A DNA stretch of 64,000 bases, from contig CAYUUX010000001.1 of the NCBI GenBank assembly GCA_964448085.1, positions 22,465 through 86,464 of the forward strand, read 5' to 3'. Numbering within the stretch: the stretch's first letter is position 1; every line of letters begins with the position of its first letter. The DNA comes from an uncultured Gammaproteobacteria bacterium (GTDB lineage: Bacteria; Patescibacteriota; Microgenomatia; UBA10105; UBA927). A program made the translations under genes and the position numbers. Below are positions 1-64,000 of this stretch, piece by piece. The notes under the pieces are model-generated. The model saw only the letters and a program-made list of their open reading frames with translations. It had not been told where the DNA came from and did not search any database.

Positions 1-857
1 CTCAGTGCTATAAACATCGCGGTAAAAAACAAAATATGAGCCATATTATGGCCTGCGATACGCACGATTTTCTTTTTGGATACCACAATACCATCCAAGA
101 TAAGCACGCCTACCAATAGCCCCATGAACAAAAATGCCACATCTCGTGTCAAGGCAGGAATGTTAATCAACGGATGTAATACCACCTGGGAAAATGCATT
201 GAACAAAAATGTAGCAACAGGTGTTACCTGCAGCTTGGGAACAATCACAGGTTCCGCTTCTGCCACTCTCGTTTCAACCTGTTCACCGAGTTGTTCGGGG
301 ACACCCTCGTTTTTCTCAACAACCGCAGCCTGCTCCAATACGACGGTCTTCACCGGCTCCGCGGCAACTACCGTTTCACCGGCACCAAACATCTGCACAA
401 CCAGCGTTGTTTCTTCGCCACCCAAAACGCCGTTTACAATGGCAAATCCTACATCCCGGTATCCCGGTTTCACAATATTTTCCTTGTGCGTTGGAGAGGC
501 CATCCATGCGTCAATCACTCCTTGGCTTGTGGCAAAATTTTTCGCTAGATTTTCCCCTGCTACGGTATATTTGTATCCCGCAGCTTGAATAAAATTCCAT
601 GGCGTTTTTCCCTGAGGGCTGTTATGCGCCCAATAGTTATTCGCAAACATATCTTGCGCCTTTGCGGCAGCTGCCTGAGAAAGTGTCATATTGAGCGTCA
701 ACGGACCAATGCCCGCGGCAGAACGCTGTGCATTCGTTCCGGACAACAGCTGATCAACCCTGATGTCGGTTGCGTATCCCAAGACGTTCGGAAATTCTCT
801 GTGAAGTATTCTGACACCGAAATTAAATATTGCGAAGATCAGAATGTAGCAAAGCAT
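1..857 (-). CDS. CAP/SCP (PR-1-like) domain protein, N-terminal signal/TM; 3' end runs off window start (partial)
   Basis: My own minus-strand translation (not in ORF track because no stop inside window): MLCYILIFAIFNFG...LLSGTNAQRSAAGIGPLTLNMTLSQAAAAKAQDMFANNYWAHNSPQGKTPWNFIQAAGYKYTVAGENLAKNFATSQGVIDAWMASPTHKENIVKPGYRDVGFAIVNG = CAP-domain signature blocks (GENLA..., SP.HKENIL, Y..VG.A); hydrophobic C-terminal segments near window edge. The plus-strand 76..588 ORF is its low-complexity antisense. Confidence 0.6.
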   Translation of the reverse strand, partial: MLCYILIFAIFNFGVRILHREFPNVLGYATDIRVDQLLSGTNAQRSAAGIGPLTLNMTLSQAAAAKAQDMFANNYWAHNSPQGKTPWNFIQAAGYKYTVAGENLAKNFATSQGVIDAWMASPTHKENIVKPGYRDVGFAIVNGVLGGEETTLVVQMFGAGETVVAAEPVKTVVLEQAAVVEKNEGVPEQLGEQVETRVAEAEPVIVPKLQVTPVATFLFNAFSQVVLHPLINIPALTRDVAFLFMGLLVGVLILDGIVVSKKKIVRIAGHNMAHILFFTAMFIAL

Positions 858-983
858 CGAATCCACATGCAATGCGCGGGCGTGATGATTATTTGAATGA
901 TGCGGCAAGAAAAAATGCCGAAGAAATCTCTGCATAATTCCATGATACCGATTCAGAAAGAAAAATTCCAGGAGCCTCTCGCG

Positions 984-1319
984 TCACTTCCATTTATCCT
1001 GTTCGTACGGGATATCAACGTCTTGCATTGCATCGTGCCCATTCACTGGTACTTGAAGCATATAGCCAAGCGTCCTTGCTATCGCAACACCTACCCGACG
1101 CCCCATATACGATCCACTATCAACCAGAACTTCAACTTCTTTAATATCCGACAGCGCTCCAGATGCCCCATCAAGAGCCTCCACAAGAAGCGCCAATACC
1201 GATTGTGCATGTGATGTGTTTGCACATTCAACGAGCTGCTCTTTCTTTTTTATATCGTACAAGAGAACACGAGTTGCATCAGATACACGCGTATCGATAA
1301 TAAGCTTCCATTCGTTCAT
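984..1319 (-). CDS. tsaB: tRNA threonylcarbamoyladenosine biosynthesis protein TsaB, minimal (about 112 aa) version
   Basis: MNEWKLIIDTRVSDATRVLL...VEVLVDSGSYMGRRVGVAIARTLGYMLQVPVNG matches TsaB/YeaZ N-terminal Kae1-like core (IDTS..., GPGSFTG-RIG.A.A.GLA-like block). Internal Met start chosen to avoid a 100 nt overlap with tsaC. Sits in the tsaE-tsaC cluster. Confidence 0.6.
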   Translation of the reverse strand: MNEWKLIIDTRVSDATRVLLYDIKKKEQLVECANTSHAQSVLALLVEALDGASGALSDIKEVEVLVDSGSYMGRRVGVAIARTLGYMLQVPVNGHDAMQDVDIPYEQDKWK

Positions 1320-1900
1320 ATGTGCACCGCCCCCTGCCGGATAATTGTATATGGATTCACGGAACAATCCACGACGGTGGAAGATTGGCCAATTGGACAC
1401 TCCCCGGGTATGACACAATCAACGAGCTTAATAAACTCAGGATCTACGTCAGCGAGAGAATGCGGCGTTTTCATTTTGTGAATATTGGCAGAAGGCCCTA
1501 TTATCGATACCCCTGTCCCTTCGATCAATTGTTGCACTATCGGGTGATTTGGCCATCGAAGTCCCACCGTTGGACCGCCAGCGCGAATAGGGGAGTCGAT
1601 CAATTCTTTTTTGCACGTATCTACTATGGTTAAAGCCCCAGGCCAATATTGCCGCATAAAACGTCGTACAATATTTGATGGGTCAAGGAAATAGGCGAGT
1701 GCCTGTGTGGTCGAACTAACCAAGACCGGTAATGCTTGTGTTAATGGCCTTTGCCGGATGGCAAATATTTTTTTCACGGCCTCAGGCTTATCAATGCGAC
1801 ACCCTACACCAAATGCAGTGTCTGTAGGAAAAATGATTATGCCACCATCATTGAGGATCCCTATCGCTTTTTTTATGAGAACACCTTGATTATTTTCCAT
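1316..1900 (-). CDS. tsaC: threonylcarbamoyl-AMP synthase TsaC/YrdC/Sua5 family
   Basis: GGIIIFPTDTAFGVGC motif (YrdC/Sua5 signature), about 195 aa; start set at MENNQG... to avoid long overlap with tsaE. Confidence 0.8.
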   Translation of the reverse strand: MENNQGVLIKKAIGILNDGGIIIFPTDTAFGVGCRIDKPEAVKKIFAIRQRPLTQALPVLVSSTTQALAYFLDPSNIVRRFMRQYWPGALTIVDTCKKELIDSPIRAGGPTVGLRWPNHPIVQQLIEGTGVSIIGPSANIHKMKTPHSLADVDPEFIKLVDCVIPGECPIGQSSTVVDCSVNPYTIIRQGAVHI

Positions 1901-2339
1901 ATGACACCTCAATATTCCGCCCATTTTCACCTTTCCCCTGTGATAGGCGTATATCCGTCCTCTCTAAAGGCACGTTGTCTCCTAAACGCTCTGCCCATTC
2001 TATTATGACTACGGATCCGGATTCAGACATCATTTCGTGTAACGCTAATGCGTTCATCTCACGCACGTCTTTTACGCGATAAAGATCGATATGGTACAAA
2101 AAACGGTTTTGTTTCGGAATTTGATAACGTCGCACAATAATGAAGGTTGGGGAGAGAAGGCGAGAGGTGATACCCAAACCTTCTGCAATTCCCTGAACGA
2201 GTGTTGTCTTCCCTGCCCCCAGGTTTCCATATATACAGAGAACCTGTGCTCCTCGCTCCCCTCTTCCTGCAGATAACGTTAAAGAATCTGCAATTTTTTT
2301 GCCCACGTTTTTAGTCTCTTGGGCGCTTGTGGTAACCAT
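1890..2339 (-). CDS. tsaE: tRNA t6A biosynthesis ATPase TsaE (YjeE)
   Basis: P-loop LCIYGNLGAGKTTLVQGIAEGLG followed by SPTFIIVRRY...YHIDLYRV, the characteristic TsaE layout; about 150 aa. Confidence 0.8.
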   Translation of the reverse strand: MVTTSAQETKNVGKKIADSLTLSAGRGERGAQVLCIYGNLGAGKTTLVQGIAEGLGITSRLLSPTFIIVRRYQIPKQNRFLYHIDLYRVKDVREMNALALHEMMSESGSVVIIEWAERLGDNVPLERTDIRLSQGKGENGRNIEVSYGK

Positions 2340-2692
2340 CTTTGTACTATTCCCCATGATATTGCTGCTCCAAACATGTCAATTATAGCATCACGAAGCC
2401 TTCCTTCACGTGTCGGTATAAATTTTTGGTGTATTTCGTCACTGAGCGCGTATAAAGCAGTTACGATAAATGCAAACGCGTATACTGTTCGCATGTGTTT
2501 CGTTTTCAATGTATTTTTTGCAGCCCTGAAAACCAATACATACAACATCGCATATTCAATCAGGTGAAGGCTCTTAAAAATTACGAAGCTGACCACATAG
2601 GAATCGGATACCGCCACCTTCTGTCGGGAAGAAAGAAAAAAAATGAGGAGCATCCAGCAAAAAGCCGGTGCCCAATAACGAATGAACTTCAT
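2279..2692 (-). CDS. VanZ-like family membrane protein
   Basis: MKFIRYWAPAFCWMLLIFFLSS...FRAAKNTLKTK...ALYALSDEIHQKFIPTREGRLRDAIIDMFGAAIS: 4 TM helices and the VanZ-family C-terminal SDE.HQ..P.R....D...D block. Confidence 0.65.
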   Translation of the reverse strand: MKFIRYWAPAFCWMLLIFFLSSRQKVAVSDSYVVSFVIFKSLHLIEYAMLYVLVFRAAKNTLKTKHMRTVYAFAFIVTALYALSDEIHQKFIPTREGRLRDAIIDMFGAAISWGIVQRWLPQAPKRLKTWAKKLQIL

Positions 2693-3504
2693 AAAGAATG
2701 TCTCTTCAAGTATACGCGTTTCCAGACGGCAAGAACAACAGCAACACAAGCAAGTCCTACCCCGGTGCCCAACAAGACGAGAATCATTGGTTTCTGCCTC
2801 TCAAACATCGGATCGTTATATTCGGTCGACGATGAAGCGGTTTCCACGATTCCCAGTACTGTTCCCGAAGAAATCTCAGGAGAAGCCGTCGATTTTATCT
2901 CTACTGATGTCTGAGTTGGTATTCGTGTTGGCGTTACGGTTGCGCTCGGGCGCGGTGTTGAAGTCGGTGTTGTGGTTGGTGTATTGGACGGTGTACAGGT
3001 AGCTGTCGCGGTTGGCGGCAGTGCAGTTGGTGTTGGAGTCGGACCGGTAATGGTTATTGTTTTTTCTGATGACCAGGTTGGAGATCCACAACTTGTCGTA
3101 TAGCGGCCAAGCTTAAAGAGATATTCCCCCGGACCATTGTAATAACTGTTTTCTGCGTCTGGTTTAATATGCAACACCCCGCTCCAACTCCCCTCTTTGA
3201 GATCATCAAGCGCTATCTTGAAATATTCGGTACAACTTGCCCCTGATGCATTTATCCACGAACCCGTATTATTTTGTGTATACCCGAAGTAACTTGACCC
3301 GCTCGGATAAAACACCCCTCGAATATAGGAATCGCCGGAGCAGCCCGAGCAATATAATATCGTTTGAATACCTACTTCCTCTTTTTCATCAACAGAAGTC
3401 GGAAGATCGGAGAAAGAAATAGATGTTACTGCATATATTGCATGAGGCAAACATAAGAGAATACCGGCCGCAAGACCCACGACCATTGGTATCCGGGCAG
3501 TCAT
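2689..3504 (-). CDS. secreted/surface protein, signal peptide, Thr/Pro-rich linker and C-terminal TM anchor (hypothetical)
   Basis: N-terminal signal-like MTARIPMVVGLAAGILLCLPHAIYA; long TPTPT/PTTTPTSTP linker; C-terminal hydrophobic ILVLLGTGVGLACVAVVLAVW followed by KR. Confidence 0.5.
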   Translation of the reverse strand: MTARIPMVVGLAAGILLCLPHAIYAVTSISFSDLPTSVDEKEEVGIQTILYCSGCSGDSYIRGVFYPSGSSYFGYTQNNTGSWINASGASCTEYFKIALDDLKEGSWSGVLHIKPDAENSYYNGPGEYLFKLGRYTTSCGSPTWSSEKTITITGPTPTPTALPPTATATCTPSNTPTTTPTSTPRPSATVTPTRIPTQTSVEIKSTASPEISSGTVLGIVETASSSTEYNDPMFERQKPMILVLLGTGVGLACVAVVLAVWKRVYLKRHSL

Positions 3505-3525
3505 ATGATCAATACTATCCAGTCT

Positions 3526-4671
3526 TTACTGGACGTGTAAATAGAAACTTACAATACCATCTTCGTGCTCGATATACTTAATCTTGATGATGCTACTTCC
3601 ACCACATGCCTGACTGGATGAATACATGGTTCCATCGCGAGGCGCACGGATAACACTCGTGCTTCTTCCAACCATGTCAACCCCCGTATGTATTCCTCCG
3701 CTGTACGTATAGCGCCATGACCAAGGGGTTTTGCCAAATCGTTGCGTTACAATGATATCCCCGTCAAGCGGCCAATCCCACGAGCCTGTACCTATTCTAT
3801 TATTCCCTCCGACTTGATCATCATATACGTCTTTCCCTACAAGATATTCCTCCGCGTTTACCCAGGAACCGTTTTTTCGAATTTCAAAATGCAAATGCGC
3901 TCCCGTAGAACAGCCGGGGTAACCAGTGTTTCCAACCAACGCGATAGGATCTCCTTTTTTCACTGGTCCAACCTTGACAGAATTGATGAGTGCCGAATCA
4001 ATGGCCTGTCTTTCCGCAAGCGCCTGCGCAAGTAATTGCTGATACACGGCTTCACTACTTCTTGTCTGTGCCAAAAACGATTCTTTTTGCTTTTTCTGTT
4101 GGTCAAGACTTCTCATTTCTGCTTCTAATTGCAGTTTGAGCGCCTCTTGTTGCGCACGCTTTTTCTCACGCAGGTCTTTGCGTTCCGCAAAGTTATTCTG
4201 CGTTGCCTTCAACTGAAAAAGCAACTGTGCATCCTCTTCCTGCACGCGATTAATATATTTAACGCGAGATATGAAATCCGATATGTTACCGCTTAAAAAA
4301 ATCGTCCCGAAAGAAGGAACCACTGTCCTCTTGTATGATTCAGGAATTCTATGCAACACCAATTCGGACCTTTTGGTAAGCATAACCTCAAGACGCTCGA
4401 TTTCATTTGCCAGTTCTTCGATTTCAAGAGACAGCTTTGCTATTTGCGAACGGATTGTCTGCGCTTTGAGCGTCGTCAATTCAATGTTGGAGTTGATGAT
4501 GCTTATTTGTTTGGAAAGGGAATTTTCCTGACTTTGCAGTTCCGCAATTTTTGCCTGCAATTGCGAAATGGTGTTCGTGATGGCTGTCGTCGTATCCTGT
4601 GCATAAACCGTGGTTGACACCACCACAAAAAAACTCAGGCAGAAACAGAAATAGCTGATAATACGGTTCAT
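3526..4671 (-). CDS. M23 family metallopeptidase with N-terminal coiled coil (EnvC/PcsB-like FtsEX partner)
   Basis: Signal/TM MNRIISYFCFCLSFFVVVSTTVYA, about 200 aa heptad-like coiled coil (LQAKIAELQSQENSL...), C-terminal LytM/M23 motifs GDPIALVGNTGYPGCSTGAHLHFEIRKNG. Immediately downstream of ftsE-ftsX. Confidence 0.8.
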   Translation of the reverse strand: MNRIISYFCFCLSFFVVVSTTVYAQDTTTAITNTISQLQAKIAELQSQENSLSKQISIINSNIELTTLKAQTIRSQIAKLSLEIEELANEIERLEVMLTKRSELVLHRIPESYKRTVVPSFGTIFLSGNISDFISRVKYINRVQEEDAQLLFQLKATQNNFAERKDLREKKRAQQEALKLQLEAEMRSLDQQKKQKESFLAQTRSSEAVYQQLLAQALAERQAIDSALINSVKVGPVKKGDPIALVGNTGYPGCSTGAHLHFEIRKNGSWVNAEEYLVGKDVYDDQVGGNNRIGTGSWDWPLDGDIIVTQRFGKTPWSWRYTYSGGIHTGVDMVGRSTSVIRAPRDGTMYSSSQACGGSSIIKIKYIEHEDGIVSFYLHVQ

Positions 4672-4690
4672 GTATAAATACTCGCAGTTT

Positions 4691-5590
4691 TTAAAACTTA
4701 ATATATCGACCAAGCGAGACCAAACTGCCAACGGCACCAAGAAGAAAGCCAGTACCCAACATGGTGATACAAAAAATTCCCGTTGCAACAAGTGATTCTG
4801 TTGAAAGCGGGTTTACGAATAATGTCTGTATCACGGGTATGCTTCCCAAAAACTCAACAATGTGCGTTTGAAAAATCAACAAGAGAACTATTATGGAAAA
4901 CCATGCTGCACCAGCTCCAACAACTCCATACAGTCCGCCTTCCATCACAAACGGTTTTCGTATATACCACGGAGATGCGCCGATGAGCTTGAGTATATCA
5001 ATTTCATCTTTCTTTAGTGCTATTTTCATACCGATAACAGTCATAATAATCAACAGTGAATCCAACGCTAATAACCCGGCCAGTATTCCGCCAACCAGAC
5101 GTATTGCATTGGTCCAAGAAAGCAATGCATCAACCACATCTTTTTGAAATACAACCTCCTCAACTCCATTCGCTTGTTTGATCATGGGTTCCAATTCTGA
5201 CAGATATCGTGGGTCTGTTGCCGTCACCTCCAGAGATGCGGGAAGAATATCTGCAGTAACCATTTCGAGAAGCAACGGATCGTTTTTATTTTGTTCTTTG
5301 TAGATAGCGAGTGCTTCGTCTTTGGAAACAAACTTTGTTGAGGCGATTTTACCTGTTTGCTCGAGCGTCTGTTTGAGCGTATCAGCCTCCGGCTTACCGG
5401 CTTTTTCCAAGAAAAAGACTGTAAGTTGCGGTTTGCTTTCGAAATAGCGAAGAATTGCCAGTGACGTACCTGTGGTTAAAAGAAAAACCCCACCCAAAAG
5501 AAACGTCAAAAACATAGTTAATACTGCAGCAAATGACTGGTAAGGCGTCCTTCGAATGTGCGTCCATGTGGGATTATTCGTCTTTTTCAT
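4691..5590 (-). CDS. ftsX: cell division ABC transporter permease FtsX
   Basis: 4-TM FtsX architecture with large first extracytoplasmic loop; C-terminal FtsX-family block; follows ftsE with 17 nt overlap. Start set at MKKTNNPTW (upstream Arg/Lys-rich extension in the ORF track is FtsE's tail read in another frame). Confidence 0.8.
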   Translation of the reverse strand: MKKTNNPTWTHIRRTPYQSFAAVLTMFLTFLLGGVFLLTTGTSLAILRYFESKPQLTVFFLEKAGKPEADTLKQTLEQTGKIASTKFVSKDEALAIYKEQNKNDPLLLEMVTADILPASLEVTATDPRYLSELEPMIKQANGVEEVVFQKDVVDALLSWTNAIRLVGGILAGLLALDSLLIIMTVIGMKIALKKDEIDILKLIGASPWYIRKPFVMEGGLYGVVGAGAAWFSIIVLLLIFQTHIVEFLGSIPVIQTLFVNPLSTESLVATGIFCITMLGTGFLLGAVGSLVSLGRYIKF

Positions 5591-6347
5591 GGTCTTTTTT
5601 CTCCTCCTTCTTCTCTCCCTTTTTCTCATCTTTATGATCATGCTTGCGTTCATGATGGAAACGTTTTGCAAAATGGTATTTCCCTTTTTTCTCATCGCTC
5701 ACAATCGCGCCGTCTTTTATTGTTATTGTCCGCTTCTTTTCCTGATCAACTAACAATGCGTTATGGGTAACAACGATTACGGTTGTACCCATCTTATTCA
5801 CTTCTTTTAATATCTCCAGAATATCCTCACTGGTCTCTGGATCCAAATTACCCGTTGGCTCATCGGCAAGCAGAATCTTCGGTCCTGCAACGATGGAGCG
5901 TGCGAGCGCTATCCGTTGTTTTTCTCCCTGGGAAAGCTGCACAGGAAACAGCGATGCCTTATCTGATAATTCCACTAAACCTAACGCATCCATCACTCCT
6001 TTTTCAATATCTTCCTCCGTTTTTCCCAGAACCTCCATTCCTACGGCGATATTCTCGAACACCGTTCTATCCATAAGTAATTTCAGATCCTGAAACACCA
6101 TGCCGACTTTTCTTCGAAGAAGGTATACCGAAGACGGCGGGATCTGCGCAACATCATCATCATCCACATAGACCTGTCCTTCTGATGGAAGCAACTCCCG
6201 TGTGATGAGTTTTAGCAACGTGGTTTTTCCTGCACCTGTTGGACCGATAACAAAAACGAATTCGCCGTCAGGTATTTCAACGGTTATGTCGGAGAGTGCA
6301 TTTTGCCGCTCCCCAAATGCCTTTGATACATGGTCGAATCGAATCAT
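5574..6347 (-). CDS. ftsE: cell division ATP-binding protein FtsE, with unusual K/E/H-rich C-terminal tail
   Basis: Walker A GPTGAGKTT, ABC signature LSQGEKQRIALARS, Walker B ILLADEPTGNLD, H-loop VVTHN; C-terminus ...HHERKHDHKDEKKGEKKEEKKDHEKDE. Confidence 0.9.
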   Translation of the reverse strand: MIRFDHVSKAFGERQNALSDITVEIPDGEFVFVIGPTGAGKTTLLKLITRELLPSEGQVYVDDDDVAQIPPSSVYLLRRKVGMVFQDLKLLMDRTVFENIAVGMEVLGKTEEDIEKGVMDALGLVELSDKASLFPVQLSQGEKQRIALARSIVAGPKILLADEPTGNLDPETSEDILEILKEVNKMGTTVIVVTHNALLVDQEKKRTITIKDGAIVSDEKKGKYHFAKRFHHERKHDHKDEKKGEKKEEKKDHEKDE

Positions 6348-6349
6348 TC

Positions 6350-6811
6350 CTATTGAAGCACCTCAATGCGCCCCACATCCATAAGCCACGGACACGTTCC
6401 CGCATCCATAGTTTTACTTGTTACGGTAACTTTCTTTCCGACAAATTCATCGAGATCTAACACTGAGGAAACGAGACATGCAGTCTGTGAGGGTCCGCCC
6501 TCACGGACAAGTTTATGCGTACCTTCCCCACTGATTCCCCCCTTTTCTATAGTACCCGTTGCGCTATCGGTAAACGTCTTGGTGTCAGCACTTCCGAATA
6601 CATTTTTCCCAGAAGCTGTTGGTCCGGCGGGTGCTGCCGCGCCAGTGGATAATTTCTTTCCACCGGAAATAACATATCCCGTAAGCACACCAAGGGCGAC
6701 CATTAAGACAAATACACCGCCGACAATGAGCTTTACTGATTTTGACTGACCTGTCTTATCAGGCATTTGTATTGAATTTGCTTGCTTTGCTGTAGGCTTT
6801 AGGTTTTCCAT
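6350..6811 (-). CDS. small membrane-anchored hypothetical protein (first gene of ftsEX operon)
   Basis: Single TM LIVGGVFVLMVALGVLTGYVI, then Gly/Ala/Thr-rich region; 3 nt from ftsE. Confidence 0.45.
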   Translation of the reverse strand: MENLKPTAKQANSIQMPDKTGQSKSVKLIVGGVFVLMVALGVLTGYVISGGKKLSTGAAAPAGPTASGKNVFGSADTKTFTDSATGTIEKGGISGEGTHKLVREGGPSQTACLVSSVLDLDEFVGKKVTVTSKTMDAGTCPWLMDVGRIEVLQ

Positions 6812-6831
6812 AGTTCCTCCATTATCATGAC

Positions 6832-7842
6832 TTATGTAATTTTTTTCAAGTATTCCATAACAAAGTCTTCGATATCCCCATCCAATACCCTATCCGTATT
6901 GGAAGTTTCGTGTTGCGTTCGTAAATCTTTAACCATGTGGTAGGGATGGAGGACATACGATCGTATTTGATTTCCCCACCCCGGTGTTTTATAAACACCT
7001 TTATATTTATCCTGTTCCTTTTGGCGCTTCGCCTCTTCAAGAGCCCACAGTTTCGAACGAAGAATTTTAAGCGCATATTCACGGTTTTGCCCCTGATACC
7101 GTTCGCTTTGGCAAGTCACTATGATGCCGCTGGGTTTATGCCGAAGACGCACTGCTGTGGAAACTTTATTCACATTCTGACCCCCTTTGCCACCTGCGCG
7201 ATAAAATTCCCATTCTAAATCCTCTTCCCGCAAAATTCCCACTTCCGCATCGTCGATAACCGGCATAACTTCCACCATGGAGAACGATGTTTGCCGTAAA
7301 TTATCTGCATTAAATGGTGATTGTCTCACCAAACGATGCACACCGCTTTCCGCTTTCAAAAAACCATATGCATATGCACCACTCACTTCAATCGTAACGC
7401 TTTTAATCCCCGCTTCATCGCCAGGAGTATAATCAACTTCTTCTGTTGACCATCCTTTGCGTTCACAAAAACGCGTATACATCCGGAACAACATTGAGGT
7501 CCAATCCATCGCCTCCGTACCGCCTTGTCCTGCATGAAGCGCAAGAATTGCGTCCCCGCGGTCATACGGACCGGAAAGATACAATGCAAATTCCATCCTC
7601 CCCAATTCCTTTTCCAATGCGTCTTCCTGACCATCCGCCATCAAAAGTTCCAGCATTTCTCCTTCCTCTACTTCCTTTTTCAAATCCGCTATCTGTTTCA
7701 TTACCCGTGCTCCATTCTTTGCATCTTTCCAGAAGGTCTCTTTCATGCTTTCTGCTTCCAACTCACGAATACCTTTTCGCTTTTCATCTAGCGCAAGTTT
7801 TTCAATGAGATGTTTTGCCCTGAGTTGTATTTCTTCATTCAT
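6832..7842 (-). CDS. prfB: peptide chain release factor 2
   Basis: SPF tripeptide (RF2-specific codon reader) in [14 protein letters not shown] and GGQ motif in [19 protein letters not shown]; single uninterrupted frame. Confidence 0.9.
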
Positions 7843-7843
7843 A

Positions 7844-8212
7844 TTACTTACAGATAGCTTTTTTTACTTCTTCTTTTTGTCCCGGATCGAGCGTTTCAAT
7901 CTTATTGATTACCTGAATAATAATTTCCTTTGTTGCAGCATCCTGTACCTTCTTTTCCATATCTTGCATAACTGTATTTACGATACTGCCTGCAGCCGAT
8001 CCAATATCTACGGGCGCAGTCTGTGTCCCGTCGCTGACTCCTAATACTTCTGCAGCCTGTTTCCCGATGCTCGTCTGCAATACCACATCTCTCACCTGCA
8101 CAAGCGGATCCGGGGCTGGCTTGGAAGTAAATTTTGGCCATACAAGGCTCACGCCCGATACGGCAACTCCCGTTGTTAAAGCAGCCAGGATAAATCTCAT
8201 GATAAACGGCAT
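7844..8212 (-). CDS. small secreted/membrane-anchored hypothetical protein
   Basis: N-terminal hydrophobic [19 protein letters not shown]; no recognisable domain; 2 nt upstream of prfB. Confidence 0.4.
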
Positions 8213-8304
8213 AGATATGCCTCAAGTATACGAGGTTAGCGGCAAAAACGAAAGGGAAACAGGGCGCGTTGGTAATTCCCCAACCTCCATGATATAACAG
8301 TACC

Positions 8305-8793
8305 ATGAAAATCATGGGCTTGGATCCTGGTACTGCACGCGTCGGTTGGGGAATAATTGCATCAGACGGGGTCGGGTGGCAGCCTATTGCATATGGACTT
8401 ATAGAAACAGAGAAAACCATGGCAGCACAGGATCGTCTTCTTGATATTGCTACCTCCCTTGAAAAACTCCTCCGACAATACAAACCCGATATGGTATCTA
8501 TTGAAGAATTATTTTTTGCGACGAATGCGAAAACGGCAATATCCGTTGGACAAGCACGTGGTGTATTGCTTCTGTCCTGTGCAAGATCTCATATACCTGC
8601 GGTTTCCTATGCGCCTCTTGCGATAAAACGGGCAATCACGGGTGATGGAAAAGCAGATAAGCAGCAGGTACAATACATGGTGACCAAACAGTTACATCTC
8701 AAGACTGTGCCAAAACCTGACGACGTTGCAGACGCATTGGCTATTGCCCTTACCCATGCATATTCACACAAAATGAAGGAGGCATGTTTATGA
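8305..8793 (+). CDS. ruvC: crossover junction endodeoxyribonuclease RuvC
   Basis: MKIMGLDPGTARVGWGII (RuvC catalytic Asp block), about 160 aa, directly precedes ruvA-ruvB. Confidence 0.9.
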   Translation: MKIMGLDPGTARVGWGIIASDGVGWQPIAYGLIETEKTMAAQDRLLDIATSLEKLLRQYKPDMVSIEELFFATNAKTAISVGQARGVLLLSCARSHIPAVSYAPLAIKRAITGDGKADKQQVQYMVTKQLHLKTVPKPDDVADALAIALTHAYSHKMKEACL

Positions 8794-9362
8794 TCGGCGC
8801 ATTATACGGAAAAGTACACTCGATGAAGAAAAATCCCATAATTTTTTTTGCAGGAGACGTTGGATACGCTGTCAGTATTCCCGATGTTTTTGCGAAAATA
8901 CTCCCACTGGAAACCAAAATTCATATATATATTCATACACACGTACGGGAAGATGCCATTGAACTCTTCGGATTTGAAACAGAGGAAGACCTTGCGATGT
9001 TTGACTTGCTCTTAACCGTTTCGGGAATCGGACCAAAAACCGCATTGTCAGTAATGAATCATGGTGTGTCTCCCATACGGCATGCCGTACAGACTGGTGA
9101 TGTTGAATTCTTCACAAACATTCCGCGCCTTGGCAAAAAGAATGCACAAAAAATAATTATTGAACTCAAAAATAAACTCGGAAGCTTGCAGGAACTCAAT
9201 CTTCGTGAAGACACATCGACCGAAACGACGGATGTTGTTGATGCGCTCGTTTCCATGGGATTTGCTAAAAAGGAGGCGATGGCGGTTATCAAGAAAATTC
9301 CTACCAACGTAACCAGTCCGGAACAAAAATTACGTAACGCCCTGCAGCTCCTGGGGAAATAA
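8790..9362 (+). CDS. ruvA: Holliday junction DNA helicase subunit RuvA
   Basis: MIGALYGKV...GDVGYAVSIP...VREDAIELFGF...LLTVSGIGPKTALSV: OB-fold plus HhH motifs typical of RuvA. Confidence 0.9.
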   Translation: MIGALYGKVHSMKKNPIIFFAGDVGYAVSIPDVFAKILPLETKIHIYIHTHVREDAIELFGFETEEDLAMFDLLLTVSGIGPKTALSVMNHGVSPIRHAVQTGDVEFFTNIPRLGKKNAQKIIIELKNKLGSLQELNLREDTSTETTDVVDALVSMGFAKKEAMAVIKKIPTNVTSPEQKLRNALQLLGK

Positions 9363-9363
9363 T

Positions 9364-10419
9364 ATGCCAATAAAAACAATCTCTTCACCGCGAAAAAAAG
9401 AAAAAGAGGACGTATTGTTTCAAAGCGCTCCACCCGATGAAGAGCACATTATCACATCGCTTCGTGCATCTACGTGGAATGAATTCTACGGACAACCAGC
9501 CGCGAAAAAAAGTTTGGGCATCGCCATACAAGCTGCAAAAAAACGACATGATCCGTTGGAGCATATCCTTCTCTATGGACCACCCGGATTGGGAAAAACA
9601 ACGCTTGCACACCTCATAGGACATGAAATGGGAGTCAATGTACGGATTACTTCGGGACCGGCAATAGAGCGCGCCGGTGATTTAGCTGCAATTCTCACCA
9701 ATATGGCACCGCGCGACATCCTTTTTATTGATGAAATTCACAGGCTAAACAAAATCGTTGAGGAAACGCTCTATCCTGCCATGGAAGACTTTGCGCTTGA
9801 TATTGTTATCGGTAAAGGCCCTTCGGCACGCACATTGCGACTCGATCTCCCCCCATGCACAATCATTGGAGCTACAACACGCGCAGGTCTTCTTTCTTCT
9901 CCCATGCGAGACAGATTCGGTGTTATCGAACGTTTATCCTTCTACCAAATTGAGGATCTTGAAAAGATTATCACTCGAGCCGCAAAAAAATTAGGTATTG
10001 ATGTAGATACACGTGCGCAAAAAGAACTCGCCATTCGAAGCCGCGGTACACCACGTATTGCCCTCCGGCTTTTAAAACGCTGTCGGGATATTGCGGAAAT
10101 AGCAGAAGTGAAACACATTAACGAAACTATCATTGATCAAGCGCTCGCACTTCTCGGCATCGACCAGGCTGGCCTTGATACTTCCGATCGACGGCTCCTC
10201 ACCACGATCATAGAAAAATATAACGGTGGACCAATCGGCATAGAGACACTCGCAGCAGCACTTTCCGAGGATATTGACACTGTTGAAGAAATACTTGAAC
10301 CGTATCTTATGCAACTTGGCTTTCTCAAACGCACGCCGCGGGGTAGGTTCGTCACAAAAAATGCCTATACGCATCTTGGAATTCCCATACCGTCAAAACT
10401 CCAAGAAGAACTTCTTTAG
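9364..10419 (+). CDS. ruvB: Holliday junction DNA helicase RuvB
   Basis: AAA+ Walker A LYGPPGLGKTTLAHLI, Walker B ILFIDEIHRL, RuvB C-terminal winged helix. Confidence 0.92.
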   Translation: MPIKTISSPRKKEKEDVLFQSAPPDEEHIITSLRASTWNEFYGQPAAKKSLGIAIQAAKKRHDPLEHILLYGPPGLGKTTLAHLIGHEMGVNVRITSGPAIERAGDLAAILTNMAPRDILFIDEIHRLNKIVEETLYPAMEDFALDIVIGKGPSARTLRLDLPPCTIIGATTRAGLLSSPMRDRFGVIERLSFYQIEDLEKIITRAAKKLGIDVDTRAQKELAIRSRGTPRIALRLLKRCRDIAEIAEVKHINETIIDQALALLGIDQAGLDTSDRRLLTTIIEKYNGGPIGIETLAAALSEDIDTVEEILEPYLMQLGFLKRTPRGRFVTKNAYTHLGIPIPSKLQEELL

Positions 10420-10421
10420 CC

Positions 10422-10456
10422 ACAAAAAACCCGAGGTGCTCCCCGGGTATTTTTGT
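10422..10456. terminator. bidirectional intrinsic terminator between ruvB (+) and the convergent minus-strand gene
   Basis: CACAAAAAA-CCCGAGG-TGCT-CCCCGGG-TATTTTTGTG: 7 bp GC-rich stem (one A.C mismatch), tetraloop, flanked by A-run and T-run. Confidence 0.55.
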
Positions 10457-10466
10457 GTAAATACTG

Positions 10467-11465
10467 TTAGTTACAATTTGCAGCAGATGTATTTGCTGAT
10501 GCTTCCCCTGTTTCCGAAAAAGATGCGGCAACATCATCCGTTGACAATGCCGTACCGCAATATCCAGCTTTTGTGGATGAGGCACAACACAAAACTTCTT
10601 TCAATGCGTTTGGCGTGCGTCCCCCAAAGTCAAATTCCGAAACGACCTGACTCTCATTTACCAACAACGTTGGCGAGCTTCCGATATCATATTTCGCCAT
10701 CAGATCGAAATCCTTTTGTGCATACGTATTTCCTCTCTTTGCATCTGCCATACATGCATTCACCGATGCGACATTTACTCCTGTTTGCGTCAAACATTCT
10801 GCACTTTTCCCCTGCGCTTTCATATAACAGGCAACATATGGCCAATAAAGATTCTTCTGTTCCTCACGAATACAAATCTGCCGAAGATTTTCCTGCGCCT
10901 CAGCATCGCCGTGCATGGAAGTTATTTTCCCACCCTCGATGGCTCCGATGTATTTAACTTCAAATGCATCTTTGAGCGCTGGTTGTTCTGTAATTGCCTT
11001 GTTCATCACGCGTTGCATCTGCAAACCGAACGGACAATCGGCAACGACAAATGCAGTCATCTTTGGCGTTGCAGATTTATTGACGTCATCACAGGTTAAC
11101 TTTGCTTGCGGTTCTGCTGCAGCTTGGCTATCTGCCTTTTGCAGTTCGCTCACTTTCGTGCCGCTTGCAAAGAAAATCTTCCCGTCTTTGGTTATATACG
11201 AGGTGTACTTGTTTACTTGTCCGGCTGAATCAAGCGTAAGGTCAAAGGAATATATCCCGCTTTCTTCTTTCAGATTTTCAACTGATTGAATCTTCGTTGC
11301 GTTCCCCGCAAGAACCTGTACGACATTGGGAATTGTTTTTGTCTTCATTTCCACAAGCGCATCTTTGCTTCGTTTCAGGACAAGTCCACCAACTAAAAGT
11401 GCTATTATTACTAAAGGAACGAGAAAAGAGAACAGTTTTTTACGTTTCAGGGTTAGTTTTTTCAT
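10467..11465 (-). CDS. membrane-anchored DsbA-like thioredoxin-fold protein with degenerate CPFG active site (putative)
   Basis: N-terminal TM LFSFLVPLVIIALLVGGLVL; FVVADCPFGLQ at the position of a DsbA CxxC motif but with Gly replacing the second Cys; C-terminal SSPTLLVNE resembles the DsbA cis-Pro PTF.ING block. Confidence 0.45.
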   Translation of the reverse strand: MKKLTLKRKKLFSFLVPLVIIALLVGGLVLKRSKDALVEMKTKTIPNVVQVLAGNATKIQSVENLKEESGIYSFDLTLDSAGQVNKYTSYITKDGKIFFASGTKVSELQKADSQAAAEPQAKLTCDDVNKSATPKMTAFVVADCPFGLQMQRVMNKAITEQPALKDAFEVKYIGAIEGGKITSMHGDAEAQENLRQICIREEQKNLYWPYVACYMKAQGKSAECLTQTGVNVASVNACMADAKRGNTYAQKDFDLMAKYDIGSSPTLLVNESQVVSEFDFGGRTPNALKEVLCCASSTKAGYCGTALSTDDVAASFSETGEASANTSAANCN

Positions 11466-11522
11466 AGTTTATTATTTGTATAGGAACTTACCCGCTTTGT
11501 CAACCCGATAAAATATAGTATA

Positions 11523-12572
11523 ATGACGTTTTCCAAAAAAGCTATGAAATCCATATTGAAAAACAAAAAAATCTGGATATTTCTTGCAATCATCATTGTT
11601 GTCGGGATAGGCATTTTTTCTGCAACACGCGGGAAAAATACCAACAAGAAATCTTCCACTTATACTGTTCGGAAACACACTATACGAGAGACCTTATCCA
11701 TTGCCGGTGTCATCGATGCGCAGGAAAAAGTGACGCTTCGATTTCAAACGTCCGGCATGCTTTCCTGGGTCGGCGTCAAAGAGGGTGATACTGTATACCC
11801 CTATCAAGCGATTGCTTCCCTTGATCAAATGGAACTTACTAAAACACTGCAAAAATATCTCAACTCGTACGAAAGCGAGAGGAGAGATTTCGATCAGACG
11901 ACTGACGAATATCGACAACCCGCACAAGGATACTGGGGGTTAACTTGGGATCAACGAAGGGAATTGGATCGCGCGCTTGAAAAAGCACAGTATGACCTCA
12001 ACAGCAGCGTACTTGATGTAGAATTGAAATCCATCGCATTAAAATATGCTACGCTTGTTACCCCCATCGGTGGGATCGTTACCAAAGTCACCAGTCCATT
12101 TGCGGGCATCAACGTTACACCTTCACAAGCAGAGTTTGAAGTCGTCAACCCCACAACGCTGTATCTCTCTGTGCTCCCCGATCAAAATGAAGTGAGCAAA
12201 ATCACATCGAGCATGTCTGCAACAATCGTGTTTGATCCGTTCCCCGAAGCAACCGTATCCGGTGCTGTCCAATCCATTGCGTTTGCACCAAAATCCGGTG
12301 AAAGCTCAACGGTATATGAAGTAAAACTGTCGTTACCCACAACCAATTCATACAGAATAGGAATGACGGCAGATGCTACATTTGTCATTTCTGAACGACA
12401 AGATGTCATAGCCATACCATTCTCAATGCTCAAAACGGATAACGGAAAACCCTATGTTTTTCGAAAAATCGGGAACACAAAAGAAAAAACTTCGGTAACC
12501 ATCGGCCTTGAAGGTGATGACTTCATAGAAATAACAAGTGGACTTGCTGAGGGCGATATCCTCTATGATTAA
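11523..12572 (+). CDS. HlyD/MacA-family periplasmic adaptor (membrane fusion) protein
   Basis: N-terminal TM, coiled-coil hairpin region, beta-barrel/lipoyl-like segments typical of MFP; followed by MacB-like ATPase and permease. True start may be Met8 (11544) because a TATAAT box overlaps the 11523 ATG. Confidence 0.7.
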   Translation: MTFSKKAMKSILKNKKIWIFLAIIIVVGIGIFSATRGKNTNKKSSTYTVRKHTIRETLSIAGVIDAQEKVTLRFQTSGMLSWVGVKEGDTVYPYQAIASLDQMELTKTLQKYLNSYESERRDFDQTTDEYRQPAQGYWGLTWDQRRELDRALEKAQYDLNSSVLDVELKSIALKYATLVTPIGGIVTKVTSPFAGINVTPSQAEFEVVNPTTLYLSVLPDQNEVSKITSSMSATIVFDPFPEATVSGAVQSIAFAPKSGESSTVYEVKLSLPTTNSYRIGMTADATFVISERQDVIAIPFSMLKTDNGKPYVFRKIGNTKEKTSVTIGLEGDDFIEITSGLAEGDILYD

Positions 12573-13251
12573 CCTGTCTCACGTATCGAAAGAATATAAG
12601 CTTTCCGGAGAATCTTTTTTTGCCCTTCGTGACGTGTCTTTTGAAATTAAAGAAAAAGAATTCACGGCAATTCTTGGTCCTTCAGGGTCCGGTAAATCCA
12701 CCGTCATGCATATCATGGGACTTTTGGATACGCCAACCGCAGGAACCGTTAAAATAAATGGAAGAGATGTTTCGAAATATTCCGATAACGAGCTATCACT
12801 TGCACGAAATGAGCTTATTGGATTTGTTTTTCAACAATTTAACCTGATTAACAAATTATCCATTTTGGAAAATATTCTTCTCCCCACCATTTACACACGA
12901 AAGAAATTGCCTTTTGATCCAAAAATACGCGCAATGGAGCTTATTACCAAATTTGGTCTTTCCGGCAAAGAACGTTCATTTCCCAATAAAATTTCTGGTG
13001 GGCAACAACAACGTGTTGCGATAGCACGTGCGTTAATAATGCAACCGAAGCTTGTGTTGGCTGATGAACCAACGGGAAATCTTGATACAAAAAATGGCGA
13101 CGCAATCCTTGATCTTCTGGAAAAACTCAACAAACAGGAGGGGGCAACCGTTGTCATTATCACACACGAACCCGATGTTGCAGAACGCTGTAAACGAAAA
13201 TTGTATATTCGTGATGGCCAGTTATTTACAAAGCCTTTGCATACACCATGA
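12538..13251 (+). CDS. ABC transporter ATP-binding protein (MacB/LolD family)
   Basis: Walker A GPSGSGKST, signature ISGGQQQRVAIARAL, Walker B LVLADEPTGNLD, ITHEP H-loop. Confidence 0.88.
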   Translation: MDLLRAISSMINLSHVSKEYKLSGESFFALRDVSFEIKEKEFTAILGPSGSGKSTVMHIMGLLDTPTAGTVKINGRDVSKYSDNELSLARNELIGFVFQQFNLINKLSILENILLPTIYTRKKLPFDPKIRAMELITKFGLSGKERSFPNKISGGQQQRVAIARALIMQPKLVLADEPTGNLDTKNGDAILDLLEKLNKQEGATVVIITHEPDVAERCKRKLYIRDGQLFTKPLHTP

Positions 13252-14444
13252 ATTATTTTCTTTTTATCATCAAAGCCGCTTTTGAAGATTTTAACAGAAA
13301 TAAAGTAAAGACGTTCCTTACATCATTGGGTATCACGATCGGCGTATCATCTGTGGTACTCCTGATTGCCTTAGGGCTTGGGTTGAAAGCATACATACAG
13401 GATCAATTCGACACCTTCGGGACCAATAATTTATATATTATTCCAGGGAGTCTCAGTGGTGGGTTTCAGGGTGGGCCACCAACGACACAATTGTTTGATG
13501 ATAAAGATGTCAACTCTGTAAAACGAATAAACGGCATTGCAAATACCATACCCGTATATGAAAAATTTATGAAAGTAGAGGGAACGCTTGATACAAAAAC
13601 CTACCAGGTAACAACTTCAACGGAAGATATTTTTTCCACACTAACATTAAATATTCAATATGGAGTCTTGTATACAAAAAGCGATGTTGCAAAAGGTGCA
13701 AAGAAAATTGTTTTGGGTCCAAAAGCGGCGGAGTCACTTTTTGGGTCGCCCTCCGAGGCCATAGGCAAAAATGCAACAATAAACGGCATCGCCTACCGAG
13801 TTGTTGGAGTATTTGAGGCAAAAGGCGGAGGCGCATTCGGTGCACCAAGCATTGATGAGAGCATTTATATGCCCGTCACCGCTTCCCTATCGTTTAATCC
13901 CGCAAAAAAATATGCGAGCATATATCTGAAAGTTCAAGAAGAATCATTCCTCAAGCCAGTCAAGAAGACCGCAACAGATATTCTCTTAAAACGGTATAAA
14001 GAAGATGAATTTTCCGTTATAGAACAAACTGAGCTCATAGATACTATTAATTCGATTTTCGGTGTTTTGAATACCGTCCTTATTGCTATTGCTGCAATTT
14101 CTCTCATTGTAGGCGGAGTCGGTATTATGAATATTATGTATATGTCTGTTGTTGAACGAATCAGGGAAATCGGGATACGAAGAGCAATGGGAGCAACAAA
14201 AAAAGATATCCTCTATCAATTTATGTCGGAAGCAGTTCTTCTTTCCGGACTTGGTGGTGCAATGGGACTCTTATTTTCATGGATCGTAGTTCTTTTCCTC
14301 CGGTCTCAATTTCCTGCATATATCGACATAACAACCGTTGCTATAGCATTAGGAGTTTCTTCTGGGGTTGGTATTGGGTTCGGTGTGTTTCCTGCAAAAA
14401 AGGCAGCGGATCTTTCTCCAATGGAAGCGATCCGTTACGAATAA
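13248..14444 (+). CDS. ABC transporter permease, FtsX-like/MacB-type
   Basis: N-terminal TM, about 220 aa periplasmic domain, then 3 C-terminal TM helices with FtsX-family block (GIRRAMGATKKDILYQF...). Confidence 0.8.
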   Translation: MNYFLFIIKAAFEDFNRNKVKTFLTSLGITIGVSSVVLLIALGLGLKAYIQDQFDTFGTNNLYIIPGSLSGGFQGGPPTTQLFDDKDVNSVKRINGIANTIPVYEKFMKVEGTLDTKTYQVTTSTEDIFSTLTLNIQYGVLYTKSDVAKGAKKIVLGPKAAESLFGSPSEAIGKNATINGIAYRVVGVFEAKGGGAFGAPSIDESIYMPVTASLSFNPAKKYASIYLKVQEESFLKPVKKTATDILLKRYKEDEFSVIEQTELIDTINSIFGVLNTVLIAIAAISLIVGGVGIMNIMYMSVVERIREIGIRRAMGATKKDILYQFMSEAVLLSGLGGAMGLLFSWIVVLFLRSQFPAYIDITTVAIALGVSSGVGIGFGVFPAKKAADLSPMEAIRYE

Positions 14445-14447
14445 TGA

Positions 14448-14861
14448 TTATGAGAGAAGCGATAGGCTTTTCCGTGTAAATTCTTCGAGATCTTCTTGTG
14501 CAAGCGCCTCCTCTTTTGTCATCCACGCTGCTTCTTGAATTTCATCCTTATCGATAATCACTGGTTGCTCGCTGAGCAGTTCACATTCGCATTCCAAAAA
14601 GAAAAAATGTTTTTTCTTCCAGAATTTCTTTGGGTATATGGCTTCCCACATTGCAAACTGACGGATAAAACGCACATCCAATCCCACTTCTTCCTTTGTT
14701 TCCCGAACCACTGCTTCTTCAACCGTTTCTCCCATTTCTACATGACCACCGGCAACAGTCCATACATGACCGTTGTCCCATTTATGGGATCGGACAAAAA
14801 GATACCTCCCCGCTTTGTTTCTGATATATGCACCAACCGTTGGTTCTGGATAATTGCCCAT
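14448..14861 (-). CDS. NUDIX hydrolase
   Basis: Nudix box GGHVEMGETVEEAVVRETKEEVGL (Gx5Ex7REUxEExGU). Confidence 0.85.
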   Translation of the reverse strand: MGNYPEPTVGAYIRNKAGRYLFVRSHKWDNGHVWTVAGGHVEMGETVEEAVVRETKEEVGLDVRFIRQFAMWEAIYPKKFWKKKHFFFLECECELLSEQPVIIDKDEIQEAAWMTKEEALAQEDLEEFTRKSLSLLS

Positions 14862-14864
14862 ATA

Positions 14865-17558
14865 TTACGAGAGCTTGGGATAATGGCATTTCTTCCATTT
14901 TTTACCACTCCCACACCAACACGGATCATTTCTCCCCAACTCTTTTTTTTGATTTACCACCGGTTTTGGTGCCGTTTCTTCATTTGTACGCGCGCGTTTT
15001 GCTTCTTTCGTGAGTTTTGTCTCTTGCGGTAAGGAATTTTCTGTTGTCTTTACTCTCTGTGTCCCTCCTTGTGGCAATTGGACCTGCACTTTGTAAATTC
15101 TATGAACGATTTCCCCCTCAATTGATGATACTAACCGTTCAAACATGGAATATGCTTCGTTTTTATATTCCACTAACGGATCTCGCTGGCCGTATCCCCG
15201 AAGCCCTATCCCTTCACGAAGATCATCAATTGCTTCCAGATGGTCCATCCAAAAATTATCAATAACTGACAAACTTACCCATCGTTCTACCTGACGCATG
15301 ATCTCTGGAGATATCTGTTTTTCCCGAGCGTCATACATATCCTGGGATATCCGACGCAGATAGTCCACGATTTCCTCTTGTGTATGTAAATTTATAATCT
15401 GTCCAATCAGTTGGGTTTGGGAATTTTCATCAAACGGAATAATGGTGCTGTATTCCTGAACAATCTTTTTATAATCGAATGTTCCACCCTCAACGTGTAC
15501 CGCAACGACTGTTGTTATTTCGTCCTCTATGTTTTTCAGAACCTGTTCCTTTTGGTTCTCTTCCATGAGCGCACGTCTTCGAAGTCGGTAAATAATTTCT
15601 CTGTGTTTATTGAGCACGTCATCATATTCAACCAGGTGTTTTCTTGAATCGAAATGGAATCCCTCCACCTTCATCTGTGCCTGTTCTATAGAACGAGATA
15701 CCATAGGATGTTCCAACGGCACATCTTCGGGAAGTTTAAATACCGTCATAAGCTTGGCAACCTGATCGCCACCAAACAATCGCATGATCTCATCCTCAAG
15801 CGATACATAAAACCTGCTGGAACCTGGATCCCCTTGTCGTCCCGACCGACCACGCAACTGATTATCAATGCGTCTACTTTCATGGCGCTCTGTTCCGATA
15901 ACATGAAGTCCTCCTGCAGCCAATACTTCGTCATGATTCTTTTTCCACTCTTGCATCGCTTTCTCGTATGTTTTTTTATCAGTAAACAGTGCTTCTTCTG
16001 GTTTTGAACCTCCAAGAATAATATCGACTCCGCGGCCCGCCATGTTTGTTGCAACGGTAATTGCCCCTTTTTTGCCTGCTTCAGCAATAATAAGGGCTTC
16101 CTTTAAATGATTTTTTGCGTTCAGAAGCTGGTACGGTATGCCTTTCCGCTTCAAAAGCTCACCGATAATCTCATTCTTTTCAATAGATGTCGTTCCGACA
16201 AGCACAGGTTGACCTTTTTTGTGACATTCCACAATCTCGTTTGCGACTGCCATGTATTTTGCCCTGGTTGTTTTGTACACACTGTCGGGATAGTCTTGTC
16301 GAAGCATTGGCCTGTGCGTTGGAATAACCACAACTTCCAGGTTATATATTTTACGGAACTCTTCCGCTTCCGTTGCAGCCGTTCCCGTCATGCCGGCGAG
16401 CTTTTCGTACATACGGAAATAATTCTGTAACGAAACGGTTGCAAGCGTCTTGCTCTCCTGCTGAATCTGAACCCCCTCCTTTGCTTCAATTGCCTGATGG
16501 ATCCCCTCAGAAAATCTTCGCCCCATGAGAAGCCTGCCCGTAAATTCGTCGACAATGATGACCTGCCCCTCTTTTACGATGTATTCTTTGTCCCGATGAA
16601 ATAGGGTGCGTGCTTTCAACGCCGCTTCCAAATGATGAACTGTTTCGAAATCTTCTTCGTATATGTTTCCAAGCCCCATCATCTTTTCTATCTTCATGAC
16701 GCCGTGATCCGTAAGATGCGCGGTTCGCATTTTTTCATCAATGACGTAATCCATGGTGGGTGTTAATTTATCAACCAGCTTTGCATACTCGTAATATTTC
16801 TGTGTCGCTTCCGTATCAGGAGCGGAAATAATATGGGGAGTTCGTGCTTCATCGATTAATACCGAATCGACTTCATCAACAACCGCAAAATGAAATCCTC
16901 GTTGTGACAGTTGAGATGGATCCGAAACCATATTATCCCGAAGATAATCAAAACCAAACTCACTATTGATTCCATATGTAATATCCGCCGCGTATGCTTC
17001 TTTCCGTGTTATCGGACGCAAGTGTTTGAGCCGCCAATCTCCCGCAGTCGCATCCTCAAAATCCGGATCGTACATGAATGATTGTTCCGAAATAATAGCT
17101 GATACTGACATTCCCAAGAAATGATAAATGGGTCCCATCCACCCCGCGTCACGGCGAGCAAGATAATCGTTCACCGTTACAAGGTGTGCTCCCCGACCAG
17201 TCAGCGCATTCAAATATAGGGCGGGTATTGCCGAAAGTGTCTTTCCTTCTCCCGTTTTTTGTTCCGCAACCTTGCCAAAATGTAATGCTGCCGATGCGAT
17301 CAGCTGTACATCATAATGTTTTTCTCCAATGGTACGAAACGCAGCTTCCCTCACCAAAGCAAAAGCCGCCGGAAGAATATCGTCAATCGTTTTTCCTTCA
17401 GCAAGCTGCGCCTTTAGCTCTGCAGTTTTCTTGGGAAACTCTGCGTCTTTCAATTTCTGCATCGCTTGATCCAAATTGTTTATGGATGCGACGATTGACC
17501 GCAGTCTGACAACCTCTTTTTCGTTGTTATCCAGTAATTTACCGAGGAACTTAAACAT
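14865..17558 (-). CDS. secA: preprotein translocase ATPase SecA
   Basis: 897 aa; DEAD-like motor motifs, preprotein cross-linking domain, C-terminal zinc-binding CWCGSGKKWKKCH. Confidence 0.97.
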   Translation of the reverse strand: MFKFLGKLLDNNEKEVVRLRSIVASINNLDQAMQKLKDAEFPKKTAELKAQLAEGKTIDDILPAAFALVREAAFRTIGEKHYDVQLIASAALHFGKVAEQKTGEGKTLSAIPALYLNALTGRGAHLVTVNDYLARRDAGWMGPIYHFLGMSVSAIISEQSFMYDPDFEDATAGDWRLKHLRPITRKEAYAADITYGINSEFGFDYLRDNMVSDPSQLSQRGFHFAVVDEVDSVLIDEARTPHIISAPDTEATQKYYEYAKLVDKLTPTMDYVIDEKMRTAHLTDHGVMKIEKMMGLGNIYEEDFETVHHLEAALKARTLFHRDKEYIVKEGQVIIVDEFTGRLLMGRRFSEGIHQAIEAKEGVQIQQESKTLATVSLQNYFRMYEKLAGMTGTAATEAEEFRKIYNLEVVVIPTHRPMLRQDYPDSVYKTTRAKYMAVANEIVECHKKGQPVLVGTTSIEKNEIIGELLKRKGIPYQLLNAKNHLKEALIIAEAGKKGAITVATNMAGRGVDIILGGSKPEEALFTDKKTYEKAMQEWKKNHDEVLAAGGLHVIGTERHESRRIDNQLRGRSGRQGDPGSSRFYVSLEDEIMRLFGGDQVAKLMTVFKLPEDVPLEHPMVSRSIEQAQMKVEGFHFDSRKHLVEYDDVLNKHREIIYRLRRRALMEENQKEQVLKNIEDEITTVVAVHVEGGTFDYKKIVQEYSTIIPFDENSQTQLIGQIINLHTQEEIVDYLRRISQDMYDAREKQISPEIMRQVERWVSLSVIDNFWMDHLEAIDDLREGIGLRGYGQRDPLVEYKNEAYSMFERLVSSIEGEIVHRIYKVQVQLPQGGTQRVKTTENSLPQETKLTKEAKRARTNEETAPKPVVNQKKELGRNDPCWCGSGKKWKKCHYPKLS

Positions 17559-17565
17559 GCACCAA

Positions 17566-18222
17566 TTATACTATGGAAACGAAGAAAAATCTGTTCCTAA
17601 ATATCGTGTGGTCGTGCACAACCAGAAATATATTCTGTAGCGTTCTCATGAGCTTATCTGACTGTTTTTGATATTCCAGTTCCCGAAGATAATTTATCAC
17701 AACACATCCCGAAGAAGAGAGCGTGGAACGAATTCTTCTAAGAAACGTAGGTGACGTCACAAACTTAGGTATAACCCTCCCGAAAGACATATCCAAAATC
17801 ACCATATCGTATTGTTTGTTCTTTTTGACTGTCGATTGGATGAATGTGTTTGCGTCACTTCTGATCAAACGTAACCCCGCAACATCGTCTAAACCGAAGT
17901 ACTTTTTTCCGATAGTTATCATGAGCGGATCAATGTCCACGCCGGTAATGACGGCGTCAGAAAAAAAACCATGAAGCATGCGGATCACTGTTCCACCGGC
18001 AACGCCCAATACTAAAATTTTTTTTGCTTGACCGCCATGTCCAACGCCAAAAGCCTTAAAGGCACTGTTCCATAACTGTTCAATATACTTCCCCGACTGT
18101 GGAGAGCCGTTTACCAGCAGTTTCATCCGATTCGATTCTCTGTTTATTCGAATATAGTGATTGTACGGAGAATGGAACTCTGCGACTTTTTCAGGAATCA
18201 GATATGAAAGAAGATGTTTCAT
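17566..18222 (-). CDS. spermidine-synthase-like class I SAM-dependent methyltransferase-fold protein
   Basis: ILVLGVAGGTVIRML...VITGVDIDP...DMVILDM: Rossmann GxGxG plus acidic loop pattern of the spermine/spermidine synthase family; start chosen at MKHLLSYL to abut serS stop. Confidence 0.55.
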   Translation of the reverse strand: MKHLLSYLIPEKVAEFHSPYNHYIRINRESNRMKLLVNGSPQSGKYIEQLWNSAFKAFGVGHGGQAKKILVLGVAGGTVIRMLHGFFSDAVITGVDIDPLMITIGKKYFGLDDVAGLRLIRSDANTFIQSTVKKNKQYDMVILDMSFGRVIPKFVTSPTFLRRIRSTLSSSGCVVINYLRELEYQKQSDKLMRTLQNIFLVVHDHTIFRNRFFFVSIV

Positions 18223-19463
18223 CGAGAAATCACATCCTTGCCGACAAACGGCACTAACACGTCTGGCACACGAATGGATCCATCTTTTTGTTGATAATTT
18301 TCCAGAATTGGGATCAAAATACGCGGTGACGCCACCGCAGTATTGTTGAGCGTATGACAATGGAGCGTCTTTCCGTCTTTTGTTTTGTATCGGATATTCA
18401 AACGTCTCGCTTGGAATTCACCCATAAAGGAATCTGACATTGTCTCTCCATAGGCATGTCGAGAAGGCATCCATGTTTCAATATCAAACTTCTTCACTTG
18501 CGGCTCACCCATATCTCCAGTACACATGGACATCACACGATAGGGAAGCTTCAATTCTTGTAGAATCTCCTCTGAATTCAACAATAACTCGTCTAATAGA
18601 GTAATAGAGTTGTTCGTATCATTTTTTGATATAATTAATTGTTCAATTTTATTAAATTGGTGTAGTCTATAAGCACCTTTTGTGTCTTTTCCATAACTTC
18701 CCGCTTCTCTTCTAAAACATGGCGAGAAAGCAACAAATTTTTTCGGCAAGTCGGCTTCCGATAGCACTTCCTCACTGAAATACGATGTAACCGGTACTTC
18801 CGCAGTGCCTGCAAGATATAAATCGTCTTTTTCCAAATGATAGACTTCATCCTTACCCCAGGGGAATTGACCATTTCCAAAAAGGGTAAATTCTTTTACT
18901 AACGACGGTGCGATCAATGGAATATACCCTTTCGCAACAAGTTTCCTTAACGTGTAAAAAAGAATGCCGAATTCCAAAAGCACAGCTTCGTTTTTCAAAA
19001 AATATGCACGAAATCCACCAACCTTCGTTCCCCGTTCAAAATCCATCAAATCCAGCTTCTTTGCCAGTTCTATATGATCTTTGACTTCAAAATCAAACAC
19101 GGGCTCTTTCCCCCACCGCCTCACTTCAATATTGTCAACTTCATTCTTTCCAACCGGAACGGTTGCATCAGGAACGTTGGGCACCGTTAACATAACTTCC
19201 TTAAATTCCGTTTCAACCCGACGGAGCTCCTCTTCCAGACCCTTTAACGATTCTTTCAGCTGCCTTCCTTCCGCACGTGCGTCATCCGTTTGTTTCTGAC
19301 TAATGGTATTTCGCTTGGCGCGAAGATCATCAACCGCTTTTGTGAGTTTTCTTCTTGTTTCGTCCAACGACAACAACGTATCCCACGCAACATTACGATT
19401 TTTATTTATTGCAGCAGTTTTGCATTTATCTAAATTCTCTCGTATGTAATTAATGTCCAACAT
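18219..19463 (-). CDS. serS: serine--tRNA ligase
   Basis: N-terminal coiled-coil arm, class II motifs (FRREAGSYGKDTKGAYRLHQF; GDMGEPQ), 414 aa. Confidence 0.95.
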   Translation of the reverse strand: MLDINYIRENLDKCKTAAINKNRNVAWDTLLSLDETRRKLTKAVDDLRAKRNTISQKQTDDARAEGRQLKESLKGLEEELRRVETEFKEVMLTVPNVPDATVPVGKNEVDNIEVRRWGKEPVFDFEVKDHIELAKKLDLMDFERGTKVGGFRAYFLKNEAVLLEFGILFYTLRKLVAKGYIPLIAPSLVKEFTLFGNGQFPWGKDEVYHLEKDDLYLAGTAEVPVTSYFSEEVLSEADLPKKFVAFSPCFRREAGSYGKDTKGAYRLHQFNKIEQLIISKNDTNNSITLLDELLLNSEEILQELKLPYRVMSMCTGDMGEPQVKKFDIETWMPSRHAYGETMSDSFMGEFQARRLNIRYKTKDGKTLHCHTLNNTAVASPRILIPILENYQQKDGSIRVPDVLVPFVGKDVISR

Positions 19464-20070
19464 AGTAGTGTTGAATGATACCTTTCAGTTTTTCAACTGC
19501 TTTTCTTCTATGATTATAGATGGTATTCTCTTCGTCGGTCAATTCATCGTGGTTGTAAAATTTCGATAGTTCCGGAAGATACAAAAGCGATCGATAGGGA
19601 AATCCTGCACGACGATATTTTGAAGCTTTCAGGGGAATCATGCCACGAACGACACCTTCACTCGTCCATGTTTTACCCTCAGGAGTTGCGAATGCTAAAA
19701 ACAAATGGAGCTGGGCACCGCGCTTTGCTAAAGGAATATCTTTCATTCGCATAAGCGTGTATTCAATGAGCTCTTCGTCTTCATCTTCCCTCTCTTTATG
19801 AATCCATCGATGGGAATGGACTCCGGGTTCACCATGCAGGGCATCAATCTCTAATCCTCCATCATCGGCAATCGTTGGAAGACCCGATTCTCTGGCATAG
19901 TGCACTGCTTTTAATATTGCGTTTTCCTCGAACGTCTTTCCTGTCTCCTCCACATGATCCGTAATTCCGACATCCTTTAAATTCACAAGTGCTATTGCGA
20001 AATCTGACAAAAACTCCTGAAGCTCAGCGAGTTTCCCCGGATTCGTCGTTGCGACAAGAAGTTTTTTCAT
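19450..20070 (-). CDS. rdgB: non-canonical purine NTP pyrophosphatase (RdgB/Ham1 family)
   Basis: MKKLLVATTNPGKLAELQEFL...E.GKTFEENA..KA: Ham1/ITPase signature. Confidence 0.85.
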   Translation of the reverse strand: MKKLLVATTNPGKLAELQEFLSDFAIALVNLKDVGITDHVEETGKTFEENAILKAVHYARESGLPTIADDGGLEIDALHGEPGVHSHRWIHKEREDEDEELIEYTLMRMKDIPLAKRGAQLHLFLAFATPEGKTWTSEGVVRGMIPLKASKYRRAGFPYRSLLYLPELSKFYNHDELTDEENTIYNHRRKAVEKLKGIIQHYYVGH

Positions 20071-21524
20071 TGTTGTTCTGGTCGAAGCGTCGGGAATAAT
20101 ATAACGTCTTTGATAGATTTTTGATCTTCCAGAATTGTGAGCAGTCTATCTATTCCCATGCCCCATCCTGCAGTTGGCGGCATTCCATATTCAAGCGCTC
20201 GGATATAATCCGCATCATACGATTCAAATTCTTTCTGACCACGCTTGCCGAGTTCCTCGGATTCATGCCACCGTTTTGCCTGATCCTGCGGATCATTTAA
20301 TTCGTTATATGCATTCAAAAGCTCTTCTCCAACAACGAGCAATTGAAAAGAAGCGGTAAACCGCGGATCCTCAGGAAGACGTTTTGCAAGTGACACGAAT
20401 GCTGTTGGACGGTTTGTCAAAAACAACGGATCGACAAGCTTTGGACGCACTGTTGCTTTATACATTGTGTCCAAAAGCGCTCCGTAGCCGATTGCATCCG
20501 ACGTATCAACTTTGATCCCTTTCTCCTGCATCGCAGCTTTTAGTTTTTTTTCATCGTCCGCAATTGCTATGTCAATTCCCGTATGTTGTAAAACCGCATC
20601 GCGGTAGGTAACACGCGGCCAGGGAGGCGTAAAATCCAGTTCTTTCCCTTGATAGGAGATTTTCGTGGTTCCCTTTATTTCTTTTATGAGACCGCTCAAC
20701 ATCTTTTCCGTATAATTCATGAGATCTTCATACGTTGCATATGCCCAATAAAATTCAAGCATGGTAAATTCAGGATTATGTTGCTTGCTCATCCCTTCAT
20801 TTCTGAAGTCTTTGCCAATCTCGTATACTTTCTCAAAACCGCCCACGATCAGTCGCTTCAAATAGAGCTCTACTGCAATACGCAGATATAAATCCGTATC
20901 CAATGCATGATGGTGAGTAATAAACGGCTTTGCGGATGCACCACCGTACAATGGTTGCAATACCGGTGTCTCCACCTCCATAAACCCCTCTTTATCTAAG
21001 AAAGCACGAAGATAGGATATTACTTTGGTTCGTGTTTCGAAGACCTTTCGCACGTCCTTATTCATCACCAGGTCCACATACCGCTGACGATACCGCTCTT
21101 CAATATCGGTTAATCCATGCCACTGATCCGGAAGCGGACGAATAGCCTTGGAAAGGATCGTCATCGTTTTGGCAAAAACGGATATCTCTCCTGCTTGTGT
21201 TTTTCCCACATCTCCCGTGACTTTAACAAAGTCTCCCATGTCTAAAAGCTCTATGAGCGAGAAAGATAGTTCTTCCATCACATCTGCTTTACAAACTATC
21301 TGCATCTTATCTGTCCTATCGGCAATATCCATGAAAAATATCTTTCCGTGTCCGCGAATAGCCATGATGCGTCCGGCGATGGCAACCGTTTTCCCATCTT
21401 TCTTCTTTGCTTCCGTGATAAGATCCCTTTCTCCTGCCTCTGCAGGATATGAGAGAATACCTTTCTTGGTAAGCTTTTCCAGCTTTTCTATTCTTGTTTT
21501 TCTCAGTTCATCGAGTGTTGGCAT
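20067..21524 (-). CDS. lysS: lysine--tRNA ligase (class II)
   Basis: N-terminal OB anticodon-binding domain, class II motifs FRNEGMSKQHNPEFTMLEFY, GMGIDRL; 485 aa. Confidence 0.95.
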   Translation of the reverse strand: MPTLDELRKTRIEKLEKLTKKGILSYPAEAGERDLITEAKKKDGKTVAIAGRIMAIRGHGKIFFMDIADRTDKMQIVCKADVMEELSFSLIELLDMGDFVKVTGDVGKTQAGEISVFAKTMTILSKAIRPLPDQWHGLTDIEERYRQRYVDLVMNKDVRKVFETRTKVISYLRAFLDKEGFMEVETPVLQPLYGGASAKPFITHHHALDTDLYLRIAVELYLKRLIVGGFEKVYEIGKDFRNEGMSKQHNPEFTMLEFYWAYATYEDLMNYTEKMLSGLIKEIKGTTKISYQGKELDFTPPWPRVTYRDAVLQHTGIDIAIADDEKKLKAAMQEKGIKVDTSDAIGYGALLDTMYKATVRPKLVDPLFLTNRPTAFVSLAKRLPEDPRFTASFQLLVVGEELLNAYNELNDPQDQAKRWHESEELGKRGQKEFESYDADYIRALEYGMPPTAGWGMGIDRLLTILEDQKSIKDVILFPTLRPEQQ

Positions 21525-21540
21525 ATACTCCTATTATATA

Positions 21541-21575
21541 CAAAAACCCCGCTTCAGAAAGCGGGGTATTTTTTA
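21541..21575. terminator. intrinsic terminator after greA (bidirectional hairpin)
   Basis: CAAAAA-CCCCGC-TTCAGAAA-GCGGGG-TATTTTTTAT; on the minus strand reads CCCCGCTTTCTGAAGCGGGG + TTTTTG right after the greA stop. Confidence 0.7.
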
Positions 21576-21584
21576 TATTTCCAT

Positions 21585-22040
21585 TTATTCAATTGATAAT
21601 ATCTTGTAGACAATCTTCCCCGCCGGCGCCTCAACTTCAACTGTCTCTCCCGCTTTTTTACCCAAAAGCGCTTTTCCGAGCGGAGACGAATGGGAGATCT
21701 TTTTATTCATAGGATCCGCTTCCCATTCACCGACAAGAGAATATACATCTTTCTTTCCGTTAATATGAAGCGTTACTTTCGATCCGACATCAACGTGACT
21801 TTTTGTATGATTTGTCACAACTTTTGCGCCATGCAGAATTTCTTCAAGCTCTGCGATGCGACCATCTATAAAAGACAAATCCTGTTTTGCAGCGGCATAT
21901 TCACTGTTTTCCGATAAATCTCCGTTATCACGGGCATCAGAAAGCCTCTGCACCGCTGCTGGACGCTTGGTCTTCAACAAATCCTCGTGCTCAAGACGAA
22001 GCTCTTCCAGTCCTTCTTTGGTAAGTAATTGTCTATCCAT
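21585..22040 (-). CDS. greA: transcription elongation factor GreA
   Basis: N-terminal coiled coil with acidic tip GDLSENSEY, C-terminal FKBP-like domain; 151 aa. Confidence 0.9.
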   Translation of the reverse strand: MDRQLLTKEGLEELRLEHEDLLKTKRPAAVQRLSDARDNGDLSENSEYAAAKQDLSFIDGRIAELEEILHGAKVVTNHTKSHVDVGSKVTLHINGKKDVYSLVGEWEADPMNKKISHSSPLGKALLGKKAGETVEVEAPAGKIVYKILSIE

Positions 22041-22154
22041 ATATCCTTTTATTCAAAAAAAAACTTCCCTCAGTCATGTTACTCTCGGCTTTGGAAGCAG
22101 AATAATTGCGTGTCTGGAATACCGGACACAATGGTAAAGTTTACCCAAGTCTTC

Positions 22155-22183
22155 TTGTGATGTCAAGTGCTTACTGGTACAAT
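22155..22183 (+). promoter_or_regulatory. sigma70-type promoter candidate for tRNA-Glu (TTGTGA-17-TACAAT)
   Basis: TTGTGA at 22155-22160, 17 nt spacer, TACAAT at 22178-22183, about 37 nt upstream of the tRNA 5' end. Confidence 0.4.
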
Positions 22184-22219
22184 ACAGACGAATTCTTTTG
22201 CTCTTTTGAAGCTAAATTT

Positions 22220-22293
22220 GCCCCCATCGTCTAGCGGCCTAGGACGGCGCCTTCTCAAGGCGCAGACCGCCGGTTCGAATCCGGCTGGGGGTA
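22220..22293 (+). tRNA. tRNA-Glu (anticodon CTC)
   Basis: Manual cloverleaf: acceptor GCCCCCA/TGGGGGT (G1.U72), U8, D-arm GTCT-AGCGGCCTA-GGAC, anticodon arm GCGCC-TTCTCAA-GGCGC (U33, anticodon CUC), T-arm GCCGG-TTCGAAT-CCGGC, discriminator A; no encoded CCA. Confidence 0.85.
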
Positions 22294-22380
22294 CCCAATT
22301 CCGACTTGTTAATATTCAAATAGTTTGAATTTTTTCTCTTCAGCTACTTTATTGCTATATATCCCTCCATTTGATATACT

Positions 22381-23802
22381 ATGGGCTATTATCATTCTAT
22401 GAATCATGAGTCTTTTCCCCTTTATAGCCAGTCAGACAGGGAACCAATCTTACCCACAGAATCACTATTATTACCGGCTACTAGAAAAATTGCCCAAATG
22501 TTCCATTCTATATATAACCAAAATGTCCCATCGGGCATTCAAGAACGATTTAATGAATTGAAGAACAATAGCACTCAACACATTTCTATAGATCAATCCA
22601 TCGATGGAACAAGCTTTTCTTCAAACGATCCGAATTCAAGAGATGTTGTTGGATATATGGATCCAGAAACAGATATTATTCATCTCCCAAACGCATCAAG
22701 AGAATCAACGGTAATACATGAAATGTTCCATTTTCTTTCCTCCAACCCATCAACGAAACATTCTGGATTTCATTACCATAACGTTCTCTGGACAAAATAT
22801 TTAAACGAAGCATTTACTGAATTTCTAACCTTTAATACCATACGTCGTGATGTTCATGGCGTATTGAAGCCTGATGCTAATTCAGACAATGCACAAAGAG
22901 GAATAGAAAAATACTTAACTCGTGGGTATGATCCCTATGAAGAGAAAACAGAAAGCTATAGAACTGCCTATGATACCTTGCTTGATACTGTTACCTATAT
23001 CCCATCAGACAAAAAAAAGGATGTTATGATCCGGTTCATTGATAGCTATTTTTCACAAAATCTTGACGGGGTTATTGACGCGCTTTCGCTATTTACATAC
23101 ACCGATTACACTGATTTTGACAAACGAAAAGGGCCACCAATCAAACGTTTAGTATCAGAATTCCTTCATGAAAGTTTTGAAAATATCGCATTGCATAAGA
23201 TTGAAACATGGAAAGATCATTTAGACCATCTTCCATTAACAACGAATTTATTTTCTACCACAAAAGAGCGATCCGAATATGCAGTTATCCAAAAAATGGT
23301 GCGGCTGATAACGCAACAAAGCAAGGATACTCTCGTCGATGTTCATATATTGTTTTCAGACAATATCAAACAAAGAAAAGGTATACAAACGGATATGTAT
23401 TCTAATAACTTATCATCATTTATCTTGATTAGTACTGATTTATTAGATGCAAGCAAGTACTTAATTCTTTCCAACACTGGGGTCTTCTGGGAAGCGTATC
23501 GATTGCTTTTATTAGAACAGGCAGCAACGTTAGCCCAACACAGCATCATATTTAATAAAAAAGACGTACAGAATGCAATGTCGTCAGTTATAAGCCGGAT
23601 TGATCCGAATCAGCAAAAAACCGTTGATGTACTTCGACAACTTCTGCAAAACGACCCTGGTAATCCTCGTCATATGGATATGATACGTAGTATTCTTGGC
23701 ATTGACGATATCTTCTCAATGGTTATCGATGATGGTATTGAGAAGATATCTTCCATACGACAAGTCGACACCGTACTCAGACGTTATAAAAACAAACATT
23801 AA
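22381..23802 (+). CDS. orphan HExxH-motif protein (putative zinc metallopeptidase-like), no signal peptide
   Basis: 473 aa; only recognisable feature is STVIHEMFHFLSS (HExxH, about nt 22717-22731); rest helical, no match to families I can name; AT-rich and first gene after tRNA-Glu. Start ambiguous (22381 or Met7 at 22399; TATACT box at 22375-22380). Confidence 0.5.
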   Translation: MGYYHSMNHESFPLYSQSDREPILPTESLLLPATRKIAQMFHSIYNQNVPSGIQERFNELKNNSTQHISIDQSIDGTSFSSNDPNSRDVVGYMDPETDIIHLPNASRESTVIHEMFHFLSSNPSTKHSGFHYHNVLWTKYLNEAFTEFLTFNTIRRDVHGVLKPDANSDNAQRGIEKYLTRGYDPYEEKTESYRTAYDTLLDTVTYIPSDKKKDVMIRFIDSYFSQNLDGVIDALSLFTYTDYTDFDKRKGPPIKRLVSEFLHESFENIALHKIETWKDHLDHLPLTTNLFSTTKERSEYAVIQKMVRLITQQSKDTLVDVHILFSDNIKQRKGIQTDMYSNNLSSFILISTDLLDASKYLILSNTGVFWEAYRLLLLEQAATLAQHSIIFNKKDVQNAMSSVISRIDPNQQKTVDVLRQLLQNDPGNPRHMDMIRSILGIDDIFSMVIDDGIEKISSIRQVDTVLRRYKNKH

Positions 23803-23928
23803 ACCAAAACACGAAGTATAAAATAACAACACCCGTTAGCTAGGATCTACTTCATCTATCATAATTTCACTTTCCACCCTTCATAAACACCTTTACACCT
23901 TATGTAATAGGACATATCATGGATATAT

Positions 23929-24486
23929 ATGAAAAAAGCACCAAAAACGGCAGAGCCGACTGTAGAACCAATAACGAATAGCGTTGAGGAACAAATTCCT
24001 CCCGCCCCACCAGTTGAACCGATTACCCCGCCTCCAACAGTTCGGAAAAATACTGCACTTTTCCCTTTATTATTCCTCGTTCTGGTTGCAGCAGGACTCA
24101 TCGTAGCGTTTCCGGATGTGCAAAACATTGTTTCCCAAGCAGCATCTAAAAAATGTCAACCCATCGCACGCGTTATGATCAACCCTGGGTCTATTGAAAC
24201 AATGACAAACAGTAAGGCTACAGAACTCTCGGTTATGGCATATGACAAATACAACATGCCGGTAAAACAGGGAGTAAAATACGACTGGGGAATTAGTTCA
24301 ACAAACAGTGTCGGCACGGTAAAAGCTCGCCACGACTTGGCAACATTTATCCCTTCAAATGTTGGTATGGGAGACTTATACGTAAAGACGACCAACAACT
24401 GCACAAAAAATGCGGTCATTGGTTCCGCAAAGGTCATTGTGAAGCAGGGTATTGCCCCGACACCGACAACGAAGAAAAGAAAATAA
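23929..24486 (+). CDS. membrane-anchored hypothetical protein with Pro-rich N-terminus and C-terminal beta-rich (Ig-like?) domain
   Basis: PPAPPVEPITPPP then TM LFPLLFLVLVAAGLIVAF; C-terminal about 110 aa alternating beta pattern. Confidence 0.45.
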   Translation: MKKAPKTAEPTVEPITNSVEEQIPPAPPVEPITPPPTVRKNTALFPLLFLVLVAAGLIVAFPDVQNIVSQAASKKCQPIARVMINPGSIETMTNSKATELSVMAYDKYNMPVKQGVKYDWGISSTNSVGTVKARHDLATFIPSNVGMGDLYVKTTNNCTKNAVIGSAKVIVKQGIAPTPTTKKRK

Positions 24487-24534
24487 CCGCACGCTGTTCA
24501 GTTATTCTTGCAGTGTTTATGCTACAATTTGGAC

Positions 24535-25476
24535 ATGATTTGGGAGCGACATAAACGTTCTGGAGTATCAAAACTTTTTCGGTTAATCATTTTTTTTGCA
24601 TGCGTTGTGGGTTGTATAGTTCTTTTCCGACGCATTTTTCCAAAACCAGTAGTTATTTCCCCCATTCCCCCGGAAGAAAAACAAGAGGTAGCGTCAAACA
24701 ACATTCTTTCACTCTTTAGAGCGAAAAAAAATCCTGATGATCTAAAAAAACGCATCCGGGAGACGATCGGGTTGACATGGAAAAACTATTCCATCCTTGT
24801 TGTGGATACGCAATCTGATTTTCGGGCAGGAATTAATGAGGAACAAATCTATACTGCCGCATCCGTAAATAAAATACCGATTCTCGCAGCGCTCTATATT
24901 CAGGTGCAAGCAGGAAAAGTAGATTTAGATAAAAGCATCACGCTTCAAGCTGAAGATATCCAAGATTACGGTACCGGGTCCATCCGCTATTCCCCACCTG
25001 GTACGACGTATTCAATTAAAACACTTGCCAAGCTTATGATGCAACAAAGCGACAACACCGCGGCGTATATCCTTTCCAACCATATCGTTGGTGTTGATGT
25101 TGTCCAGCAGTTCGTTTCCGATTGGGGAATGACGCAGACAGATATGATTAACAACAAAACCTCCAACGCCGATATTGCCGCGCTTATCAAAAAAATCTAT
25201 GAAGGGAAGATCGCCAATGTTGCATACACAAAAGAAATGCTTTCCTTTTTCAAGGATGGAGAATTTGAGGATCGTCTTCCGGGGCTTCTTCCAAAAGACG
25301 TGACTGTATATCACAAAATCGGCACAGAAATCGGCATCATGCATGATGTGGGTATCGTGGTTGGACCAACGACCAAATATTATATTGGAATTCTGACGAG
25401 TGACGTCAATGATGAGGAAGCGACAACAAAATTGATGGCAAAGGTATCCAAACTCGTCTACGATTACATGAATTAA
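24535..25476 (+). CDS. class A beta-lactamase-like serine hydrolase, membrane-anchored
   Basis: S-x-x-K (ASVNK), SDN (QQSDNTAAYIL) and KTG-like (KIGTEIG) motifs in the order and spacing of class A beta-lactamase/PBP-like fold; N-terminal TM. Confidence 0.7.
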   Translation: MIWERHKRSGVSKLFRLIIFFACVVGCIVLFRRIFPKPVVISPIPPEEKQEVASNNILSLFRAKKNPDDLKKRIRETIGLTWKNYSILVVDTQSDFRAGINEEQIYTAASVNKIPILAALYIQVQAGKVDLDKSITLQAEDIQDYGTGSIRYSPPGTTYSIKTLAKLMMQQSDNTAAYILSNHIVGVDVVQQFVSDWGMTQTDMINNKTSNADIAALIKKIYEGKIANVAYTKEMLSFFKDGEFEDRLPGLLPKDVTVYHKIGTEIGIMHDVGIVVGPTTKYYIGILTSDVNDEEATTKLMAKVSKLVYDYMN

Positions 25477-25479
25477 CGA

Positions 25480-27882
25480 CTATTTCTTGGAGGGTGATTT
25501 CGTAAGTGCTATCTTCAATACCTCATCCATATGTTCCACAAAGTGAAATGCGAGATCTTTTTTCACCTCAGTTGGAATATCTTCCATATCTTTTTTGTTA
25601 TTTTTTGGAAGCACCACGACTTTGATACCCGCTCGGTGAGCGGCTATGACTTTTTCCTTAACCCCTCCGATTTCCATAACTCGCCCACGCAGCGTAATTT
25701 CCCCAGTCATGGCAACCGCTTTTTTCACAGGAATCTTTGTGAATGCTGAAACGATTGCTGTAGCGATGGCAGCGCCTGCTGAAGGTCCATCTTTCGGCAC
25801 GGCACCTTCCGGCACATGAACATGCACATCCAGTTTCTGGAAGAATTTTTCTGCCAACCCGAATGTTTTATATCGGCTTCTGACATAGGACATCGCCGCT
25901 TGTGCAGACTCTTTCATAACGTCTCCAAGTTGTCCCGTAAGAAGAAGACTGCCTCTCCCCGGCATGAGGGCAACTTCAATAAAAAGAATTTCTCCACCTG
26001 CTTCGGTCCAAGCCATACCAGTAGACATTCCCACTTCGTCTTTCTTCTCAGCTAACATTGAACTGAATTTCCGAGGACCAAGATATTCCGGAAGCTCTTT
26101 ATGTGAAATGAGGAGTTTTTTCCTCTTGGATTCTTCCATGTCGGCAATCTTCCGTGCAACTTTTCGATATAACGCGGCTACTTCCCGCTCTAAATTTCTG
26201 ACCCCGGCTTCCCGCGTATAGGTTCGGATTACATCCAAAATAGCATCGTCTGTTATTTTGACTAGCTTCTCGGGTATACCGTGCACGCCGCGCTGTTTTT
26301 CCAAAAGGAAATCCTTCACAATGTGATATTTCTCAACTTCCGTATACCCTGCAAAGTGAATCACTTCCAAACGATCACGGAGCGCAGGCGGAATGGTATC
26401 CAACACGTTGCAGGTAGTTATAAAGAACACGTCGGAAAGATCGAATGGCACGTCAAGATAATGATCAGAAAATGCGTAATTTTGTTCAGGATCAAGCGCT
26501 TCAAGCAGCGCGCTTGACGGGTCGCCACGAAAATCCGTTCCCACCTTATCGATTTCATCCAGCATAAAAACAGGATTCTTCGTCCCAGCCTGTTTGACTC
26601 CCTGGATAATGCGACCGGGGAGTGCACCAACGTACGTTCTGCGATGTCCCCGTATCTCCGCTTCATCCCGAATACCGCCTAGAGACATTTTCACAAACTT
26701 CCGCCCCAAAGATCGGGCAATGGATTTACCTATAGATGTTTTTCCTACTCCAGGAGGTCCAACAAAGCAAAGGATGGTTGGAGAAGATTTGCTTTTTCTT
26801 TTTTGCTCTTTTCCTGTTTCCTTTTTTTCTGAGATTTCTTCCCCGTCTTTGCTTCTCAGTTTCATTACGGCAAGATATTCAAGTATCCGTTCCTTAATCT
26901 TTTCCAAACCATAATGGTCTTCGTTCAAAACAGCGGCTGCGTCTTTTATATTTACGTTGTTGGGACTTGCCACTGCCCAGGGTAATTCCACTAATGTATC
27001 AAGATATGTCCTCACATAGGAAGTTTCAGGATTGTATTGGGACATTTGCGCCAGACGGGACAACTCTTTTTCCGCTTTCTTTCTCACTTCCTCAGGCATA
27101 CCCGCTTTCCTTATTTTATCTCCCAGTTCTTTAATCTCCTTGTTATCGTCATCTTCTCCAAGCTCTTTTTCAATTGTCTTCATGCGCTCTCGCAACACCT
27201 GTTCTCTTACGTTCTTGTCAAATTTTGCCTGCGTTTTATTGGCAATATTTTGTTCCAATTCAAGAACCTTCACTTCTTTTGCAAGGTAAAATGCTTCTTT
27301 GGAAAACCGTTCTTTCACGGAATGCATTTCCAATAGTTCCTGACGCTGACTGGGTTTGAGATCCAAAATGCTTGCGATTTGATAGGAAAGCGTCAACGGC
27401 ATGGTGCCGGACATAATGTTCATGAATGTCAGGAAATCAATGGTTTTCCCTAATTTCACCGAATGCTTTAATTGATTGCTTAAATGATTGAAAAGCGCTT
27501 TCGTTTCCTCATCATCCTCAATAGTATCCGTCAATTCAAAGCCCCGTGCGACAAAAAACGGTTCAACCGCTTCATATGAAGTAATGTCTACTTTCGCGTT
27601 CCCCCGGATAAGCGCATTGATTTCCCCTTCATTCTTCATCATTTGAACGATTTCGCCCATAACCCCTATCTGAAAAAGGTCCGAAGGAACAGGATCATTA
27701 ATATTCTGATTGCGCTGCATGACGAAGATTACTTTCTTTCCCGTATTTTGCGCGGCCTCAATGGAAGCAACGGAGCGCTGTCTGCCGAAGGTGAGGATCA
27801 TCTCGGTATTGGGAAATACTATTCCGTCCCGAATCGGTACAACGGGCAAAAGATGTTCTTTTGTTGGAAATGGTTCATCCAT
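25480..27882 (-). CDS. lon: ATP-dependent Lon protease (endopeptidase La)
   Basis: 800 aa; Lon N-domain, AAA+ Walker [10 protein letters not shown], Walker B, catalytic Ser-Lys dyad region (PKDGPSAG...K). Confidence 0.96.
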
Positions 27883-27901
27883 ATGTCTTTATTAGCAGTC
27901 A

Positions 27902-27930
27902 AGTATAACAAGTGCTAAGGCTGCTGTCAA
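27902..27930 (-). promoter_or_regulatory. near-consensus sigma70 promoter for lon (TTGACA-17-TATACT)
   Basis: Minus strand reads TTGACA GCAGCCTTAGCACTTGT TATACT; -10 ends about 20 nt upstream of the lon ATG; lies in the 49 bp gap after the korB stop. Confidence 0.5.
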
Positions 27931-27931
27931 C

Positions 27932-28783
27932 TTAGATAAAAAGACCCAACACACCAGAGGTTTCTATTGTTACAACCTGCTGTTGGGCAAGAGGGCCGTT
28001 TTTGAGCACAATTTCCCGATCTTCACTGGTTTTTTCGTTCCGTTTGTGAAACACACCTATGGGTATTTTTTCCCCAAACGTCATCGCAGTTTCCAACGCC
28101 CGTTTTCGATCGGCAAGATTTTCTTCTGTTATGTTCACTTTTTGTATTCGTTCCCTGTACCATTCGTACGTATGGATTTTATCAAACGTTACACAGGGTT
28201 GGAGCATATCAACAACTGAAAATCCTTTGTGTGTTATTGCCTGTGCAATAAGTTCGGTAAGATGCGGAATATCCCCCGTAAACCCTCTGGCTGCAAATGT
28301 TGCGCCAGAAAAAACCGCAAGGGAAGAAGGGGTAAATGGCATATCCGTTACACCTTCCGGTGTTGATTTTGTCACCATACCGACTTGCGCTGTTGGTGAT
28401 GCCTGACCCGTTGTCAGCCCATACACTTCATTGTTGTGGATAAGGACCGTAATATCCGGATTTCTTCGTGCAGCGTGGATAAAATGATTGCCACCCTCCC
28501 CCAAACAGTCTCCATCCCCGGTAACCGCGATAACCGTAAGTTCGGGGTTGGCTAGTTTAATGCCTTGCGCAACGGGGAGAGCGCGTCCATGAAGCCCCTG
28601 CACCCCGTATACGTTCATCCAATCACGCATATTCCCATGACAGCCGACGCCATAGACTATAACAATTTTTTCTCGTGCTATTGTAAGTTTTGTCAGTGCA
28701 TTCTTCAATGCCATCCAAATGCCGAAATTGCCGCAACCGGGGCACCACGTCGGCTTAAAACCGGTATGAAATTGATCATCCAT
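27932..28783 (-). CDS. korB: 2-oxoacid:ferredoxin oxidoreductase beta subunit (TPP-binding)
   Basis: TPP-binding GDGD motif (VTGDGDCLGEGGNHFIHAARRN), CPGCGN N-terminal cysteine motif; 283 aa. Confidence 0.85.
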   Translation of the reverse strand: MDDQFHTGFKPTWCPGCGNFGIWMALKNALTKLTIAREKIVIVYGVGCHGNMRDWMNVYGVQGLHGRALPVAQGIKLANPELTVIAVTGDGDCLGEGGNHFIHAARRNPDITVLIHNNEVYGLTTGQASPTAQVGMVTKSTPEGVTDMPFTPSSLAVFSGATFAARGFTGDIPHLTELIAQAITHKGFSVVDMLQPCVTFDKIHTYEWYRERIQKVNITEENLADRKRALETAMTFGEKIPIGVFHKRNEKTSEDREIVLKNGPLAQQQVVTIETSGVLGLFI

Positions 28784-30509
28784 TCGACTGTCCTTTCATT
28801 TTCAACACAATATCTTCACTGGTCCATTGCCGCCCATCATATTTCAACCATTGTTCTTCAATGGTAATTCCCGTCGCCTCACGGATGAGGTTTCTTAATT
28901 GTCCTGTTGCGTTTTGTTCTATGCATATCAGGCGTTTTTTCCCGGACAGGATAGGCACGATCTGTGACTCAACCATCGGAAAAACGTAGGAGAAATGCAC
29001 AAGCTGTGCCTTTATCCCAATTTTTTTTGCTTCTGCAATTGCATCCAAGATAACACCCTTTGTGGAACCAAACGATACAAATGTAACATCTGCATCGTCA
29101 TCACCGAACACGCTTGGTTTTGGAATACTTTTTTTTATCGCTTCCATTTTACGCAACCGTTTATTCACCATGTTTTTTCTCATTGTCGCATCCTCTGTCG
29201 TATATCCATGTTCATCGTGCTCATAGGAATTCGCTATGTATTCACGGTTCTTATCCCCCGGTAGGCTTCGTGAAGAAATTCCTTCGGGAGCCCCAACGTC
29301 ATACCGTTTGAATATCGATATGTCTGCCTGTGCCACTTGACTCTGTTTGTTTCCAGCCTCCTGCATGCTCCCCTGAGAAATCTGCCATTGTGTTTCATTT
29401 ATGTATTTATCCGTCAAGAGAAAAACAGGCGTCTGAAACCGATCCGCGAGATCAAATGCATGCTTTGTTAGTGTAAAACATTCGTTTGCATCACCCGGTG
29501 CAAGGATGATGCGCGGAAATTCCCCATGTCCTGCGTGTAAAACCATTTGAAGTTCACCCTGTTCTGTCCATGTCGGCATACCTGTTGCGGGCCCCGGCCG
29601 CATGCCAAGATCAATAACCACGGGAACTTCCATGATGCCTGCCATGGAAACACCTTCCACCATCAGCGCAAACCCTCCTCCCGATGTTGCAACCAGACTT
29701 CTGGCACCTGCAAGTGATGCACCGATTGCCATATTCATACCCGCTATTTCATCTTCCGGTTGCTTATAGACGATGCCAAATTCCTTTGCGTGATCGGCAA
29801 ATAATGGGATAAGTGCATTAATTGGGGTCATCGGATATATCGCTGCAAATTTCATGCCTCCAGCAACTGCACCAAGTCCTGCAGCTTCACTTCCATTCAA
29901 CACCATTTGCGCGTCTTGCACTGACCCCGCATCAATATGTAAATCCGCCTTTTCTGGATACCTGCTTTTTGCTTCATCGTATCCGATTCTTGCTATTGCA
30001 ATATTCTCCTCAACAATTGCTTGTCCTTTCCCTTTAAACTGATCGGCGATCACTTTCTCCAACTGCGCTATATCCTTCCCGAAGAAATACATCGTTGCAC
30101 CCAGCGCAATCGTATTCTTCATAACGGCATCGCCACCACGCGCGTCAACCAAATCACCAAAAGGAATTGGGATGAGGACAACTGGACGTGTGAATTCTTC
30201 AGGCTTCCATGCATATTCCTTTGGATCAAACACGACATACGCGCCCTCGCTTAATTCCGACTGGTGGAAAGCAACAGCGTCTTTATTCAGCGCTATCAGC
30301 AATTCTATAGAACGTTTTGGCGCATGTACGATCTGCGTTGTTATTCGGACGTGTACGAAATTATGTCCTCCACGGATCAACGAAGGGTATTCATTGCTTG
30401 CGATAACGCCGTATCCGTCCCTTGATAATGTTTTTGCAAGCATCGTCCCCGCAGACATGATGCCGAATCCTGCCTCACCACCAATAGCCCACGTAATATC
30501 ATTTCTCAT
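28776..30509 (-). CDS. korA: 2-oxoacid:ferredoxin oxidoreductase alpha subunit with fused gamma domain
   Basis: N-terminal gamma-like domain (ITWAIGGEAGFGIMSAG) then alpha subunit domains; start set at MRNDITW (ORF-track N-extension overlaps ferredoxin gene). Confidence 0.85.
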   Translation of the reverse strand: MRNDITWAIGGEAGFGIMSAGTMLAKTLSRDGYGVIASNEYPSLIRGGHNFVHVRITTQIVHAPKRSIELLIALNKDAVAFHQSELSEGAYVVFDPKEYAWKPEEFTRPVVLIPIPFGDLVDARGGDAVMKNTIALGATMYFFGKDIAQLEKVIADQFKGKGQAIVEENIAIARIGYDEAKSRYPEKADLHIDAGSVQDAQMVLNGSEAAGLGAVAGGMKFAAIYPMTPINALIPLFADHAKEFGIVYKQPEDEIAGMNMAIGASLAGARSLVATSGGGFALMVEGVSMAGIMEVPVVIDLGMRPGPATGMPTWTEQGELQMVLHAGHGEFPRIILAPGDANECFTLTKHAFDLADRFQTPVFLLTDKYINETQWQISQGSMQEAGNKQSQVAQADISIFKRYDVGAPEGISSRSLPGDKNREYIANSYEHDEHGYTTEDATMRKNMVNKRLRKMEAIKKSIPKPSVFGDDDADVTFVSFGSTKGVILDAIAEAKKIGIKAQLVHFSYVFPMVESQIVPILSGKKRLICIEQNATGQLRNLIREATGITIEEQWLKYDGRQWTSEDIVLKMKGQSNG

Positions 30510-30511
30510 AA

Positions 30512-30766
30512 TTAGGGAAAAATTGTCTTGCCGGTTGCATCCTGTATGGATATTGCCATTACCGGACATCCTTTTGCCGCATGGAGTACCGATTCTTCCG
30601 ATTCCTGTTCTGCACCCGGCAAAAACACTGCTTTTGCTTCGCCGTCCAAAACAAACGCTTTGGGAGCGAGTGCTATGCAGGTTGCCGCGCCAATACATAA
30701 ACTCCTATCAATTGTGACCGTATAGGAACCAATTTTTTGTGTGGTTTTGGGTGTATCTGTATTCAT
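30512..30766 (-). CDS. small ferredoxin (single-cluster, Pyrococcus Fd-like)
   Basis: DRSLCIGAATCIALAP...GCPVMAI: Cx4-5C...CP pattern of monocluster [3Fe-4S]/[4Fe-4S] ferredoxins; heads the kor operon. Confidence 0.65.
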   Translation of the reverse strand: MNTDTPKTTQKIGSYTVTIDRSLCIGAATCIALAPKAFVLDGEAKAVFLPGAEQESEESVLHAAKGCPVMAISIQDATGKTIFP

Positions 30767-30774
30767 GAGGTTTA

Positions 30775-31143
30775 TTATACGGTACTTCCCACTGCTTTTT
30801 GAAGTACCTCAAGCGGGAGCACTGCACATTTTATTCGCGACGGCGTTAAATCCGTCTGAAGCAATGTTGTTATGTCTTTTGTTGTCATCTCCATGATATC
30901 CTTTTTAGCTTTCCCCTTCACCTGATCCGTCAACAAAGAGGCGGATGCTTGACTGATCGCACAACCGACTCCTGAAAATCGGATATCGCTCACCTTCCCC
31001 GTGCTGTCTAACTGCAGCTCCATGGAAATTTTGTCCCCACATGCAGAATTAAACAGTGTACTCGTAGCGTCTGGGTTTTTGAGATGTCCGAAGTTATGCG
31101 GATGTTTATAGTGTTCCAAGATCAATTCGCGATAGATATCCAT
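30775..31143 (-). CDS. sufU: Fe-S cluster assembly sulfur-transfer/scaffold protein SufU (NifU/IscU-like)
   Basis: NPDATSTLFNSACGDKISMELQL...FSGVGCAISQASAS: three conserved Cys plus the SufU-type insertion. Confidence 0.8.
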   Translation of the reverse strand: MDIYRELILEHYKHPHNFGHLKNPDATSTLFNSACGDKISMELQLDSTGKVSDIRFSGVGCAISQASASLLTDQVKGKAKKDIMEMTTKDITTLLQTDLTPSRIKCAVLPLEVLQKAVGSTV

Positions 31144-31156
31144 ATCGAAGAGCTAT

Positions 31157-32386
31157 TTAAGTAAACATTTTTTGCACTTTTTTGATACCGGTAATCAACG
31201 CGTCAATATCTTCTTTTGAAGTATATACATAGAATGATGCCCGACACGTTGGACCGATTTCCAAAAATTCATGCAGCGGCATGGCACAATGGTATCCAAC
31301 GCGGATGCAAATATTATCCTGATCCAGGATTTGCGCTACATCATGCGGATGCACACCTTTCACTTGAAACGACACTACCCCTCCATGGATATCAGGATCG
31401 CTTGGGCCAAACATGGCAACACCCTGCAAATGCGACATCTGCGCCAAAGCGTATGCTGTGAGTTCTTTTTCGTGATTTCGTACTGCTTCCATTCCGATAC
31501 CTTTCAGGTATGAAATTGCAGCACCCAACCCTATAGCGCCTTCCATAAAGGGAGTCCCTGCCTCAAATTTGTGCGGCAGTTCGTTAAATATCGTCTCCGT
31601 GCTATGGACCTCCCGGATCATATCGCCGCCAAAAAGAAACGGCGGCATTCTGTTTAGTAGTGACTCTTTTGCCCATAATACACCGATACCGCTTGGACCC
31701 AACATCTTATGACCAGAAAACGCAATTGCATCCACTCCCCACGTTCTGACGTCAACCGGCATGTGTGGAACCGCCTGTGCAGCATCGATAATGACAATAC
31801 ATTCGGGGGCGATTTTCTTAATACGCGTCACGATCTTAGCAACAGGTGCTATGGTGCCCAATACATTGGATACTGCCGTTAGTGTCACGATTTTTGTCCT
31901 GTCATCAACGAGTGTTTCTATATCGTCAAGATCAAGCGTTCCATCCTTACGGACATTCCACAGTTTCAATAGACCCCCGTATTTGGGAAGCAGCTGTTGC
32001 CAAGGAACGAAGTTGGAGTGATGCTCCATGATTGTTGTTACTACTGTATCGCCTTGTGTTATGAGTAAGGGAATAAGCGTATAGGCAAGAAGATTTAGGG
32101 ACTCGCTCGTGTTTTTCGTAAACACGATTTCTCTTGTGGAAAATGCGTTGATGAAAGTAGCAACAATCTCCCGAGCTTTTTCATATGCAGCCGTTGCTTC
32201 CTCCGACATGGTATAGATTCCTCGAAACACGTTCGCGGAAAATTTCTTGTAGTACTCTTCCATTTGATCTATCACTACCTGTGGTTTGAGCGACGTTGCG
32301 GTTGAATCAAGATAGATGATAGGTTTTTCCCGAATGTGCCGTTTTAAAAGCGGAAAATCCTTTTGGATATGCGAAATATCAATCAT
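31157..32386 (-). CDS. sufS: cysteine desulfurase SufS (class V aminotransferase, group II)
   Basis: PLP-lysine motif AFSGHKMLGPSGIGVLW, C-terminal active Cys region RVGYHCAMPL; 409 aa. Confidence 0.9.
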   Translation of the reverse strand: MIDISHIQKDFPLLKRHIREKPIIYLDSTATSLKPQVVIDQMEEYYKKFSANVFRGIYTMSEEATAAYEKAREIVATFINAFSTREIVFTKNTSESLNLLAYTLIPLLITQGDTVVTTIMEHHSNFVPWQQLLPKYGGLLKLWNVRKDGTLDLDDIETLVDDRTKIVTLTAVSNVLGTIAPVAKIVTRIKKIAPECIVIIDAAQAVPHMPVDVRTWGVDAIAFSGHKMLGPSGIGVLWAKESLLNRMPPFLFGGDMIREVHSTETIFNELPHKFEAGTPFMEGAIGLGAAISYLKGIGMEAVRNHEKELTAYALAQMSHLQGVAMFGPSDPDIHGGVVSFQVKGVHPHDVAQILDQDNICIRVGYHCAMPLHEFLEIGPTCRASFYVYTSKEDIDALITGIKKVQKMFT

Positions 32387-32994
32387 ACGTGAATATATTG
32401 ATTATATATCATATCCCTTGTTTTTCGATCGGGGATACGATTCACAATATCATCAATAAATCCTTTTATACAAAGCGCTTCCGCACTCCTTTTACTCAGC
32501 CCCCTGGTTCCCAGATACCAAATCACGTCCGCAGGTATGGAACCTGTCGTGACGGCATGTGTACAACGCACGTCATTGTTGAGTATTTCCAAAACAGGTG
32601 AACTTGTCACGGTGTTCCCATCATTTCCGATCATATTTTCGTTTTTCTGATATGCATCCGAGCCGCTGGCGCATGTATCGATATAAATGTTGCCCCGAAA
32701 CACGAAGGTTGCATGTTTTGCGACAAAGGATTTTATGAGAAGATTGCTTTGTGTTTTTGGCTTTCTGTGCTGCTGACTGGTAACACAGGTTATCGTTGCG
32801 CCATCTTGAGGCAACACCAAACAATAGATGGTTGCTTTCCCTTCAGGTTCGTCCATCACCACCTGTATGTTCGCTTGAAACGATTTGGCGGAAGTAACGA
32901 GAATGGTAATAATGGCATGTTCACTTTTTCCAACCGTATACGAAAATGACGTATCCGTACTGGTTAAAATTCGTGTGATATGTCGTTCTTTCAT
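32383..32994 (-). CDS. sufD: Fe-S cluster assembly protein SufD, short form
   Basis: SufBD-family beta-helix C-terminal region (…HAVTTGSIPADVIWYLGTRGLS…); only about 200 aa, about half the length of canonical SufD. Confidence 0.6.
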   Translation of the reverse strand: MKERHITRILTSTDTSFSYTVGKSEHAIITILVTSAKSFQANIQVVMDEPEGKATIYCLVLPQDGATITCVTSQQHRKPKTQSNLLIKSFVAKHATFVFRGNIYIDTCASGSDAYQKNENMIGNDGNTVTSSPVLEILNNDVRCTHAVTTGSIPADVIWYLGTRGLSKRSAEALCIKGFIDDIVNRIPDRKTRDMIYNQYIHV

Positions 32995-32998
32995 ACTG

Positions 32999-34399
32999 TT
33001 ATCCGATAGATCCCGTCATTTGTACATCCATCAATCGATTCAATTCCACCGCATACTCCAACGGCAACTCTTTCACTATCGGTTCGATGAAACCGTTGAC
33101 CACCATGGACATCGCCTGCGACTTATCAATTCCCCGACTGGTAATATAAAAAAGCTGTTCATCTGAGACTTTCGATACCGATGCTTCATGTTCAACAACG
33201 CTTGTTGCTTCTTGCACCTCTATAGTCGGATAGGTGTCCGAACGTGACATGGAATCCAGAATTAGTGCATCACAGACAACGTTACTTCGTGCGCGCTTCA
33301 TATTCTTTGCTACGAAGACACGGCCGCGATATGACGTTCTCCCTCCACCGGAACTGATTGATTTCGAAATAATCCGCGATGAAGTCTCTGGAGCAAGATG
33401 TATTGCCTTACCTCCTGTGTCCTGTATCTGTCCGGCACCCGCATAGGCAATCGATAATACCTCCCCTCGGGCTTTTCTCCCAACAAGGTACATCGCCGGA
33501 TATTTCATTGTCACTTTGCTTCCGATATTGCCGTCTACCCATTCCATGACGCCTTCTTCTTCCACACGAGCGCGTTTTGTCACTAAGTTGTATACATTGG
33601 TGCTCCAGTTTTGCACGGTGGAATACCGAACACGCGCGCCTTTTTTCACAAACACCTCAACAACAGCACTGTGCAGGGAATCTGTCGAATAAATTGGCGC
33701 TGTACATCCTTCAATGTACTGCACAAAACTTCCTTCGTCCGCGATAATAAGGGTCCTTTCGAACTGACCCATATTTGCCGCATTGATACGGAAATATGCC
33801 TGGAGCGGTAAACCAACAGATACCCCTTTGGGTACATAGATAAACGATCCTCCTGACCACACGGCACTATTTAATGCCGCAAATTTGTTGTCTCCAGCCG
33901 GAACCAGCGTTCCAAAATACGGACGGACCAGTTCCGGATAGTTTTTCACTGCCGTATCCATGTCCGTGAAAATGACGCCTTTCTGTCGAAGCGTTTTTTC
34001 CACACTTTTGTATACCACCTCCGACTCGTACTGCGCGGATACTCCGGAAAGGTATTTTTTTTCCATCTCCGGAATACCAATTTTTTCATACGTATCTCGT
34101 ATGGCATCCGGCAATTCCTCCCACCGCTGCGCCTGTGTTTTTACCGGACGTAAATAGTAATAAAGATCATTAAATGGCAATTCTGACAATCCGGGACCCC
34201 AAGAAGGCATCGATTTTTTGTTAAAAATAGTAAAGCTTTTTAATCGGTTCTCCCTCATCCAGGCAGCTTCCGCCTTTTGTTCACTCATACTGTAAATAAC
34301 GGAAGTATCCAATCCTTTCGCAGACTTAAAAATTGCTGTCTCCGGTTTGTGAAATCCAAATGCGTATGGAGCAGGGACAAATGCTAGTATCTTACTCAT
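32999..34399 (-). CDS. sufB: Fe-S cluster assembly protein SufB
   Basis: SufB signature regions (…[16 protein letters not shown]…; C-terminal …[17 protein letters not shown]…); start placed after the sufC stop. Confidence 0.9.
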
Positions 34400-35162
34400 A
34401 GCCGTGTTTTTCAATATATCCAACGATATTTGCGCCACCGGTATGCACAATTGCCCCCTTCTTGATGACGGTGACTGTATCCGCCGGAAGATATCGTAAC
34501 AACCGTTGGTAATGCGTGATGAGTATGCATCCTGTACCTGATTTTTGAAGCTTTCTGATACCCGCAGCCACGATCTTCAGCGCGTCAACATCAAGACCTG
34601 TATCAATCTCATCAAATATTGCATACTCTGGTTGCAACATCAGTGCCTGCAACACTTCTATTTTTTTCTTTTCCCCTCCAGAAAATCCGTCGTGTATGCT
34701 TCTTTCAAGCAAATTCGGTTCTATATGAAGTAGCGCGACTATTTCATCCATTGTCTTTTGAAAATCTCCATTAGCCAAACCAGATCCCAACACCTTTGAG
34801 GAATGCGTTCGTATGCGCTTCCCTCTTGCGGCTCTTTCCTGAAAACTCGCGCGTATGATATTTTTTACAGTAACACCGGGAACTGCAACGGGTGATTGGA
34901 ATGCAAGAAATAGACCAAGCTGTGCTCTTTTGGACGTTTCCATGTGTATGATATCCTTTTTACCCAATAGCATTCTTCCTTGCGCCACATACCCCGGATG
35001 CCCCAAAATCACGTTTGCAAGCGTTGACTTTCCGCTACCGTTTGGCCCCATAATCACATGGATTTTCCCTGGAACAAAGGTTACTGATACATCGTTGAGA
35101 ATGTGTTTTCCTTCGCCGGTTAAAGCCGATACGTGGAAAAGCGTCAATGATTGTTTTTTCAT
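34392..35162 (-). CDS. sufC: Fe-S cluster assembly ATPase SufC
   Basis: Walker [13 protein letters not shown] signature [15 protein letters not shown], Walker [13 protein letters not shown]-loop ITHY. Confidence 0.92.
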
Positions 35163-35569
35163 ATCTTGTACTCCTTTATGAGTTGATCAAGTGTGACATT
35201 GTTGCAATAGTTCAAAAACGTCGTTTCAATCTGCCCCCTGATGCGGTTTGGTAGACAGTTTGGATGAATCGGGCATGTCCGAGACTTGTGGAGCTGCACG
35301 TTAATAATCATTTTTTGGGATTCTAAAGCTTGCAACAGTGAAAATATCGAAATTTGATCAGCTGGTTTGGCAAGTGTGTATCCACCACCAATACCCTCTT
35401 TGCTGATCACAAGACCTGCTTGCTTGAGAAAACGCGTTACTTTTTTCAGGAATGCAAACGAGATTCCATGAGTGTTTCCAATGTCTTTCAGCGATTTCCA
35501 CCTGCCGTCTTGAGAGGCAAGTTCAGCAGCAACAAGAATGGCAACTTCTTCAGATCGGGTAAGTTTCAT
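35159..35569 (-). CDS. Rrf2-family transcriptional regulator (IscR/SufR-like)
   Basis: N-terminal wHTH (ISFAFLKKVTRFLKQAGLVISKEGIGGGYTL) typical of Rrf2; C-terminal Cys/His (…SRTCPIHPNC…) could ligate an Fe-S cluster; first gene of the suf operon. Confidence 0.8.
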   Translation of the reverse strand: MKLTRSEEVAILVAAELASQDGRWKSLKDIGNTHGISFAFLKKVTRFLKQAGLVISKEGIGGGYTLAKPADQISIFSLLQALESQKMIINVQLHKSRTCPIHPNCLPNRIRGQIETTFLNYCNNVTLDQLIKEYKI

Positions 35570-35594
35570 AACTGATACCGATATGGTATCAGTT
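35570..35594 (-). promoter_or_regulatory. 25 bp perfect palindrome abutting the rrf2 start codon: candidate Rrf2 operator
   Basis: AACTGATACC-GATAT-GGTATCAGTT (10 bp arms, 5 nt centre), same length class as IscR type-1 sites; no U-run on the downstream side, so not a terminator. Confidence 0.5.
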
Positions 35595-35614
35595 ATTGTG
35601 TAAATTGCAAGGTA

Positions 35615-36463
35615 TTACAGAGTGTCTCGTATACGATCGGTTTTTCCCATAAATACTTCGTATATCCCCTGCATACGCAGAATAAAATATTCTTCGTTGT
35701 GGAGTGGATGATTTGCGAAGTCTATAAATCTGTCCACATCGATTTTTTGTGTTTCATGACAAAGAAGCGCCTTTCCCTTTAACAGCTTTGTTTCCTTTAT
35801 ATCAATAGCAGTTGTCACAATTTTATCCTTAACACCGCTCCAAGGCTTCCCATACGACTCTTCCGGGATTACTTTTGTCTTTTTTAAGTACGATGCAACG
35901 CGATCCGGCATGCAAACATAATAGAGTTTTGGTTCCTTTTCTGTATCCGATACATCGCCAAAAGCCCGTAAATATGCGTCTTCCTTCCACATCTTTCCCC
36001 TGCCTGTTTTGATCGTACCGGGCTGTTTTAATGAATCCAAATGCCGAGCATATTTTTGGAACGCAAACGTTGTCGCATAGCATGTCTTTATGTGATCCGG
36101 ATGGTTACTAATTCCCGAAGTGTCGTAGGTAACAACAATATCAGGCATGAATTCCATCATTTTTTTTATAATTGGATCCTCAAGCGTGCCGGGTGACAAT
36201 GCCGTTAACCCACCATCCGGTTGACCCAAGAAAGTAACGTTTCGAATTCCCAATATCTTTGCGGCAGCTTCCAATTCCTTTTGCCGAAGTGCCCCAAGCG
36301 CCTCTCCTTTTGCCCATGTGAATTCACCGTTTTGTCCGGCCTCGCCGTTGGTTGCCACAACAAGATCGATTGTCCAACCAAGATTTGCGTATTTTGCTAT
36401 TGTACCGCCAACACTAAATGACTCATCGTCGGGATGCGCAAACACTAAAAGCATTGTATTCAT
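35615..36463 (-). CDS. PIG-L/LmbE family N-acetylglucosaminyl deacetylase
   Basis: LLVFAHPDDESFSVGGTIAKY…HPDH zinc-binding motifs of the LmbE-like family. Confidence 0.8.
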   Translation of the reverse strand: MNTMLLVFAHPDDESFSVGGTIAKYANLGWTIDLVVATNGEAGQNGEFTWAKGEALGALRQKELEAAAKILGIRNVTFLGQPDGGLTALSPGTLEDPIIKKMMEFMPDIVVTYDTSGISNHPDHIKTCYATTFAFQKYARHLDSLKQPGTIKTGRGKMWKEDAYLRAFGDVSDTEKEPKLYYVCMPDRVASYLKKTKVIPEESYGKPWSGVKDKIVTTAIDIKETKLLKGKALLCHETQKIDVDRFIDFANHPLHNEEYFILRMQGIYEVFMGKTDRIRDTL

Positions 36464-36477
36464 GGTACAATTCTATC

Positions 36478-37356
36478 ATGAATACGATCCCGATCCATGC
36501 GGCAACCGATTGGACGGAGTATGCACTTCTTGACAGCGGCGAAGGAGAAAAGCTGGAACAGTTTGCCGGGTATCGCATGATTCGTCCCGATCCGCGTGCA
36601 ATTTGGAACCGGTTACACCCTGATTTATGGAACAAAGCAGATGCGCATTTCATACGAACCGACAGTGAGCATGGTACCTGGAAAATAACCACACCCCCAC
36701 CGACACCATGGAGACTGCATTACAAAGACATGCAATTTGCTCTCCATCCGACCGATTTCAAACATGTTGGTATATTTCCCGAACAATCCACCAATTGGAA
36801 TTGGATACGCGAGCAATGCCAACACATGAAAACTCCACGAGTTTTAAATTTATTTGGCTATACCGGTGCTGCAACAGTTGCAGCAACAAAAGCAGGCGCG
36901 CATGTCACCCATGTAGACAGCTCCAAACCATCAATTACGTGGGCACACGAAAACTGTGATTTAAACAGTGTTGATCCTTCCCAAACACGGTGGATTGTAG
37001 AAGATGTAATGAAGTTTATCTCACGCGAAGAAAAACGCGGTAATTCTTATGACGGGATCATACTTGATCCGCCGCGTTTTGGGAGAGGGAATAAAGGAGA
37101 AGTATGGAAACTCGCAGAGAATCTCCCCCATCTTTTATCATCGGTTTCTCACATTCTTTCTCCAGGACCTTCGTTTGTATTGCTAAACGCATACACCGCA
37201 GACCTTTCCGTTTTGGCTCTTTATAATCTCATGTCGTCTGTATTTTTTGAAACAAAAGATACGTTCACGTTTGGCGAATTAGCGACAAAAGAGAATGGAA
37301 CGGAGCGGTTTCTTCCACAGGGAGCGTTTGTTCGATTACTCCGAAGGGCAAATTGA
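36478..37356 (+). CDS. class I SAM-dependent methyltransferase, RlmI/YccW-like (PUA-less)
   Basis: GYTGAATVAATKAGA…VTHVD (SAM-binding) and ILDPPRFGRG (DPPxF motif of RlmI-type RNA m5C methyltransferases). Confidence 0.65.
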   Translation: MNTIPIHAATDWTEYALLDSGEGEKLEQFAGYRMIRPDPRAIWNRLHPDLWNKADAHFIRTDSEHGTWKITTPPPTPWRLHYKDMQFALHPTDFKHVGIFPEQSTNWNWIREQCQHMKTPRVLNLFGYTGAATVAATKAGAHVTHVDSSKPSITWAHENCDLNSVDPSQTRWIVEDVMKFISREEKRGNSYDGIILDPPRFGRGNKGEVWKLAENLPHLLSSVSHILSPGPSFVLLNAYTADLSVLALYNLMSSVFFETKDTFTFGELATKENGTERFLPQGAFVRLLRRAN

Positions 37357-37376
37357 GTAAAGATTCCAAAGAAACA

Positions 37377-37787
37377 TTAGAGCCATTTCTGAGCAAAGTA
37401 CGTGATGGTCATACCTGACAGCGCGCCTAGAAGTGGACCCCAAATAACCTCAAGGATTGTAATTTCTAACCCCCAATTATTGATCAGTGCGTAATTTACC
37501 AATCCGTACACAGTGATCCCCAATATTCCACATGCGGCACCAATCAACGCGCCTTCTGTAATTTTGGGATGTCCACCGGTTTTATAGAGCACCAAAAACA
37601 TCGTTACTGCGACTACCAATATTTGGGAAAGAAGACCGGGTAGACCCTGAAGCGCCAGCTTGCCGTTTTCCATACGGGCAACGGGGGCAAACCACGCACT
37701 GTATTGTTTTCCAAAAATTACCAAATGCCAGAACGCATCAATTGCGCTTGTTATCAGAAAGGACAGAAAATACACGAGAAAAATCAT
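37377..37787 (-). CDS. small integral membrane protein (DUF2177-like), hypothetical
   Basis: 4 predicted TM helices, no catalytic motifs. Confidence 0.5.
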   Translation of the reverse strand: MIFLVYFLSFLITSAIDAFWHLVIFGKQYSAWFAPVARMENGKLALQGLPGLLSQILVVAVTMFLVLYKTGGHPKITEGALIGAACGILGITVYGLVNYALINNWGLEITILEVIWGPLLGALSGMTITYFAQKWL

Positions 37788-37833
37788 AGTATTCCCTCCT
37801 TAACCTCATGGAGTATACCATACTCGCCCATTC

Positions 37834-38250
37834 TTGCTATACTTTGTGTGCATGGACATGTCCTTTCTTCGTACAGCAAAAACTATCGCTGTTATCGGTC
37901 TTTCCGATATACAAGACAGACCAAGTTATCGGGTTGCTTCATACCTGCAACAGCATGGGTACAGGATTATTCCCGTCAACCCACATGTACGTTTTGTGTT
38001 GCACGAACCAAGTTTCCCTTCCATACAGGCAATACCAACCAACATACCAATTGATATCGTCGATATATTTAGAAAATCGGAATTTGTTCCCGACATCGTA
38101 AGATCGCTGTTACATCGCCAGGAAAAACCAATCATATGGATGCAGGAAGGCGTTGTATCCGATGAAGCAAAAAGACTTGCTGAATCCAACAATCTTCCTG
38201 TTGTTATGAACCTCTGTATCATGAAGGAACATCAGAAACTCGATCCATAA
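37834..38250 (+). CDS. CoA-binding domain protein (YccU-like)
   Basis: AKTIAVIGLSDIQDRPSYRVASYLQQHGYRIIPVNP: Rossmann-like CoA-binding fold signature; real start may be Met7 or Met9. Confidence 0.7.
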   Translation: MLYFVCMDMSFLRTAKTIAVIGLSDIQDRPSYRVASYLQQHGYRIIPVNPHVRFVLHEPSFPSIQAIPTNIPIDIVDIFRKSEFVPDIVRSLLHRQEKPIIWMQEGVVSDEAKRLAESNNLPVVMNLCIMKEHQKLDP

Positions 38251-39301
38251 ATTTTGTGAGCACCTTCGTGTATTGTTTTACAGAGACGATATCTATCCAT
38301 TCCCTGTCTGTATGAATATCACCCCCTTTTGGTTTACTGACGATTGCGGGTATTCCAACCGCAGAAAAAAACCGCGCGTCCGACGCTCCGTATTCGGATG
38401 TGTATATTCGACTTACCCGAGCAATACTGCGCACCTCTTGTTCCCATAGGCGTACATACGAATTATTTCTGTCCGTTTTATATATGCTCGCATTTGACAA
38501 AATGGTAACGTTGGATACTCCAAATACCTGTTCCACACGTTTTTTGATGTCTTCCGGAACAATCCCAGGGGGGTAGCGAAAATCCAAACGAGCAATTGCG
38601 CTGGATGCTACCTGGTTTGTCTGTAGTCCCCCTTGAATCACGCCAATGGTCAAGGTTGTGTTCCATGTCTCCTTTGTGGATTCTGGATAATACTCACGAA
38701 GACGCAACAATTTTCTAAGGAGAATGTCGTTTGCACTAATCCCATCCCATGGTCGAGAACCATGACACGATTTCCCCCGTACGCAAACCTCCACATGCAG
38801 CGCACCTTTCGCTTGTTCAACAATTTTCCAATTATCGCCACCGTCGGGACACACGATAATTTTTGCACGATAACCAACGGTATTTACCAAATACCCAACC
38901 CCGTTTTTTCCTCCAATTTCTTCATCGCCGGTCAGCATGATAGCAACAGAGGGCAATTTTTTATTTTTCTTCCACAGCGTCCGTAACGATTCGTTAAAAA
39001 CGGGAATTGCGTATTTCATATCAGATACGCCCCTCCCCAACCAACGACCCCTCTTTGTTTTCAAGGTAAATAGTTGTTGGCATCCTGGTACGACATCGAT
39101 GTGTGCGCTCAGGATTATGTCGCTTACAACACCGGGCTCTGTTGACCAAACAACCGAACGCACATCGTTGTGCATATACTTTCGCACTTTAAACGGATAC
39201 CAAGACAACACCTTCGCTATAAAGCCATAACATGCAACTATAGCTTTGTCGTTTCCCTGTATTGTTGTATAACCGATAAGTTTTTTTAGTGCTTCTTCCA
39301 T
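38219..39301 (-). CDS. M20 family metallo-amidohydrolase (ArgE/DapE/aminoacylase-like)
   Basis: HIDVV metal-binding His, GVSDMKY (Asp ligand plus catalytic region), TGDEEIGG (Glu ligands), C-terminal His region; start at MEEALKK. Confidence 0.8.
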   Translation of the reverse strand: MEEALKKLIGYTTIQGNDKAIVACYGFIAKVLSWYPFKVRKYMHNDVRSVVWSTEPGVVSDIILSAHIDVVPGCQQLFTLKTKRGRWLGRGVSDMKYAIPVFNESLRTLWKKNKKLPSVAIMLTGDEEIGGKNGVGYLVNTVGYRAKIIVCPDGGDNWKIVEQAKGALHVEVCVRGKSCHGSRPWDGISANDILLRKLLRLREYYPESTKETWNTTLTIGVIQGGLQTNQVASSAIARLDFRYPPGIVPEDIKKRVEQVFGVSNVTILSNASIYKTDRNNSYVRLWEQEVRSIARVSRIYTSEYGASDARFFSAVGIPAIVSKPKGGDIHTDREWIDIVSVKQYTKVLTKFMDRVSDVPS

Positions 39302-40404
39302 ATTGGTACCTCCAATTGCTTCACGGTACATTTTTTGATAAATTCCTCGTCCACTTCGTATCCCAGCCCCGGAATTTCGGATACTCGCGCCTCTCCCTCA
39401 ACGAGTTTAATCCCATTTGCAACGACATCTTTATCGAAATAGACCTCTGACGGAGACATATCAGCAGGCAAAGAAAACTCTGAAAGTGAGGCGGCTGCCA
39501 TGTTGTATGCTTTCCCGATTCCGCTTTCGATCATTCCTCCGCACCACAACGGAATATGTGCTTTTTTTGCAAGTTCATTAATGTCCCGTGTTTCGAGCAA
39601 GCTCCCGATTCTTCCCGGCTTAATATTAATGATTCTACATGCTCCAATCTCTATTGCCTGCCTCGCTTTCTCAAGACTCGTGATGCTTTCATCAAGGCAT
39701 ATCGGCGTAGCGATCTGTTTTTGCAGCTTCGCATGATCGATGATGTCATCAAATCCCAATGGTTGCTCAATCATCAAAAGATGATATGCATCCAACTTCT
39801 GCAATACCTTCAGATCTTTGAGCGTATATGATGAGTTCGCATCAACCATAAGGACAATATCCGGAAACGCACTTCGTATTCCGTCCACCAGCTCTATGTC
39901 CCAACCGGGTTTTATTTTTACTTTTATCCGCTTATATCCTTCTTCCAATCGTTTTTCCACGACTTCAAGGGTACGTTCCAAATTCGGCTGGATTCCAATA
40001 CTATCGCCAACTTCAATTTTTTTCCGCGTTCCACCCAGAAGCGTTGCCAAAGATATATGCTTTTCTTGCGAATCTATGGACCAAAGCGCGCATTCGACGC
40101 CGAATTTCGCGATTTTATGCTCGCGAATATATGCGGTTTTCGCAACATAGTCTGTAACGCTCGTTTCTTCGCTTCGCAACGCCGGGAGCAAAAAATCCCG
40201 CATGACGTGCCAGCATGTTTCAATCGTTTCCGATAGATACACCGGTGCTGTGAGTGCTGCCGATTCACCGTATCCGATGATATGATCGCTTGTTGTTAAT
40301 TTAACAAGCACGGTATCGCGCGACGGTATTGTACCGAAGCCTGTTACAAACGGTTCTTTCATCGGTATGTGTATGTGTAATAATTCTGCTTTTTCTATAT
40401 TCAT
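39286..40404 (-). CDS. enolase-superfamily enzyme, MLE subgroup (dipeptide epimerase / N-succinylamino-acid racemase / OSBS-like)
   Basis: KxK motif (RIKVKIKPG), metal ligands in MVDAN, MIEQP, CLDES, second catalytic Lys in INIKPGRIG; start at MNIEKAELL. Confidence 0.8.
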   Translation of the reverse strand: MNIEKAELLHIHIPMKEPFVTGFGTIPSRDTVLVKLTTSDHIIGYGESAALTAPVYLSETIETCWHVMRDFLLPALRSEETSVTDYVAKTAYIREHKIAKFGVECALWSIDSQEKHISLATLLGGTRKKIEVGDSIGIQPNLERTLEVVEKRLEEGYKRIKVKIKPGWDIELVDGIRSAFPDIVLMVDANSSYTLKDLKVLQKLDAYHLLMIEQPLGFDDIIDHAKLQKQIATPICLDESITSLEKARQAIEIGACRIINIKPGRIGSLLETRDINELAKKAHIPLWCGGMIESGIGKAYNMAAASLSEFSLPADMSPSEVYFDKDVVANGIKLVEGEARVSEIPGLGYEVDEEFIKKCTVKQLEVPIWKKH

Positions 40405-40412
40405 ATTCCTCC

Positions 40413-40682
40413 TTAAGAACCAGTCCATTCTGACGGACGATACCAATCATTCGGATCATCTCCGCCAATCTGTCTTTTCCCTAATCCATGACACATGTCA
40501 CACTCGCCCGTGTATTTATATAATCCGAAGCCGTGACATACATTGCAGTCACTTTTACAGAGATAATTTCCGTTCATGTTCATACTATGAGGACACGGTA
40601 CGTATTCATCATCAAAATACCCATATCCTTGACAGACTTCGCACGTCTCCCAATGATAATTCTGATAATTCTCTTTACTCAT
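40413..40682 (-). CDS. small Cys-rich protein with three DnaJ-type CxxCxGxG zinc-finger repeats
   Basis: CEVCQGYG, CNVCHGFG, CDMCHGLG repeats plus extra Cys/His; good RBS (AAAAGGAGCAAT-ATG); 9 nt upstream of the enolase-superfamily gene. Confidence 0.6.
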   Translation of the reverse strand: MSKENYQNYHWETCEVCQGYGYFDDEYVPCPHSMNMNGNYLCKSDCNVCHGFGLYKYTGECDMCHGLGKRQIGGDDPNDWYRPSEWTGS

Positions 40683-40836
40683 ATTGCTCCTTTTAAAAAT
40701 GTGTTTTATACCATAAAAAAGCCCTCCTTACGGAGGGTTTTCGTGAAGCTATGTATGGTTTTACTTAGGCACGCAAAAGTCCCCCCGTCTGAACGGGCAT
40801 CATAAAGTATTTATGAAAGGACTTTTGCACCATATG
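40683..40836 (-). ncRNA. structured 5' leader (riboswitch/attenuator-like): three-way junction plus terminator/antiterminator, class unassigned
   Basis: Minus-strand transcript from the predicted TSS contains 10 bp P1 (GCAAAAGUCC/GGACUUUUGC, plus 40773-40782/40819-40828) enclosing two hairpins (CAUAAA-UAC-UUUAUG and CCCGU-UCAG-ACGGG), then intrinsic terminator CCCUCC-GUAA-GGAGGG + UUUUUU (plus 40715-40738), then RBS and ATG. ACGGGGGG just 3' of the junction can alternatively pair with the terminator 5' arm CCCUCCGU (antiterminator). Confidence 0.5.
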
Positions 40837-40842
40837 AGAGAC

Positions 40843-40871
40843 ATAGTACAACGAAACGGAGTTCCAGTCAA
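40843..40871 (-). promoter_or_regulatory. sigma70 promoter for the leader/operon (TTGACT-17-TACTAT)
   Basis: Minus strand: TTGACT (plus 40866-40871), 17 nt spacer, TACTAT (plus 40843-40848). Confidence 0.5.
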
Positions 40872-40915
40872 ATGATCGTTTTCAGATATTTTTCAGAAGA
40901 TTCATGGTATGATGC

Positions 40916-41317
40916 ATGTACATGAAAAAAGAAATATACCTTTCCGTTACCGTAGCTGTTGTTCTTATAGCGGGAGTGCTTCTTTTTACGAAACGATCTT
41001 CCATACCCTCACCTTCAACGTCTGTACCAGTTTCCCAGGAGCCGATAGGCACGCAAACAACGACAAAAGAAGTTTCCCAAATTACCACCGCTGCGGTTTC
41101 ATCCCACAGCAGCGCTTCCAATTGCTGGATCATTCTCCAAAATAAAGCATATAACGTTACTACCTATCTCAGCCAACATCCGGGTGGAAGCGAGACCATA
41201 ATCCCGTATTGCGGTAAAGACGCAACGACAGCATTTAATACAATCAAAGACGGACGTGGTCATTCACCAAAGGCAATGGAAAATGCGTCACAATATTATG
41301 TTGGAGACGTGCTATAG
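40916..41317 (+). CDS. cytochrome b5-like heme-binding domain protein, membrane-anchored
   Basis: N-terminal TM; C-terminal TTYLSQHPGGSETIIPYCGKDATTAFNTIKDGRGHSPKA = cyt b5 fold signature (HPGG, second axial His region). Confidence 0.7.
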   Translation: MYMKKEIYLSVTVAVVLIAGVLLFTKRSSIPSPSTSVPVSQEPIGTQTTTKEVSQITTAAVSSHSSASNCWIILQNKAYNVTTYLSQHPGGSETIIPYCGKDATTAFNTIKDGRGHSPKAMENASQYYVGDVL

Positions 41318-41325
41318 GAGCATTC

Positions 41326-41604
41326 ATGAGAAACGCAGCTTTGTATCTTTGGTGCAAAAAAATTCATCGCATTTTTGTTGTGCTCATTTTTATTCTTGGC
41401 GTCATTATGTCCAGCTCAGGATATATGATGCATGAAAACGTATATTTCCTTCTTCCGGCATCTCAAATACGGACTCTCCATAATACATTCAGTACCCTTT
41501 TCGCTATCATCCTTGGTATCATGTCATTGACAGGATTGTATCTTTACGTGTTTCCATTTTTTCCCGTAAAAAAACCGGACCCACCGAAGCCATCAGTGAA
41601 TTGA
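41326..41604 (+). CDS. small membrane protein, hypothetical
   Basis: Two hydrophobic helices; no motif. Confidence 0.4.
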   Translation: MRNAALYLWCKKIHRIFVVLIFILGVIMSSSGYMMHENVYFLLPASQIRTLHNTFSTLFAIILGIMSLTGLYLYVFPFFPVKKPDPPKPSVN

Positions 41605-42066
41605 TGTTATATTGTATCGCACAACTCCCGTTGGAATCGTAACAACAATAGTTTCCCCGTTGCGTTTTCCCATAAGTGCCTTCCCTATTGGAGACAAGTG
41701 GGAAATCGTCTGTTCCTTTGGATTTGATTCATATCCTCCTACGATGGTATAAGTCATGGTTTTCTTGCCATCCGTTATGGTGACAGTACTCCCTATATCA
41801 ATTTGCCCTGTTTTTGTTGAAGGAACGACTATACCAAACCGTATAAGACGCTCCAAGTGGCGCAGCCGTGCGTCTACTGCTGATAATTTCGCCCTGGAAG
41901 CTTTATAGTATCCGTTCTCCGAAAGATCACCCATCTCTCGAGCTTTCCTTAAATGATCCACTGCTTCCGGTCGTTCTGCAATAAGTTTTTTCTTTTCATC
42001 CAAGACCTTTTTATATCCGGATTCTGTGAACGGAATTCGACGAGGTTTTTGTATTATTTGTTTCAT
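41593..42066 (-). CDS. GreA/GreB-family transcription elongation factor (second paralog)
   Basis: Coiled-coil N-domain with acidic tip GDLSENGYY and C-terminal FKBP-like domain (…ISHLSPIGKALMGKRNGETIVV…). Confidence 0.85.
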   Translation of the reverse strand: MKQIIQKPRRIPFTESGYKKVLDEKKKLIAERPEAVDHLRKAREMGDLSENGYYKASRAKLSAVDARLRHLERLIRFGIVVPSTKTGQIDIGSTVTITDGKKTMTYTIVGGYESNPKEQTISHLSPIGKALMGKRNGETIVVTIPTGVVRYNITSIH

Positions 42067-42068
42067 AC

Positions 42069-42527
42069 CTATTCCAATGAAGCAATATCATCCAGTACCT
42101 GACCTGCATGGATGAGAGGATTTACATGTTCATACGTCTTTTTCACATCTCCTTGCGGATCAATAAGAACGGTCGTCCTTTTAATTCCTTCGTATTCCCT
42201 CCCCATAAATTTTTTCTTTCCCCATGCGCCATATGCGTTGATTATTTTCTTGGATTCGTCACTGAGGAGAGGAAAATTGAGATGATACTTTTTTGCGAAA
42301 CGTTCGTGCGAGGCTACCCCATCTTTTGAAACACCAAGAATGACAGTGTTGTATTTTTTCAACTCGTCGGCGATATCACGAAATCCGCACGCTTCTTTTG
42401 TGCATCCCGGAGTATCGTCTTTTGGATAAAAATACAAAATAATCCACTTCCCCCTATAATCGGTAAGAGTATGCACCATTCCCTTTTGATCGGGAAGTGA
42501 AAATGGCACAGCCTTCATAAGGATCAT
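42069..42527 (-). CDS. bcp: thiol peroxidase Bcp (AhpC/TSA family peroxiredoxin)
   Basis: YFYPKDDTPGCTKEACGFRD: peroxidatic Cys in the PxxxTxxC motif plus resolving Cys five residues later. Confidence 0.85.
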   Translation of the reverse strand: MILMKAVPFSLPDQKGMVHTLTDYRGKWIILYFYPKDDTPGCTKEACGFRDIADELKKYNTVILGVSKDGVASHERFAKKYHLNFPLLSDESKKIINAYGAWGKKKFMGREYEGIKRTTVLIDPQGDVKKTYEHVNPLIHAGQVLDDIASLE

Positions 42528-43096
42528 CTAACTAACCCAAGCGGCATATACCATGTGAATGGCTTTTGACATACCGGACATTTTTCCGGCGGTTTCTTAC
42601 CTTTATGGATATATCCACAGTTCACACATTTCCACTCAAGCTCAACGTTTTGATCATAAAGTGTCTTTTCATCAAGATGTTTTGCCAGGATGATATATCG
42701 TTCTTCATGTTTTTCTTCAACTTTTTTCAAATTGCCGAATAATCGTGTCGCTTCCGGATCTTTTTCCTCTATCGCAATTTTCTCAAAATCCGGGTACATG
42801 GTTGTCCATTCGTATTTTTCTCCCTCAGCTGCCATTTTGAGATTTTCAACTGTATTAGATGAATACGCATGAATGTCCAACGTGATATTCGGCACGCTGA
42901 CGGATCCTTTGATCATCTCAAATAGTTCTTCTGCGTGTGCTCGCTCATTGTCACCTGTCTCCTCAAATACCCGAGCTATCCATTCCAAGTTTTCTTTCCT
43001 GGCCATCTTGGCAAACATGTTGTATTTATTTCTCGCCTGGGATTCCCCGGCAAACGCTTTCAGTAAGTTTTGTTGGGTAAGAGATGATGTATTCAT
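42524..43096 (-). CDS. rubrerythrin (diiron four-helix bundle plus C-terminal rubredoxin-like domain)
   Basis: LLKAFAGESQARNKY, ExxH diiron motifs (ERAHAEE; EEKHEER), C-terminal CVNCGY…CPVCQ. Confidence 0.85.
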   Translation of the reverse strand: MNTSSLTQQNLLKAFAGESQARNKYNMFAKMARKENLEWIARVFEETGDNERAHAEELFEMIKGSVSVPNITLDIHAYSSNTVENLKMAAEGEKYEWTTMYPDFEKIAIEEKDPEATRLFGNLKKVEEKHEERYIILAKHLDEKTLYDQNVELEWKCVNCGYIHKGKKPPEKCPVCQKPFTWYMPLGLVR

Positions 43097-43125
43097 AATG
43101 CCTCCATTATACAACGATTATACAA

Positions 43126-43392
43126 TTATTTTCCCCTCCTTTTTATCCAATAGTGTTTCACAATAGGGAGCGTTAACGTGGACAGAAAGAATCCAATAGA
43201 AGGGACGATGGCATTTAACCAGGGAGCGGAAACACCAATCATGCGCAAATAGAATCCTATGGCGATGTATGTGCAGAACATCAATATGATTTTGCGTATC
43301 CAACTTGTTTCCCACTGCTTGTCCAATTCCACTCGCCTATTTCTTTCTTCAATGAATTTAACACGCTTTTCTAAATCTTCAATTGTATGCAT
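43126..43392 (-). CDS. small membrane protein with N-terminal coiled coil, hypothetical
   Basis: IEDLEKRVKFIEERNRRVELDK then two TM segments. Confidence 0.4.
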   Translation of the reverse strand: MHTIEDLEKRVKFIEERNRRVELDKQWETSWIRKIILMFCTYIAIGFYLRMIGVSAPWLNAIVPSIGFFLSTLTLPIVKHYWIKRRGK

Positions 43393-43394
43393 AG

Positions 43395-44099
43395 TTATTT
43401 CTCGATAATCTCAATTGCTTTTACCACAACCGGCTTGATGGGTGTCGATCGTTCCCCTTCCTGTTTTGTTGGGGCTGTCGCAATCTTGTCAACCACATCC
43501 ATACCGCTTATAACCTTTCCAAAAATCACGTAATTTTTTGGTAACGCGTTGTTTTGATGCATAATGAAAAACTGGCTTCCGTTCGTATTCGGTCCTGCAT
43601 TTGCCATTGCCAACGTTCCCCTCGTATATTCACCCGTAAAGGGCTCGTCGTTAAACACATACCCCGGTCCTCCTGTGCCGTTCCCCTTTGGATCACCGCC
43701 TTGAATCATGAATCCATCAATCACACGGTGGAATATAGTATTGTCATAAAAGAGTTTTTTTGAAAGAACGACAAAATTGTTCACGGTAATTGGCGTTGCA
43801 CTTGCCGTTAACGAAACGGTTATGTCGCCAAGATCAGTTTTTAGAATCGCTTCATACATTTTCTTCGTATCAATCTCCATAGGATAGGGTCCTTTCGTTG
43901 GTTCCGGTGTCGCTGTGGCGGTCGGTTTCATCGTCGGGGTGGATGGGGTCGTTGTTTGGGTTGGTATTTCCTGTATCGGAATGACCGTTTCTCCCAACAC
44001 ATCTTTTGTTATGTCCTGTGGCCTGGACCGTTGCCATAACGCAATGCCCAACACCATCATCCAAACGAAAATCGCTGCGGCACCAATCTTTTTTACCAT
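43395..44099 (-). CDS. ppiB: cyclophilin-type peptidyl-prolyl cis-trans isomerase, membrane-anchored with T/P-rich linker
   Basis: FHRVIDGFMIQGGDP, GPNTNGSQFFI cyclophilin blocks; N-terminal TM plus TTPSTPTMKPTATATPEPT linker. Confidence 0.9.
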   Translation of the reverse strand: MVKKIGAAAIFVWMMVLGIALWQRSRPQDITKDVLGETVIPIQEIPTQTTTPSTPTMKPTATATPEPTKGPYPMEIDTKKMYEAILKTDLGDITVSLTASATPITVNNFVVLSKKLFYDNTIFHRVIDGFMIQGGDPKGNGTGGPGYVFNDEPFTGEYTRGTLAMANAGPNTNGSQFFIMHQNNALPKNYVIFGKVISGMDVVDKIATAPTKQEGERSTPIKPVVVKAIEIIEK

Positions 44100-44117
44100 T
44101 GCATTAGTATAGCAAAA

Positions 44118-44846
44118 TTATTTTTGCATCGCCTGTTTCCGGAGTGTTTGCGGCATGAGTTCGATGGCATACCGAAGCGCGGTTCGTGGCATATCCTTTT
44201 TATACTTCATTACATATGTAAATACTTCCTGTTGGTGCATTCGACTTGCCTCTTTCAGCATCCATCCATATCCTTTTTGCACCATATCGTCCTTGTCTTT
44301 TAGAAGCCGGTCTGCAATTGCAAAAATATCTGCGAGATGTTTTCCCTTTCGCGCTATGAATATCAGTGACACAGCCGATGCCCGTCGCACCCACCGGTTG
44401 CTCGAATCTGTCCATTTTTTTAGTGTCTGTATATGTTCCGGATACATCGCGATGAGGTCGCCAACCGTATGGTTAGCAAATCCATCACATGAAGCCCAAT
44501 TATTAATATAGGTTTGTATCCATCTATGAAACACGTGTATATCTTTGGAAGCAAAATCTTTGGATATGTGTGGCAACCAATAGGATACAACAAACGATTC
44601 TTCGCATATTCCAGACTTATATAATGCTTCACACGTTGTGAAAATGGTTTCTTTCGACAACTTTTTAATCTGTTGCCAATAGCGTCGAGCAATATCCCGC
44701 ACAGTTCCCGTTTTTACACCATAAAATTTCACCGGATCTTTAAAAAATTGTTCAAACCCTGCTTTTTTTGAAGCGTCGCTTTGACGTATTAACTCTTTCC
44801 TCAAAGATTGTACTATGTCGTTTTGCATATTCCTCTCAATCAACAC
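44118..44846 (-). CDS. DNA alkylation repair enzyme, AlkD/AlkC-like HEAT-repeat glycosylase family
   Basis: All-helical about 240 aa with family-typical W/Y-rich HEAT-like repeats (…WIQTYINNWASCDGF…VQKGYGWMLKE…). Confidence 0.7.
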   Translation of the reverse strand: MLIERNMQNDIVQSLRKELIRQSDASKKAGFEQFFKDPVKFYGVKTGTVRDIARRYWQQIKKLSKETIFTTCEALYKSGICEESFVVSYWLPHISKDFASKDIHVFHRWIQTYINNWASCDGFANHTVGDLIAMYPEHIQTLKKWTDSSNRWVRRASAVSLIFIARKGKHLADIFAIADRLLKDKDDMVQKGYGWMLKEASRMHQQEVFTYVMKYKKDMPRTALRYAIELMPQTLRKQAMQK

Positions 44847-45252
44847 ACAATGCTTTATCTGTTATACCGAAATGCACTTCCCGAAAACAACCAAGCATCG
44901 GTCGTACGGATGCACATTGACCAATTGAAACAATAGTTTTGTCGGATTCGCTTGTTGCGATACATTGTTGAGAGTTACATTGAAATCCACCTACACAAAC
45001 ATTCCCACCATCCGTGAAACGAAATACACATGTTAGGGAGAAGGACAACCCTATACTCTCCCATGTTCCACCAATTGTTTGACATGCTTCCTTCGATCCT
45101 GGTGTAGACGGCATTGCTCCTTTCAGTAATAGTGTGAGCTGTCTATCCATAAGGGGATATACAGTAAATCGTACTTGCTCCAGAATTCCTATATACAAAA
45201 AAACCAGCAGTATTGAGATATATACGGTTATTTTGGTAAACCTAATCCTCAT
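44836..45252 (-). CDS. small secreted Cys-rich hypothetical protein
   Basis: N-terminal TM/signal; 10 Cys in about 100 aa mature region. Confidence 0.4.
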   Translation of the reverse strand: MRIRFTKITVYISILLVFLYIGILEQVRFTVYPLMDRQLTLLLKGAMPSTPGSKEACQTIGGTWESIGLSFSLTCVFRFTDGGNVCVGGFQCNSQQCIATSESDKTIVSIGQCASVRPMLGCFREVHFGITDKALCVD

Positions 45253-45821
45253 AGATATTTGTCAAAGGTTTTCAGAACGTTTATTCGCCCTTCATGCGTT
45301 TTTGCACTATACGGAATGACATATTCGGATTGGCAAATCTTTGCAATTTCCTCTAGATGCGCAGTTCTTTCCTGATTGGGCACTTTGTCGATTTTGTTTG
45401 CAATGATTATGAACGGAACCCCTATCTTGGAAAGATACTCAACCATTTGTCTGTCAAATTCCGTCAAACCGACAAAACTATCCACGATGTGAACAAACAA
45501 TCTACGCTGTATATTCGCATATTCCACATACCACATCATCATCTTCCTATACCGTTCCCGCTCTTGCGATGAGGTATGCGCAAATCCGTAACCCGGAAGA
45601 TCCACAAAATATACCTTGTTGTTTATAAGGAAAAAATCAAGATGTTTTGTCTTTCCTGGAGCCTTACTTGATCGGGCTAGTTTTTGCTGCACCAAAGAAT
45701 TGATCACGCTGGATTTCCCCACATTTGATCTACCAACAAAGGCTATCTGAAACTTCCCGTCGTAGAGAATCTTATCCGTTCCGTTGATACTTTTGATAAA
45801 TGAAGCTGTTTTTATAATCAT
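45249..45821 (-). CDS. engB: ribosome biogenesis GTP-binding protein YsxC/YihA (EngB)
   Basis: G1 GRSNVGKSS, G3 DLPGYG, G4 ANKID. Confidence 0.9.
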   Translation of the reverse strand: MIIKTASFIKSINGTDKILYDGKFQIAFVGRSNVGKSSVINSLVQQKLARSSKAPGKTKHLDFFLINNKVYFVDLPGYGFAHTSSQERERYRKMMMWYVEYANIQRRLFVHIVDSFVGLTEFDRQMVEYLSKIGVPFIIIANKIDKVPNQERTAHLEEIAKICQSEYVIPYSAKTHEGRINVLKTFDKYL

Positions 45822-45927
45822 TGCGTTCTTATTCCTTTACAACACGCTCATTATAACAAGTTCCGACACGAACACCTATTTATCCTTATTGAATCCTATA
45901 GTTATAATCAAATTTCGCTATTATAGC

Positions 45928-45956
45928 TTGATAAAACAGTATAAACTCCATATAAT
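45928..45956 (+). promoter_or_regulatory. consensus-like sigma70 promoter (TTGATA-17-TATAAT) for the 45968 ORF
   Basis: TTGATA 45928-45933, 17 nt spacer, TATAAT 45951-45956; ATG at 45968 with no Shine-Dalgarno sequence, so leaderless or near-leaderless. Confidence 0.5.
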
Positions 45957-45967
45957 GCAATTTCACT

Positions 45968-46996
45968 ATGGGTTTGGAACAAGAACCAAATGCAGGGTTT
46001 TTTGTGGGCAATTTTTTCCATGTTCTTCCTGTGGATGAACTGGAAGAGTATAACCATTCTAATGTTCTGTACTGGGAATCACAGCACGCCGAACCAAAAG
46101 TAATGGTTGAACGATTTTTGGAACAAGATGCAGGCTTTTTCCCCAACCGAATGGTTATTCCACGAATTATTTTATCTCCCCAGGAAACAGATAGAATACA
46201 ATCGGCACTGCTCCAAGGCATACAAGATCACTATTCCATGGGTGTACGATCCGTTGCCAATAAATCGCTTGAATCCGGAGACACCTTACCGTGGATTATG
46301 GAACTGGATTCCTCCCATAAAGTTGATGTGTTCCTACACGATACGCTTCCATCATGGAATAAACAGGCTGATGAAGAGGGATACGAACTCACGAAATTAA
46401 TTTTAATGAAAAACCCTCCTGAACTTGGTACGATGCAGTCAAACCCTGATCAGTTTGTCGCACGATTGCAATGGATCAATCCGGAACAAACGGAAAGGGA
46501 TCTTCCTCATACACTCATGAGAATAGAAATGGCCGTTGGTACCAATAAGCTTCGCGAACTGGATAGAAGGATGGAAAAGCCGGGGAACGGATCGCTTATC
46601 CGATATGAAGGACTATATTCCTTAACCGACGTGTTTTCCCACGCAACGATTGACATTGGCAACACCTATGTAAACCCAGCATGTATGGAAAAAGCACGAT
46701 CTAAAATGTCATTTGTAACTGATCAGGCACTCACATTAAAGAGTGCTGATAAAATTGACCCATATGTTGCCGCTACCATGCGTTCTTTTTTTTCGTTCTT
46801 ACAAGAAAACATAAACGATCCAAATATCCAGTTATTGAAACGGTTCGACTTTCTTGCATCCATTGGGTTAACTGATATTGAATTTCAAGGATTTAATAAC
46901 CACAAATGGGGAGTATATATTTATGGACTTCGTGGTATGTACGATGAAACACGCCTGAATATTCTCAAAGCTGAATGCTTTAAATCAAGGAGCTAA
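45968..46996 (+). CDS. orphan cytoplasmic hypothetical protein (342 aa)
   Basis: No TM or signal, no motif I can assign; lone plus-strand gene between minus-strand blocks. Confidence 0.5.
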   Translation: MGLEQEPNAGFFVGNFFHVLPVDELEEYNHSNVLYWESQHAEPKVMVERFLEQDAGFFPNRMVIPRIILSPQETDRIQSALLQGIQDHYSMGVRSVANKSLESGDTLPWIMELDSSHKVDVFLHDTLPSWNKQADEEGYELTKLILMKNPPELGTMQSNPDQFVARLQWINPEQTERDLPHTLMRIEMAVGTNKLRELDRRMEKPGNGSLIRYEGLYSLTDVFSHATIDIGNTYVNPACMEKARSKMSFVTDQALTLKSADKIDPYVAATMRSFFSFLQENINDPNIQLLKRFDFLASIGLTDIEFQGFNNHKWGVYIYGLRGMYDETRLNILKAECFKSRS

Positions 46997-47511
46997 GGTC
47001 CAGTTGAAATCGCGGCGATTTTCCAAACACCATCTTCTAACTGTAATTGCACCCACCTGGTATTAATACCATTTTCATATCCGTAATATGGAATCAAAGC
47101 GTTTGCCGAAAGGTCACTCATAACAACGTCCAATAGAACCTTGTAGGTTTTCTGTTTTTCTGTCCATTTTTCTTTTTCAGATGGTTCTATTGATTGTATT
47201 TGTACCGATTCAAACGCATTCAATTGTGTACTCCATGCCTGTTTATCCAAATCGTCTGCTATAGCGGGGGTACTCATCATCAAGACAGCATCCACTATTT
47301 CTTTCTTTGCTATTTTTTGAAAAAATATTCTGATTGTGTCACTTGCCGCGTCGCTCACGGTTGTCGATTCAACCATTGAACTATTTTGTGTTTGCAATCC
47401 TACTTTTGAAGATGGATTTTGTAAAATCTGTTGGCCTTTGTTTGATTGCATAAACAATACTCCACCGGTTACCAAAGCTATCAAGAGGACACCAATGAGT
47501 ATTTTATTCAT
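46993..47511 (-). CDS. membrane-anchored hypothetical protein
   Basis: N-terminal TM LIGVLLIALVTGGVLF; remaining about 140 aa predicted alpha+beta. Confidence 0.45.
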   Translation of the reverse strand: MNKILIGVLLIALVTGGVLFMQSNKGQQILQNPSSKVGLQTQNSSMVESTTVSDAASDTIRIFFQKIAKKEIVDAVLMMSTPAIADDLDKQAWSTQLNAFESVQIQSIEPSEKEKWTEKQKTYKVLLDVVMSDLSANALIPYYGYENGINTRWVQLQLEDGVWKIAAISTGP

Positions 47512-47537
47512 ATATCGTTATTATATGCCCTATCCTT

Positions 47538-47840
47538 TCATTTTTTCCAAATGCTCCTATCCAGATTCACTCGATTCCCTGTAAATACTACTCCTTCATT
47601 GCGAAGCATTTTTTCTTTCCGTCTGATACCACCGGAAGCTGTAAATCCTGTCAGCTTTCCGTCGAATGCAACAACCCTATGACAGGGAACACGAGGTGCA
47701 AACGGATTTCTTTTCATGAACATGCCCACAGCACGCGAGGCGCGTGCATTACCGGCAAGCCGAGCAAGTTGTCCGTAGGTAGCGACTTTGCCTTTGGGGA
47801 TTTGTGCGGCGATATGATAAACGCGATCCTTAAACTTCAT
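47538..47840 (-). CDS. methylated-DNA--protein-cysteine methyltransferase-like, C-terminal (DNA-binding/active-site) domain only
   Basis: HTH plus active site motif ATYGQLARLAG…RAVGMFMKRNPFAPRVPCHRVV (PCHRV signature); 100 aa, no N-terminal domain. Confidence 0.75.
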   Translation of the reverse strand: MKFKDRVYHIAAQIPKGKVATYGQLARLAGNARASRAVGMFMKRNPFAPRVPCHRVVAFDGKLTGFTASGGIRRKEKMLRNEGVVFTGNRVNLDRSIWKK

Positions 47841-47842
47841 TG

Positions 47843-48586
47843 TTATTCTGCACCAAACAATTTAGACAGGACCATGATACCGATTCCTACCAAAAACAGT
47901 CCGAATGATGCGATTGATTTCTTTAGACTTTGTTCTTTCCGAATTTCCGGCATAAGATCTGATGCTGCGATATAAATAAATCCACCAGCAGCAAACGGCA
48001 GTAGATATGTTGTGAGATAGGATGAAACGAACGATGCATAATAACCAACGATCCCTCCGGCAACCGCAATAAGTGCGACGGCAAAATTAGACAGCAAAGC
48101 CTTTTTTTTGTCAAAACCGGAATATAATAACACCCCGAAATCACCAATTTCCTGTGGAATCTCATGGAGCGCAACAGTGAGTGTCGTAATAATACCTAGC
48201 CGCACATCTGTGATGAACGTTGCTGCGATAATCAAGCCGTCAATAAAATTATGGATAGCGTCTCCGATCAAATTCATTGATCCAAACGTATGCACATCAC
48301 AATGTCCTTTATGACAGTGGCGCCAATGGAGCACCTTTTCTATAAGAAAAAATGAACAAAACGACAGCAAAACAATTCCATTCACCGTCATAGTATCCGT
48401 TTCTGCAACGGCCTCCGGTAATAAGTGCAAAAATGCTCCCCCCATAAGCGCCCCGGCGGAAAGTGCAACGAGGAGCATCAACACGCGTGAAAGCCTTACT
48501 TCCTTGATTGCTAAGGTAAACACACCAATTAACCCACCGGTGCTTATAATGAATGTTGCGATAATGATATATAAAAGCGTATTCAT
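47843..48586 (-). CDS. ZIP-family divalent metal transporter (ZupT-like)
   Basis: 8 TM; HNFxDG and HEIPQEIGDF metal-binding motifs; His-rich loop HWRHCHKGHCDVH. Confidence 0.85.
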   Translation of the reverse strand: MNTLLYIIIATFIISTGGLIGVFTLAIKEVRLSRVLMLLVALSAGALMGGAFLHLLPEAVAETDTMTVNGIVLLSFCSFFLIEKVLHWRHCHKGHCDVHTFGSMNLIGDAIHNFIDGLIIAATFITDVRLGIITTLTVALHEIPQEIGDFGVLLYSGFDKKKALLSNFAVALIAVAGGIVGYYASFVSSYLTTYLLPFAAGGFIYIAASDLMPEIRKEQSLKKSIASFGLFLVGIGIMVLSKLFGAE

Positions 48587-48658
48587 AGAACGATCATACG
48601 AATTGTTTACTACGGTGCTATTATAATCTTAACGATAGACTTTTGCTTTAGTAGAATT

Positions 48659-48922
48659 TCACAGTTGCTCTGTGTCACCAAAGAAATCATCAATTAAGGT
48701 TTCGTCTAGTAAGTCCTCATCTCCTAATTTTGCTATTAGGCTATCTCTTAAAAATCGTCTTGTCCGTTGGTGAGGTTGTCCGTTTATCAAATCTTCATCA
48801 CTACAATCTAAACCATAATTTTTAAGTCCATTTGAAGACCAGGAGGAAATAACTTTATGATCTATGACACTTCTATCTCTCTCTAAAATTAGTTGATGGT
48901 GTAATTCTAATGTCATATTCAC
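48659..48922 (-). CDS. small acidic hypothetical protein in AT-rich islet
   Basis: 87 aa, acidic C-terminus (…GDEDLLDETLIDDFFGDTEQL); AT-rich like the neighbouring HAD gene. Confidence 0.35.
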   Translation of the reverse strand: MNMTLELHHQLILERDRSVIDHKVISSWSSNGLKNYGLDCSDEDLINGQPHQRTRRFLRDSLIAKLGDEDLLDETLIDDFFGDTEQL

Positions 48923-48998
48923 CTGCTATATTTTGTCTGTTACTTCGTTCTAGGACCAATGTATCCTTATAGCTGAATACTAACTTTTGGTTATAGTC

Positions 48999-49595
48999 TT
49001 ACTCTGCTGGCATCACGGTCTGGAACCCTTTGATCCCATAACCGTTCATAAACTTATTCAATAGATTTTCATTATTCTCTTCTTTGTTCCACCAAATGGT
49101 TTGCATTCCTAATTTGTCTGCTGCTTCTATATTTTCTAAAGAATCATCCATAAACAAACATTCTTCGGGCTTTGTGTTTAGTCTTTCGCAAGCTAATAAG
49201 TAAATCTTAGGGTCGGGTTTTTTAATACCTTCCACAGCAGAGTTTATATAAATATCAAAAATACTGAAGTCGAATTTTTCTTTCCAATATTTTAGGGCTA
49301 CTGCATTTCCGTTATTAATGACTGCTATTTTATATTTGCTTTTCAATGCGGGGAGCAATTCCCATAAATCATCAAATTTCTCATACTTTTCTGGAATCAA
49401 ACAAACAGCCCGTTTAATTTTTTCATCGCTCAATTTAAGCTTTTCTTTTATATCGCTAATTAATTTAATGTCATCTAAATGGTTGAACAAGCATTCTATA
49501 TTCTGAGTATTGATTTCGTCCGAAGTTTTTGGGGTGTAACCATCCCTCTTAAAAACCAGTACCCCAACCATATCAAAAAGAATAGCTTTAATCAT
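48999..49595 (-). CDS. HAD-superfamily hydrolase (subfamily IA-like)
   Basis: Motif I ILFDMVGVL (DxDxV), motif II/III region, motif IV FMDDSLENIEAADKLG; about 33% GC. Start at MIKAILFDM; the upstream 13 codons in the ORF track overlap the tRNA. Confidence 0.75.
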   Translation of the reverse strand: MIKAILFDMVGVLVFKRDGYTPKTSDEINTQNIECLFNHLDDIKLISDIKEKLKLSDEKIKRAVCLIPEKYEKFDDLWELLPALKSKYKIAVINNGNAVALKYWKEKFDFSIFDIYINSAVEGIKKPDPKIYLLACERLNTKPEECLFMDDSLENIEAADKLGMQTIWWNKEENNENLLNKFMNGYGIKGFQTVMPAE

Positions 49596-49602
49596 AGTCG
49601 AG

Positions 49603-49673
49603 CTGCGGGGCTTGGATTCGGACCAAGATAACATCCTCCAGAGGGATGCGTACTACCGTTATACGACCCCGCA
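49603..49673 (-). tRNA. tRNA-Gln-like (anticodon CTG) with atypical T-loop (C55)
   Basis: Manual fold on minus strand: acceptor UGCGGGG/CCCCGCA (U1-A72), discriminator G73 (both GlnRS-type identity features), U8, D-arm GUAU-AACGGUA-GUAC, anticodon arm CAUCC-CUCUGGA-GGAUG (U33, CUG), 4-nt variable loop, T-arm CUUGG-UCCGAAU-CCAAG (C instead of U at position 55). Plus-strand reading rejected (C at position 33). Confidence 0.5.
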
Positions 49674-49710
49674 AATTATTACGCTTTCTACTCCATTGTA
49701 TTATTTATGG

Positions 49711-50532
49711 CTATTCTGGTAAGCAAATTATACCACCCGAACGTGCCATAAGTAAGCCATCTTTCAGAAGACCTTGCACTAATAGCTTTACTTTTTTTTG
49801 ATCTATTTCATATTGCTTTTCCATTACGCTAATGAGTGCTTTTTCCTGAAATGACTGCTCTCTTACTAAGTCAAGTATACGTCCACGAAAATATCTGTTC
49901 GTTTTCTTAAAGGGAAGTATGTATGACTTTTTTATATTAGTTGATCGCAACTCTTTCTCGTGCAATGCACCATAATCCATAAGCGCCTGATGCCACTCCC
50001 ATGATTTTCCCAAAGGAAGCAGTCTTTGTGCTATATCTTCGATATTCTTTTCATCTTGTAAAACATCGTCAAAGAAAAAATGCGTAATAATCTTTCTAAT
50101 ATTGGTGTCTACCATCGCTAAATCTTTTTTATATGCAAATACCAGTACGGCTCGCGCTGTGTATTTGCCTATTCCTGGGAGTTTCTGCAAAGTCTTCTCG
50201 TCTTGTGGAAAAATACCGTTATAGTCGGATGTAATAAAATTGGCTGTTTTATGTAGATATAACGCTCGTCTGTTGTATCCCATTCCTTTCCAAATGCGCA
50301 ATACGTCACTCAATCGCGCCCGCGCTAACGATTTGATGGTTGGGTATTTTGCAATAAATTCCTTGTACTTGGGTAATCCGCGAACAACTTGCGTCTGCTG
50401 CAGCAGAATCTCCGAAAGCAAAATCTTGTATGGATCATGTGTTTTTCGCCACGGCAAATCGCGTTTATGCACTTTCCACCAACGGAAAATATACGTATGA
50501 AAACGGATAATATTTCTGCGCGTTAGTTTCAT
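49711..50532 (-). CDS. HhH-GPD superfamily DNA glycosylase (MutY/Nth-like core lacking the [4Fe-4S] Cys cluster) with C-terminal extension
   Basis: LPGIGKYTARAVLVFAY (HhH) followed by the catalytic Asp region (AMVDTNIRKI); no CxxxxxxCxxCxxxxxC. Confidence 0.65.
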   Translation of the reverse strand: MKLTRRNIIRFHTYIFRWWKVHKRDLPWRKTHDPYKILLSEILLQQTQVVRGLPKYKEFIAKYPTIKSLARARLSDVLRIWKGMGYNRRALYLHKTANFITSDYNGIFPQDEKTLQKLPGIGKYTARAVLVFAYKKDLAMVDTNIRKIITHFFFDDVLQDEKNIEDIAQRLLPLGKSWEWHQALMDYGALHEKELRSTNIKKSYILPFKKTNRYFRGRILDLVREQSFQEKALISVMEKQYEIDQKKVKLLVQGLLKDGLLMARSGGIICLPE

Positions 50533-50635
50533 TGTTGCCTTCTCCCCTCTTGCTCGCCAAGAGGGGAATGCGAAAAACATAACATCTCTCAGCGTATTCC
50601 TGCAGGAGACTGACGTTTATTGTACAATACTTCCT

Positions 50636-51511
50636 ATGGAAGCAGCACAAAAGAAGGCTGGAATCGCCTGCATCATCGGGCGCCCCAACAGCGGAAAGTC
50701 GACACTTTTAAACATGATCCTTCACCAGAAGGTATCCATCACGTCGCCAAAACCACAAACGACACGGTTCCCTATTCAGGCCGTTTATGAAGATGCGCGC
50801 GGCCAGATTCTCTTTGTGGATACCCCTGGAATTTTCGGTAAAACACCGGACCAGCTTTCAAAACGCATCAATTCGAAAGCGGAAGAAGTACTTTCTTCCC
50901 AAATCGATGTTGTTATCTATCTTATCGATCACACGCGGGAACGCGACCTTGAAGAAAACAGGGCGCTTGGTATCGTACGGAAAGCACGCGTCCCGAAAAT
51001 TCTTGCGATAAATAAGATTGACGTAAAGAAACCTTCTCATATTATCCAATACAAATTTATGGAAGATGAATTTGACGATGTTGTTGAAATATCCGCGCTG
51101 GAAGGAAAAAATCTTCCAATTCTTTTGGACGCACTGTTCAAACATATGCCGGTTCGTGAAAAACTCATCGACACAACCACCCTCACACAACCGGGGCTCA
51201 ATATTGATAGCCGAACATTCGTTTCTGAAATCATTCGCGAAAAAGCGTTTTTATTCTTGCGTCGGGAAGTCCCCTATTCACTTACAACTGTGGTTGATGA
51301 CATTGTTGAACGTTCCAACGGCAATCTGTATATCAAAGCACGCATCCTTACTAACCAAGACAGATATAAAGGGATGATTGTTGGCAGAAACGGATCGATG
51401 ATTAAGGAAATATCTATGGCCTCACGGAAAGAACTGCAAACCGCCACAAACAAAAACGTTTTTTTGGATTTAACGGTTGAGGTCGACCCCCATTGGGTGG
51501 AATATCTTTAA
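50636..51511 (+). CDS. era: GTPase Era
   Basis: G1 GRPNSGKST, G3 DTPG, G4 NKID, C-terminal KH domain (…VGRNGSMIKEISMASRKEL…). Confidence 0.9.
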   Translation: MEAAQKKAGIACIIGRPNSGKSTLLNMILHQKVSITSPKPQTTRFPIQAVYEDARGQILFVDTPGIFGKTPDQLSKRINSKAEEVLSSQIDVVIYLIDHTRERDLEENRALGIVRKARVPKILAINKIDVKKPSHIIQYKFMEDEFDDVVEISALEGKNLPILLDALFKHMPVREKLIDTTTLTQPGLNIDSRTFVSEIIREKAFLFLRREVPYSLTTVVDDIVERSNGNLYIKARILTNQDRYKGMIVGRNGSMIKEISMASRKELQTATNKNVFLDLTVEVDPHWVEYL

Positions 51512-51530
51512 GTGCGAAGATTTCTGCAAA

Positions 51531-52922
51531 TTATTTCAACCGTACCAACGTTTCCTCTTTCCCCAGTATTTCCAGCGACTCCAAAAGCGGCGGTCCAACT
51601 GTTTTTCCGGTAACAGCGACCCGGAGCTCCATAAAGATATCTCGCGCTTTTACGCCGTCTTTTTCCGCCTGAGCACGAAGTGCTTTTTCCATTACATCAT
51701 GTTCCCATGCGGACACCGTTTCGAGTGCTGTACGTACGGTTGTGAGATATTTAGCGTTTATCGGACGTTCCAACGTTACGGGTCGTACAAAAAAGAAGTC
51801 TGCAAGAGATTCAAATTCACCAAGCGTCTTCATGCGTTCCTTTACCAAAGGGAGTATCCGTTTCATGAGATCATCGCTCTCTTTTGGTACAGTTGCGTCG
51901 AATGCGCATATCCGATTGATAAGTTCTTTTTCGCCCATCTTTCGTATATATTCACCATTCATCCAACGAAGTTTTTCCTGGTCAAAAATTGGCGCGGTTG
52001 TCTGCACATCCTTCATGTCAAATTTTTCAATCATCTCATCCACGTTAAATAACTCTTTCCCGGGATATGTCCATGCCATTGTTGCCATGTAATTTTTCAT
52101 TGCCTCCGGCAAATATCCCTTTGCTCGATAATCAGCAACCCACACCGGATTTTTTCTTTTGGATAATTTGCTCCGATCCGGATTTCTCAGAACCGATACA
52201 TGCGCAATTGCGGGAATTTCCCACCCAAAAAATTGGTACAACAAGATGTGTTTCGGCGTTGAAGATATCCATTCTTCACCTCGAATGATGTGGGAAATGT
52301 TCATTATGTGATCGTCAACAACCACACCTAAATGGTAGGTGGGATATCCATCCGATTTTATCAATACTTGGTCATCAATCAGTTTATTTTCAAATGATAT
52401 GTCGCCGCGAATAAGGTCATGAAACATCGTCGTACCTTCTTCCGGAACATTTAATCGTATGACATGTTTCTCCCCTTTTTGAATTCGCGCCTGTGCCTCA
52501 TCGCGAGCAATTGCCTTACAGTGGCCGTCATACATCGGCGGCTTATGTTCCGTTTCCTGAGACTGACGCATTTTTTCAAGGCGATCGGGCGTACAAAAAC
52601 AGTAATATGCATGTCCCTTTTCAACGAGTTCTTCTGCGTATTTTTTGTACATATCCAACCGTTCCGATTGCCGGTATGGTGCAAATTGACCTCCAACATC
52701 CGGTCCTTCATCATGCGGAATACCAAGCCACTCCAGTGATGCCAATATTCGTTCTTCCGAACCCTCTACAAGTCGCGTCCTGTCCGTATCTTCCACGCGA
52801 ACGATAAATTCACCACCGTGTTTTTTTGCAAACACGTAATTGATCAACGCAGTGTATGCGTTGCCGATATGAAGATCCTGACCTGTGGGAGATGGTGCGA
52901 TACGGGTACGAATTTTCTCCAT
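51531..52922 (-). CDS. gltX: glutamate--tRNA ligase (possibly non-discriminating)
   Basis: Class I HIGH (HIGNA) and KMSKS-like (KLSKR) motifs, about 465 aa. Confidence 0.9.
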   Translation of the reverse strand: MEKIRTRIAPSPTGQDLHIGNAYTALINYVFAKKHGGEFIVRVEDTDRTRLVEGSEERILASLEWLGIPHDEGPDVGGQFAPYRQSERLDMYKKYAEELVEKGHAYYCFCTPDRLEKMRQSQETEHKPPMYDGHCKAIARDEAQARIQKGEKHVIRLNVPEEGTTMFHDLIRGDISFENKLIDDQVLIKSDGYPTYHLGVVVDDHIMNISHIIRGEEWISSTPKHILLYQFFGWEIPAIAHVSVLRNPDRSKLSKRKNPVWVADYRAKGYLPEAMKNYMATMAWTYPGKELFNVDEMIEKFDMKDVQTTAPIFDQEKLRWMNGEYIRKMGEKELINRICAFDATVPKESDDLMKRILPLVKERMKTLGEFESLADFFFVRPVTLERPINAKYLTTVRTALETVSAWEHDVMEKALRAQAEKDGVKARDIFMELRVAVTGKTVGPPLLESLEILGKEETLVRLK

Positions 52923-52967
52923 ACAATGTATGCATTGTATCATACAAATTTGCTGTATACTTATGCT

Positions 52968-54026
52968 ATGGCCACGCTCACGGAAACGGCATATCAGGCA
53001 CGAAAAGCAATTAATTGGGCAATTCTTGCCGTCATCGGGTATATCATTTTGAGAATCTTTTGGGGATTATTTGTGAATCTTTGGATGCTTGTGTTCCCCC
53101 CAAAACCACCGCCTCCCAATTACGGGTTTGGTAAACTCCCGGCATTGGTATTTCCATCTCCAGCTGCTTCTCCTTCGGCAGGCATTCAATTTAAACTGGA
53201 AACCATCGAAGGAACGGTTCCTCGCGCTTCGGAATCCGCCACTGTTTTTTTCATGCCAAAGAATGCTGCGAATCTTTTAGCGCTCACAAAAGCAAACGAA
53301 TTTGCAAAACGCATGGAATTTCTTCAGGAACCTTTCCAGGAAACAAAATATATTTATCGGTATGAGGATGCGGAAACACCGCTTCGTCAGCTTCGCTACG
53401 ATATCGTATCAAAAAATTTCATCCTCAGATACTTGTTTGAAAAAGACATGGGCCTTTTTAACGACCGAAATATTCCCGTTGAAAATGCCGCAAAACTTGA
53501 AGCAAAAAATATTTTGCAGATTTATGGTCTTTATGCAACGGATATTGAAGAGGGGTCTGTCAATGTGCGGTATCTCAAATTGCAGGGGGATAAGCTGATC
53601 CCAACCACAAGCATGTCACAGTCCGACGCGGTCAGAGTAGATTTTTTCCGCGCAGCCGTTGCCGGAACGGAAATCATAACACCATATCCGGATGAAGGTG
53701 CTATTTCTTTCGTGTTCTCCGGGGCAAAAAATATTAAAAAACGTGTCCTGCAGTTTGCGTATACATACTGGCCAATCGACCAATCTACGACAGCAACGTA
53801 TGCGCTGAAAACAAGCAGTGAAGCATGGACGGAATTACAAGGAGGGGGCGGATACATTGCACGCTATCCAAAAAAGGGAAATCTCGCTGTCATTCGAAAA
53901 GTACATCTTGCATATTATGACTCATTTGAACCGCAAACCTATCTCCAACCCATTTTTGTATTTGAGGGGGACGAGGATTTCTTAGCCTACGTTTCCGCAG
54001 TATCTCCTTTGTGGATTGAAAATTAA
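52968..54026 (+). CDS. membrane-anchored hypothetical protein with Pro-rich juxtamembrane segment
   Basis: TM AILAVIGYIILRIFWGLFVNLWMLVF then PPKPPPPNYG; about 300 aa extracytoplasmic domain without motif. Confidence 0.45.
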   Translation: MATLTETAYQARKAINWAILAVIGYIILRIFWGLFVNLWMLVFPPKPPPPNYGFGKLPALVFPSPAASPSAGIQFKLETIEGTVPRASESATVFFMPKNAANLLALTKANEFAKRMEFLQEPFQETKYIYRYEDAETPLRQLRYDIVSKNFILRYLFEKDMGLFNDRNIPVENAAKLEAKNILQIYGLYATDIEEGSVNVRYLKLQGDKLIPTTSMSQSDAVRVDFFRAAVAGTEIITPYPDEGAISFVFSGAKNIKKRVLQFAYTYWPIDQSTTATYALKTSSEAWTELQGGGGYIARYPKKGNLAVIRKVHLAYYDSFEPQTYLQPIFVFEGDEDFLAYVSAVSPLWIEN

Positions 54027-54036
54027 AACCAACCAT

Positions 54037-55005
54037 TTATTTCTGAAGCATTTCCTGCCATTGAATATTTGCAAATGTCCAATCGATCAATCGAATGGTG
54101 TCCATAAAACGATCACCACTATGCAGTACCACGATGATAACTCTCCTGCCGTTTCGCTCCATGAGGGTCACAAGGTTTTCCCCCGCTTCCTCAGTCCACC
54201 CGGTTTTTATTCCTGCAATACCTGGGATTTTCCCCAACAACTGATTGACATTGCTGAGTTTATGAAAATACGTATGTGTTACATCGGAAACCGTTATCTG
54301 CGGTATGCTTACCATTTTTGCAATTACGGAATTTTCTAGCGCCACAGCAGCAAGTTTCGTAAGATCTTCTGCAGACATGTAGTGCTCGGGATCATCATAT
54401 CCCACGGGATTTGTGAAGTGACTTGATGAAAGATGCAATTCCTGCGCCTTTGCATTCATGGATGCAACAAAAGCATCGACACCGCCGGGATACTGTGCTG
54501 CCAGTGCGTAACCCGCATCATTTCCGGACTGAATTAAAAGGCCATACAATAAATTCTCTACCGTTATCCGTTCTCCGTGCACAAGTCCCATAACCTGACC
54601 ACCATTTTTTGTATCCGATACGGTGACCACGTCATTCAGATTCATGGAATCCAATACGACTAACGCCGTTAGAATTTTTGTTGTTGACGCGGGAGGAAGT
54701 TTTATCGTGCTGTTTTTCCGATAGATATAGACTCCGGAAGTCAAATCTTGGACTACAACGGCTAATGCTGAAATTTCTTCACCCGGATATATCTGCGTTA
54801 TATTCACGGGATACGGAGGTGGTGTCGGCACGACAATCATTTTCGCTTGTGTCTTCAAGTTTTGCGGAAAAAAATCAATCATGTACCTGCTCTGTCCCGG
54901 ATACCAAAAAAAAGCGACAGCAATAATACAAAGAAGCAGTATTCCGCCCCATCTCCTTTTAAAAATATTCGGAACGCGACCAATAACCCCCCGGAGTTTC
55001 TTCAT
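54037..55005 (-). CDS. D-alanyl-D-alanine carboxypeptidase (S11, PBP5/6-like)
   Basis: SxxK (PASTTKILT), SxN (QSGNDAG), KTG (KTGWTEEAG) motifs; N-terminal TM. Confidence 0.85.
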   Translation of the reverse strand: MKKLRGVIGRVPNIFKRRWGGILLLCIIAVAFFWYPGQSRYMIDFFPQNLKTQAKMIVVPTPPPYPVNITQIYPGEEISALAVVVQDLTSGVYIYRKNSTIKLPPASTTKILTALVVLDSMNLNDVVTVSDTKNGGQVMGLVHGERITVENLLYGLLIQSGNDAGYALAAQYPGGVDAFVASMNAKAQELHLSSSHFTNPVGYDDPEHYMSAEDLTKLAAVALENSVIAKMVSIPQITVSDVTHTYFHKLSNVNQLLGKIPGIAGIKTGWTEEAGENLVTLMERNGRRVIIVVLHSGDRFMDTIRLIDWTFANIQWQEMLQK

Positions 55006-55013
55006 GGAAATAA

Positions 55014-56378
55014 TTATTTCTTTCGTACCGCTAAACCAACTTCCTTCAGCTGTTCATCCGATATGGGGCTTGGAGCATTCATGATACTGGTTTGACCGCT
55101 CGACGTTTGAGGGAACGCCTGCACTTCTTTAATTGACGATTCCCCGGTAAGACACATCATGAATCGCTCAATACCCAATGCAATGCCCCCATGTGGAGGG
55201 ACGCCATAGGAAAAAGCTTTTAACATATGGCCAAATTGTTCTTCGATTTGTTTTTTTGTATGTCCGATTATCTCAAACACTTTCGATAATATCGCAGGAT
55301 CGTTACTGCGTATGCTTCCCCCGCCCGCTTCGTACCCGTTCCATACCAAATCATATTGACTCGTCAATATACCTTCGATTTCTCCTTTCAACAATGCTTC
55401 TTTGTGCTCAGGTTTCGGATCGGAAAACGGATTATGGGAATACGTCCAATGGCCGCTTTTATCCTTTTCAAAAAACGGGAAATCCACAACCCACGCGAAA
55501 GCATGTATTCCCTTCGCTTTTTCTTCCGCGTTTCGCATATCAAATTTGTCTGCGCCGTATTTTTTCATCGCTTGAGCATAAGAGATAACGGGGAACGGTT
55601 TTTCTTTTATAACACCACCCAACGATTCAACGATTTCTGTGACCATCGCTTCAATCAATGCCATAACGTCTTCCCGTGTAACAAAGCTCATCTCGATATC
55701 AAGCTGCGTATGTTCGAATCCCCTGTCAGCGCGCAAATCCTCATCCCGAAGACAACGCGCCACTTGAAAGTATTGTTCAAAGCCTGCAACCATCAGAAGC
55801 TGTTTGTATTGCTGAGGAGACTGTGGGAGTGCATACCATTTACCCGGTTGCAGTCTGGATGGCACCAAAAAATCCCTCGATCCTTCAGGTGTCGATTTGG
55901 TTAACATCGGCGTTTCAATCTCCGTAAAATCGCGGGAAAACAAAAATTGGCGCATTTTATCCAAAACATGCGAACGCAACCGGATATTTTTTTGAAGGCG
56001 TTTTCTTCGAAGATCGAGGTATCGATATTTCAAACGCAGTTCCTCATTAATATCCAACCCATCCGTATCAACCGGAAAAGGCAATTCAGCAGCTTTTGAC
56101 AGAATCGTCAATTTTTCAACTTCTATCTCTATTGTCCCTGTTGGCAGTTTGGGGTTCACCATCGATTCTGGCCGCTTTTTGACAACTCCCACGACCCGGA
56201 TGCAATCCTCCGGTTTTGCATCGCCAAGCGTCTTTACCGATACCAATTGCATAATCCCCGTCCTGTCACGTAGATCCAAAAACATGATTTTTCCGTGATC
56301 ACGTCGTGCATCAACCCACCCTTCGAGGGTTATCTGCTCGCCCACTTTATTTACCCCATCGACAATCATCGTTCTCAT
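55014..56378 (-). CDS. aspS: aspartate--tRNA ligase, compact form lacking the bacterial GAD insertion
   Basis: OB-fold N-domain, class II motif 2 QVARCLRDEDLRADRGFEHTQLDIEMSF, motif 3 GGIALGIERF; 454 aa versus about 590 aa for typical bacterial AspRS. Confidence 0.88.
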   Translation of the reverse strand: MRTMIVDGVNKVGEQITLEGWVDARRDHGKIMFLDLRDRTGIMQLVSVKTLGDAKPEDCIRVVGVVKKRPESMVNPKLPTGTIEIEVEKLTILSKAAELPFPVDTDGLDINEELRLKYRYLDLRRKRLQKNIRLRSHVLDKMRQFLFSRDFTEIETPMLTKSTPEGSRDFLVPSRLQPGKWYALPQSPQQYKQLLMVAGFEQYFQVARCLRDEDLRADRGFEHTQLDIEMSFVTREDVMALIEAMVTEIVESLGGVIKEKPFPVISYAQAMKKYGADKFDMRNAEEKAKGIHAFAWVVDFPFFEKDKSGHWTYSHNPFSDPKPEHKEALLKGEIEGILTSQYDLVWNGYEAGGGSIRSNDPAILSKVFEIIGHTKKQIEEQFGHMLKAFSYGVPPHGGIALGIERFMMCLTGESSIKEVQAFPQTSSGQTSIMNAPSPISDEQLKEVGLAVRKK

Positions 56379-56406
56379 AATACTTAGATTGTAGTGATAT
56401 TACCTA

Positions 56407-58074
56407 CTATTGACAAGAAGGACGCATGTCGCGAATTTTTAGCTGGAGAGAGGTTATTCCGTTCCACGTGTTTTCGTTGAGTGTATAAGCGACATCCACT
56501 GTAGACCCTACAGGAAAATTCTCACTCATATGGCCAATTCCAAAACCGACTGCATTCAATATCGTTCCTTTTTCGTCTCTTATTTTCATTTTCAAGTGAT
56601 TCAATTTCGCTCCAATTTTGCGAATTTCCATTACCGTTAGATTATTCGTAGCAAAAACCGGTTCGTAATTCCCTAATCCGAACGGTGCAAATTTTGACAA
56701 AGCAACATAAAGAGATTTGCTGATTAAACGAGAAGGAATCATGGCATCAATTGCAAGCGAACGGATCAACAACGCATCGTCTAACGCTTTTTCGATGCGC
56801 TGTTCTAATGCGGTTACCAATGCGGGAATATTTTTGGTTTCTATGGTAAAACCCGCCGCCATCGGATGCCCCCCAACATCAAGAAGAAGGTTGGATGCGC
56901 CGCGGATAAACTCTACGATGTTAAATCCAGAAACGGATCTCGCCGACGCTTTCGAAATTCCGTTGCCAATTGCAATCACAATACTTGGACGGTAATATTC
57001 TTCCGTTAATTTACCGGCAACCAACCCTATAATACCGGGATTGTATGATTCGTCGGAAACAATAAGGATTTTTTTCTTCTCCGCGGTTGTGTTCTTTGAT
57101 AATCCGGATAGTGCGTGAAGCGTTGTATCAACGGTCATTTGTTGCCTTTCCTTATTGGTCATCCCAAGTTTTAAAGCCAAAATAGTCGCACGTTCAGTTT
57201 TGGTCGTACACAGGAGACGCAGGGCATCAATGGCGTGTTCTAGTCTTCCCATCGCGTTTAACCTGGGAGCGATGACATGGGAGACATCCGATGTTTCAAG
57301 CAGTTTTTCATTCAACCCCGCTTCGCGTATTAGTGCACGGATTCCTATGCGTTTCGTTTTGTTTAATGCTTCGATACCGAATTTTGCGATACTCCGGTTT
57401 GGTCCAACGAGTGGCACCATGTCAGCAATCGTCCCTATTGCGGCAAATGCCAATAATTCTTCTGCCTTTTTACGCATGTGTTTTCCTAAAAGTGTTTTCG
57501 CAACAAACCATGAAACTCCAGCTCCGCATAATGCGGTCGTATGGATCACTGTGCATACCGGAATTGTTGCAGGCGGCAAATGATGATCGGTCACGATCAC
57601 ATCTATCCCGAGTGTCTTTGCGTATGCAACTTCGTCGGCTGCCGTTATACCATGATCTACAGTGATGATAAGAGAGGGATTGTATTCGGCAATGCAATTC
57701 TGAATTCCTTTTTCCGATAACCCATATCCTTCTTCAAGGCGATGCGGTACGTACGGCATGACACGGGCGCCTAAAGCGTAGAGCGCTTCCCATAAAATAG
57801 CACCAGCGCTGATACCATCTGCGTCATAATCCGCATATACGACAATAGACTCATGTTTTTCGATTGCCTTTTCTATCCGTGCAATTCCTTTTGTGAGCTT
57901 GGACTGAAAGATGCCGACATCTTTCGCAGTCAAATCCAATGGATCGGGTGGTGTAAGAAATGTTGCCTGATCTTTACTCTTATGTATTCCTCTATTTTCC
58001 AAAAGAATGCCGACAACATCGTCCACATGGTTGATTGGCTCTTTTGCCAAATTCCGTATATTCCAGTTTTTCAT
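56407..58074 (-). CDS. recJ: single-stranded-DNA-specific exonuclease RecJ
   Basis: DHH motifs (YADYDADGISAGAIL; TDHH), DHHA1 domain, C-terminal OB region. Confidence 0.9.
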   Translation of the reverse strand: MKNWNIRNLAKEPINHVDDVVGILLENRGIHKSKDQATFLTPPDPLDLTAKDVGIFQSKLTKGIARIEKAIEKHESIVVYADYDADGISAGAILWEALYALGARVMPYVPHRLEEGYGLSEKGIQNCIAEYNPSLIITVDHGITAADEVAYAKTLGIDVIVTDHHLPPATIPVCTVIHTTALCGAGVSWFVAKTLLGKHMRKKAEELLAFAAIGTIADMVPLVGPNRSIAKFGIEALNKTKRIGIRALIREAGLNEKLLETSDVSHVIAPRLNAMGRLEHAIDALRLLCTTKTERATILALKLGMTNKERQQMTVDTTLHALSGLSKNTTAEKKKILIVSDESYNPGIIGLVAGKLTEEYYRPSIVIAIGNGISKASARSVSGFNIVEFIRGASNLLLDVGGHPMAAGFTIETKNIPALVTALEQRIEKALDDALLIRSLAIDAMIPSRLISKSLYVALSKFAPFGLGNYEPVFATNNLTVMEIRKIGAKLNHLKMKIRDEKGTILNAVGFGIGHMSENFPVGSTVDVAYTLNENTWNGITSLQLKIRDMRPSCQ

Positions 58075-58123
58075 GTCTTCCTATGGTATCATAAGAAGGA
58101 AATATTCTCTTTTTCAATCATAT

Positions 58124-59503
58124 ATGATCGCGTTACCCGAACTAGCACAATCAGTCATTTCTGCCATGCAAAAAGCGGGTTTTCATTGTTATGCTGTTGG
58201 TGGATCCGTTCGAGACATACTGATGAACAAGACAACACACGGATGGGATTTTACAACAAACGCTCTCCCTGAACAGATATTGTCTGTTTTTCCGAATAGT
58301 TTTTATGACAATCAATTCGGCACCGTTGGGGTAAAAATATATAAAAATGGAATGACCCAGAAGGGTGAAGAAAAACCGCAGGATATCTATGAAATAACAA
58401 CATACAGAAGTGAGAAAGGATATACCGATCACCGTCATCCCGAACATGTCCTGTGGGGCGTCTCACTTGAAGAAGACCTTTCCAGAAGGGATTTTACGAT
58501 CAATGCTATTGCAACCGATGGAAACGTCATCGTTGATCCGTATAACGGACGCGATGCTATCAACCACAAACATATCTGTGCTGTCGGCGACCCCTTGCAA
58601 CGATTTGAAGAAGATGCGCTCCGTATGATGCGCGCCATTAGAATAGCCAGCCAACTCGGCTTCACTATCGAGGATGATACCAAACGCGCTATTGAAACAA
58701 AGGCTCCTCTTCTGGATGAAATATCCAAGGAGCGGATACGCGACGAATTTCTCAAAATACTTGTTGCTCCGTATGCAGGAGACGGGATAGTACTCTTAAA
58801 AAACACGGGTCTTCTTTCATTTATCATCCCGGAATTTCTTCCTGCTTTCACAACGGAACAAAAAAGTCCAAAACGGCATCATTTGTATGATGTTGGAATT
58901 CATTCTATTAAAGCCATGGACGCGTGTCCGTCAAATGATCCGATTGTGAAATTTGCAACACTTATCCATGACATCGGAAAGCCATCAACCTTCAAAAAAG
59001 ATCCATCTGGACTTATCACGTTTTTCAACCACGAAGTAGCAGGGACAAAAATAGCTCGTTCTATCGTCAAAAGACTCAGGTTTTCCAAAAAAGACAGCGA
59101 ACGGATTTTGACACTGTTGCGTTGGCATCAGTTTAGCGTCGATGAGCGTCAAACAGACAGTGCCATCAGAAGGATTATCCGTCGAGTGGGTAAAGAGAAT
59201 CTCCAGGACATGCTCGCTCTTCGCATCGGCGATCGTATCGGAGGTGGTGCCCAAGAAACATCTTGGCGGTTAGAATTGTTTAAAAAACGTCTTGAGGAAG
59301 TACAAAAACAACCGTTTGCTGTAAGTGATTTGACTATAAACGGCAACGATATCATGAAAATTCTCGCCTGTCGTCCAGGTCCGCTTGTTGGAAAAGCGCT
59401 TCTTGCGTTGTTTGAAGAAGTTGTTGCTCAAAAAATACCCAACGAACAACATGCGTTGATGCAACGATTGGAAGAAATTAAGAAGACACTGCTTACTTCG
59501 TAA
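58124..59503 (+). CDS. cca: CCA-adding tRNA nucleotidyltransferase with HD domain
   Basis: Pol-beta NTase head (YAVGGSVRDILM…DFT), HD motif (HDIGK), about 460 aa. Confidence 0.85.
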   Translation: MIALPELAQSVISAMQKAGFHCYAVGGSVRDILMNKTTHGWDFTTNALPEQILSVFPNSFYDNQFGTVGVKIYKNGMTQKGEEKPQDIYEITTYRSEKGYTDHRHPEHVLWGVSLEEDLSRRDFTINAIATDGNVIVDPYNGRDAINHKHICAVGDPLQRFEEDALRMMRAIRIASQLGFTIEDDTKRAIETKAPLLDEISKERIRDEFLKILVAPYAGDGIVLLKNTGLLSFIIPEFLPAFTTEQKSPKRHHLYDVGIHSIKAMDACPSNDPIVKFATLIHDIGKPSTFKKDPSGLITFFNHEVAGTKIARSIVKRLRFSKKDSERILTLLRWHQFSVDERQTDSAIRRIIRRVGKENLQDMLALRIGDRIGGGAQETSWRLELFKKRLEEVQKQPFAVSDLTINGNDIMKILACRPGPLVGKALLALFEEVVAQKIPNEQHALMQRLEEIKKTLLTS

Positions 59504-60362
59504 TTTTTTTATGGATGGCAAGTAAAATCGGCGTTGCAACAAAAGGCGACGAATACGTACCCGTAATAGTACCGATAAGAAGCGCTACTGCAAACCACCG
59601 AACTGTTTCTCCTCCCAAAAGCACCAATGCCAAAAGCATGAATATGATCGTAAAGGAATTGATAAGTGACCGTCCCATCGTTTCGTTCAACGCAATATCG
59701 GATATATCAATTAAATTACCTTTAATATTCTTCTTTTTGTATTCTCTTATCCTGTCAAAAATGACGATCGTATCATGAACAGAAAAACTCATTGTCGTCA
59801 AAAAGGCAGTCATAAAGAGCGCATCGACTTCCGTTCCGAAAAAATGTCCGAAAAGAGAAAATGCTCCGAACACCACCAAAACATCGTGGATCAACGCAAT
59901 AATTGCAGCAAATCCGAATTGAATGTTTTTGAATGCGTATGCAACGTATAAAAGGATGGCGATGACAGCAAGACATGCTGCAACAAATGATTTTACGAGA
60001 AGTTCTTTGCCCAATATTGGCCCTACGGTATCTCGTTGGACGATGTCTATTTTTGTATCAGTTTTTTCTTCCAGAAACACTTCGAAAGCTTTTGTCTCTT
60101 CATCATCAAGCATTTGTGTTCGAATGGTGTATGCGTTATTACCTGACCGCTGAGTATTCACAATCGCATACGGCGATCCGCTTACACTACCAACGATAGT
60201 GTCCTGCGATATATCTTTATTAAAACGCATCTCTAGTCGGGTTCCTCCGGTAAAATCCACGGATGGACGAAGTCCAAATCGTATAAGGGAATAGATGCCG
60301 GGTATAAGCACCAATGACGATACTATAATATACACCCAGATATATTTACTGAAACGTATCAT
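59493..60362 (-). CDS. secF: protein translocase subunit SecF
   Basis: 6 TM with SecF periplasmic P1 domain; directly downstream of secD. Confidence 0.9.
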   Translation of the reverse strand: MIRFSKYIWVYIIVSSLVLIPGIYSLIRFGLRPSVDFTGGTRLEMRFNKDISQDTIVGSVSGSPYAIVNTQRSGNNAYTIRTQMLDDEETKAFEVFLEEKTDTKIDIVQRDTVGPILGKELLVKSFVAACLAVIAILLYVAYAFKNIQFGFAAIIALIHDVLVVFGAFSLFGHFFGTEVDALFMTAFLTTMSFSVHDTIVIFDRIREYKKKNIKGNLIDISDIALNETMGRSLINSFTIIFMLLALVLLGGETVRWFAVALLIGTITGTYSSPFVATPILLAIHKKITK

Positions 60363-61744
60363 AATTTTTTCTCACTTTTTGGACCTTTGTACAATACACG
60401 CACGAACGTTCGTGTCACAACAATACCCGTAAATAAACTTGTCACTACACCCAAGAATAATGTCGCTGCAAAGCCGCGAACGAGTCCTGATGTCGGTAAA
60501 AACGACCAATTTCCAGGGTTAAACAAAATAATGGAGGTTATGATGGTAGTGAAATTTGCGTCCCGAATGCTTTCCCACGCTTTTCCAAATCCAAGCTCCA
60601 TAGCGATTTGCCATGATTTGCCACGACGAAGCTCTTCCCTATAGCGTGAAAAAATCAAAATATTACTGTCAACTGCCATACCAATGGAAAGAATAAACCC
60701 TGCGATTCCAGGAATTGTAAGCGTTACGGGAATCAGCCGGTATAAGGCAAGCGTAATCAAGCCATACATAACAAGCGCCAGATCCGCGAATACACCCAAC
60801 CATCCAAATTCCATAATCATGAATATCGCAACCATCACAAGACCGATAACTCCAGCCCGAATGCTTTTTTGTATGGATTCTGCACCTAGTGTTGCACCAA
60901 TGGTTCGTTGTTCCACTACTTTCACCGGAACAGGCAATGCGCCTGCGTTGAGTTGGATGGAAAGCTGTTTTGCCGAATCCACTGTAAAATTTCCGGTGAT
61001 CACTGCTTCACCGTCGGTAATTTCAGTGCTTACGGTTGGAGCGGTAACAATGACATCATCCAAAAAAATTGCAAGTGGCTTACCAACCAATCGTTTCGTC
61101 ACTTCGGCAAATTTTTTTGTTCCTTCCGGAGTAAATTGAATCCCCACCTCCGGTTCTCCTGTTTGTTGATTAAATTGAAGCATGGATTTTTTTAAATCCT
61201 TTCCAGAAATTCCAACTGCACGAGTATTCTCCAACGTCGGTACCATATATGCTGATTCCGAGGATTCTATCGTTTCGGGCATTTCTCGAAACTCCAATTG
61301 CGCGGTTTGCCCCACTAATGCAAGCGCCTCTTCCGTATTGGTTATACCCGGCAGCTCAACTATAATTCTGTATGTTTCTCCGCTAACAGCAGACTGTATC
61401 ACCGGTTCGGAAACACCAAAAAAATTCACCCGTCGCTCAATAACCTGTTTTGCTGATTCCAAGGAATCTTGTTTATCTGCGGCTTGTATGCTGGTCATAT
61501 CCGCTTCCAGCGTTACCTGCGTACCTCCGGCCAAATCCAACCCTAAATGCGTCTTCAAATCTTTTTGGATGTGTACCCCCAAGAGCTTTGTATCAATTGA
61601 AGGAGGATTGATTGTTATGGATTCATTCTTTCCCAAAAACGGTATGGGAATTGACATATGTTCCGGTAAATCAAGAATGACAAGAACAATAAAGAGAATA
61701 CAAAGATAAACAAACGTCCGTTTAGCGTGTTTCATAGAAAACAA
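60359..61744 (-). CDS. secD: protein translocase subunit SecD
   Basis: N-terminal TM, large periplasmic domain, C-terminal 5 TM with SecD/RND-like block. Confidence 0.9.
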   Translation of the reverse strand: MFSMKHAKRTFVYLCILFIVLVILDLPEHMSIPIPFLGKNESITINPPSIDTKLLGVHIQKDLKTHLGLDLAGGTQVTLEADMTSIQAADKQDSLESAKQVIERRVNFFGVSEPVIQSAVSGETYRIIVELPGITNTEEALALVGQTAQLEFREMPETIESSESAYMVPTLENTRAVGISGKDLKKSMLQFNQQTGEPEVGIQFTPEGTKKFAEVTKRLVGKPLAIFLDDVIVTAPTVSTEITDGEAVITGNFTVDSAKQLSIQLNAGALPVPVKVVEQRTIGATLGAESIQKSIRAGVIGLVMVAIFMIMEFGWLGVFADLALVMYGLITLALYRLIPVTLTIPGIAGFILSIGMAVDSNILIFSRYREELRRGKSWQIAMELGFGKAWESIRDANFTTIITSIILFNPGNWSFLPTSGLVRGFAATLFLGVVTSLFTGIVVTRTFVRVLYKGPKSEKKL

Positions 61745-61747
61745 TGA

Positions 61748-62329
61748 TTACTCTACGAGTTCCTCTTCGTCACCGATAATCATCACGCGCGAGCCCGAGA
61801 GCACGGAGATGACAAATGGATCACGACGCCTTTTTCTAAATAAAAATTCCTCTTCAGACATAACCGTATAATTGAACTCACGTTCTCTGCGCACTTCTTC
61901 TGCTTTCACAAGTTGTGTTAGCTCCGGAAGAACAACATTCCCTACAATAAGAAGATCAATATCTGTGCTGCTTCTTCTTTGTAATCCCCGGATATACCTT
62001 CCCGACATCATAACAAATTTGAGTTTTCCCAGCTTCGCTTTATGCTTCAAAATATCAAACCCTATGCCTGACGTTTTTCCTATCAGCTCCAGCAATTCAT
62101 AATAAAGTGGGTACTCACGTCGGAAACCATAGAACAACCTGTTGGCACGTTGTTCCTTGGTAACCATTCCCGCTTCTTCCATATGCGCTAGTTCACGTCG
62201 TACCGCATTGATCTCTTCCCCAATTTTCCTTACGATATCACGAACATGAAATATTGCACCCGGGTGGCTCAAAAACAACTGCAACATCTTTACCCTGACG
62301 CGGGAGATAATAATATCTTCAAGTAACAT
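61748..62329 (-). CDS. winged-HTH plus minimal nucleotidyltransferase-fold protein (putative regulator)
   Basis: N-terminal wHTH-like (…IFHVRDIVRKIGEEINAVRRELAHMEEAGMV…); central GRYIRG…SSTDIDLLIVG matches the Pol-beta NTase GS/[DE]xD core. Confidence 0.5.
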   Translation of the reverse strand: MLLEDIIISRVRVKMLQLFLSHPGAIFHVRDIVRKIGEEINAVRRELAHMEEAGMVTKEQRANRLFYGFRREYPLYYELLELIGKTSGIGFDILKHKAKLGKLKFVMMSGRYIRGLQRRSSTDIDLLIVGNVVLPELTQLVKAEEVRREREFNYTVMSEEEFLFRKRRRDPFVISVLSGSRVMIIGDEEELVE

Positions 62330-62378
62330 ATCTCCTCCTTTGCCCAATCACCTATCTGACTGAGCTAAGGGCAGTATA

Positions 62379-63557
62379 TTAATAGGTCACGGATGTCCCG
62401 ATAGGAAGCATCTCAATCCAAATTTGACCTTTATTCAACAACACTTCTTTTCCGGCTTCATCTTTAAAGATAGTCCGAGCAGATCTGTCGAGTTTTTGCC
62501 ATGTAATCTTTGACACTTTTCCGTCGGAGAACAGTAAACCGGTACCAGATCCTATATTTCCATATAACAAATGCATATGGTCATCGACTGGACCGGTTTC
62601 CTTGGCAAACTGCACAATCACCGTCTTTGTCTGAAGCTGCTCGCCTGTTTCAAGATCAAGGTGCGCAACTCCTCCATTTTCCCGTTTATAAAAATTACTA
62701 GTCTTATCATATACCCACTTAACTCCATAATCTTTTTCATATCCCTTCCAGGCAACAAAACTAATACTTGTGGCATCTCCTCTTTCCGCTTCCTTTGTAT
62801 CATCCTTAAATTTCCATGACTGGAAGTTTTTATCCCATGCAATCCCCTTACTGTCTACATTCGTCCACCCTCTATCGGAGGCAAGTGTTATCAACTTATC
62901 CGTCTGACAAACCATTGTATGTTCCGTTGCCACAGTATGATCTAACCGATCATAATTTCTATAGCATGTGGGGAATGAAATACCAAATTGATCCATATCT
63001 TTAATGCGGTATTGATCAATCTGACACAACGCTTTTGCCCGTTCATCTACAGTATCGTCTTCACATCGACCGGCTCCTCCTACATGGTTATAAAGTGCAT
63101 CATATTCCAATACCCACGGAAGAAAATATGTTCGTGCACTTCTTACCGGAGCAAGACTCACATTTTCTGCTGCTATACCGCAATAAAAAACACCCATAAA
63201 ACGCGATATGCCACCCTCAGCTACGGCTTCGTATACAACATCCGCGTAGGAAATCCCCGATTGCGGTCGCGCTTCGGCATGATTTTCAATCATGACAGCA
63301 AGCGGTCTCCTTTTTTCCCACACTTCTCGTTCCTGTTTCGTATATAACTTCCCGTTCAGAGGGCATGCTTCGGTACGTGGTATTGCGGGATCGATAACGA
63401 AATGTTTTTTTTGTCCGTCAGTTGTCGATACTTTTAACGAACTACCCGTCGAAGATTCTTTTCCCATGATTGAGAACACTGCTGCGGACGCGCCTGTTGA
63501 AATAAGATATAACGCAATAGCAATGATGCTATACATGAGCAGATTTTGTTTTTTCAT
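62379..63557 (-). CDS. DUF3048 (YerB-like) lipoprotein-family protein
   Basis: Signal/TM; PLAVMIENHAEARPQSGISYADVVYEAVAEGGISRF matches the conserved DUF3048 N-terminal block. Confidence 0.65.
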   Translation of the reverse strand: MKKQNLLMYSIIAIALYLISTGASAAVFSIMGKESSTGSSLKVSTTDGQKKHFVIDPAIPRTEACPLNGKLYTKQEREVWEKRRPLAVMIENHAEARPQSGISYADVVYEAVAEGGISRFMGVFYCGIAAENVSLAPVRSARTYFLPWVLEYDALYNHVGGAGRCEDDTVDERAKALCQIDQYRIKDMDQFGISFPTCYRNYDRLDHTVATEHTMVCQTDKLITLASDRGWTNVDSKGIAWDKNFQSWKFKDDTKEAERGDATSISFVAWKGYEKDYGVKWVYDKTSNFYKRENGGVAHLDLETGEQLQTKTVIVQFAKETGPVDDHMHLLYGNIGSGTGLLFSDGKVSKITWQKLDRSARTIFKDEAGKEVLLNKGQIWIEMLPIGTSVTY

Positions 63558-63576
63558 ACCAACCGTCCTCCTTATG

Positions 63577-63993
63577 TCAGTTTACGGAATGTGATTTCTT
63601 AATTGCCTGCTGTTCTTCTTTCGATAGCTCCATCTCTTCACATTTTCCGCCTTTGATATGCTTAATATACCATCTATTCCCAGTTCTCGCATAGAGAGAG
63701 GTCATGACAAACCCATCATCCTTCCCATCTAGTATTGCGACTGTAAAACTTTGACTTCCCCCGGTATCGGAGAATGGATTGAAGCGCACTATACCAAAAC
63801 GTTGGTAATGATCCAAACCGTTTCTTTCAAGTTGTTTTTCCATTTCCTCAAGTTTTTGTATGCTCTTTTCTGCATGCTCTTGTTTTGCAAGAAGTGCCGT
63901 TAAAATATCGCGCAGGGTTGCCTTTGTTGTCCCCTGCGTTAAGGAGTTATAGTGGATTCCCATGCGAAAAACCACGTATGTCAAAATAACCAA
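63577..63993 (-). CDS. DUF4446-family protein
   Basis: VRFNPFSDTGGSQSFTVAILDGKDDGFVMTSLYARTGNRWYIK resembles the DUF4446 core. Confidence 0.55.
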   Translation of the reverse strand: MVILTYVVFRMGIHYNSLTQGTTKATLRDILTALLAKQEHAEKSIQKLEEMEKQLERNGLDHYQRFGIVRFNPFSDTGGSQSFTVAILDGKDDGFVMTSLYARTGNRWYIKHIKGGKCEEMELSKEEQQAIKKSHSVN

Positions 63994-64000
63994 CCATACG

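What the first reader, a model, noticed from the sequence alone, without database searches (positions are those of the whole stretch)
38219..40682. Three-gene module: DnaJ-type CxxCxGxG mini-protein, MLE-subgroup enolase enzyme and M20 amidohydrolase
The enolase-superfamily protein has the full MLE-subgroup catalytic set: KxK, Asp/Glu/Asp metal ligands and the second catalytic Lys. That subgroup includes L-Ala-D/L-Glu epimerases and N-succinylamino-acid racemases. It is translationally coupled to an M20 amidohydrolase downstream.

Upstream sits an 89-aa protein made almost entirely of three CxxCxGxG repeats, the zinc-finger repeat of DnaJ. DnaJ has four such repeats and uses them for substrate binding.

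By analogy with B. subtilis ykfABCD and E. coli ycjG/mpaA, the two enzymes would form a murein-peptide or N-acyl-D-amino-acid salvage route. That would be valuable to an auxotrophic symbiont. The stand-alone DnaJ-type zinc finger in such a context is unusual and has no obvious role.
Basis: partly seen in the sequence, partly recalled or inferred. Interest (0 to 1): 0.55.

Follow-up and report, generated by a model that had tools for sequence, protein, structure and literature searches.

The report
Amino-acid racemase/deacylase pair plus orphan zinc-finger
The two enzymes are a new instance of a known two-step route that turns N-acylated D-amino acids into usable L-amino acids, and the small zinc-finger gene in front of them is a real but very rare protein that is not part of that route in any related genome.

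Summary
All three minus-strand genes exist at the stated coordinates and are tightly packed. The enolase-superfamily protein (39286-40404) is not an L-Ala-D/L-Glu epimerase. It belongs to the N-succinylamino-acid racemase/o-succinylbenzoate synthase (NSAR/OSBS) subfamily: it passes TIGR01928, its best solved relatives are N-acylamino-acid racemases, and it keeps K161/K163, D188, E213, D238, K262 and the NSAR-linked Arg265.

The M20 protein (38219-39301) is ArgE/DapE-like with intact metal ligands. It overlaps the racemase gene by 16 nt. The racemase+M20 pairing recurs in all eight related Patescibacteria-type loci I fetched. [quoted passage not shown] No GNAT-like or menaquinone gene lies in the window.

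The 89-aa ORF holds the only three CxxCxGxG motifs in the window and resembles the DnaJ cysteine-rich domain. Among 1.8 billion representative proteins it has one true homologue cluster, and that sits in an unrelated context. No other racemase locus carries such an ORF, so the trio is not a conserved module.

Verdict: a known pathway core with a different M20 type, plus a lineage-specific zinc-finger gene of unknown role. Interest is low to moderate.

The parts
40413..40682 (-). 89-aa cysteine-rich zinc-ribbon protein. It has three CxxCxGxG motifs plus a degenerate C-P-H / C42 element, and resembles the DnaJ cysteine-rich domain.
   Evidence: ORF preceded by AAGGAG. Pfam DnaJ_CXXCXGXG scores 20.5 bits, below the gathering score of 32.7. 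A profile search of PDB gives the E. coli DnaJ cysteine-rich domain 1exk as best hit, E=2.9e-4. One true homologue cluster exists (P0123, 49% identity, E=7.5e-19), with all Cys, His and Gly motif residues invariant.
39286..40404 (-). NSAR/OSBS-subfamily enolase-superfamily enzyme (372 aa); predicted N-succinyl (N-acyl) amino-acid racemase.
   Evidence: Pfam MR_MLE_N and MR_MLE_C. TIGR01928 scores 354.7 bits against a cut-off of 200.65. Best PDB relatives are 2zc8, 1r0m, 1wuf and 1sja at 282-303 bits. K161, K163, D188, E213, D238, K262 and R265 are invariant.
38219..39301 (-). ArgE/DapE-like M20 metallo-deacylase (360 aa); predicted N-succinyl/N-acyl-L-amino-acid hydrolase. It overlaps the racemase gene by 16 nt.
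   Evidence: Pfam Peptidase_M20 and M20_dimer. It falls below every NCBIfam equivalog cut-off; the best are DapE/ArgE models. Best PDB hit is 2rb7 at 130 bits, followed by DapE structures. H67, D94, E127, E128 and H330 are invariant. Orthologues sit next to the racemase gene in Patescibacteria loci.
40683..40840 (-). Structured 5' leader: a three-way-junction-like fold (about 40754-40834) followed by a terminator-like hairpin with a T-run (40713-40741) just upstream of the small ORF.
   Evidence: MFE -47 kcal/mol, z-score -4.76 against 200 shuffles. Terminator-like site found. No Rfam family. No homologue in other loci. Function not established.
40843..40871 (-). Sigma-70-like promoter candidate, TTGACT-17 nt-TACTAT.
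   Evidence: Consensus scan gives 9 of 12 matches. The number of such sites in the region is not above the shuffled expectation, so support is weak.

Best explanation
This is one transcription unit on the minus strand with three genes: an 89-aa zinc-ribbon protein, an NSAR/OSBS-subfamily racemase, and an ArgE/DapE-type M20 deacylase.

**How the two enzymes work (inferred from family chemistry).** They form the racemase and hydrolase core of the known N-succinyl-amino-acid route for irreversible D-to-L amino-acid conversion. The racemase interconverts N-succinyl- (or other N-acyl-) D- and L-amino acids. It does so by two-base 1,1-proton transfer (K163 and K262) on a metal-stabilised enolate (ligands D188, E213, D238). 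The di-metal M20 enzyme then hydrolyses only the L-form to a free L-amino acid plus succinate or acetate. That step pulls the equilibrium in one direction.

**The missing first step.** In Geobacillus, and in several related Patescibacteria loci, a GNAT-like acyltransferase makes the N-acyl substrate. That gene is not next to this pair. So the substrate is either made by a gene elsewhere in the genome or scavenged as ready-made N-acyl amino acids.

**The small protein.** It is a real, probably two-zinc, DnaJ-cysteine-rich-domain-like protein that has landed at the head of this operon in one lineage. It is most likely not a catalytic component of the pathway.

**Shown versus inferred.** Shown: gene anatomy, family membership, conserved catalytic residues, conservation of the enzyme pair, and non-conservation of the small ORF. 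Inferred: the substrate, the direction of flux, zinc binding, and co-transcription.
For: **Family assignment.**
- The racemase passes TIGR01928 above its cut-off.
- Its nearest solved relatives are N-acylamino-acid racemases / NSAR-OSBS enzymes.
- The catalytic set plus R265 is invariant. [quoted passage not shown]

**Published pathway.** The D-to-L conversion pathway is GNAT succinyltransferase + NSAR/OSBS + M20 L-desuccinylase (bioRxiv 10.1101/2022.03.03.481873).

**Conservation of the pair.**
- A window-type M20 lies in all 8 distinct Patescibacteria-type racemase loci.
- It is directly next to the racemase gene in 6 of them. In L018, L019 and L100 the two genes overlap by 4 nt.

**Wider family context, about 80 loci.**
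- 36 have a homologous protein of about 270-310 aa immediately upstream. Ten of these hit GNAT Acetyltransf_1.
- 17 have a TIGR01891-type M20 two genes upstream, and 6 have an M20 immediately downstream.
- Only 5-6 have MenB- or MenE-type neighbours.

**M20 competence.** The metal and catalytic residues are intact, and DapE desuccinylases and ArgE are its next-nearest relatives.

**Small ORF.** It has a strong ribosome-binding site. Its only homologue conserves every Cys, His and Gly motif residue but lies in an unrelated, stand-alone context. No other racemase locus carries a CxxCxGxG ORF.
Against: - No GNAT-like acyltransferase homologue lies in the 64-kb window, so the pathway as published is incomplete here.
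- The M20 is a different subfamily from the TIGR01891-type M20 in Firmicutes cassettes. Its substrate is unproven, and it passes no NCBIfam equivalog cut-off.
- Sequence alone cannot separate NSAR from OSBS function within this subfamily (PMC12006748).
- Only 64 kb of the genome was available, so menaquinone genes elsewhere cannot be excluded.
- The 8-nt junction, with the ribosome-binding site overlapping the small ORF's stop codon, would also fit a functional link between the small protein and the enzymes.
Confidence: 0.62

Rival explanations
1. The small zinc-finger protein is a dedicated partner of the enzymes. It might be a specific holdase or assembly factor, a zinc donor for the di-metal M20 enzyme, or an anti-TRAP-like protein inhibitor or regulator. 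In that case the trio would be a functional unit in this lineage.
For: Only 8 nt separate its stop from the racemase start, and the ribosome-binding site overlaps the stop codon. All three genes share one upstream leader. Stand-alone CxxCxGxG mini-proteins with specific roles do exist in bacteria: anti-TRAP (PMC10327191) and cysimiditide precursors (bioRxiv 10.1101/2024.10.02.616296).
Against: The small ORF is absent from all 8 related Patescibacteria racemase/M20 loci and from 80 wider loci. Its only homologue is a stand-alone gene among unrelated hypothetical genes, with no racemase or M20 nearby and no shared neighbour with the window. No sequence match to anti-TRAP appeared in the PDB profile search at E<=10.
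Confidence: 0.2
2. The enolase-superfamily enzyme is a true o-succinylbenzoate synthase working in menaquinone synthesis, as public annotation of its relatives says. The M20 gene is then an unrelated neighbour.
For: The TIGR01928 'o-succinylbenzoate synthase' equivalog is passed. Relatives are named OSBS by NCBI and JGI. Members of the subfamily are often bifunctional (PMC12006748).
Against: No MenB or MenE homologue lies in the window. The closest relatives consistently sit with M20, GNAT-like, aminotransferase and PLP-decarboxylase genes, never with men genes. The M20 gene overlaps the racemase gene in four genomes. From established knowledge, not tested here: Patescibacteria generally lack quinone biosynthesis and respiratory chains.
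Confidence: 0.07
3. One reading: an L-Ala-D/L-Glu epimerase plus a peptidase recycling murein peptides, as in ykfABCD or ycjG/mpaA.
For: The same MLE subgroup of the enolase superfamily. The catalytic residues are shared by both families.
Against: L-Ala-D/L-Glu epimerase models NF041118 (91 bits, cut-off 500) and NF011708 (67 bits, cut-off 343) are far from met. YkfB (1jpm) scores 88 bits and YcjG (1jpd) 53 bits, against about 300 bits for N-acylamino-acid racemases. The partner is an M20 deacylase, not an MpaA (M14) or YkfC (NlpC/P60) type peptidase.
Confidence: 0.03
4. The 89-aa ORF is a spurious, non-coding reading frame.
For: Pfam and NCBIfam hits are below threshold. AlphaFold2 gives no confident fold, pLDDT 37.7. 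The family is extremely rare.
Against: A homologue at 49% identity (E=7.5e-19 against 1.84 billion proteins) keeps all 8 Cys, H32 and the motif glycines. Three exact CxxCxGxG motifs never arise in 200,000 shuffles. It has a ribosome-binding site and its stop is coupled to the next gene's start.
Confidence: 0.03

Closest known systems
[quoted passage not shown] 2006, as summarised in bioRxiv 10.1101/2022.03.03.481873)
   Same: The racemase is from the same NSAR/OSBS subfamily and has the same catalytic residues, including the R266 equivalent. It is directly coupled to an M20-family deacylase gene. The expected chemistry is the same: racemise the N-acyl amino acid, then hydrolyse the L-form.
   Different: No GNAT-like gene lies adjacent or anywhere in the 64-kb window. 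The M20 is ArgE/DapE-like (nearest structure 2rb7), not the TIGR01891 amidohydrolase type found in Firmicutes cassettes. The gene order is racemase then M20, rather than M20, GNAT, racemase. An extra zinc-finger ORF sits at the head of the operon.
Patescibacteria racemase clusters (L016, L018, L019, L020, L100-L103)
   Same: The racemase is 55-59% identical. An orthologous M20 (34-50% identity) lies adjacent or nearby, often overlapping the racemase gene by 4 nt.
   Different: None has the small zinc-finger ORF. Four of them add a GNAT-like protein of about 300 aa, a class I/II aminotransferase and a PLP-dependent decarboxylase, all of which the window lacks.
DnaJ cysteine-rich domain (Pfam PF00684; E. 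coli DnaJ 1exk)
   Same: CxxCxGxG motifs with DnaJ-like spacing. The match is colinear across all four motif positions (E=2.9e-4 in PDB).
   Different: Only three intact motifs; the second is reduced to C-P-H, with an extra conserved C42. There is no J-domain, G/F region or C-terminal domains. The score is below the Pfam gathering threshold.
Anti-TRAP (B. subtilis RtpA/YczA), a stand-alone zinc-binding CxxCxGxG mini-protein that regulates tryptophan genes
   Same: A small, stand-alone bacterial DnaJ-type zinc-finger protein encoded at the head of an operon behind a structured leader with a terminator, in an amino-acid-metabolism setting.
   Different: No detectable sequence similarity. Anti-TRAP has one zinc site and 53 residues. 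No T-box or any other Rfam family lies in the leader here. No TRAP-like target is known.

Membership tests
Enolase superfamily, MLE subgroup | MR_MLE N- and C-terminal domains; KxK motif; Asp/Glu/Asp metal ligands; second catalytic Lys | tested here: met
   Pfam MR_MLE_C scores 158.8 bits and MR_MLE_N 41.7 bits. K161/K163, D188, E213, D238 and K262 are invariant in 25 sequences.
NSAR/OSBS subfamily (TIGR01928) | Score above the curated cut-off of the subfamily model | tested here: met
   354.7 bits against a cut-off of 200.65. Best PDB relatives are NSAR/OSBS and N-acylamino-acid racemase enzymes at 276-303 bits.
NSAR/OSBS subfamily (TIGR01928) | Second-shell Arg equivalent to R266 of the Amycolatopsis enzyme, conserved in this subfamily and absent from other OSBS subfamilies | tested here: met
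   R265 is invariant in alignment A1, three residues after K262. The criterion comes from PMC12006748.
NSAR as the biological function (D-to-L conversion pathway) | Operon with an M20 L-desuccinylase | tested here: met
   The M20 gene overlaps the racemase gene by 16 nt. The pairing is conserved in 8 of 8 related loci.
NSAR as the biological function (D-to-L conversion pathway) | Operon with a GNAT succinyltransferase | tested here: not met
   tblastn finds no homologue of the GNAT-like neighbour family in the 64-kb window. That family is present in 4 related Patescibacteria loci.
NSAR as the biological function (D-to-L conversion pathway) | Measured racemisation of N-succinyl amino acids | not testable with these tools
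   Needs enzymology.
OSBS as the biological function (menaquinone synthesis) | Location in, or presence of, a men operon (MenB, MenE and others) | tested here: not met
   No MenB (ECH_1) or MenE (AMP-binding) homologue in the window, and none next to Patescibacteria relatives. The rest of the genome was not available.
L-Ala-D/L-Glu epimerase | Score above the curated equivalog cut-offs | tested here: not met
   NF041118 scores 91.2 bits (cut-off 500) and NF011708 66.9 bits (cut-off 343). 1jpm scores 88 bits.
Peptidase M20 (ArgE/DapE/ACY1/CPG2 group) | Catalytic and dimerisation domains; His/Asp/Glu/His metal ligands and the catalytic Glu | tested here: met
   Peptidase_M20 scores 72.9 bits and M20_dimer 65.9 bits. 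H67, D94, E127, E128 and H330 are invariant.
Succinyl-diaminopimelate desuccinylase (DapE) or acetylornithine deacetylase (ArgE) proper | Score above the equivalog cut-offs | tested here: not met
   The best equivalog, NF006399, scores 124.7 bits (cut-off 381). The subfamily model TIGR01910 scores 120.7 bits (cut-off 217.6).
DnaJ cysteine-rich domain (PF00684) | Four CxxCxGxG motifs; score above the Pfam gathering threshold | tested here: not met
   Three intact motifs plus a degenerate C-P-H element. The score is 20.5 bits against 32.7. The PDB profile hit to 1exk at E=2.9e-4 shows likeness, not membership.
DnaJ/Hsp40 chaperone | J-domain with an HPD motif | tested here: not met
   The 89-aa protein consists of the Cys-rich region only. 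DnaJ models align only to their zinc-finger segment, at about 15 bits.
Zinc binding by the small protein | Bound Zn(II) with tetrahedral Cys/His sites | not testable with these tools
   The AlphaFold2 model is unusable, pLDDT 37.7. Metal analysis is needed.

The most novel reading that the evidence does not exclude
In this lineage the small DnaJ-type zinc-ribbon protein has been recruited as a specific partner of the racemase/deacylase pair. It could be an anti-TRAP-like protein regulator or a zinc-handling factor for the di-metal M20 enzyme. Alternatively or additionally, the structured leader with its terminator is an undescribed cis-regulatory RNA that senses an amino-acid derivative. Either would make this a new regulatory layer on D-to-L amino-acid salvage in an ultra-small bacterium.
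Probability: 0.1. Interest if true: 0.6.

Novelty: new variant of a known kind. Interest (0 to 1): 0.3.

Why it matters
If the assignment holds, ultra-small, amino-acid-dependent Patescibacteria carry a compact racemase/deacylase route. It would let them turn N-acylated or D-amino acids, which are abundant in cell-wall debris and host exudates, into proteinogenic L-amino acids.

It also flags a systematic mis-naming of these genes as 'o-succinylbenzoate synthase' and 'succinyl-diaminopimelate desuccinylase' in organisms that probably make neither menaquinone nor that lysine-pathway intermediate.

The zinc-finger mini-protein adds one more member to the short list of stand-alone bacterial DnaJ-type zinc fingers. 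However, there is no evidence that it matters for the pathway.

Tried and rejected
- **Structure of the small protein.** AlphaFold2 on the 4-sequence alignment gave mean pLDDT 37.7. I ran no fold search, because a low-confidence model gives meaningless matches.
- **Homologues of the small protein.** The word-indexed search of 5.8 billion proteins found only the protein itself. The exhaustive search of 1.84 billion representatives found one real homologue cluster and two repetitive junk ORFs, P0122 and P0124, which I rejected on inspection.
- **Strain variation.** All 10 contigs that carry the small ORF are 100% (one 99.9%) identical to the window. Neither selection on the ORF nor covariation in the leader could be tested.
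- **Leader RNA.** There was no Rfam match at gathering or at E<=10, apart from chance terminator-driven hits. nhmmer against 93 other loci found only generic CCCTCC/GGAGGG terminators. Short leader ORFs read from the sequence have no ribosome-binding site and no amino-acid run, so I rejected leader-peptide attenuation. I did not build a covariance model from a single sequence.
- **Shared partner for the small protein.** No gene in the homologue's locus L011 has a relative in the window other than the small ORF itself.
- **Organism name.** Cluster look-up gave no names. The genome scan did not return the window's own genome. The Patescibacteria assignment rests on the nearest relatives of both enzymes.
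- **Sakai et al. 2006.** The paper is not held in the library. I took the pathway from later papers that summarise it.
Full report
**Observation**

Three minus-strand ORFs occupy exactly 38219-40682. Reading the sequence refines two of the starts.

- The small ORF runs 40682-40413 (89 aa) and follows AAGGAG.
- Its TAA stop (40415-40413) lies inside TAAGGAGGAATATG. That gives the next gene a strong ribosome-binding site and an ATG at 40404, 8 nt after the stop. The enolase-superfamily protein is therefore 372 aa, as independent gene callers also found, not the 386-aa TTG form.
- The M20 gene most likely starts at 39301 (MEEALKK, with GGAGG 7 nt upstream). This matches the N-termini of its orthologues and gives 360 aa and a 16-nt overlap with the racemase gene.

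The three CxxCxGxG motifs in the 89-aa ORF are the only ones in all six frames of the 64-kb window. They never arise in 200,000 shuffles of the protein's own residues.

**The enolase-superfamily enzyme**

- Pfam gives MR_MLE_N and MR_MLE_C.
- NCBIfam places it above the cut-off of only one model, TIGR01928 (354.7 bits against 200.65). That model is labelled 'o-succinylbenzoate synthase, low-GC/archaeal'.
- The L-Ala-D/L-Glu epimerase models reach 91 bits (cut-off 500) and 67 bits (cut-off 343).
- Among solved structures, the best matches are N-acylamino-acid racemases and NSAR/OSBS enzymes: Thermus 2zc8 at 303 bits, Deinococcus 1r0m at 296, Listeria 1wuf at 296 and Amycolatopsis 1sja at 282.
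- B. subtilis YkfB (1jpm) scores 88 bits and E. coli YcjG (1jpd) 53 bits.
- In an alignment with 24 relatives, K161, K163, D188, E213, D238, K262 and R265 are invariant.

R265 corresponds to R266 of the Amycolatopsis enzyme. That second-shell residue is conserved in the NSAR/OSBS subfamily, is absent from non-promiscuous OSBS subfamilies, and is important for racemase activity (PMC12006748). The same literature stresses that biological function within this subfamily (OSBS, NSAR or both) is read from genome context, not from sequence.

**The M20 enzyme**

- It has the M20 catalytic and dimerisation domains.
- The metal and catalytic residues H67, D94, E127/E128 and H330 are intact.
- It passes no NCBIfam equivalog cut-off. 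The closest models are DapE desuccinylases and ArgE.
- Its nearest structure is the uncharacterised 2rb7 (130 bits), followed by DapE structures.
- Its nearest relatives in public data are Patescibacteria proteins auto-named 'M20 family metallo-hydrolase' or 'succinyl-diaminopimelate desuccinylase'.

**Context in relatives**

The closest racemase homologues (55-60% identity) are from Patescibacteria: Collierbacteria, Gottesmanbacteria, Woesebacteria and 'Patescibacteria group'. I fetched eight distinct such loci.

- Every one has an orthologue of the window's M20 (34-50% identity) in the cluster.
- In six loci it is directly adjacent. In L018, L019 and L100 the racemase and M20 genes overlap by 4 nt.
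- Four loci (L016, L020, L102, L103) carry a fuller cassette. It includes a class I/II aminotransferase, a protein of about 300 aa with no Pfam hit, and the racemase. A PLP-dependent decarboxylase and the M20 sit in or near the cluster.

That 300-aa protein is homologous (BLASTP E of 1e-20 to 1e-26) to the protein of about 270 aa found immediately upstream of the racemase in 36 of 81 loci across Firmicutes, Acidobacteriota, Chloroflexota and others. Ten of those hit the GNAT Acetyltransf_1 model.

In the same wider sample:
- 17 loci have a TIGR01891-type M20 two genes upstream.
- 6 have an M20 immediately downstream.
- Only 5-6 have MenB- or MenE-type neighbours.

[quoted passage not shown] That pathway is a GNAT succinyltransferase, an NSAR/OSBS enzyme and an M20 L-desuccinylase (bioRxiv 10.1101/2022.03.03.481873; Sakai et al. 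2006 as cited in PMC12006748).

The window carries a minimal form: racemase plus M20, and a different M20 subfamily. The window M20 finds no tblastn match in the Firmicutes cassettes. The window holds no GNAT-like, MenB or MenE homologue. Its other large ORFs are ordinary housekeeping genes such as SecA, Lon, PFOR, RecJ and aminoacyl-tRNA synthetases.

**The small protein**

- Pfam DnaJ_CXXCXGXG scores 20.5 bits, below the gathering score of 32.7.
- A profile built from the protein and its homologues hits the E. coli DnaJ cysteine-rich domain (1exk) as best PDB match, at E=2.9e-4. The match is colinear over all four motif positions.
- Motif 2 is reduced to C30-P-H32, and there is an extra conserved C42.
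- The spacing is C14-x2-C17-x12-C30-x-H32-x9-C42-x3-C46-x2-C49-x11-C61-x2-C64. It resembles the DnaJ domain, in which motifs 1 and 4 form one zinc site and motifs 2 and 3 form the other. Two zinc sites are therefore a reasonable inference, but an untested one.
- AlphaFold2 gave no usable model, pLDDT 37.7.

The family is extraordinarily rare. The 5.8-billion-protein search found only the protein itself. The exhaustive scan of 1.84 billion representatives found one true homologue cluster (P0123, 91 aa, 49% identity, E=7.5e-19). All 8 Cys, H32 and the motif glycines are invariant in it. That conservation argues for a real protein.

The homologue, however, is a stand-alone gene flanked by long intergenic regions and unrelated hypothetical genes. 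No racemase or M20 lies nearby, and it shares no neighbour with the window. None of the 88 other racemase loci has an ORF with two or more CxxCxGxG motifs. All ten contigs carrying the window's small ORF are identical in sequence, so they represent one population. The 'three-gene module' therefore exists in a single lineage only.

**How it most likely works**

The racemase equilibrates N-succinyl- (or N-acyl-) D- and L-amino acids by two-base proton transfer on a metal-bound enolate. This is established for the family (PMC8142540; PMC12006748). The M20 deacylase then releases the L-amino acid and makes the conversion irreversible.

Which amino acids are involved is unknown. Related clusters sit beside pheS/pheT (L018, L103) or tyrS (L016), and NSAR/OSBS enzymes are reported to prefer hydrophobic side chains (PMC12006748). 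Both hint at aromatic or hydrophobic residues, but this is inference.

With no acyltransferase nearby, the substrate may be scavenged N-acyl amino acids, or it may be made by a gene elsewhere in the genome. The small protein is best read as a lineage-specific zinc-ribbon gene inserted at the head of the operon. A specific partner role is possible; I give it about 0.2. Precedents for such mini-proteins include anti-TRAP and cysimiditide precursors.

**The upstream leader**

The 233-nt divergent intergenic region contains three features:
- a weak sigma-70-like promoter match (40871-40843, not above chance);
- a strongly folding leader (z-score -4.76) with a compact three-way junction;
- a terminator-like hairpin with a T-run (40741-40713), about 30 nt before the small ORF.

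No co-directional upstream gene could own that terminator. No Rfam family matches, no related sequence exists in the other loci, and no sequence variants are available. It could be an attenuator or riboswitch, a small RNA, or simply an insulator. An extended -10-like TGGTATAAA after the hairpin could even supply a separate promoter. This stays unexplained.

**Verdict**

It is wrong on the murein-peptide analogy and on the trio being a module.

The enzyme pair is a new instance, with a different M20 type and no adjacent acyltransferase, of a pathway described in 2006. The zinc-finger ORF is a real orphan of unknown role. Interest is low to moderate (0.3).

Noticed in passing
window 40683-40840 (minus strand): Strongly structured leader (z-score -4.76). 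A compact three-way junction is followed by a terminator-like hairpin and T-run about 30 nt before the small ORF, in a divergent intergenic region where no upstream gene could own the terminator. No Rfam family matches, no homologue was found, and no sequence variants are available.
   Followed up: partly
L016 3714-9469; L102 363-6202; L103 654-6688; L020 3931-7077: Related Patescibacteria carry a fuller conserved cassette: a PLP-dependent decarboxylase, a class I/II (HisC-like) aminotransferase, a GNAT-like protein of about 300 aa with no Pfam or NCBIfam hit, the NSAR/OSBS racemase and an ArgE/DapE-like M20. It often lies beside pheS/pheT (L018, L103) or tyrS (L016). This hints at a wider aromatic amino-acid salvage or conversion cluster that I found no description of in the paper library.
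   Followed up: partly
L016 4865-5761, L020 5078-6004, L102 3077-3994, L103 3002-3958, and 36 of 81 upstream neighbours in L016-L098: The protein of about 270-310 aa immediately upstream of the racemase is one homologous family across several phyla (BLASTP E of 1e-20 to 1e-26 between the Patescibacteria members and the rest). It is recognised by Pfam GNAT in only 10 cases and by no NCBIfam model. It is probably the succinyltransferase of the D-to-L pathway and is poorly covered by current profile libraries.
   Followed up: partly
window 40916-41317 (+) and 40882-41133 (-): A membrane-anchored cytochrome-b5-domain protein is encoded divergently from the operon. In several public assemblies an antisense 83-aa ORF was called in its place, which is probably a gene-calling error.
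   Followed up: no
window 37834-38250 (+): A CoA_binding_2 (PF13380) gene converges on the M20 gene, and the two 3' ends overlap by 32 nt. There is no terminator between them. A link to acyl-CoA chemistry is possible but untested.
   Followed up: no
L101 2929-7799: One related locus has two paralogous window-type M20 genes flanking the racemase gene, plus a 514-aa protein with no Pfam hit.
   Followed up: no
Public annotation of P0006, P0054, P0069, P0134 and others: Patescibacteria members of this pair are auto-annotated as 'o-succinylbenzoate synthase' and 'succinyl-diaminopimelate desuccinylase'. Given their context, these names are probably systematic over-annotation.
   Followed up: partly
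L018 3830-3905; L019 6055-6081; L102 6340-6373: In related Patescibacteria loci, hairpin-plus-T-run terminators of the CCCTCC/GGAGGG type sit immediately before start codons. In L019 the 3' arm of the hairpin doubles as the ribosome-binding site of the racemase gene. This could couple termination with translational masking.
   Followed up: no

Follow-up and report, generated by a model that had tools for sequence, protein, structure and literature searches.

Escherichia coli carries, within the cluster thrS-infC-rpmI-rplT-pheMST, the pheM attenuator between rplT and pheS, in which a short Phe-rich leader peptide of 14 codons and an intrinsic terminator are combined with four-segment alternative pairing. 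Another Phe-codon leader, the pheL-pheA leader of enterobacteria, is represented in Rfam as RF01859 (Phe_leader). Attenuation of pheST is mentioned in PMC1262725, and leaderless leader-peptide attenuators are found in mycobacteria, as poly-Cys upstream open reading frames (bioRxiv 10.1101/834739), in Corynebacterium (PMC3890552), and in Deinococcus deserti (PMC4007540). These actinobacterial and Deinococcus systems place a short regulatory open reading frame (ORF) at or beside the transcription start, dispense with a Shine-Dalgarno (SD) sequence, and have an operon that follows amino-acid supply. A different design is that of the three-way-junction riboswitches (purine, TPP, guanidine, and others), which set a junction ahead of a terminator and use a mutually exclusive antiterminator.

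The locus compared here with these systems lies in the window, as we call the whole 64-kb stretch of DNA that was analyzed; all coordinates of leader parts and operon genes refer to its minus strand. We interpret the element as a ribosome-mediated (leader-peptide) transcription attenuator of an operon encoding a zinc-finger protein, an NSAR/OSBS-family racemase, and an M20 deacylase, and we assign this reading a probability of about 0.72. The preliminary description had presented the same leader as riboswitch- or attenuator-like and as a potential new cis-regulatory RNA family. The view that it is a cis-acting transcription attenuator stood, whereas the riboswitch or new structured-RNA class did not, since relatives do not keep two helices of its junction (P1 and P2) but do keep an ORF running through it. 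The relatives show the classical leader-peptide architecture, and the window leader most likely adds to that known class of attenuators and does not represent a new class of RNA.

The near-consensus promoter recognized earlier is present at 40871-40843, with a -35 box, TTGACT (40866 to 40871, located by sequence inspection and a promoter scan), separated by a 17-nt spacer from a -10 box, TACTAT (40843 to 40848). Nine of its 12 positions agree with the consensus; a match of this kind is not significant by itself, as 7 promoter-like sites were found in the 4.5 kb scanned against 10.6 expected. Nine nucleotides separate the -10 hexamer from the A of the ATG that opens a 22-codon ORF, MVQKSFHKYFMMPVQTGGLLRA (40765 to 40833; ATG at 40833-40831, stop codon TAA at 40767-40765), which has no SD upstream. 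From the -10 spacing, transcription is predicted to start at about 40836-40833, 0 to 3 nt 5' of this ATG; the 9-nt gap implies either a 5' extension of 1 to 3 nt or a start unusually far from the -10 box, and the transcript is probably leaderless or nearly so. The leader had been called untranslated, which overlooked this ORF; it is conserved and extends across the entire junction, and we infer that it is translated. Similar promoters precede the leader ORFs of the relatives. A promoter with at least 8 of 12 consensus positions ending 4 to 10 nt 5' of the leader ATG occurs in 7 of 13 leaders, compared with 4.3% of background ATGs (p = 4e-7), and an SD is missing before the leader ORF in 12 of the 13. 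Most copies differ from pheM in lacking an SD and in having the promoter where a leaderless start would require it, and the ORF of 22 codons is longer than that of pheM.

The folded structure of the leader is as had been proposed: the three-way junction, with a 10-bp closing helix and two short hairpins, is in the sequence, and the minimum-free-energy fold reproduces it together with the terminator (-47 kcal/mol, z = -4.76, with 0 of 200 shuffles as good; z = -4.83 when the part from ATG to terminator is refolded alone). The closing helix, P1, pairs GCAAAAGUCC (40819 to 40828, codons 2 to 5 of the leader ORF) with GGACUUUUGC (40773 to 40782). It encloses P2 (CAUAAA-UAC-UUUAUG, 40801 to 40815, codons 7 to 11) and P3 (CCCGU-UCAG-ACGGG, 40784 to 40797), the latter being the segment 1:2 hairpin, or anti-antiterminator, which begins at the codon that follows the putative sensing block. 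The terminator hairpin, CCCUCC-GUAA-GGAGGG (40722 to 40737, -11.1 kcal/mol), is followed by a C and then by a U6 tract seen on inspection at 40715 to 40720; clean intrinsic terminators are scarce in the window, at about three in the whole 64 kb. Segment 2, the antiterminator strand ACGGGGGG (40781 to 40788, codons 16 to 18), shares two G residues with the 3' arm of P1 and pairs with segment 3, CCCUCCGU (40730 to 40737), which is the 5' arm of the terminator plus GU. All 8 positions pair, one as G.U, and at -13.4 kcal/mol the duplex is more stable than in shuffles, which average -7.0 (p = 0.014). The pairings claimed to be mutually exclusive are therefore supported as anti-antiterminator, antiterminator, and terminator alternatives. 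The leader thus has a short ORF, an intrinsic terminator between that ORF and the structural genes, and a 2:3 pairing that excludes 3:4. When the window leader was shuffled, the ORF architecture appeared in 2.2% of cases, and the same architecture with a correctly placed antiterminator appeared in 0.04%.

A junction so compact and so stable, folding far better than shuffles (z = -4.8) and unclaimed by known RNA families, could also be an aptamer whose ligand would stabilize P1, P2, and P3, with the result that the G-run is sequestered and transcription terminates, the ORF being incidental. We consider such a riboswitch very unlikely. The junction strands are just 0 to 3 nt long and hold no conserved unpaired nucleotides that could form a pocket, P1 and P2 are absent from the homologous leaders whereas the frame, length, start, and stop of the ORF are conserved, and the relatives have plain runs of Phe or Ile codons and resemble the Rfam Phe_leader. 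The same features, with the lack of an Rfam riboswitch match, set the element apart from the three-way-junction riboswitches.

The leader-peptide reading draws most directly on the relatives, useful examples of which were obtained by exact-protein look-ups and from a few metagenome loci. Their operons keep the NSAR-M20 pair and carry homologous leaders with a promoter-proximal ATG, an ORF of 13 to 25 codons, a codon block, and a hairpin. From ATG to TAA, the window leader aligns without gaps with those of L176, L131, and L091, each of 22 codons, and this four-leader alignment has 31 invariant columns, the ATG and TAA among them. The leader ORFs of L080, L096, and L107 are likewise 22 codons long, so that exactly this length is found in six relatives overall. 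The residues at the position of codons 9 to 12 of the window are FFFF, FSFM, VSFF, or FFFFF in relatives. Phe-type blocks read SFFFFTT (L176), FFMFSFM (L131), SFFTPF (L091), FFWF (L095), FVFF (L185), FFFFFF (L080), and FFFFF (L096). Ile-type blocks read QIIIAII (L107), IIREIII (L121), and KIIMLVIV (L128); a LeuA/CimA-like gene follows the leader in L107, but none is seen downstream of the L121 leader on its contig. The runs comprise 3 to 6 Phe or 4 to 5 Ile codons. Seven leaders found solely by the presence of terminators upstream of NSAR have 18% Phe among their residues, compared with 4.2% in the proteome (p = 1e-8), and a strand control over 1 Mb of loci gave 14 matches to a Phe-rich short ORF plus terminator on the gene strand versus 2 on the opposite strand.

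A hairpin lies directly 3' of the Phe/Ile block in all 13 leaders analyzed, and also in the folds of L107 and L121. Each of the 13 has, 3' of the codon block, a segment that pairs with the 5' arm of the terminator better than shuffles do (each p <= 0.036), and this same segment is the 3' arm of the hairpin that starts right after the block. The antiterminator pair covaries across loci, as ACGGGGGG/CCCUCCGU, GCGGGG/CCCCGC, GGAGGU/ACCUCC, and GGGGAG/CUCCCC. A conserved ORF with a Phe/Ile block directly 5' of a sequestering hairpin is the arrangement typical of classical leader-peptide attenuation. Conservation of the junction itself, when checked in the homologous leaders, held in part: counterparts of P3 and the antiterminator recur, the conserved hairpin and terminator being features shared with attenuators, but P1 and P2 do not recur, with about 47% of P1 cells pairing in the three aligned relatives (L176, L131, and L091), which is roughly chance. 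The stretch at the 3' arm of P1, GGGGGGACUUUUGCGU, is near-identical in the leaders of L107 and L121. Only the window lineage has the strong 10-bp P1, which the attenuation model allows and does not need. The leader is identical among the 17 contigs that carry the locus (10 were fetched, with the same zinc-finger gene), and thus no covariation was obtainable within the lineage. When nine leaders were aligned with MAFFT and passed to RNAalifold, just 4 base pairs emerged, all of them in the terminator, since the loops vary in length and put the hairpins out of register; each sequence was folded separately instead. NSAR scans of genome and metagenome collections gave, among the matches listed, mostly proteins of 43 to 56% identity, for example from Bacilli and Acidobacteria, with no leader. 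Relative to the actinobacterial and Deinococcus attenuators, the named relatives are Patescibacteria, their codons are Phe, Ile, or mixed, and a leaderless start is suggested here by how close the ATG lies to the -10 box.

Profile searches place the window leader with its relatives. Rfam at gathering score returned two tRNAs and nothing else in the whole window, and a permissive scan (E <= 10) of 40600-40950 gave insignificant matches only and no riboswitch family, in agreement with the earlier statement that no known riboswitch class matches. The window leader scored 18.2 bits against RF01859 (E = 1.3), an insignificant match ranked second, below a plus-strand match to STnc370. The same family matches L131 end to end (46.9 bits, E = 6e-5) and L176 as well (40.1 bits, E = 0.002), all three scores lying below the gathering score of 55 bits; in L131 and L176 the model aligns with the ATG, with the Phe codons and the ACC after them, and with the terminator. 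The downstream genes and the phylum differ from those of RF01859, and the resemblance is probably one of convergent design plus poly-U/terminator composition. A T-box leader was rejected, as RF00230 had no match in the Rfam scans and the leader, at about 120 nt, is short. An nhmmer profile of 11 relatives, built without the window, found 40806-40716 on the minus strand at E = 4.9e-6, the next match being a generic terminator at E = 0.034. A covariance model, R1, also built without the window, ranked the window leader first and at full length with 26.1 bits, a marginal result (E of about 0.05), with a generic terminator just 3 bits behind. The second window match of R1, at 21446-21573 on the plus strand, was set aside as an ordinary terminator that lies between two genes of the minus strand.

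The first gene of the operon encodes an 89-amino-acid CxxCxGxG zinc-finger protein (40413 to 40690 with its SD); the ribosome binding site and start codon that had been noted 3' of the terminator are there, as GGAG at 40690-40687 and the ATG at 40682 of a gene running from 40682 to 40413. The protein has only a weak Pfam match to the DnaJ-type domain. A search of 5.8 billion sequences returned no homologue, and a search of 1.8 billion representatives returned one of 91 amino acids (49% identity) and two long multi-repeat proteins (783 and 729 amino acids, 31 to 32% identity). The regulated enzymes follow, namely, the NSAR/OSBS-family racemase (40404-39286) and the M20 ArgE/DapE-type deacylase (39331-38219). 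NSAR/OSBS-type enzymes are usually annotated as o-succinylbenzoate synthase. The gene order rplT-leader-NSAR-M20-pheS(-pheT) is found in L091, L131, L176, and L185, where the leader, like pheM, lies directly 3' of rplT and upstream of pheS-pheT; the difference from E. coli is that NSAR and M20 stand between leader and pheST. The window operon is without pheST, and neither pheS nor rplT is present within the 64-kb window. The earlier argument that no upstream gene on the same strand needs a terminator here, and that a cis role is accordingly indicated, was upheld, in that the closest gene upstream on the minus strand is greA, whose end is at a distance of about 850 nt. An 83-amino-acid minus-strand ORF at 40882-41133 was discarded as a candidate upstream gene, since it lies inside a plus-strand cytochrome-b5 gene with a Pfam match.

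The co-occurrence at this locus of a lineage-specific zinc-finger gene with lineage-specific P1 and P2 raises the alternative that an RNA-binding protein, for instance the zinc-finger protein regulating its own operon, favors termination by binding the junction. Autoregulated leaders with this logic of binding followed by termination exist for ribosomal-protein operons (PMC4538822). We judge this highly improbable for the window leader, because the co-occurrence comes from a single lineage, the weak Pfam match lends no support to RNA binding by a CxxCxGxG DnaJ-type zinc finger, and the conserved ORF architecture would be left unexplained. A promoter and a strong terminator about 120 nt apart could also delimit an independent gene for a trans-acting small RNA, and small RNAs derived from attenuators, rnTrpL among them (PMC6614838), are known to act in trans. 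However, the element lies in all relatives directly upstream of same-strand genes related to amino acids, and a trans role would add to attenuation and not replace it; an independent small RNA gene is exceedingly improbable.

One feature of the window copy that weighs against the leader-peptide attenuator is its sensing block. Codons 9 to 12 (40798 to 40809), UAC UUU AUG AUG, stand at the aligned position of the Phe run of the relatives and are the putative sensing codons. They encode Tyr-Phe-Met-Met, and this copy differs from pheM in having no Phe run and in having P1 and P2. Its peptide is not enriched in any residue, with 2 Phe among 21 residues (p = 0.22), 1 Tyr, and 2 Met. A mixed block of this kind suggests that amino-acid sensing is weaker, different, or perhaps lost in the window copy, and the amino acid that it would sense, with only Tyr-Phe-Met-Met in the block, is uncertain. 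It may be, then, that the element is a relic of a Phe/Ile-codon attenuator which lost its codon run and now acts through a partial terminator as a constitutive or translation-coupled dampener, sensing no particular amino acid. This would also fit the uncoupling of the operon from pheST, the insertion of a near-orphan zinc-finger gene with its own SD between terminator and NSAR, and a remnant two-codon ORF (AUG GUA UAA, 40706 to 40714) directly 3' of the U-tract. In L080, L095, and L181 the regulated gene begins with the AUG at this position, and the mini-ORF may be what is left of such a start. We nevertheless regard a relic as unlikely. Decay would not be expected to spare, as is the case here, the ATG, the length of 22 codons, the position of the stop, the 1:2 hairpin, and the 8-bp antiterminator; P1 strengthens the off state; and two adjacent regulatory codons suffice in the E. 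coli trp leader. It is distinctly unlikely that such an attenuator has instead been rebuilt, with the codon run gone, P1 and P2 wrapped around the 1:2 hairpin, the zinc-finger gene added, and the junction itself serving as the sensor of a metabolite or of the zinc-finger protein. If that were true, a riboswitch or a protein-responsive switch would have been caught evolving from a leader-peptide attenuator.

Under leader-peptide attenuation, the alternative pairings of the leader suggest the following course of events. Transcription from TTGACT-17-TACTAT would begin at the AUG or within about 3 nt of it, and a ribosome would translate the 22-codon MVQKSFHKYFMMPVQTGGLLRA as RNA polymerase advances. 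The 5' strand of the 1:2 hairpin falls in the footprint of a ribosome stalled at the sensing block, and stalling at codons 9 to 12, a run of Phe codons in most relatives, would cover the 5' arm of P1, P2, and CCCGU. The freed ACGGGGGG could then pair with CCCUCCGU, the terminator would be blocked, and polymerase would read into the zinc-finger, NSAR, and M20 genes. If translation reached the stop codon, or if there were no translation, the junction would re-form; P3 and the lineage-specific P1 and P2 would sequester the G-run, CCCUCC and GGAGGG would pair, and transcription would stop at U6. A shortage of charged tRNA for hydrophobic or aromatic residues would thus switch the operon on, which fits enzymes that free L-amino acids from N-succinyl D/L-amino acids.

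Because the NSAR/OSBS-type racemase and the M20 deacylase are coregulated with pheST behind Phe-codon leaders, we suggest that they supply Phe or other hydrophobic L-amino acids by salvage of N-acylated D/L-amino acids. The locus also carries a caution, in that a very stable junction with a terminator and an antiterminator can pass for a new riboswitch although the sensing is done by a tiny ORF that escaped annotation. Full-text searches of a literature collection turned up no report of transcription attenuation, by leader peptides or otherwise, in Patescibacteria or the Candidate Phyla Radiation. The loci described here suggest that these little-studied bacteria use classical attenuation, probably on leaderless transcripts and with Phe and Ile codon blocks that are interchangeable.

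The leader, the structured region at 40683-40871 on the minus strand upstream of the operon, begins with a promoter (TTGACT, 40871-40866; 17-nt spacer; TACTAT, 40848-40843) whose 9/12 match has no significance taken alone. Downstream on the same strand, a 10-bp helix, P1 (GCAAAAGUCC, 40828-40819, with GGACUUUUGC, 40782-40773), encloses two hairpins, P2 (CAUAAA-UAC-UUUAUG, 40815-40801) and P3 (CCCGU-UCAG-ACGGG, 40797-40784), and is followed by a terminator (CCCUCC-GUAA-GGAGGG, 40737-40722, then C and U6). A GGAG Shine-Dalgarno (SD) sequence lies 24 nt beyond the terminator and precedes the ATG (40682) of an 89-amino-acid CxxCxGxG zinc-finger protein (ZnF). All these elements, listed in a preliminary description, are in the sequence, and RNAfold recovered both the junction and the terminator (-47 kcal/mol, z = -4.76; 0/200 dinucleotide shuffles folded as well). 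The antiterminator that it proposed, in which the G-run ACGGGGGG (40788-40781) pairs 8/8 with the terminator 5' arm CCCUCCGU (40737-40730), was also confirmed, the duplex having -13.4 kcal/mol where shuffles averaged -7.0 (p = 0.014). The upstream neighbor is a divergent cytochrome-b5-domain gene, so no gene on the operon strand needs a terminator here, as had been argued. The leader structure is real and regulatory. Some public gene calls replace that neighbor (plus strand, 40916-41317, 133 amino acids) with an 83-amino-acid minus-strand ORF (40882-41133); a Pfam match (E = 1e-19) favors the former. Clean intrinsic terminators are scarce, about three per 64 kb over the whole window. The other two are perfect bidirectional hairpins, one at 21546-21567 (ACCCCGC...GCGGGGU), between a minus-strand gene ending at 21585 and the next in the same direction, which starts at 21524, and one at 10429-10448 (ACCCGGGG...CCUCGGGU).

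The leader had been described as untranslated, which overlooked an ORF starting nine nucleotides 3' of the -10 box, at the ATG at 40833 (minus strand), and covering P1, P2, P3, and the G-run. It reads ATG GTG CAA AAG TCC TTT CAT AAA TAC TTT ATG ATG CCC GTT CAG ACG GGG GGA CTT TTG CGT GCC TAA, encodes the 22-codon peptide MVQKSFHKYFMMPVQTGGLLRA (stop at 40767-40765), and has no SD sequence. An ATG 4 to 10 nt past the -10 box opening an ORF of 13 to 25 codons that ends 10 to 45 nt before the terminator arose in 2.2% of shuffles, and in 0.04% when a correctly placed antiterminator was also counted. In the minimum free energy fold, UAUGGU, which holds the leader ATG (40829-40834), pairs with ACCAUA 3' of the leader stop (40752-40757, both minus strand); P1 thereby gains 6 bp, and with the leader fully transcribed the 5' AUG would be hidden. 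A two-codon ORF, AUG GUA UAA (40706-40714, minus strand), lies directly 3' of the terminator U-tract, with the GGAGG arm of the terminator at SD distance. At three related loci (L080, L095, and L181) the regulated gene starts at the equivalent AUG, so that the terminator hairpin there may also hide the SD sequence; the window mini-ORF may be a remnant.

The operon (minus strand) comprises ZnF (40682-40413, three CxxCxGxG motifs), an NSAR/OSBS-family enolase-superfamily enzyme (NSAR, 40404-39286; TIGR01928, 355 bits versus a cutoff of 201), and an M20 ArgE/DapE-type deacylase (39331-38219). A search of 5.8 billion sequences found no homologs of the ZnF protein, 1.8 billion representatives held one 91-amino-acid homolog (49% identity) and two long repeat proteins, and the leader was identical across 10 fetched contigs carrying ZnF. 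For these reasons the NSAR gene was used to find related leaders. Among the matches listed, relatives at 50 to 60% identity are of metagenomic origin, and the named ones are all Patescibacteria ("Patescibacteria group bacterium," Gottesmanbacteria, Woesebacteria, and Levyibacteriota). No gene separates leader and NSAR in the relatives, so ZnF looks like a recent insertion between the two.

Several NSAR relatives have a short ORF and then an intrinsic terminator 5' of NSAR. The leader peptides are MNNTSIYSFFFFTTLTRGTFGF (L176), MMIQRFFMFSFMTTHMRGMLDC (L131), and MTNLRSSSVSFFTPFTSGAFVA (L091), each of 22 codons, MILHNMYSFFWFTSS (L095, 15 codons), and MKLNYSHFVFFTS (L185, 13 codons); an Ile/Val-rich type, MIQSCKIIMLVIVTP, has 15 codons (L128, 2605-2704). 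The window, L176, L131, and L091 leaders align from ATG to TAA without gaps, the ATG and TAA columns being invariant. All loci were then scanned for short ATG-initiated ORFs with at least three Phe in five codons followed by a terminator. This yielded MNVTRRKEFFFFFFLANRGASV 5' of a protein without a Pfam match (L080, 4081-4193, 22 codons); the 22-codon MKKNKLHKFFFFFNPYFGGVMF in L096 (4087-4205, 5' of a class I/II aminotransferase) and again in L097, which has a second site of 24 codons; leaders of 24 (L183, 5235-5356) and 25 codons (L092, 6716-6845), both 5' of proteins without a Pfam match; and one of 19 codons (L181, 4758-4874) 5' of a 54-amino-acid gene and then an MFS transporter. In L097, the Phe-run leader at 1203-1325 precedes a protein without a Pfam match. 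All scan leaders are on the gene strand, before aminotransferase, MFS transporter, or unknown genes near NSAR; a stricter terminator cutoff gave 14 on the gene strand versus 2 on the reverse strand.

In the seven leaders found without the Phe criterion, phenylalanine accounts for 18% of residues; long ORFs from the same loci have 4.2% (p = 1e-8). All 13 of 13 leaders have an upstream segment whose best pairing with the terminator 5' arm is stronger than in dinucleotide shuffles (p = 0.002 to 0.036). The pairing segment keeps its position within each type (codons 16 to 20 in the 22-codon type; just past the stop in the 13- to 15-codon type) and covaries with the terminator (ACGGGGGG/CCCUCCGU, GCGGGG/CCCCGC, GGCGGGGU/ACCCCGCC, GGAGGU/ACCUCC, and GGGGAG/CUCCCC). 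In every leader it also closes a local hairpin as its 3' arm, the 5' arm beginning 0 to 6 nt past the codon block; window P3 is this anti-antiterminator hairpin. A promoter matching at least 8/12 positions ends 4 to 10 nt before the ATG in 7 of the 13 leaders, the corresponding share among all ATGs of these loci being 4.3% (p = 4e-7), and 12 of the 13 are without an SD sequence. With nhmmer, 11 relatives excluding the window gave 40806-40716 (minus strand) as the top window match (E = 4.9e-6), the runner-up being a generic terminator (E = 0.034); a nine-sequence profile matched the window leader at E = 2.8e-4. A covariance model (R1) of nine scan and NSAR leaders ranked the window leader first at full length, yet with only 26.1 bits (E ~0.05).

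The preliminary description took the junction for a riboswitch or a new class of cis-regulatory RNA, and proposed checking its conservation in orthologous leaders. A hairpin of the P3 kind is kept, but P1 and P2 are not: outside the window sequence, about 47% of P1 cells are paired in the ungapped alignment, L176 and L131 have no contiguous P1 helix, and L091 forms its own long-range helix in another register. What is kept instead is the leader-peptide ORF plan. We therefore replace the riboswitch interpretation with that of a leader-peptide transcription attenuator, a well-known kind of element, at a probability of roughly 0.7. That the rebuilt junction of the window has itself become a sensor seems very improbable. 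The preferred reading of P1 and P2 is that, in this lineage, they strengthen the "off" state.

Rfam scans agree with the earlier statement that no known riboswitch class matches the leader, and T-box identity was rejected on the same scans. The match to Phe_leader (RF01859) was insignificant (18.2 bits, E = 1.3) and aligned on the leader ATG and the terminator; it ranked second among matches in the window leader, after plus-strand STnc370, and was the sole insignificant match of the same general kind. Phe_leader aligned end to end on L131 (46.9 bits, E = 6e-5 over 35 kb) and L176 (40.1 bits, E = 0.002), both under the gathering score of 55. The leader was not assigned to RF01859, since its score falls short.

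In this proposed attenuator, P3 (1:2), the antiterminator (2:3), and the terminator (3:4) are alternative pairings, conserved and covarying in relatives, downstream of a promoter-proximal ATG. Transcription would start at the AUG or within ~3 nt, and a ribosome would initiate on the 5' AUG. With its A site at codons 10 to 12, it would reach ~12 nt downstream, covering CCCGU (ORF nt 37-41) and leaving ACGGGGGG (nt 46-53) uncovered. During such a stall the freed G-run could pair with the emerging CCCUCCGU, which would block the terminator and let polymerase continue into the operon. Masking the first 48 nt of the truncated transcript yields precisely this helix (-15.1 kcal/mol). With a ribosome at the stop, or none, P3 would form and lock the G-run, and the terminator would form; in the window lineage P1 and P2 would also form. 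Classical trp, phe, and pheST attenuators work in the same way, and leaderless leader peptides of Actinobacteria and Deinococcus likewise have a promoter-adjacent ORF without an SD sequence (10.1101/834739, PMC3890552, PMC4007540).

Phe in the window peptide (2/21) is not significant, and the block homologous to the codon block of the relatives is Tyr-Phe-Met-Met. Such a block could sense several hydrophobic amino acids, which would suit the NSAR/M20 pair, or could be a weakened sensor. NSAR/OSBS enzymes adjoining such deacylases belong to a pathway converting D- to L-amino acids, and several favor hydrophobic side chains (PMC12006748). R1 also retrieved Ile-type leaders, the 22-codon MSKQVGQIIIAIIASPKGGLLR 5' of a LeuA/CimA-like synthase gene (L107, 5150-5272) and the Ile-rich MSKFRGQIIREIIIASPAGGFLR (L121, 2449-2573), with no LeuA/CimA-like gene seen downstream on the L121 contig. 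Their 3' part, GGGGGGUCUUUUGCGG, is almost that of the window, GGGGGGACUUUUGCGU, with the peptide tail ...GGLLR in common. Phe and Ile codon blocks appear to be interchanged within the family. L107 and L121 share a promoter (TTGACA-17-TAGGAT, ATG 7 nt further).

At four loci the gene order is rplT-leader-NSAR-M20-pheS(-pheT), with infC, rpmI, or thrS (order thrS-infC-rpmI) 5' of rplT where the contigs extend far enough. NSAR and M20 lie between the Phe-codon leader and pheS(-pheT) at L091 1-7107, L131 2377-6330, L176 153-3784, and L185 1341-6158. In Escherichia coli, the pheM attenuator of pheST holds the equivalent place after rplT, the position that these relatives of the leader occupy. Attenuation of pheST is mentioned in PMC1262725. 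A second conserved NSAR context (L092, L181, L183, and two longer P0025 contigs) is an operon with a class I/II aminotransferase, an ~300-amino-acid protein of no known family, and NSAR, with M20 following in L092 and L181 and a pyridoxal-dependent decarboxylase upstream or downstream; in L092, tyrS lies just upstream.

A full-text literature search brought up no report of either attenuation or leader peptides from Patescibacteria or the Candidate Phyla Radiation, and only an incidental mention of "leaderless" in Patescibacteria. It is of modest interest that an attenuator family with swappable Phe and Ile blocks occurs in a phylum with no earlier description of such elements, and that NSAR-M20 is tied to pheST. 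The insertion of both genes after rplT, with a Phe-codon leader on one side and pheS(-pheT) on the other, suggests that the role of the enzymes annotated as "o-succinylbenzoate synthase" in these organisms is phenylalanine supply.

Follow-up and report, generated by a model that had tools for sequence, protein, structure and literature searches.

Genomic islands and integrative elements at the 3′ ends of tRNA and tmRNA genes are of the tyrosine- or serine-recombinase type, and their att repeats copy the 3′ part of the tRNA. For tRNA-Gln, the references are the identity set read by E. coli GlnRS and, in bacteria that rely on transamidation, the recognition by GatCAB of the U1-A72 pair and a small D loop. 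Uridine 55, the target of TruB, is near-universal in tRNA as U or pseudouridine and anchors the elbow formed by the D loop and the T loop. Non-canonical T loops occur in the cell-wall tRNA-Gly of Staphylococcus and in eukaryotic initiator tRNA (A54, A60). In the tRNA-Pyl of Desulfitobacterium hafniense, a base with the number C55 takes part in an unusual contact between the D loop and the T loop (PMC7609411). The locus described here touches both subjects. In the window, by which we mean the whole stretch of 64,000 nucleotides that was analyzed, a tRNA-Gln(CUG) gene with cytidine at position 55 is followed at once by two AT-rich genes. We favor, with moderate confidence, a two-part reading of this arrangement, in which a functional C55 tRNA-Gln(CUG) is joined to the local version of a variable recombination slot. 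The features are as follows, in the direction of transcription.

49711-50580, minus strand: HhH-GPD (MutY/Nth-like) glycosylase gene, from profile matches and synteny
49695-49722, minus strand: promoter-like site TTACCA, 16 nt, TACAAT, a weak consensus match ~22 nt upstream of the tRNA
49603-49673, minus strand: tRNA-Gln(CUG) gene, from ARAGORN, Rfam RF00005 and the clade-specific covariance model R1
49621, minus strand: C55, cytidine where the T loop normally has U (pseudouridine 55), from the sequence and the Rfam alignment
49596-49602, minus strand: 7-nt spacer CTCGACT, from the tRNA discriminator G73 to the HAD start codon
48999-49595, minus strand: HAD-IA family hydrolase, 198 aa, ATG at 49595, from Pfam and NCBIfam
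48917-48998, minus strand: 82-nt spacer between the HAD gene and the small ORF
48659-48916, minus strand: acidic ORF of 85 aa from a very rare family, supported by codon-position differences from a homologue
48587-48658, minus strand: 72-nt spacer between the small ORF and the ZIP gene
47843-48586, minus strand: ZIP metal transporter gene, the conserved far flank of the slot, from Pfam
47538-47840: MGMT gene, after the ZIP gene

The first-pass annotation, made from the sequence alone, had drawn a minus-strand cloverleaf at 49603-49673 with anticodon CUG, U1-A72 and G73, had read its T loop as UCCGAAU with C at position 55, and had left it to tRNA finders to say whether the locus scores as a pseudogene. 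These readings were confirmed. ARAGORN calls tRNA-Gln(ctg) at 49602-49673(-), and RF00005 matches 49603-49673(-) across model positions 1-71 of 71 with 54.5 bits, which is above the gathering score of 29; the clade model R1 scores the gene at 99.9 bits. The acceptor arm UGCGGGG/CCCCGCA gives U1-A72 and discriminator G73, the D arm is GUAU-AACGGUA-GUAC with a 7-nt D loop that holds G18 and G19, and the anticodon loop is CUCUGGA; the anticodon CUG, U1-A72 and G73 identify the gene as tRNA-Gln. In the T arm, CUUGG-UCCGAAU-CCAAG, T54 falls at 49622, C55 at 49621 and C56 at 49620, each read directly. U8, A14, G18, G19, U33, G53, U54, C56, A58 and C61 are all present in the sequence and in the Rfam alignment, and CCA is not encoded. 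What the gene lacks is U55, the partner of G18 and the base at which pseudouridine 55 forms: the Rfam alignment has GGU-C-CGAAUCC where the consensus has GGUUCGAAUCC. Across an alignment of 26 homologues, 21 of 21 pairs are standard throughout and 12 pairs show compensatory change. The annotated gltX (GluRS) at 51531-52922 was likewise confirmed, and neither gatCAB nor glnS was seen among the neighboring and large window ORFs scanned. Promoter-like sites around the tRNA were not commoner than in shuffled sequence, so the site at 49695-49722 is a hint and not a finding. The 7-nt spacer lacks a terminator and is too short for a Shine-Dalgarno sequence; the HAD gene, whose ATG lies 7 nt past G73, is probably expressed from the transcript of the tRNA, which would give it a leader of 7 nt.

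The C55 base recurs far beyond this window. A scan of genome contigs with the pattern CTCTGGA-N12-13-GGTCCGAATCC returned at least 119 loci, and ARAGORN calls a tRNA-Gln(CUG) with C55 in at least 102 species genomes among the matches listed, which by their record titles include many Planctomycetota, many Patescibacteria, some Spirochaetia and some archaea. Within the window's own clade, where the tRNA-Gln(CUG) gene stands beside a conserved HhH-GPD gene, 22 of 45 genes (window included) carry C55 and 23 carry U55, with every helix fully paired. Three pairs of these tRNAs differ at position 55 alone (window/L330, L300/L325 and L295/L335); the gene in L330 is thus the window's gene but for U55. 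On a neighbor-joining tree of the HhH-GPD proteins the window falls among lineages that have C55 only, at least six changes between U55 and C55 are needed, and C55 persists across the clade where HhH-GPD proteins are just 50-62% identical to that of the window. Since C55 is common both in other genomes and among the clade genes, it is best treated as a natural variant, and there is no reason to exclude the gene from the tRNA family.

These comparisons bear directly on the possibility that the gene is a decaying or non-functional copy, disabled by C55, while another tRNA-Gln does the decoding. The near-universality of U55 in tRNA would speak for decay, as would one relative (L080) in which copies with U55 and with C55 lie within 1.3 kb of sequence. 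Decay is nevertheless hard to reconcile with full-length matches at the Rfam and clade-model scores given above, with intact helices and compensatory changes across C55 genes, with the presence of every other conserved tRNA base, or with the retention of C55 over the clade and in so many species genomes, and we consider it very improbable. The view that C55 is no pseudogene mark and that the gene would encode a functional variant tRNA, an option that the first-pass annotation had raised, is well supported by the same gene comparisons, namely the many C55 tRNA-Gln(CUG) genes, their intact cloverleaves with compensatory changes and their clade-wide inheritance. We propose that C55 is a heritable and recurrent natural allele that accounts for about half of the clade, the other half being U55. 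Such a tRNA would be expressed and charged, would fold and decode CAG normally, and would have an altered G18-pseudouridine-55 elbow contact, pseudouridylation at position 55 being impossible with C55.

The literature, where coverage was incomplete and novelty is therefore unproven, yielded no description of a naturally occurring C55 in tRNA-Gln from bacteria; the U55C that was found there is an engineered mutant only. If uncatalogued, a C55 tRNA-Gln would offer a natural experiment on the purpose of position 55, with C55 present in one isotype, tRNA-Gln, of at least 100 species over several phyla and with U and C flipping in one clade on backbones that are otherwise identical. It also bears on tRNA gene finders and on pseudogene calls in metagenome-assembled genomes.

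A different question is whether the base is neutral. C55 could be edited from C to U in the RNA, or it could be a selected switch that alters how the elbow is recognized, whether by GatCAB/GluRS, by RNase P, by the ribosome or by a phage or toxin nuclease. The repeated U/C changes on otherwise identical tRNAs, at least six on the HhH-GPD tree, would fit such a role, as would the fact that no other T-loop base varies together with position 55. So would the restriction of the changes to tRNA-Gln among the tRNAs sampled (17 of 17 non-Gln tRNAs of the same loci have U55, a tiny isotype sample) and the Fic and nuclease genes that cluster at the tRNA-Gln locus in relatives. However, a transition at one tolerated site also fits near-neutral drift, and no paper was found on such editing or selection. 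We regard this explanation as improbable. The general proposition that the U55/C55 toggle is selected and not drifting, by RNA editing or by tuning of the elbow for readers such as the transamidation machinery or a phage or toxin tRNA-targeting factor, has in our judgment a slim chance of being correct. If the toggle were selected, the Fic, GIY-YIG and recombinase genes around tRNA-Gln would make this locus a place where conflict is played out in Patescibacteria.

The second part of the locus begins at the 3′ end of the tRNA. In relatives the tRNA-Gln is preceded by a conserved block of S11 peptidase, hyp352, GluRS, Era and, last, HhH-GPD, and tRNA-Gln(CUG) holds this conserved position, after the S11 peptidase, GluRS, Era and HhH-GPD genes, in a bacterium of the Patescibacteria that is Microgenomates/Gottesmanbacteria-like. 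Beyond it the gene content changes. By blastn, homology with five relatives (L084, L063, L127, L059 and L080) breaks at 49601/49602, the tRNA 3′ end, and in L084 it returns at the ZIP start codon, 48586. The far flank is recognizable in several relatives: identity is 76-78% for the ZIP proteins of L084 and L296, and 62-69% for the MGMT proteins of L281, L297, L306 and L308. What lies between is variable: instead of the HAD gene and small ORF, L084 has a 104-aa ORF, a SAM methyltransferase, a 61-aa ORF and an ArsR regulator; L281 reaches from tRNA to MGMT within 196 nt; and in L296 other genes fill 2.9 kb ahead of ZIP. Neither the HAD gene nor the small ORF was found at the syntenic site in 80 metagenome and 5 genome loci of relatives, and none of the approximately 45 relatives that retain the tRNA there has either gene. 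The synteny comparison that the first-pass annotation had called for therefore shows relatives with other genes at the site and a boundary at the tRNA 3′ end. In the window's own species, every contig with the small ORF or ZIP has the identical arrangement, and a search for an empty-site strain, by exact look-up of the HhH-GPD, small-ORF and ZIP proteins of the species, gave the same arrangement only.

The HAD gene also occurs elsewhere, in at least five unrelated gene contexts. Its closest homologue, 81% identical, follows a tRNA-Gln(CUG) in L131, L132 and L133. The first two of these share 99.6% identity from a point within the tRNA onward, and their upstream sequences are unrelated, which indicates that a HAD-bearing segment changed its context recently with the breakpoint inside tRNA-Gln. 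A homologue of the small ORF in L140 begins 12 nt after a tRNA-Gln(UUG). In a more distant relative, L004, a tRNA-Gln(CUG), a HAD gene and a homologue of the window ORF at 45968-46996 lie within 10 kb, a linkage that fits an old association with losses elsewhere.

The first-pass annotation had placed both ORFs at 32-34% GC and the flanking genes at about 45%; the dip holds (HAD 33.3%, small ORF 34.5%, window 43.2%), but the value for the flanks was slightly generous on the HhH-GPD side, which is at 39.5% (ZIP 42.2%, MGMT 47.2%, Era 43.9%, GluRS 44.4%). Among 73 window ORFs (mean GC 43.1%, sd 2.9), the HAD gene and the small ORF are the two lowest, about 3 sd under the mean. Codon usage, proposed in the same annotation as a companion to the GC plot, deviates less: the HAD gene ranks 23 of 73 ORFs in synonymous codon bias, an ordinary value with z = 1.0, and in the small ORF, where GC3 is 23%, z is 2.2. 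The low GC of the HAD gene arises mainly at codon positions 1 and 2, and its homologues in six other loci have the same codon-position pattern, each under the GC of its host. Because HAD codon usage is ordinary and the family lies below host GC everywhere, a foreign origin draws little support from the GC dip.

The case for a special slot must be weighed against a reading without any islet, in which the HAD gene and the small ORF are old accessory genes inherited vertically, their place next to the tRNA is due to nothing more than fluid gene order, the relatives have lost or moved both, and the GC dip reflects proteins rich in Lys, Asn and Ile. Ordinary codon usage, the low GC of the family in every host, the lack of an att repeat and an integrase in the window (see below), the arrangement fixed in all samples of the species, the linkage in distant L004, and the positions of the HAD gene in L131-L133 and of the small-ORF homologue in L140 after tRNA-Gln all sit well with it. 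Patescibacteria as a rule conserve gene order poorly, so a break beside the tRNA may need no special mechanism. On the other hand, with about 45 relatives that have the syntenic tRNA and none that has either gene there, vertical inheritance would need many independent losses; the loss of homology coincides to the base with the 3′ end of the tRNA, and homology returns at the ZIP start; L131 and L132 record a recent change of context from a breakpoint inside tRNA-Gln; and the HAD homologues are scattered over unrelated contexts. We consider vertical inheritance unlikely overall, though with a real chance of being right. In the recombination-slot reading that we favor, the HAD gene and the small ORF would have been gained here and not lost elsewhere.

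How they might have been gained is suggested mainly by relatives. In L318 a large serine recombinase lies 94 nt from the tRNA and is followed by genes at 30.5% GC; GIY-YIG genes stand beside the tRNA in L063, L300, L322 and L131; and partial tRNA-Gln repeats or pseudo-tRNAs are present in L280/L281, L059, L298, L356, L329, L301 and L131. In agreement with the first-pass annotation, which had seen no integrase, none was found either in the 46.9-53 kb part of the window or among those of its large ORFs that were scanned. The repeat of the tRNA 3′ half that the annotation had suggested as an att remnant is absent by every method applied: a 20-mer search of the window with up to 3 mismatches gave no match, a repeat finder run on the window gave no att remnant, no exact 12-mer of the tRNA recurs within 8 kb on either side, the best Smith-Waterman alignment was at chance level (258 of 300 shuffles equal or better), and model R1 with filters off gave no tRNA remnant below E = 10 at the window locus. 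The T-arm look-alike GGTCCTAGAAC in the spacer between the HAD gene and the small ORF (48947-48957) was rejected as an att remnant and kept as a lead. The string appears again in L131-L133, 19 nt ahead of the HAD homologue, and local tests gave p 0.02-0.03; one-mismatch copies occur near the chance rate across the loci compared (an estimated ~10 expected), R1 is blind to it, and the locus-wide p is > 0.07.

The acquired islet of the first-pass annotation thus survives in part, through comparison with relatives and not through the clues that the annotation had used: the synteny break at the tRNA 3′ end, the other cargo and the scars and mobile genes in relatives stand for it, and the missing att repeat, the missing integrase and the ordinary HAD codon usage stand against it. 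We propose that the 3′ side of tRNA-Gln is a hot spot of recombination or insertion in this clade, with cargo that differs by lineage and may have arrived through integrase-type elements, GIY-YIG nuclease genes or recombination anchored in the tRNA itself. The 1.0 kb of cargo here, a HAD-IA hydrolase and an 85-aa orphan, would now be fixed, with no mobility gene or att scar left; the insert is at best a stripped remnant or a product of tRNA-anchored homologous recombination. Breakpoints defined to the base would make a tRNA gene a site of gene exchange even in the tiny, supposedly static genomes of Patescibacteria.

The HAD-IA-like hydrolase that the first-pass annotation had placed 7 nt downstream of the tRNA matches TIGR01509 (HAD-IA) in NCBIfam at 68.9 bits (cut-off 29.4) and PF00702 in Pfam at 74.9 bits (cut-off 26.4), with PF13419 also matched. 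Like other HAD-IA hydrolases of TIGR01509, it has the motif I nucleophile Asp, the motif III Lys and the motif IV DD. Unlike the HAD phosphatases, whose motif I is typically DxDx(T/V), it reads F-D-M-V-G-V in motif I, where Val (V10, invariant in 15 homologues) replaces the D+2 Asp that acts as general acid/base, and N-N-G-N in motif II. It is thus a member of the HAD superfamily for which phosphatase chemistry is not assured. The nearest named subfamilies are the epoxide-hydrolase N-terminal-like phosphatases (TIGR02247) and PH1655 (PDB 2hoq), and the protein scores under the cut-offs of every equivalog model in NCBIfam. More than 170 homologues at 56-82% identity were found, in Patescibacteria wherever the source names a taxon, some with fused NUDIX domains.

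The small acidic ORF after it, also noted in the first-pass annotation, is a real coding gene, with its start mended to ATG 48916 in preference to GTG at 48922. Compared with a 68%-identical homologue, it has 20/15/41 differences at the three codon positions, and 25 of 51 differing codons are synonymous. The family has just four other clusters among 1.8 billion representatives; two further long hits in that search (P0124 and P0127) were translated repeats and were rejected as relatives. The ORF had no match in Pfam, PHROGs or NCBIfam. It is predicted to be all-helical, and the AlphaFold2 model from a 5-sequence alignment (pLDDT 62, pTM 0.32) is too weak for a fold search.

As in islands at tRNA or tmRNA 3′ ends, the cargo starts at the tRNA 3′ end and is missing from relatives at the same site, and relatives hold other cargo, a serine recombinase (L318) and duplicated 3′ or 5′ fragments of the tRNA. 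Unlike such islands, the window has neither a recombinase nor a direct repeat, and its insert is 1.0 kb with two genes, the larger of which has ordinary codon usage. The tRNA shares U1-A72, G2-C71, G73, G10, the CUG anticodon and a D loop of 7 nt that has no extra bases with the reference bacterial tRNA-Gln, and differs from it in C3-G70 for G3-C70, G37-A38 for A37-U38, C55 for U55 and the lack of an encoded CCA. Like the tRNA-Gly, initiator and tRNA-Pyl examples, it departs from the T-pseudouridine-C signature within a normal cloverleaf. Those tRNAs combine several changes with a special function, whereas the tRNA of the window's clade is an ordinary elongator in which a single base toggles, as U or C, with both forms in close relatives.

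The tRNA-Gln(CUG) gene that the first-pass annotation had drawn as a minus-strand cloverleaf at 49603-49673, with a C at T-loop position 55 where U is normal, was recovered by the Rfam tRNA model and by ARAGORN, which finds two tRNAs in the window, tRNA-Gln(CUG) and tRNA-Glu(CUC); the observation is confirmed. The same annotation had placed a HAD-IA-like hydrolase 7 nt downstream, followed by a small ORF, and this also holds, with Pfam and TIGR01509 matches above their cut-offs.

Features at the tRNA-Gln gene (window positions)
49602-49673, minus strand: tRNA-Gln(CUG), as called by ARAGORN
49603-49673, minus strand: tRNA-Gln(CUG), end-to-end match to the Rfam tRNA model, 54.5 bits (gathering score 29)
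48999-49595, minus strand: HAD-IA hydrolase, 198 aa; PF00702, PF13419 and TIGR01509, all over cut-off
48659-48916, minus strand: small ORF, 85 aa, beyond an 82-nt spacer

Read directly, the tRNA is UGCGGGG-UC-GUAU-AACGGUA-GUAC-G-CAUCC-CUCUGGA-GGAUG-UUAU-CUUGG-UCCGAAU-CCAAG-CCCCGCA-G. Base 49621 (position 55) is C, CCA is not encoded, and U1-A72, G73, G18, G19, U33, G53, U54, C56, A58 and C61 are all present. Across 26 aligned tRNA-Gln genes of the clade, every pair cell is standard (546/546) and compensatory changes occur at 12 of 21 pairs. Judged by its sequence, the window gene appears to be a functional tRNA.

Upstream of the tRNA lie the genes for an HhH-GPD glycosylase, Era and GluRS; downstream, the hydrolase ATG falls 7 bases past G73, and a ZIP transporter and then an MGMT-type protein follow the small ORF. 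The window otherwise holds ordinary core genes (e.g., SecA, RF, RuvB, SerRS, Lon, SUF, SecDF, RecJ), and its nearest relatives among named genomes are MAGs of Gottesmanbacteria and Microgenomates, whose GluRS is at most 80.6% identical. The AT-rich dip reported in the first pass is real, since the hydrolase (33.3% GC) and the small ORF (34.5%) are the lowest of 73 ORFs (mean 43.1%, sd 2.9; window 43.2%). GC in the hydrolase gene is 25% at codon position 2 and 35% at position 3 (window mean 41%), its synonymous codon usage is unremarkable in a resampling test (z = 1.0, rank 23/73), and its homologues in six other genomes are without exception 3-9 points below their own loci. The small ORF is slightly odd (GC3 23%, z = 2.2). 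The dip is caused mostly by protein composition, and thus composition alone does not show foreign origin. Elsewhere in the window, 84 nt downstream of the tRNA-Glu(CUC) gene (22219-22297, plus strand, canonical U55), lies a gene at 22381-23802 (plus strand; 473 aa) with the third lowest GC of the 73 ORFs (36.4%) and atypical codon usage (z = 2.7). Its protein has no match in Pfam and no credible one in NCBIfam; the gene is a possible second acquisition beside a tRNA.

The proposal that the two genes form an islet at the tRNA 3′ end stands in part: the interval between tRNA and ZIP varies among relatives and its boundary falls at the tRNA end, but no integrase or att repeat accompanies it. DNA homology to five relatives spans GluRS, Era, HhH-GPD and the tRNA and stops at base 49601 or 49602. 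In L084 (L-numbers denote comparison loci from genomes and metagenomes) homology restarts exactly at the ZIP start, 48586, after 2.3 kb of other genes, also low in GC, encoding a 104-aa ORF, a SAM methyltransferase, a 61-aa ORF and an ArsR regulator. Unrelated genes occupy 2.9 kb between tRNA and ZIP in L296, still another gene set fills the interval in L297, and tRNA and MGMT are 196 nt apart in L281. Neither the hydrolase nor the small ORF occurs in any of 85 related loci, and these comparisons indicate a truly variable slot. Logan short-read contigs of the same organism (L001, L134, L135) start or end within the tRNA gene, at window positions 49622, 49651 and 49639, a pattern that would arise where co-occurring relatives have tRNA k-mers in common and differ downstream.

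Relatives also carry scars and mobile genes here. Copies of the tRNA 3′ end (14-34 nt) lie 15-150 nt downstream in L280/L281, L059, L298, L356 and L329, copies of the 5′ end lie upstream of the tRNA in L300, L301, L333 and others, and a covariance model of clade tRNA-Gln detects pseudo-tRNA-Gln copies in L131, L329, L301 and L356. Small GIY-YIG genes adjoin tRNA-Gln in L063, L300, L322 and L131. In L318 (7540-10830), a C55 tRNA-Gln has its 3′ end 94 nt from a large serine recombinase with Resolvase, Recombinase and Zn-ribbon domains. Genes for S-adenosylmethionine decarboxylase and a branched-chain polyamine synthase (GC ~30.5%) come next, and the whole looks like an intact element integrated at the same tRNA. 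The closest hydrolase homologue (81% protein, 83% DNA identity) follows tRNA-Gln(CUG) in L131, L132 and L133, with a 91-aa ORF between. Compared across the breakpoint (L131 2951-3161, L132 272-343), L131 and L132 are 99.6% identical on one side, from tRNA-Gln position 17 on through the 91-aa ORF, hydrolase and GNAT genes, and unrelated before it. In L131 a GIY-YIG gene and another tRNA-Gln, intact and different, lie 84 nt upstream; behind them the L132-type tRNA persists in truncated form. The pair points to a recent context change with its breakpoint inside tRNA-Gln, and the relatives together indicate that this tRNA-Gln is a site of insertion and recombination. As a separate case, in L140 (441-650) the tRNA-Lys(UUU) 3′ end AATCCTGTTGGGCTC recurs ~110 nt downstream, directly before tRNA-Gln(UUG), with a GIY-YIG-like ORF upstream; this looks like another tRNA-end duplication.

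The slot in the window is cargo only, with neither machinery nor scar. No recombinase was found among the neighbouring ORFs or the window's large ORFs, and the anticipated direct repeat of the tRNA 3′ end was absent by every test applied. An 11-mer in the spacer between hydrolase and small ORF was dropped as an att candidate after failing statistical tests. Contigs of the same species all have the same gene arrangement. The more distant L004 has tRNA-Gln(CUG) (1854-1927; U55, CCA encoded), the hydrolase (6001-6576; 77% identity) and a homologue (11417-12268; 38%) of window ORF 45968-46996 within 10 kb, which hints that their linkage may be old, so an old linkage with many losses is a possible alternative to acquisition. 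How and when the two genes arrived we infer.

The hydrolase family has more than 170 members (56-82% identity), Patescibacteria wherever the source names them, in at least five unrelated contexts, several fused to a NUDIX domain. In an alignment of 15 homologues, motif I is F-D-M-V-G-V, with an invariant Val at the D+2 position, where HAD phosphatases have a catalytic Asp, and motif II is N-N-G-N; the family may not act by standard phosphatase chemistry. In a set of 1.8 billion representatives, just four further clusters belong to the small-ORF family. Differences from a 68%-identical homologue fall 20/15/41 by codon position, a pattern that marks it as a genuine gene, and the sole homologue whose context is available begins 12 nt past tRNA-Gln(UUG), with the hydrolase absent. 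In 7 of 38 related loci (L321, L300, L350, L080, L315 and L140; 7 nt in the window, 49596-49602) a protein gene starts no more than 12 nt past the discriminator base of tRNA-Gln. In L080, GreA starts 10 nt past the discriminator base of a C55 tRNA and 7 nt past its encoded CCA. A Shine-Dalgarno sequence does not fit in such a short spacer, and in this clade mRNAs with very short leaders may arise through tRNA processing.

A scan of a single genome from each species, seeking CTCTGGA (the anticodon loop) and then GGTCCGAATCC, gave at least 119 loci; at no fewer than 102 of them ARAGORN calls a tRNA-Gln(CUG) that includes the pattern. By genome record, the matches listed include ~60 Planctomycetota (Pirellulales, Phycisphaerae, Sedimentisphaerales), ~30 Patescibacteria of many classes, three Spirochaetia and three archaea. 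Among 80 metagenome loci with a gene related to that for the HhH-GPD protein, most retain the block S11 peptidase, hyp352, GluRS, Era and HhH-GPD, with tRNA-Gln(CUG) directly downstream in ~40. Together with the window and five genome loci, these gave 45 tRNA-Gln(CUG) genes, 22 with C55 and 23 with U55; both states occur with each of four acceptor-stem types, and window/L330, L300/L325 and L295/L335 differ at base 55 alone. Non-Gln tRNAs of the same loci have U55 in 17 of 17 cases. A neighbour-joining tree of HhH-GPD, in which branches are long and carry no support values, places the window among C55-only lineages and requires at least six changes of state. In L080, a Patescibacteria MAG, two inverted tRNA-Gln(CUG) genes flank a Fic-domain gene (819-890, minus; 2053-2126, plus), one with U55 and 95.8% identical to the window tRNA, the other with C55. 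Several MAGs labeled "uncultured Gammaproteobacteria" (L023, L059, L084, L088, L103) carry Patescibacteria-type tRNA-Gln, and some have the window's GluRS, Era and HhH-GPD block; the labels look wrong.

Our literature search found no description of a C55 variant of tRNA-Gln. In viral contigs C55 also appears in tRNA-Gln(UUG), with 19 matches; for tRNA-Gln(CUG) there were three with C55, and at least 120 with U55. By these comparisons, C55 is a natural, widespread and heritable allele with repeated origin or reversion, which may reflect either drift at a tolerated site or selection. Its standing as a common natural allele of a functional tRNA is a more interesting result than the slot that follows the gene.
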